In this document: positions 1-64,000 of the stretch, in pieces
How positions within the stretch are numbered: position 1 is the stretch's first letter
Layout: each line of letters begins with the position of its first letter
From: Eledone cirrhosa
Lineage: Eukaryota
NCBI GenBank assembly: GCA_964016885.1
Contig: OZ024763.1
Location: 27,714,001 to 27,778,000, forward strand
DNA: 64,000 nt
Reading direction: 5' to 3'
Notes under the pieces: generated by a model
Databases searched by the model: none
Seen by the model: the letters and a program-made list of their open reading frames with translations, nothing else
Told to the model about the DNA's origin: nothing
Program-made: the position numbers and the translations under genes

Positions 1-42820: not shown

Positions 42821-43045
42821 TTATTAAAATAACAGATTAAAGTGTAAGCAAAGAATCGCTGCTTTCACCCTTAACGGGATCTTCTGAAACTCAGAAGATC
42901 CCGTTAAGGGTGAAAGCAGCGATTCTTTGCTTAAACTTTAATCTGTTATTTTAATAAATTTTTGCTCTACGGTTCTTATATATTTGATATATATTTATCC
43001 TTTATCGAGCCCTCTTTGGATTTTAGTCTTCAAATTTATTATTAT

Positions 43046-43050
<5 letters not shown>
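42820..43050 (+). mobile_element. Fold-back element family F with hammerhead-like core CAGAAGA
   Basis: Palindrome 42820-42958: CAGAAGA-tccc(gttaa)gggt-GAAAGCA...TGCTT-aaac, plus tail. Fragments at 47702-47753 and 53342-53370. Confidence 0.75.
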
Positions 43051-43096
<46 letters not shown>

Positions 43097-43101
<5 letters not shown>

Positions 43102-43190
43102 TAGATTGACTTAGAAACTCAAAGAAGTCTTTTACAATTAAATTTTAATTGTAAAAGACTTCTTTGAGTTTCTAACTCAATCTATGATAT
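43097..43190. repeat. Near-perfect ~94-bp palindrome adjoining (TA)n
   Basis: tcatagattga...aattaaaattttaatt...tcaatctatga. Confidence 0.85.
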
Positions 43191-43590
43191 TCTCGGCTCA
43201 ATATGTTGAGCTAACTTTAGTCTCATAAAACCGGCTGCTACTTTTAGCGGCCTGGGCATGAGACACGCTAGGTGCTGCAACATGTGCTTTTTATATCAAC
43301 ACATCGTTCAGTCTTCTTAGTGAAAGATACGAATTTCCTGGATACACGCAGAAGAGCACAGGAATGGTGGCTTTCACTTAATAATTCTTGCGAAACAGAT
43401 TTAGATCTGTCCGGGTATCAAAGGCAGTTGCCCGATATAGGTTTGTTATTTTTATTGATTTATTACTTTAAATCGAGCCAAGCAAACCATATTGTTTTAA
43501 ATTAGTATTTGTTCAACCGAGCTAACTTGGTAAATTGCAATTGGACACACATGTATACTTGTATCGGTGTTCATCTCTCTCATATATTCA

Positions 43591-43700
<110 letters not shown>

Positions 43701-44264
43701 CATCGCAAACCGTTTGTTTTTTCTTAATTTTTTCTTTTAATTGAGTCTGGCTGACCGTTTTGTTTATAATTAGTATACTTCTGTTTATAATTAGTATAAT
43801 TAGTATACTTTGTTTATAATTAGTATATTCAACCTACCGAATTCTGGTCCCTTATAAACTGACCACAGATGTGTATATATCTGTGTTTATCTCTCTTTAT
43901 TATATTGAATTATATACACATATATATATAAATATATGTGTGTGTTAGATTATGGTTGGTATGTATGATAAAGTATACGTTGTTGAAGTTCAAACCTTGT
44001 TAAAGATATATGAATGACAACAGAAGTGAAGTAAAATAAAGTAGAACAAAGCACCAATCTAAGCGTTTGCTTTATATCATATATTTCGGGATGAAGTTAC
44101 CTTTATCTAATACAAAATGCAAATGGAGTGTGCTGATATTACAGACGTATATCTCTGTGTTAATATATCCTAGTATACCATGCATTTCACGACTAAGACA
44201 TTACAATCACATGTATAGATTTTCTGTTAGTATATGCATACTTAAATATATATGTGTATATATC

Positions 44265-44338
<74 letters not shown>

Positions 44339-44363
44339 TGTGTGTGTGTGTGTTTGTGTGTAT

Positions 44364-44510
44364 AACAAATTGGGTCAATTGGGCCATAACGCACTATAGT
44401 ACTCAATACTTAGGGTAATAGAGTGGGTAATAAGAAAAGAGTCAGGATCCCCGACGGCTGAGCTCCGGTCGTTTCGACAGCTAGATCCGAACTGAATGAG
44501 TTCGGATATA
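44364..44510 (-). mobile_element. Diverged family C element
   Basis: Tail (ccataacgcac...gtactcaatacttagggta) plus ccccgacggctgagctcc...gtttcgac. Confidence 0.75.
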
Positions 44511-44575
44511 TATATATATATACGCGTCGATATATATGTATATGAATATGAATACATACATACATATATACATAC

Positions 44576-44775
44576 ATGGATTGGGTACCAAAAGGTGGCA
44601 GGAGAGAGCGGGGAAGACCACGAAAAACATGGCGGATCACAATCAGAGAGGACCTGCGGGAGATGGGAATTACCTGGAGAGGTGCTAGAAGGGCCGCCAG
44701 TGACAGGATCAAGTGGAGGAAGCTCGTCGCCCAATGTTCCACAAGGGACTGGAGGAACTAACACTAAGACAAATA
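44576..44775 (+). mobile_element. RTE-clade LINE 3' end fragment
   Basis: WVPKGGRRERGRPRKTWRITIREDLREMGITW...ASDRIKWRKLV is the typical RTE ORF C-terminus. Confidence 0.85.
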
Positions 44776-44813
44776 AACATATATACATACATATATATAT
44801 GTATATATATCTA

Positions 44814-44922
<109 letters not shown>

Positions 44923-45161
44923 TATATAAATAAGATAATAATGATGGCTGCGCGTTGCAAATGGTGGTGCATATGAAAAAGTAAGTCCTTCATCAGTGAC
45001 CCTCCAACCGTCCCAGGCATTTCATCGCTTTAAGGGCCATATGCCTCAGGTTGGTGCGAACAACGGCTAAAAAAAGTCGTTGGGACACGTAAATAAAGGG
45101 GACGTTAGGGTAACAAACAAAATGGTTAAAGCAACGGAAAGTGAGAAGAAATAGACAAGTC

Positions 45162-45286
<125 letters not shown>

Positions 45287-45560
45287 TCAGTGAAGAGCTA
45301 TGTGATTTTATATTTAGTCATGAATCACTACATCCTTTATATACGTGGATATTATTCCGATTAACAACAACAACAACAGCAACAACGATAATAATAACAA
45401 CAACAGTAATAATAATAATGATATCTTTATTATTTATTTATATATATATATTAATATATATATTAATAATAATATTAATAGTAATTAATACAAACATAAC
45501 AGCAGAAAAAAATATGTAGATAACATAACAGTACACTGTACACATTAAACCTAAACACCT

Positions 45561-45602
<42 letters not shown>

Positions 45603-46018
45603 GAAGCAACAACAATAAAAGACCATCGCCACGCTCACCTCACCCCAACCACAACCACAACAGCAACACCAACAACAACAACACGAATATATATTAAAAT
45701 ATAGATGTATACAGTGAGAATCGTTTCAATATTAGTGTAATGAGAAAATTTAAGATTACCTAGAGAAAATAAAGATTAAAAGACGAAGAAATAAATATCA
45801 CACGAAATATATATATATAAAGTGTATAATATGATATATTAAAATAGATTATACGAATGTAATTATATATATAGATATGTATATATTTATATATATATAT
45901 ATACATATATGTATATACATATATGTATATATACGTATAAATATGTATGTATTTAATATATAAATGTACATATATATTTATATATATGTATATTCCATAT
46001 ATAAATAAATATATATTA

Positions 46019-46054
<36 letters not shown>

Positions 46055-46146
46055 GTGTATATGTATATATATATGTATATATATTCCATATACCAAAATA
46101 TATATTTATATATATATACATAAATGTAATTGTAATTATACATATA

Positions 46147-46191
<45 letters not shown>

Positions 46192-46225
46192 ACATATATT
46201 TATAATTATACATACATATATTTGT

Positions 46226-46337
<112 letters not shown>

Positions 46338-46809
46338 GTGTGTGTAAAACGACAAAATGCAATTTAAATGATAATGAAATTTTCTGCTTACAAATTATAT
46401 TTTGGTAAAATGTTATCTGTTTTTGCCAATTATGTGGAATTGTAAGTGATTGTGTATATTTTGTGTATATACGTGTATAATTTGTGTGTCTATGTGTATA
46501 TTGTATGTGTTTCTGGGTATGGTTTTTGTGCATATGTGTGTATGTGTTTGTCTTTGATGCCTGTGTGTGCACGTTCTCTCCTTGCTTTTGTCTGTATGTA
46601 TGTATTTATCAATGAGTGTGTGTTAGATCTTGTCTATATTTGAATTATGTGTATATAGGATTGTCATATATATATACACACACATATAAATATATGTGTG
46701 TCTGCGTGTGTGTTTGTGTCTGTGTATGTGTGCGTGCGCGGGTGGGAAATTAAAATTAAACATATATATATATATATATATTTATTAATATATATGAAAA
46801 ATATAATGC

Positions 46810-46840
<31 letters not shown>

Positions 46841-46936
46841 CATATATATACATATATATATATATATATAATTACATATATATTTATATGTATATATATA
46901 TGTATATATATATGTATATATATATATATATATACT

Positions 46937-46981
<45 letters not shown>

Positions 46982-46997
46982 ATATATATATATATAT

Positions 46998-47077
<80 letters not shown>

Positions 47078-47278
47078 GCATATACATATACATTGATAAT
47101 CATCCGATCTACTCTGTAGTTAATGTCCTCCTAGCGGACAATATTAAATACTGTCGTAAATAATGTCGGATATTAACTACTAATAATAAGCGATATCACA
47201 TGGATATCTAGTGTTCGATATTAACTACAGGACGTCTACATTGTGATGTGTGTATATATATACATATATATGTATATA

Positions 47279-47320
<42 letters not shown>

Positions 47321-47463
47321 CTCACACACGTATATACATATATGTATGTATGTATATATACATATATATATGTGTATATATATATATACATATATATATA
47401 TATACATATTTAAATATTTATATATACATATGTATATATATATATGTATATATATATATATAC

Positions 47464-47555
47464 AGGAAAAAGTATGACCCACTCTACTACCATAAGTATT
47501 GAGTACTCTGGTGCGTTATGGTCCATCTGGTTCCTTACCACAATTCCTTTGTTAT
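47464..47555 (+). mobile_element. Minimal family C copy (~16-nt inverted arm plus tail)
   Basis: aggaaaaagtatgacc joined directly to ccactctactacc...ccttaccacaattcctttgtt. Confidence 0.8.
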
Positions 47556-47626
47556 ATATATATATATATATTATATTATGGAATACTGTTGGCTTTTTGC
47601 TACAATGTTTTCTATACCTTTCAGTT

Positions 47627-47694
<68 letters not shown>

Positions 47695-47756
47695 TATATA
47701 TATTTATTAAAGTAACAGATTAAAGTTTAAGCAAAGAATCGCTGCTTTCACCCAAG

Positions 47757-47817
<61 letters not shown>

Positions 47818-47998
47818 GTATATCAATAATTATATACATATTTAAGTATGTATGCGTTGTATGTGCGTGTGTATATATATATACATATATACATAAATTT
47901 AATATTGATATCTTTCGGGTTGCAATTAAAATTTAAATGATATATATATATATATATCGATTTATCTCTCTCTCTATATACATGTGTTTGTGTGTGTG

Positions 47999-48121
<123 letters not shown>

Positions 48122-48385
48122 ATACATATACATACATATACATGTATGTTATATATATATATATATATATATTAGTATGTATACATGTATATGTATATTT
48201 ATCCATTCATCTATATACTCCATGTAATATAACATTTCAGTATATATTCATGCATTCGTACGTACTACCATACAATTATTCATAGTATCAAATTTTAATA
48301 TCTAGTTGAAAAGCCAAGTCAACCACCTCTCATTGTGTTTATAATTAAAAGTACATATTCATTTATATGTACATATGTTTGGCAT

Positions 48386-48478
<93 letters not shown>

Positions 48479-48593
48479 GTGTGTGTGTGTTTTCATATAC
48501 GTTTATATATATGTTTATATATATGTGTATGTAAATATATATATATGTATATATATTTATTTATATAGGTTTATATATATATATATATGTTTA

Positions 48594-48661
<68 letters not shown>

Positions 48662-48692
48662 CTTGTATATCTTTCTCTTTTTTTCCTCTATA

Positions 48693-48737
<45 letters not shown>

Positions 48738-48824
48738 GAAAGGTATAGAAAACATTGTAGCAAAAGGCCAACAGTATTCCATAGTATATATATATATGTA
48801 TATATACATATAGATATATATTTA

Positions 48825-48906
<82 letters not shown>

Positions 48907-49330
48907 CGTCACGATGAAATAATCTCACAAACGTTCCGCTAAATTGACATAATAAAAAGTTAGGAAACGTCAAGACAAAACAAAGATAAACTCCATCCAA
49001 TTTTCTGCAATATTCATCATCTTTTTATTCAAATTCCCTTCTCATCATATTCCTACCACATGTCACTCCTTCTCTCCTTAACTGTCTCTGATTTGTGGTT
49101 TTTAATTATATATTTGCTTAACACACATACACACACTCATGCACATACACAGGGACGCTCACATACACACATAGACACATGCATGCGCGCATAGACACAT
49201 GCATGCGCGCATATATGATATATGTATATGTATATGTAGACTGTATATGTATTTGAAATTTGTACATATGATGCAAGACTAACGTTGTCTCTTTTAAATA
49301 TATATATATGTATATATATATATATGTATA

Positions 49331-49397
<67 letters not shown>

Positions 49398-49405
49398 AAT
49401 GAAGA

Positions 49406-49452
<47 letters not shown>

Positions 49453-49485
49453 ATATGATTGTGTATTGATATATATATATATACA

Positions 49486-49522
<37 letters not shown>

Positions 49523-49526
49523 TGTT

Positions 49527-49600
<74 letters not shown>

Positions 49601-49605
49601 TGTTC

Positions 49606-49647
<42 letters not shown>

Positions 49648-49654
49648 AATAAAG

Positions 49655-49713
<59 letters not shown>

Positions 49714-50465
49714 CATACACACATACATACATACATACATACATACATACATACATACATACAAATAAAAACGAAAAAAAATAGTATATAGAAGAAAGAT
49801 CCTTTTATAAGACTCCCGACTGTGTCACAAGTGCTATTAACTTATTTATTTGCTATAGTTGTTAGTGCTATTAGTGTTATTAATGTTATTAGTGTTGTTA
49901 GTGTTGTTAGTGTTGTTTTCTTCTCATAATGACGATTCTGTTGTTATTATTAATATTTCTATTCTTCTGTGTCGTTTCGTTTTTTTTTTTTCTGGTTTCT
50001 TATTCTTATTCTTTTTCTTCTTCTTTTTTTTTGTTGTATTTAGTTGCGCCGTCAGCGCATATTTGATTACGTGTATAATGGTGTTTAATTATGGCGATTA
50101 AATGACGATAATATAGCTGAAATTTATGTCATGGCCGCCGTTTTAGTCGCTGCCGTCGTTGTCATTGTCGTTGTCGTCGTTGTCTTCACCATCGTCTTCG
50201 TCGCCATCTTCTTCGTGTTCATTCATCATCATTAAGATCGGAGGTATTTCGTCGCCTCAGATGTCATCATTCCCCCCCCCCCTATATTTTGTTGTTGTTT
50301 TTATTGTTGTTGTTGTTGTTGTTGTTGCCGTTGTTCCTCTTGTTCTGCTTGCTGCTGCTGCTGCTGCTGCTGTTGTTGTCGACGTTGTTGTTGTTGTTGT
50401 TGTTTTTGTTCTCCTTGCTGCTGCTGCCGCTGTTGTCGACGTTGTTGTTGTTGTTGTCGTTGTCG

Positions 50466-50500
<35 letters not shown>

Positions 50501-50852
50501 CTTCTTCTTCTTCTTCTTCTTCTCCTTCTCCTTCTCCTCCTCCTTGCTGCTGCTGCTGCTGTTGTCGACGTTGTTGTTGTCGACGTTGTTGTTGTTGTTG
50601 TTGTTGTAGCTGTTGTTGTTGTTGTTGTTAAAGATGTGTTTTCTGTGTTTTTTCTATATTATATATTTTCATATTCTTCCCTCCTTCATCATTATCTTCC
50701 AGACATTATATATTCATCACGTGTCTCACGTTTGTTTATTCATGGCGGGAAATGATAAAAACTGGTTCTACATACATACATACATATATACATACATATA
50801 TACATACATATATATACATGTATACATGTATACATTCATACATACATACGTA

Positions 50853-51336
50853 CATGATGGCTGCCTCCTCGTTAACGAGTATGTTCATTGCACAATATAA
50901 CATTATTAGTAATTTCGCAGTATCGGTAAAGGGTCGGACGCCATGCTTTCCAGCATTGTTACGTCCCTTTACGATCTGAGTTCAAATCCCGCCGAGGTTG
51001 ACTTTGCCTTTCATCCTTACGGGGTCGATAAAATAAAGTACCAGTAATGAACTGGGTAATTGCTGGCCTTGTGCCTGAAGTAGAAACAATTATTAGTAAT
51101 TAATAATTAATTCTATCGTGCAATGCCTGTGCGTGAAGATATTTTTTAAAGTGAGGAAAGACTGTGCACTGAGCCAATCCCACTCTCTGAGCGACAGTAG
51201 CTATAACCCGAAAAGAAGAAAAGATCAACATCATCGGTAACTACTGAGCCGCAGGTTTTATGTCGGAGTTATCCCAGTTTCCTGAGTTGCCTTCTCCTAG
51301 AAGAATGCCCTACAAAGGTTAGGGGTCCTTCACTCA
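50853..51336 (-). mobile_element. Diverged 610-bp-family retroposon interrupted by a SINE (~50915-51095, plus)
   Basis: atgatggctgcc...ctcgttaacgag after (TACA)n; homology resumes at 51121 (caatgcctgtgc); ends in (CATA)n. Confidence 0.65.
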
Positions 51337-51416
51337 TACATACATACATACATACCTACATACATACGTACCTACCTACCTACCTACCTACGTACATACA
51401 TACATACATTCATACA

Positions 51417-51705
51417 TCAAATCCAGTATCCAAGATACACCTTTAGCTTCATACCCATCATTATTGGAGCTACGGGTTATATACCAACCCGCTTGGACCA
51501 AAGTATGACTGAACTTGGATTTGCGGACAAAAAGCGCAGCTGCCTAATTCATAGTCTACAAATGGTTGCGATAGCTGGCACCTTCAAAATATGCAAAACA
51601 TTCTTGCGATTCAGGGGATGACAACTTCTTTTGTTTTACAACCTTGCCACCAGGAAGGTGGCCGGTCAAAAAAAAAGTATACTCGAAATTAAGAGAAAGA
51701 GATAA
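51417..51705 (+). mobile_element. 5'-truncated copy of the 54952-59177 retrotransposon
   Basis: Near-identical to the reverse complement of ~54952-55234 (QIQYPRYTFSFIPIIIGATG...FLRF plus 3'UTR). Flanked by (CATA)n. Confidence 0.92.
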
Positions 51706-52085
51706 CATTTATACTCTCATACATACATATATACATACATAGTTAGAAAATTACAAGTACAATCCATTAATGGAATAGTAACAATGAGTAATATATTCCA
51801 AAAATTCTGCATCTAATAACTGCATATACACATCCACAAATACAAAACACATGCACACATATAATTCAGCACATATACGTCCACACACACAATAACATCC
51901 TTATCTACATATGCATGCATGCAGACATATCTACCTAGTTGATGTTGTTTAAACTCCAATGACAGAGCCTTGTGTCTATGTTAGAAACCGACTCTCTCTC
52001 TATATTGGTAAACATTTGTGAAAACCAGAAAAAACATACCTACATACATACATACATACATACATGGTTACAGAGAGATGACGAA

Positions 52086-52115
<30 letters not shown>

Positions 52116-52118
<3 letters not shown>

Positions 52119-52392
52119 AAAAAGAATGACCCCGACGGCAGCGCTCAAGCCGTTTCGACGGCTATTTCTGGACTAAATTAGAATTTTTAGCCTGGTAAAT
52201 AAATAGCCGAACTTGTCAAGGGGTACTTCCTTATATGGGAAGATTGTAGTGGTCGTGACTACAATCTTCCCATATAAGGAAGTACCCCTTGACAAGTTCG
52301 GCTATTTATTTACCAGGCTAAACATTCTAATTTAGTCCAGAAATAGCCGTCGACACAGCTTGAGCTCTGCCGTCGGGGCATTCTTTTTCCTA
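52116..52392. mobile_element. Longest family C fold-back element
   Basis: ~277-bp palindrome centred at ~52255, in (TA)n. Confidence 0.88.
52129..52224 (-). ncRNA. Type I hammerhead with U3-A8 core (family C); mirror copy on plus 52284-52378 has a mutated GAAA
   Basis: Minus: acccc-TTGACAA-g.cggctattt...aaatagccg.c-GAA-ACGGC(ttgagcgct)GCCGT-C-ggggt. GUC triplet. Confidence 0.8.
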
Positions 52393-52395
52393 TAA

Positions 52396-52429
<34 letters not shown>

Positions 52430-52685
52430 GGAGAGAGAGAAGCACTGATAGACAGATAGATAGATCGATCAATCGATATATAGTTAGACTGACTGACAGA
52501 TAGTTAGATAGAAAGATAGATAAACACACATGCACACGCAAATACAGATAAACACTCAAACACGCACATTGACACAAATTTATGTATATATATGTATGTA
52601 CATACAACATACACACATGCATATGTATATAGATATATAGATAGATATATGCATGCATATATCTATATATATGTCTTGCTGTGTG

Positions 52686-52717
<32 letters not shown>

Positions 52718-52898
52718 TATACACATATATACACACATATATATATACATATGTATATATATACACACATATATTCCTACACCTACACAAACCGAGAAAC
52801 AAAGAAATACACGCACACATACATACACACGGACACACATACATATATATATATATAAATACACATGTATATATATATATGTATGTATAAACAGATGT

Positions 52899-52985
<87 letters not shown>

Positions 52986-53089
52986 TACACACATATATAT
53001 ATACATATATATATATACACACATATATTCCTACACCTACACAAACCGAGAAACAAAGAAACACACACACACACACACATACCCACATG

Positions 53090-53170
<81 letters not shown>

Positions 53171-53194
53171 ATATATATGTATGTATAAACATAT

Positions 53195-53290
<96 letters not shown>

Positions 53291-53306
53291 ATATACATAT
53301 ATATAT

Positions 53307-53345
<39 letters not shown>

Positions 53346-53368
53346 GTCTTCAGATTTATTATTATTAC

Positions 53369-53399
<31 letters not shown>

Positions 53400-53421
53400 A
53401 TAAAAATATATATAAACCTAG

Positions 53422-53471
<50 letters not shown>

Positions 53472-53472
53472 T

Positions 53473-53521
<49 letters not shown>

Positions 53522-53942
53522 TATATATATATATACACACACATACACATATATATATATATATATATACACACCTATGCAAATATATGTACATCAGAAA
53601 GTGCATGGCTCCATTGTAGAACTGAACTTTGTAACAATCTATTGGAAAAAGCTCCCCGCATTGCAGGTGGTTCATCTCGTTCCTTGTCAACGGATGACTG
53701 CATCATAAAAGGGAACTCAATCCAGGCGTAAAAGTCGAGTAATGGCATTGGTAATAGTTTGAATGGAATTACGTCTATCTACGGCTTCCGTTCTTTTCAA
53801 ACTACCTTGTGGTATTGTAGTAGTAAAGTTGTATTTGTCGGTATACTACTGCCTGCTACCACACTAATCCCGCCTGTTGTTTTTGTATAAATATACGTAC
53901 GTACGTACGTACGTACGTATGTGTTTATGTATGTATGTATGT

Positions 53943-54012
<70 letters not shown>

Positions 54013-54143
54013 ATGTAAGTGTGTGCGTGTGTGTGTGTATGTATGTGTGTATGTGTGTGTGTATGTGTCTATGTATGTATGAATGTATGTATGTATGTGT
54101 GTATGTGTTTATGTATGTACGTATGTATGTATGTATGTATGTA

Positions 54144-54178
<35 letters not shown>

Positions 54179-54219
54179 ATCTATATGTGTGTGTATGTAT
54201 GTATGTATGTATATATGTA

Positions 54220-54282
<63 letters not shown>

Positions 54283-54309
54283 ATGTATGTATGTATGTAT
54301 GTATGTTTA

Positions 54310-54920
54310 TGTCAGGTCACCACTTGGTGCTACTGGTAACATGTATCCCAGTACAACCTGTCTCATGGTCGGGTCGTTGGCGACTAAACTGGCAACCCCA
54401 CCAAGGTTTCTTGGTGAGGAGGGTGACTTTGGACATCCTGCAGGACTAAAAACAAAACCTGTCGAAGGGCAAAGGAGCTCTTAAGAGTCAATGGCCATCC
54501 AAAATCACTGGGAGAGATGACCCCTTAGCCTTTGTCAAGGCAGAATTCTAAGAGAAGGAAAACTCTGATATAACACCTGCAACCCTGATGGTATCCAATG
54601 ATGTTGACTTGTTCTTCTTTTTGGTAAATATCATCTTGGTTAAGAGAGTGGGACTGGCTTTGTGCAGTGCCTTTGCTCACTATAAAAGCTTCACGGCACA
54701 GGCATTGCTTTATATCTGGAGATCTCTCTGCACTTGTCGTCACATGGTACCATCGGCCCAGCACTATGTGTCAATAATTGTCACAAGTGTAGTCTTTGTA
54801 CCAGAGTTTTCAAGTCGCTGGCTGGACTAAAAAGTCACACTCGTTCAGCGCATCGGTAGGGGTTCTCCTACATGGATATAAAGTAGTGGCCGTACTCGAA
54901 AACGAGTTGGCAGCCACCAT
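54310..54920 (+). mobile_element. ~610-bp non-coding retroposon, second full copy
   Basis: Colinear with 6285-6896 with only scattered substitutions; (TATG)n flanks. Confidence 0.8.
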
Positions 54921-55030
54921 GTATGTATGTATGTATGTATGTATGTATGTATTCTCTTTCTCTTAATTTCGAGTATATTTTTTTGACCGGCCACCTTCCT
55001 GGTGGCAAGGTTGTAAAAGAAAAGAAATTG

Positions 55031-56260
55031 TCATCCCTTGAATCGCAAGAATGTTTTGCATATTTTGAAGGTGCCAGCTATCGCAGCCATTTGTAGACTA
55101 TGAATTAGGGAGCTGCGCTTTTTGTCCGCAAATCCAAGTTCGGTCATACTTTGGTCCAAGCGGGTTGGTATATAACCCGTAGCACCAATAATGATGGGTA
55201 TGAAGCTAAAGGTGTATCTTGGATACTGGATTTGTAAGCTCCTCATCAATGGTCCGTAGATGTCCTCCTTCTCCTGTATTTTTCTGACAACGTTTACATC
55301 AAGTGGGCAGCTGATCTCCACAACAGAACACGTTTTCAATGTGTGGTCCCAAACTACAATATCAGGCCGGTTGTGCTTTAATTTGTTGGCAGTTTTTATT
55401 TTCAGGTTCCACCAGTATTCCTTAGTGCCATCTGTCTCAATATATTCTTCCTCGTTTGTTGTTAATTTTGTTTTCCGAAGTGCGTTCCAGATAGTTCTAG
55501 CTATCCCATCGTGTCTCATGGGGAGGTAGTAGCGAGATGACATTCTTTCGCAGCTGGCAACAATGTGGCTTACATCCTCGATCTTTGTTTTACATAGCCT
55601 ACATTTATTGTCAGCTGCTGGCCCTCCTCTTTTGTGCAGCAGATATTTGGTAGGGAGTTCTTGTTCCTGTATTGCATAGAGATATCCCTCAAGGTGTGAT
55701 GTCATAAACTTGTCGGAACTCCATGCCAGGCTTTTTGAGTGGTTTATCCCCTCTATGGTCTGTGTTTTACGCCTCAAGTATCCATGCACAACTTTCTCTG
55801 TAAATTGGTCAATTTTTTTTTCTTGTTTGAACATTGAATAGGATCTTCCGATTTCTCTGGGTGAGAGATTTATATCAGGCTTTATTCCATATCTCTCCTC
55901 CAGATCAGTCGCTATTCTAATGATATTTCTTTTTTCATGCTCATAAACCTGAGCAAGATGGTCGCCAACCTTTTTCCTCTGTTGAAGGTGTTGCTTCAGT
56001 GTTACTATCCGGGTCTCATATGTTGTTAATATTGATTTTAGACCCCGGCCACCTTCCTTGCGTGAGAAGTATAGCCTATCCACATCACCATTGATGTTAA
56101 AGTTCCCAGTAACACTGAGAAGTTTACGAGTTCTAACATCCATCTCACTTAGTTCTTGCAATGACCAGTTCAGTAGGCCAAATGTTGGCGTTATAATTGG
56201 CACAGCATAGGTATTGTGGGCAATGTATTTGTTGTATGCTGACAGTTCTGATGACCATAT
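55031..56260 (-). CDS. Retrotransposon ORF, C-terminal part: thumb, CCHC zinc knuckle, restriction-like endonuclease
   Basis: EGGRGL, CRLC-x8-H-x4-C, RHD, RPDIVVWD...VEISCP...KIQEK. The frame continues upstream as IWSSELSAYNK to the T10 run at 56260-56269. Confidence 0.92.
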   Translation of the reverse strand: MWSSELSAYNKYIAHNTYAVPIITPTFGLLNWSLQELSEMDVRTRKLLSVTGNFNINGDVDRLYFSRKEGGRGLKSILTTYETRIVTLKQHLQQRKKVGDHLAQVYEHEKRNIIRIATDLEERYGIKPDINLSPREIGRSYSMFKQEKKIDQFTEKVVHGYLRRKTQTIEGINHSKSLAWSSDKFMTSHLEGYLYAIQEQELPTKYLLHKRGGPAADNKCRLCKTKIEDVSHIVASCERMSSRYYLPMRHDGIARTIWNALRKTKLTTNEEEYIETDGTKEYWWNLKIKTANKLKHNRPDIVVWDHTLKTCSVVEISCPLDVNVVRKIQEKEDIYGPLMRSLQIQYPRYTFSFIPIIIGATGYIPTRLDQSMTELGFADKKRSSLIHSLQMAAIAGTFKICKTFLRFKG

Positions 56261-58542
56261 TTTTTTTTTACTCTTCTGAGGTATTCAGTTCTGGTTCTCT
56301 CCTTATTTATGGGTCCATCATATCTGACATTCTCATCCTGTCCAAGATATCTGTAGTTGTCACCTGACTGCAGAGGTTGTATTGTCAGGCCGTTCATATC
56401 TAGATTTCTAGAGGAGGGCACAGCTCTTCCACGTTTTACTGCCAAATATGCACACTTGGACTCACCAAATTTCATTTTGATGTCGGTTGAAAATTGTGTA
56501 ATGAGGTCCAATTGTTTCTTGATGTCATTGATATTTGGCCCATACAACTTCAGGTCATCAACAAAGAAAAGATGGGAGATACTTCTGGGCCCACTTCTTT
56601 GTCCACCTTGTTTCCTGAGTAGGTAAGATAGTGGATTCAGTGAGAGAACGAAGAGTAGTACTGACAAGCTATCACCCTGAAAGATGCCCTTCTGGTAATG
56701 TATCCTATCAGTCTTAACCTGCTCCTTCTCACCTCTAAGGATCAAATTGGTGTACCAGTTCTTGGTCAGGCGTTCAACAGCAGCTACTAATGGTTGTGGG
56801 ACTTTAGCTAACTGTAAAGCCTTAATAATCCACCCATGAGGTACACTATCAAATGCTTTTTGATAGTCCAGCCACACGACAGTCATGTTTCTGCGATTCT
56901 TTGTTGTTTTTTCCTGAATCATTTTGTTAGTTAGTAGGTGATCTATGCAACCCCACACCTCCCTCTTTCCACCAGCTTGCTCAGGTGTTATGATGTTGTT
57001 GGTAGCACAGTGATCCTGTAAGAACAGGTTAAGGCACCCAGTATATAATTTATACATGATGTTTTGGCAGGCAATTGGGCGGTAATTTTTAGCAAGGGTG
57101 GTTTGGCTATTTTTGGGAATGAGGAGAGTAGTGGCAGTTGATAACCATCTGGGCAGTTCTTGTGTGCCGTTAATGGTTTCTGTAAACAGCCGTATGAGAT
57201 CTTGCCGATAGAAAGTGAAATTCTTCAACCAGTATCCTGTAATGAGGTCTGGGCCTGGCGATTTCCTATTCGACATTTTCTGTAGAGCTGTTTCCAGTAT
57301 TGACCCATCTATGTCATATTGTTTTGTCTGGACATGTTGGCAGTAGTCCTGTTCCAGTTGTTTTAGCCAATTAGCTTGTCTGTTGAATCCGTCATCCGTT
57401 TCCCATACAGATCTCCAGTAGTTCTCAACCTGTTCTTTTGAAGGGGTGTCGTTTACAGGGATTGAGCTTTTGCCACCGAAGCTGCGATAAACTGATTTAG
57501 GATCTCTGGCAAACAATCTATTTAGCACTTGTCGTTTATGGGCTGTTGACTTATATTTTAGTCTTTCTGTTGTAGCTGTGAGTTGTTGTTTCAACTGGTG
57601 TAATTTGGAGTTCAAAGTTTTAAATTTGGTATCTCCAAATCGTCTCTCTAACTTTTTCTTTAGGTCTTCCTGGTGTCGTGTGAAGTTTCTCTCTATGTTG
57701 CATTTCATAACGACTGCGATGTGTGAGATACTTCGTCTCAGGGACAAAATTTTGGTTTTTAAATTTCGCATCCACGCTGGTTCAGGCTTTCTGTTTGTAT
57801 CTTGATTGCGTGGTTTTAGATGTGTGTTATATGATAGCAATGTGACAGCTGAAACATATAACAAAACATTGAGCGTTTCAAATGTCGTTTCTACACCTTT
57901 AGATCGTATAGCCTTCAGATAATTGCCAGCTATTTCGTTCACCGCTTCCAATTCCAATTTAGTGGGTTCTTTACTGACTCTAGTGTTGTATGGTCTGTCA
58001 CTCACATTAAGGCTGTGTATCTCTTGAAACATATCGTTCCATATCACTTGTAGGGTGCCCACAAGTTTTTGGTGCTCTGTTTGTTCAGTAGAGTCATGAA
58101 TTGCAGCCTCGTTGTTGATGTGGTGACAATTACTACTAGAGTCAGCTGACCTTTCTCGCTGTTCTTCAGTGGAAGTGGGATGGATTTCAGCAAAATTGTT
58201 GGTGAGCTGTTCACTGTTAGATTTAGCCGGCCATTCTCTTTGTCTGTCAGTGGAGGTGGGGTGGTTGTCTACAAGGGCTGTATTTGTAGTATCACTCGAT
58301 TCCGTTAGATGTATCAATTTACATCTAATGATACGTTTTGCCTGTTCATTTAGATGCTTTGGAGAAAAGTCTAATTCTGGGTGTTTGGAGTTCCATAAAG
58401 TTTTTAGCCTTTGCATAAAACCGAACTTTTGGGGTTCAGATTGTTTGTATGCTTCATATAATTCTTTGTTAAGCTCGTAGCTCCACTGTATACAACGGTT
58501 GTAATTGCGATTTGGTCGAAGGAGACTTGTACTTTTTGCCAT
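56191..58542 (-). CDS. Retrotransposon ORF, N-terminal part with reverse transcriptase (true frame ends ~56260)
   Basis: KSPGPD, NYRPIAC, EQAGG, WLDYQKAFDSVPH, GIFQGDSLS, LFFVDDLKLY, KFGESKC, YRYLG. Confidence 0.93.
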   Translation of the reverse strand: MAKSTSLLRPNRNYNRCIQWSYELNKELYEAYKQSEPQKFGFMQRLKTLWNSKHPELDFSPKHLNEQAKRIIRCKLIHLTESSDTTNTALVDNHPTSTDRQREWPAKSNSEQLTNNFAEIHPTSTEEQRERSADSSSNCHHINNEAAIHDSTEQTEHQKLVGTLQVIWNDMFQEIHSLNVSDRPYNTRVSKEPTKLELEAVNEIAGNYLKAIRSKGVETTFETLNVLLYVSAVTLLSYNTHLKPRNQDTNRKPEPAWMRNLKTKILSLRRSISHIAVVMKCNIERNFTRHQEDLKKKLERRFGDTKFKTLNSKLHQLKQQLTATTERLKYKSTAHKRQVLNRLFARDPKSVYRSFGGKSSIPVNDTPSKEQVENYWRSVWETDDGFNRQANWLKQLEQDYCQHVQTKQYDIDGSILETALQKMSNRKSPGPDLITGYWLKNFTFYRQDLIRLFTETINGTQELPRWLSTATTLLIPKNSQTTLAKNYRPIACQNIMYKLYTGCLNLFLQDHCATNNIITPEQAGGKREVWGCIDHLLTNKMIQEKTTKNRRNMTVVWLDYQKAFDSVPHGWIIKALQLAKVPQPLVAAVERLTKNWYTNLILRGEKEQVKTDRIHYQKGIFQGDSLSVLLFVLSLNPLSYLLRKQGGQRSGPRSISHLFFVDDLKLYGPNINDIKKQLDLITQFSTDIKMKFGESKCAYLAVKRGRAVPSSRNLDMNGLTIQPLQSGDNYRYLGQDENVRYDGPINKERTRTEYLRRVKKKYGHQNCQHTTNTLPTIPMLCQL

Positions 58543-59186
58543 GATGAGTTCGTCTATTCACTAATATTTTGTATTTATTTTTTTTTTAAATAGTCGATGA
58601 TCTTCTTTAAAAGTTACGACAAAGTTCTGTCAGAATCAAATTTAAAGTTATTCACAGCTTGGGTAATATTTCTTTTCAGTTAGTTTTTAATTCTACAACT
58701 GTGTTTTAAACGTTGTTCTTGAATCGTTTGAATCGAGAACAAAAAGAACCGTTACTTAGTATATTCCTTTACGAATGTAATATAATATAACAATGCTGTA
58801 TTTATATGTTAAAGTTTATGTATCATTCATATAAATAGGTGTTCTACAACATATTCACAACATTCACAGTTCAAACACTTATATTTTTGTTTCTGAATCG
58901 AAAACGTTACTTTTATATTTCTTTATAAATGTAATATAACAACGTTGCATTTATATGTTAAAGTGTATGTATCGTTCATATATCATAAGTGTATGTATCG
59001 TTCATATAAATAGGTGTTTTACAACACACTTACAGTTCAAACACTTATGTAGAATTATTGTATGTAATCTTACCGCGTAATGTAGCTCAACTTTTTCCAA
59101 TATATGGTATGTTGCCTTCATGTAAGCCGTAATTACACACGTCCAATTATCGGACACTGACCACAACGGTCGCCATTGTATGTATG

Positions 59187-59218
<32 letters not shown>

Positions 59219-59582
59219 TGTATGTATGTATGTATGTATGTATGTATGTACGTGCGTGCGTATGTATGTATGTATGTGTGTATGTGTTTATGTATGTATG
59301 TGTGTATGTATGTATGTAGAGAGAGATATGTGTTTGTGTGTGTATATATATATATATATATAAATGTCTATGTATACATAAATGTCTATGTATACATATG
59401 TCTGTATATATATACATACAGACATATGTATACATATATATACATATATAGACATATGTATATATATATATACATATATAGATGTAGATATATAGATATA
59501 TGTGTTTGTGTGTGTGTTTATATATATATAATTTATATATCCAAATATATATATATATAATTTATATATCCATATATACATA

Positions 59583-59700
<118 letters not shown>

Positions 59701-59751
59701 AAATAAAATAAAATAAATAAGTCAAATGTTAAAAATTTGGCTTCGTTTATT

Positions 59752-59806
59752 ACTGCTATATATATTTCGGTGACAGCCATCTTTGGCTGTGACCTCTTCA
59801 GGCAGT
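59752..59806 (-). ncRNA. Type I hammerhead ribozyme (family G)
   Basis: Minus: actgc-CTGAAGA-ggt.acagcca(aaga)tggctgt.acc-GAAATATATATA-gcagt. Lies between inverted ends 59698-59727 and 59912-59940; tail to ~60035. Confidence 0.88.
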
Positions 59807-60032
59807 CCGAATTAGTGTGGTAGAGACGAGTACATATGTTGTTGAGGTGTATAACTTTGTCAATTCTCTGATATGCCCAGTACCTGGTTGGGTTGTTATT
59901 TCACTGAGGAAATTTGACTTATTTATTTTATTTTATTTTACATTACTCCGAAGTAACCAAACCAACCTGCGCACATCGTCGAGTGCTCAAATCTGCATAC
60001 TGAGGTGTTGGTATACAACCAACATATACTCA

Positions 60033-60063
<31 letters not shown>

Positions 60064-60214
60064 TACCGACACATACACATGCATATACACATGTACACAC
60101 ACACACACACACACACAGACATATATATATATAATTATATATATATTATATAAAAATTATATAAATTATATAAAAAATAAACAAAGAAGCCTTTAATTCA
60201 TTAAACATCTTTAT

Positions 60215-60272
60215 TTGCTGATAATGTTTCGTCCCATTAGTTCGTCTCATTAGTAAGGACTCATCAGAGCAA
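60215..60272 (-). ncRNA. Type I hammerhead ribozyme (family H)
   Basis: Minus: ttgct-CTGATGA-GTCC...GGAC-GAAAC-att-ATC-agcaa. One mismatch in stem III. Confidence 0.8.
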
Positions 60273-60353
60273 GTAAAAAGACAAGAAGTATTAACGTCAT
60301 TTCTCTAATACGACGAGCGTGTTTAACTCTAATGCACTCAAGTCTTTTTATCT

Positions 60354-60440
<87 letters not shown>

Positions 60441-60442
<2 letters not shown>

Positions 60443-60542
60443 CAGTGTCCTAAAAACTGTATACACACTTCAACATCATTCAAATAAATATTGCGTGTAC
60501 AGGTAATCAAAGTGTGTATACATTTTTAGGGGACACCCTGCA
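60441..60542. mobile_element. ~100-bp MITE, Tc1/mariner-like termini
   Basis: TIRs cagtgtcctaaaaactgtatacacactt / aagtgtgtatacatttttaggggacaccctg, inserted at TA. Confidence 0.7.
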
Positions 60543-60789
60543 TATCTATATATACATATACGTATATAGTTACAGGTCCTTACGTCGTATTTGACTAAAT
60601 AGAATTAGCCTGTAAGTTTGGATTGTAAAAATAACCTCTGAATGGAAAAATGGATGAGGGATACGAACCCACATCTTTGGTTTGCCGGACCAAAGAAATA
60701 TCTGTAGGCTCATCCAGAATTATAGACATTTGACATCAGCGCCCCCACCCATAAAAAAATATAAGTAAAACACCTGCTTTGACAGTTAG

Positions 60790-61250
60790 TATAATGCCAA
60801 GGATCGGACGCCATGCTTTCCACCTTAGAATTACGTCCCTTTATGATCTGAGTTCAAATCCCGCCGAGGTTAACTTGGCCTTTCATCGTTACGGGGGTAG
60901 ATAACATAAAGTACCAGTAATGCACTGGGGTAATTGCTGGCCTTGTGCCAAAAGTAGAAACAGTTATTTTATCTATAGAGGGCGGCGGATTGGCAGTATC
61001 GGTAAAGGGTCGGACGCCATGAATTGCAGCATAGAGTTACGGCTCTTTATGGTCTGAGTTCAAATCCGGCCAAGTTTAACTTTGCCTTTTATCCTTACGG
61101 ATAAAATAAAGTACCAGTCACGCACTGGGGTTGATTTAATCGACTTTCTCCTCCCCCAAAAAATTGCTGGTCTTGTCCCTTTACAGTCTGAGTTCAGATC
61201 CCGCCGAGGTTAACTTTCCATGTCATCGTTAAGGTGTCGATGAAACTAAG
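60790..61250 (+). mobile_element. Three head-to-tail SINE copies (main family)
   Basis: B box gagttca(a/g)atcc at ~60850, ~61056 and ~61190, each followed by the same body. Confidence 0.85.
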
Positions 61251-61812
61251 TCTGGTGCAGAAGGTCAGTGGAACCCAAGCAGCACTAATATGAAGAGGTG
61301 TTAAAAGGCTCGGATAAACTCCTCCGATTCAACGGCCTTCAACGGGCCCAACTATAGGGTTCCTCCAACATGAGTGAAAAAGCCCTGGATTGGGTTCATT
61401 TGGACATATATACTGCGCAGGCAAGTGCATGTGGTACTTGTATATGTCTGTGTGCTTGTGTGGGAGCATGCATTTACGTATATGTGCCTTAAGATATGTA
61501 TCATTGCATTTATCTGCATATATTTTGATGCCCAAGTGTATAATTGCATACAATGATTATTTTCTCCTTTTTCCGTTCATGCCCAGGGGTAGGTGCACGT
61601 AATACAGAGACGTGTTCTAACCCTTTTATCTCCCTTCCACCACAATTTCGCAGGGACACATCGTCACAGTATTTTTACCCCACGCACACAAACACTTTTT
61701 TTTAACAGCGCCATCTTGTTTCAATATAGTTTCGTTTCAGGAATTGCATTAACAGATTCGTCCCTGACACAAATCAGTTTCTTGCAAAGAAACACACACA
61801 CACACGTACGTA

Positions 61813-62116
<304 letters not shown>

Positions 62117-62202
62117 GGGGCAACAAATTATTGTTTTTGTATAATAAACCGTGTCACTCTTCTTTCCTGATTTATATATATATCTATCTTTATATATATA
62201 TT

Positions 62203-62235
<33 letters not shown>

Positions 62236-62417
62236 GTGTATATGTATGTGTGTATATATATATATATAACAACGGACCACGCCATTTTTTCATTTATATA
62301 TATATACGGTCAAGTATGAAATGAAATTTGTAGAAATATGTTTTGTTTCTAGAAATTTTTACAAATTTCATACTTGACGATCCAATACTTATATATATAT
62401 ACATATATATATATATA

Positions 62418-62489
<72 letters not shown>

Positions 62490-63311
62490 TATACATGTAC
62501 ACGCTAATGTATGTGTGTGTGTAACAAGCAAAACACCTTGTACACAGAATCAACGCATCAGCGCGAGCAACAGGCGTTTTTGCAATCGAAAAGATGTCGT
62601 ATGTAATTGAAAGTAACAAGTCCTTTTTATAATTATTATAATTTATTCAAAAATGACAAATCCGTTTAATGACAACGGCTAAGAAGCCCTCAAAATTATT
62701 GAAATGAAATATGGAAGTAATACATATGTATGATAAAAATCACGTTTTCTCAGACCTAACTGGCGCCGTGGAAGTATCATTCGGCGTTCTGTTCGAAGTC
62801 TCTATGGTTTTAAAACCTAGTTTTGTTTTGTTTTATAGATTGTGACGTATAATTTCATCTAAGATACGTCTGTAGAATACTAATTTATATCGTAGATGCA
62901 GTATAGTCGAATGATACAAAGGTTTGCATCTTAACCGTATGGCCCCGGGCTTCATACCACAGCCAGGCGTTCTCGGGCTAGCGTCTTATACCACACAGGC
63001 CTGTCAACACTCCCAGTCCGATGGGGGGTGATCTCCCACCCACTCTGGAGTGGATGAGAGATGTCTTCTCTTGTGAAAGAGGGTATAGCTTTCATTATGT
63101 AAAAATCTTCCCATTTTGCCTGATTTTCCTCCATTTTCGGTCACTTTTTTCATGGTACTCTCCATTTGGGTTTTTAGAGGTTGGCAGGTCTGACCACACG
63201 ACAATGACCTCAGGTTGACCCGAGTCTTGTTAGTGGAATTGAATAAATGTAAAAGGAATCTGTTTGGAAACTGGTTTTAAATTGTTTATATTTATCTAAA
63301 ATCTTCCATCA

Positions 63312-63880
63312 TGTGGATTGGCAATATCGGTAGAGGGTCGGACGCCATGCTTTCCAGCATAGTTACGTCCCTTTACGATCTGAGTTCAAATCCCGCCGAG
63401 GTTGACTTTGCCTTTCATCCTTACGGGGTCGATAAAATAAAGTACCAGTGATGCACTGGGTAATTGCTGGCCTTGTGCTTAAAGTAGAAACAATTATTTT
63501 ATGTAAAGGGTGGTGGATTGGCAGTATCGGTAGGGGGTCGGACGCCATCCTTTGATGCATAGAGTTACGACCCTTTCCAATCTGAGTTCAAATCCCGCCG
63601 AGGTTAACTTTGCCTTTCATCCTTACGGGGCCGATAAAATAAAGTACCAGTAATGCACTGGGTAATTGCTGGCCTTGTGCCAAAAGTAGAAACAATTATT
63701 TTATGTAAAGAACCTTTATCCAGTTATGATCAAAATACCAGTTTAGTAACGGTTTCTGATTGAGAATAGGAGGAAATCGATAAAATCGACTCCTGTGCAT
63801 AATTGGTACTTTGTTTTATCGACCCTGTAAGGACGTAAGGCAAAGCTAACCTCGACGAGATTGGAATTCAGAACGGAAAC
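63312..63880. mobile_element. Two tandem plus-strand SINEs (~198-bp spacing) and one inverted partial copy
   Basis: ggattggca.tatcggtag at ~63315 and ~63515; minus-strand body at 63765-63880. Confidence 0.85.
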
Positions 63881-64000
63881 ACCAGTTTAATAATTAGAAA
63901 GAGTTTATTTTGTAATTATGAATTTACTATACAGTATAACACTACTGTACTATGCATGCATAGTCCTGTAACTCCGGAGGGAGTCATAAGGACGCCATAT

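What the first reader, a model, noticed from the sequence alone, without database searches (positions are those of the whole stretch)
52129..52378. Family C hammerhead has a compensatory U3-A8 catalytic core (UUGACAA)
Both arms of the palindrome read TTGACAA where CTGANGA is expected, with stem I (acccc/ggggt), a long stem II, GAAA and a 5-bp stem III with GUC intact on the minus arm. Positions 3 and 8 form a Watson-Crick pair (C3-G8) in the active hammerhead, so a double change to U3-A8 is what selection for activity predicts. Presence in both arms suggests it was in the inserted template. Standard CUGANGA searches would miss this family, which is the most abundant one here (7 copies).
Basis: partly seen in the sequence, partly recalled or inferred. 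Interest (0 to 1): 0.85.

Follow-up and report, generated by a model that had tools for sequence, protein, structure and literature searches.

The report
Retrotransposon hammerhead with drifting catalytic pair
This is the tail end of a Penelope-like jumping gene carrying a predicted self-cutting hammerhead RNA with a known U–A swap in its core, and sister subfamilies that spread to over a thousand copies with that pair mismatched suggest the pair is likely not needed for the element to jump.

Summary
Both arms of the palindrome at 52118–52391 read TTGACAA, and only the minus arm is a complete type I hammerhead.

The palindrome is an inverted pair of 5'-truncated 3' ends of a Hydra-clade Penelope-like retroelement (PLE) sitting in (TA)n. 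U3-A8 is the family state: 95 of the first 100 of 373 genome hits.

U3-A8 is not new. It was reported in nature in 2011 and in Schistosoma PLEs in 2014 (about 1,300 hits).

"Compensation by selection" is only partly supported. Across 15 subfamilies, the ten other core bases and stem I never change, and stem II covaries. Positions 3 and 8 change at about the rate of free sites. All four pyrimidine-3/purine-8 states were amplified. The mismatched C3×A8 state has at least 1,408 of 6,729 cores and spans five successive subfamilies, nested between two U3-A8 groups. In the window, only this one of the seven related loci contains the core.

Cleavage was not tested. Verdict: a new member of a known kind, with a useful natural mutational series.

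The parts
52118..52250 (-). Left arm: 5'-truncated 3' end of the Penelope-like element, ending in (TA)n
   Evidence: the same end is seen in genomic copies
52129..52224 (-). Complete type I hammerhead motif
   Evidence: descriptor scans; fold
52213..52219 (-). Core U3 U4 G5 A6 C7 A8 A9
   Evidence: sequence; family state
52157..52212 (-). Long stem II (G10.1–C11.1, internal loop, 9 bp, distal hairpin)
   Evidence: 3 of 10 pairs with two-sided change across subfamilies
52135..52156 (-). GAAA and 5-bp stem III; loop reads GAGCGC here, palindromic GAGCTC in the family
52133..52134 (-). Predicted cleavage site after GUC (C17)
   Evidence: inference from standard hammerhead numbering; untested
52251..52257 (.). 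Junction between the inverted arms
52258..52391 (+). Right arm: inverted copy with the same U3-A8 core (52289–52295) but broken GAAA (A14C), stem III and stem I
52090..52117 (.). (TA)n target microsatellite, left (also right of 52391)

Best explanation
The palindrome is two inverted, 5'-truncated 3' ends of a Hydra-clade Penelope-like retroelement in a (TA)n repeat, whose terminal hammerhead motif has the known U3-A8 core and is likely a slow, protein- or dimer-assisted ribozyme that the element likely does not need in order to insert. Shown: the copies sit downstream of an ORF with RT and C-terminal GIY-YIG-type motifs. One intact locus has inverted copy, pLTR with hammerhead, tail, 718-aa ORF and a second hammerhead. 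All copies keep the sequence beyond the cut site. The fold and ten core bases are fixed across 15 subfamilies, while positions 3 and 8 change by transitions. Inferred: the element's protein copies uncleaved RNA into (TA)n by target-primed reverse transcription, which gives the inverted truncated arms. Also inferred: the hammerhead in the upstream pLTR trims the transcript's 5' end about 190 nt before the ATG and/or serves as the fold that the protein binds. Selection on 3–8 pairing is weak, so U3-A8 is a long-lived tolerated state rather than proof of high activity. This window copy has no ORF and is likely inert.
For: ORF upstream in the same orientation. An intact 718-aa ORF in L190 has RWR, DKT, YRDD, CxCx5C, CxxC and CxH and is 38% identical over 722 aa to P0092, which has Pfam GIY-YIG above cut-off. 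These match the Hydra-clade definition (PMC8557442 sec. 11). Architecture of L190 and the two 3' ends, with or without tail, match the PLE tail signature (PMC11167929 passages). Changes on the subfamily tree: other core 0 in 10 sites, stem I 0 in 10, GAGCTC 0 in 6, position 3 three, position 8 two, free regions 1.5–2.5 per site. C3×A8 count 1,408; one such copy has a 550-aa unbroken frame (L227). Holding all U3-A8 copies as one clade is rejected, p-AU 2e-49. Hammerhead core mutants did not affect insertion in vitro for an anole PLE, whose hammerhead needed protein to cleave.
Against: No cleavage or expression data. Invariance of GAAA, stem III and GAGCTC is partly built in, because these were search anchors (up to 4–5 mismatches allowed); U4, G5, A6, A9 and stem I 5' were left free. 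Our own ORF gets no Pfam hit. The lineage went back to U3-A8 in its youngest subfamilies, and one old branch appears C3-G8; both hint at some selection for the pair. The clade test group was named after the tree was seen. Subfamily samples are small (3–51 copies) and not random.
Confidence: 0.68

Rival explanations
1. Strict compensation: U3-A8 is fully active and was selected to keep the 3–8 Watson-Crick pair.
For: U3-A8 is the majority state (69 of first 100 of 6,729) and is old (family D). It was regained in the youngest subfamilies. The Dp branch differs from D at both positions: C3 in 5 of 7 and G8 in 5 of 7 listed G7 rows. PMC3088659 sec. 8 states that covarying 3–8 pairs were shown active in vitro.
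Against: Five successive subfamilies with at least 1,408 copies are mismatched. The 3–8 pair is formed in 62.5% of 24 representatives, against about 97% for stems I and III. There is no C3/G8 association (Fisher p 0.18). A pairwise scan of another hammerhead reported low activity for all doubles here except G3-C8.
Confidence: 0.12
2. Trans rescue: mismatch subfamilies were cut in dimers by co-expressed U3-A8 RNAs, because stems I and III and the GAGCTC palindrome are identical across subfamilies.
For: Stems I and III keep their sequence while stem II covaries. Family C and the mismatch subfamilies S4/S5 have similar within-group ORF distances (0.058 against 0.051–0.059), so they likely overlapped in time. 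Dimer cleavage of PLE hammerheads is described.
Against: Sequence invariance could come from protein recognition and is partly an anchor effect. Stem III has 5 bp, so a monomer can fold. The cofold gains had no control. Age proxies rest on 2–6 copies each.
Confidence: 0.1
3. Register slip: in CUGAGAA, G7 takes the place of G8 and pairs with C3, with the spare A as the extra base before stem II, so the mismatch is only apparent.
For: Both origins of C3 (Dp and S3) coincide with G7. 96 of the first 100 C3×A8 rows have G7. An extra base between 9 and 10.1 is typical of PLE hammerheads.
Against: Only two origins, so shared inheritance explains the counts. It needs a core without N7, for which one whole-word search found no paper. 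U3-A8 subfamilies also carry G7.
Confidence: 0.07
4. Not a ribozyme motif: a palindromic DNA element (MITE-like) with a chance resemblance.
For: Rfam listed no hammerhead. Folding z is only −1.75, and the lowest-energy fold pairs the core with GUCGA.
Against: Position in the pLTR of an RT/endonuclease element; invariant core with a free N7; stem II covariation; the hammerhead fold is within 0.3 kcal/mol of the minimum.
Confidence: 0.03

Closest known systems
Hydra clade of C-terminal EN+ Penelope-like elements (Craig et al. 2021, PMC8557442)
   Same: Single ORF of about 718 aa, DKT, RW[K/R], CxCx5C linker, C-terminal GIY-YIG-type domain, (TA)n insertions, 3' hammerhead, inverted truncated copies.
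   Different: All Hydra-clade hammerheads listed in File S2 have the canonical CUGANGA core and short stem II. This lineage has U3-A8, U3·G8 and C3×A8 cores, a long stem II and a longer 3' UTR. I did not align it to the published consensus sequences.
U3-A8 minimal hammerheads of Schistosoma mansoni Cercyon PLEs (Cervera & De la Peña 2014, PMC4209133)
   Same: Same U3-A8 core in a PLE, about 1,300 mostly solo hits, opposite-strand pairs, palindromic loop 3.
   Different: Those are minimal motifs without a real stem III; here stem III has 5 bp with a 9-nt loop. No amplified mismatch subfamilies were mentioned in the parts read (1–2 of 4).
Natural hammerhead core variants (Perreault et al. 2011, PMC3088659)
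   Same: C3-G8 covarying to U3-A8 in several natural examples.
   Different: Section 8 gives no within-lineage path through mismatch states.
PAc Poseidon PLE of the green anole (Frangione et al. 2024, PMC11167929)
   Same: pLTR hammerhead, two 3' ends (tail), uncleaved RNA as template.
   Different: Different clade, canonical C3-G8 core, tested in vitro.

Membership tests
Type I hammerhead ribozyme | Three stems around the core, stem I open | tested here: met
   minus arm only
Type I hammerhead ribozyme | Core U4 G5 A6, A9, G12 A13 A14, A15.1–U16.1, H17 | tested here: met
   0 changes in 10 sites over 15 subfamilies, partly anchored
Type I hammerhead ribozyme | Watson-Crick pair 3–8 | tested here: met
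   U3-A8 in this copy and family; not met in subfamilies S3a–S5
Type I hammerhead ribozyme | Covariation in stems | tested here: met
   stem II: 3 pairs, 16 cells with two-sided change, 0 of 500 shuffles for cells; the count of pairs did not beat shuffles (449 of 500); related sequences inflate this
Type I hammerhead ribozyme | Loop I–loop II tertiary contact | not tested
   no analysis made
Type I hammerhead ribozyme | Self-cleavage after C17 | not testable with these tools
   needs a bench assay
Penelope-like element | ORF with RT and C-terminal GIY-YIG endonuclease | tested here: met
   YRDD and VIYQ…YIG motifs; via homologue P0092; no direct Pfam hit; ORF absent from the window
Penelope-like element | pLTR tandem, inverted 5'-truncated copy, optional tail | tested here: met
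   L190; ends
Hydra clade | DKT, RWK-type motif, CxCx5C linker, CxxC and CxH, (TA)n target | tested here: met
   read in L190 (RWR rather than RWK) against the definition
Hydra clade | Placement in a tree with named Hydra elements | not tested
   no named reference sequences were used
Non-LTR retrozyme | Non-coding tandem repeats with a hammerhead in every unit | tested here: not met
   dispersed copies linked to an ORF

The most novel reading that the evidence does not exclude
One retroelement lineage holds a natural record of a hammerhead's catalytic 3–8 pair passing through all four pyrimidine–purine states (C-G, U·G, U-A, C×A, back to U-A). The mismatch state was amplified to over 1,400 copies through five masters because its RNA was still cut, either in trans by co-active U3-A8 relatives through the shared GAGCTC palindrome or by G7 slipping into the G8 position.
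Probability: 0.17. Interest if true: 0.68.

Novelty: new member of a known kind. Interest (0 to 1): 0.38.

Why it matters
U3-A8 itself adds little, beyond a reminder that descriptors must allow Y3/R8: a strict CUGANGA search would find about 5 of these 6,729 cores. The lineage is useful because why PLEs keep hammerheads is an open question. Here near-identical backbones with each 3–8 state, their copy numbers and an intact ORF are all available. One can therefore test directly whether cleavage rate tracks retrotransposition success, or whether the fold is kept for protein binding.

Tried and rejected
Rfam scan: no hammerhead among the rows shown, only microsatellite-driven miRNA hits.

Pfam on our ORF pieces and on the full ORF: 0 families. 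PDB sequence search with P0001: 0. A DNA search with a sister-subfamily copy came back empty and shows nothing.

A C3-G8 revertant subfamily at the base of S3 was considered after and rejected: 0 of the first 100 of 324 S3 rows are C3-G8, so those copies look sporadic. A G3-A8 subfamily was rejected: purine-3 cores are 44, scattered over backgrounds. A-to-I editing of A8 opposite C3 was rejected: G8 is no commoner in C3 than in U3 backgrounds. CpG decay as the origin of A8 was rejected: the C3-G8 branch has G7, and U3-A8 occurs with T7 and A7 in older families.

The root among D, Dp and E is unresolved, so whether C3-G8 is ancestral or a reversion cannot be told.

Sequencing runs: no RNA holder listed. 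Earlier scan findings: none. Lünse et al. 2017 was not held. Przybilski & Hammann 2007 was not read and is known here only through its citation in PMC3088659.

Full report
OBSERVATION. Window 52118–52391 is a near-perfect palindrome between (TA)n tracts, with arms 96% identical over 133 nt. The minus arm is a complete type I hammerhead motif: stem I ACCCC/GGGGT, core TTGACAA (52219–52213), G10.1–C11.1, long stem II, GAAA, 5-bp stem III and GUC. The plus arm has the same core but A14C, a stem III mismatch and a lost T in stem I. Six other related loci lie in the window; all are truncated and lack the 5' core. The lowest-energy fold pairs the core with GUCGA. The hammerhead fold is 0.3 kcal/mol higher and holds about 23% of the predicted ensemble (no tertiary contacts modelled).

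FAMILY STATE. With positions 3, 7 and 8 left free, the family pattern has 373 exact hits (control 0). Of the first 100 listed, counted by eye, 95 are U3-A8, 2 C3-A8, 2 G3-A8, 1 U3-U8 and none C3-G8; N7 is C, A or T. The copy is not an outlier. Contigs of a public run show the same family variation, including T>C at position 3 and N7 variants; that run may not be independent of the assembly.

WHAT IT BELONGS TO. The window (G000:C24, a 3.0-Gb genome; host not determined) has no ORF of the element, but longer copies continue upstream into one. L190 has the full layout: (TA)n, inverted truncated copy with tail, truncated direct copy ending in the hammerhead, then an ATG about 190 nt after the predicted cut site. 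A 718-aa ORF follows, with another hammerhead about 670 nt behind it. The protein shows RWR, DKT, YRDD, CxCx5C, a VIYQ…YIG motif, CxxC and CxH. It is 38% identical over 722 aa to P0092, which has a GIY-YIG hit above cut-off; our ORF has no Pfam hit of its own. These features and the (TA)n target define the Hydra clade of Penelope-like elements (PMC8557442; I read passages, section 11 and part 2 of 59 of the supplement). Copies end at one of two points about 85 nt apart, like the tail explained by two reverse-transcription starts (PMC11167929, passages).

IS U3-A8 NEW? No. PMC3088659 section 8 reports C3-G8 covarying to U3-A8 in several natural hammerheads and cites earlier in vitro activity. 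PMC4209133 (parts 1–2 of 4 read) reports U3-A8 in Schistosoma Cercyon PLEs with about 1,300 hits, and low in vitro activity of minimal PLE hammerheads. Against easy rescue, passages of PMC9901934 say only the G3-C8 swap was rescued in a full pairwise scan of another hammerhead (supplements not opened). All Hydra-clade hammerheads in the File S2 table are canonical. I found no report of amplified mismatch subfamilies in eight paper searches; subscription papers, including Lünse 2017, were not available.

IS IT COMPENSATORY HERE? Anchoring outside the core gives 6,729 cores. The first 100 (all on contig C1, counted by eye) are 69 U3-A8, 28 C3×A8, 2 U3·G8, 1 G3-A8 and 0 C3-G8. Whole-genome counts with these anchors: C3×A8 1,408, any G8 41 of which 5 C3-G8, purine at 3 44. 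C3 and G8 are not associated (8.6 expected, 5 seen, p 0.18). An older group (259 hits) is U3-A8 apart from a small G7 branch with C3 in 5 of 7 and G8 in 5 of 7 listed rows.

I sorted 235 of 236 fetched copies (a non-random sample) into 15 subfamilies. Trees of ORF DNA (33 copies; L011 left out because its ORF piece, about 400 nt further upstream than in other C copies, did not look contiguous), of the hammerhead region with 3, 7 and 8 masked (144 copies) and of protein with outgroups agree. D, Dp and E (U3-A8, C3-G8, U3·G8; order unresolved) lie outside. Then comes family C (U3-A8, this locus), then a ladder of five C3×A8 subfamilies, and nested within it the U3-A8 subfamilies S6/S7, of which S6b/S6c are the least diverged. 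Forcing the U3-A8 copies together is rejected (p-AU 2e-49; group named after seeing the tree). Mismatch subfamilies carry long ORFs (681–716 of 718 residues covered in four S4/S5 copies), so they were probably autonomous.

Changes on the subfamily tree: position 3 three, position 8 two, position 7 five, other ten core bases none, stem I none, stem III one in eight sites, GAGCTC none, free regions 1.5–2.5 per site. On 24 natural representatives, stems I and III are 97% paired, stem II 91% with three two-sided changes, and the 3–8 pair 62.5%. Caveat: GAAA, stem III and GAGCTC served as anchors.

MECHANISM. Shown: layout, retention of sequence past the cut site in every full copy, a conserved fold, a free 3–8 pair. 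Inferred: insertion proceeds from uncleaved RNA by target-primed reverse transcription into (TA)n, with a template switch giving the inverted arms. Also inferred: the hammerhead acts, if at all, slowly at the upstream pLTR, or as a protein-binding fold. This agrees with the anole PLE, where core mutants did not affect insertion and cleavage needed protein. Strict compensation, trans rescue in dimers and a G7 register slip remain as rivals and are each testable.

VERDICT. A real feature and a new member of a known kind. The headline variant is published; the value lies in the natural series of 3–8 states. Interest 0.38.

Noticed in passing
window 20331–20580: A second inverted pair whose arms carry a canonical CTGATGA…GAAA hammerhead-like motif with an 8-bp stem I (cores at 20377 − and 20532 +); likely another Penelope-like family.
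   Followed up: no
window 59745–59810 (−): Single canonical hammerhead-like motif, core CTGAAGA at 59801, with a (TA)n-like stem III loop.
   Followed up: no
window 20055–20184, 34570–34642, 38606–38710, 44449–44508, 47466, 62019–62074: Very short truncated ends of the same lineage from at least four subfamilies. Read depth over the last 50 nt is tens of times that over the core, so core-less copies far outnumber the 6,729.
   Followed up: partly
window 52229–52243 and all subfamilies: A conserved small palindrome or hairpin (CCATATATGG type) just upstream of stem I; it could be a stem I partner or a protein site. It was also a search anchor.
   Followed up: no
window 23800–27000: 41-bp tandem array of about 75 units, AC-rich on the plus strand.
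   Followed up: no
window 1–156 / 515–670, 839–977, 43096–43190: Other inverted pairs or palindromes; 515–670 contains CTGATGA followed by a GAAA and may be a further hammerhead-bearing family.
   Followed up: no
window 16111–16248, 17276–17761, 63372–63879: Dispersed repeat of about 135 nt with several tandem copies near 17.3–17.8 kb.
   Followed up: no
L190:2983–5136: Intact 718-aa ORF in a young subfamily (two copies 0.9% apart); the element may be recently active.
   Followed up: partly
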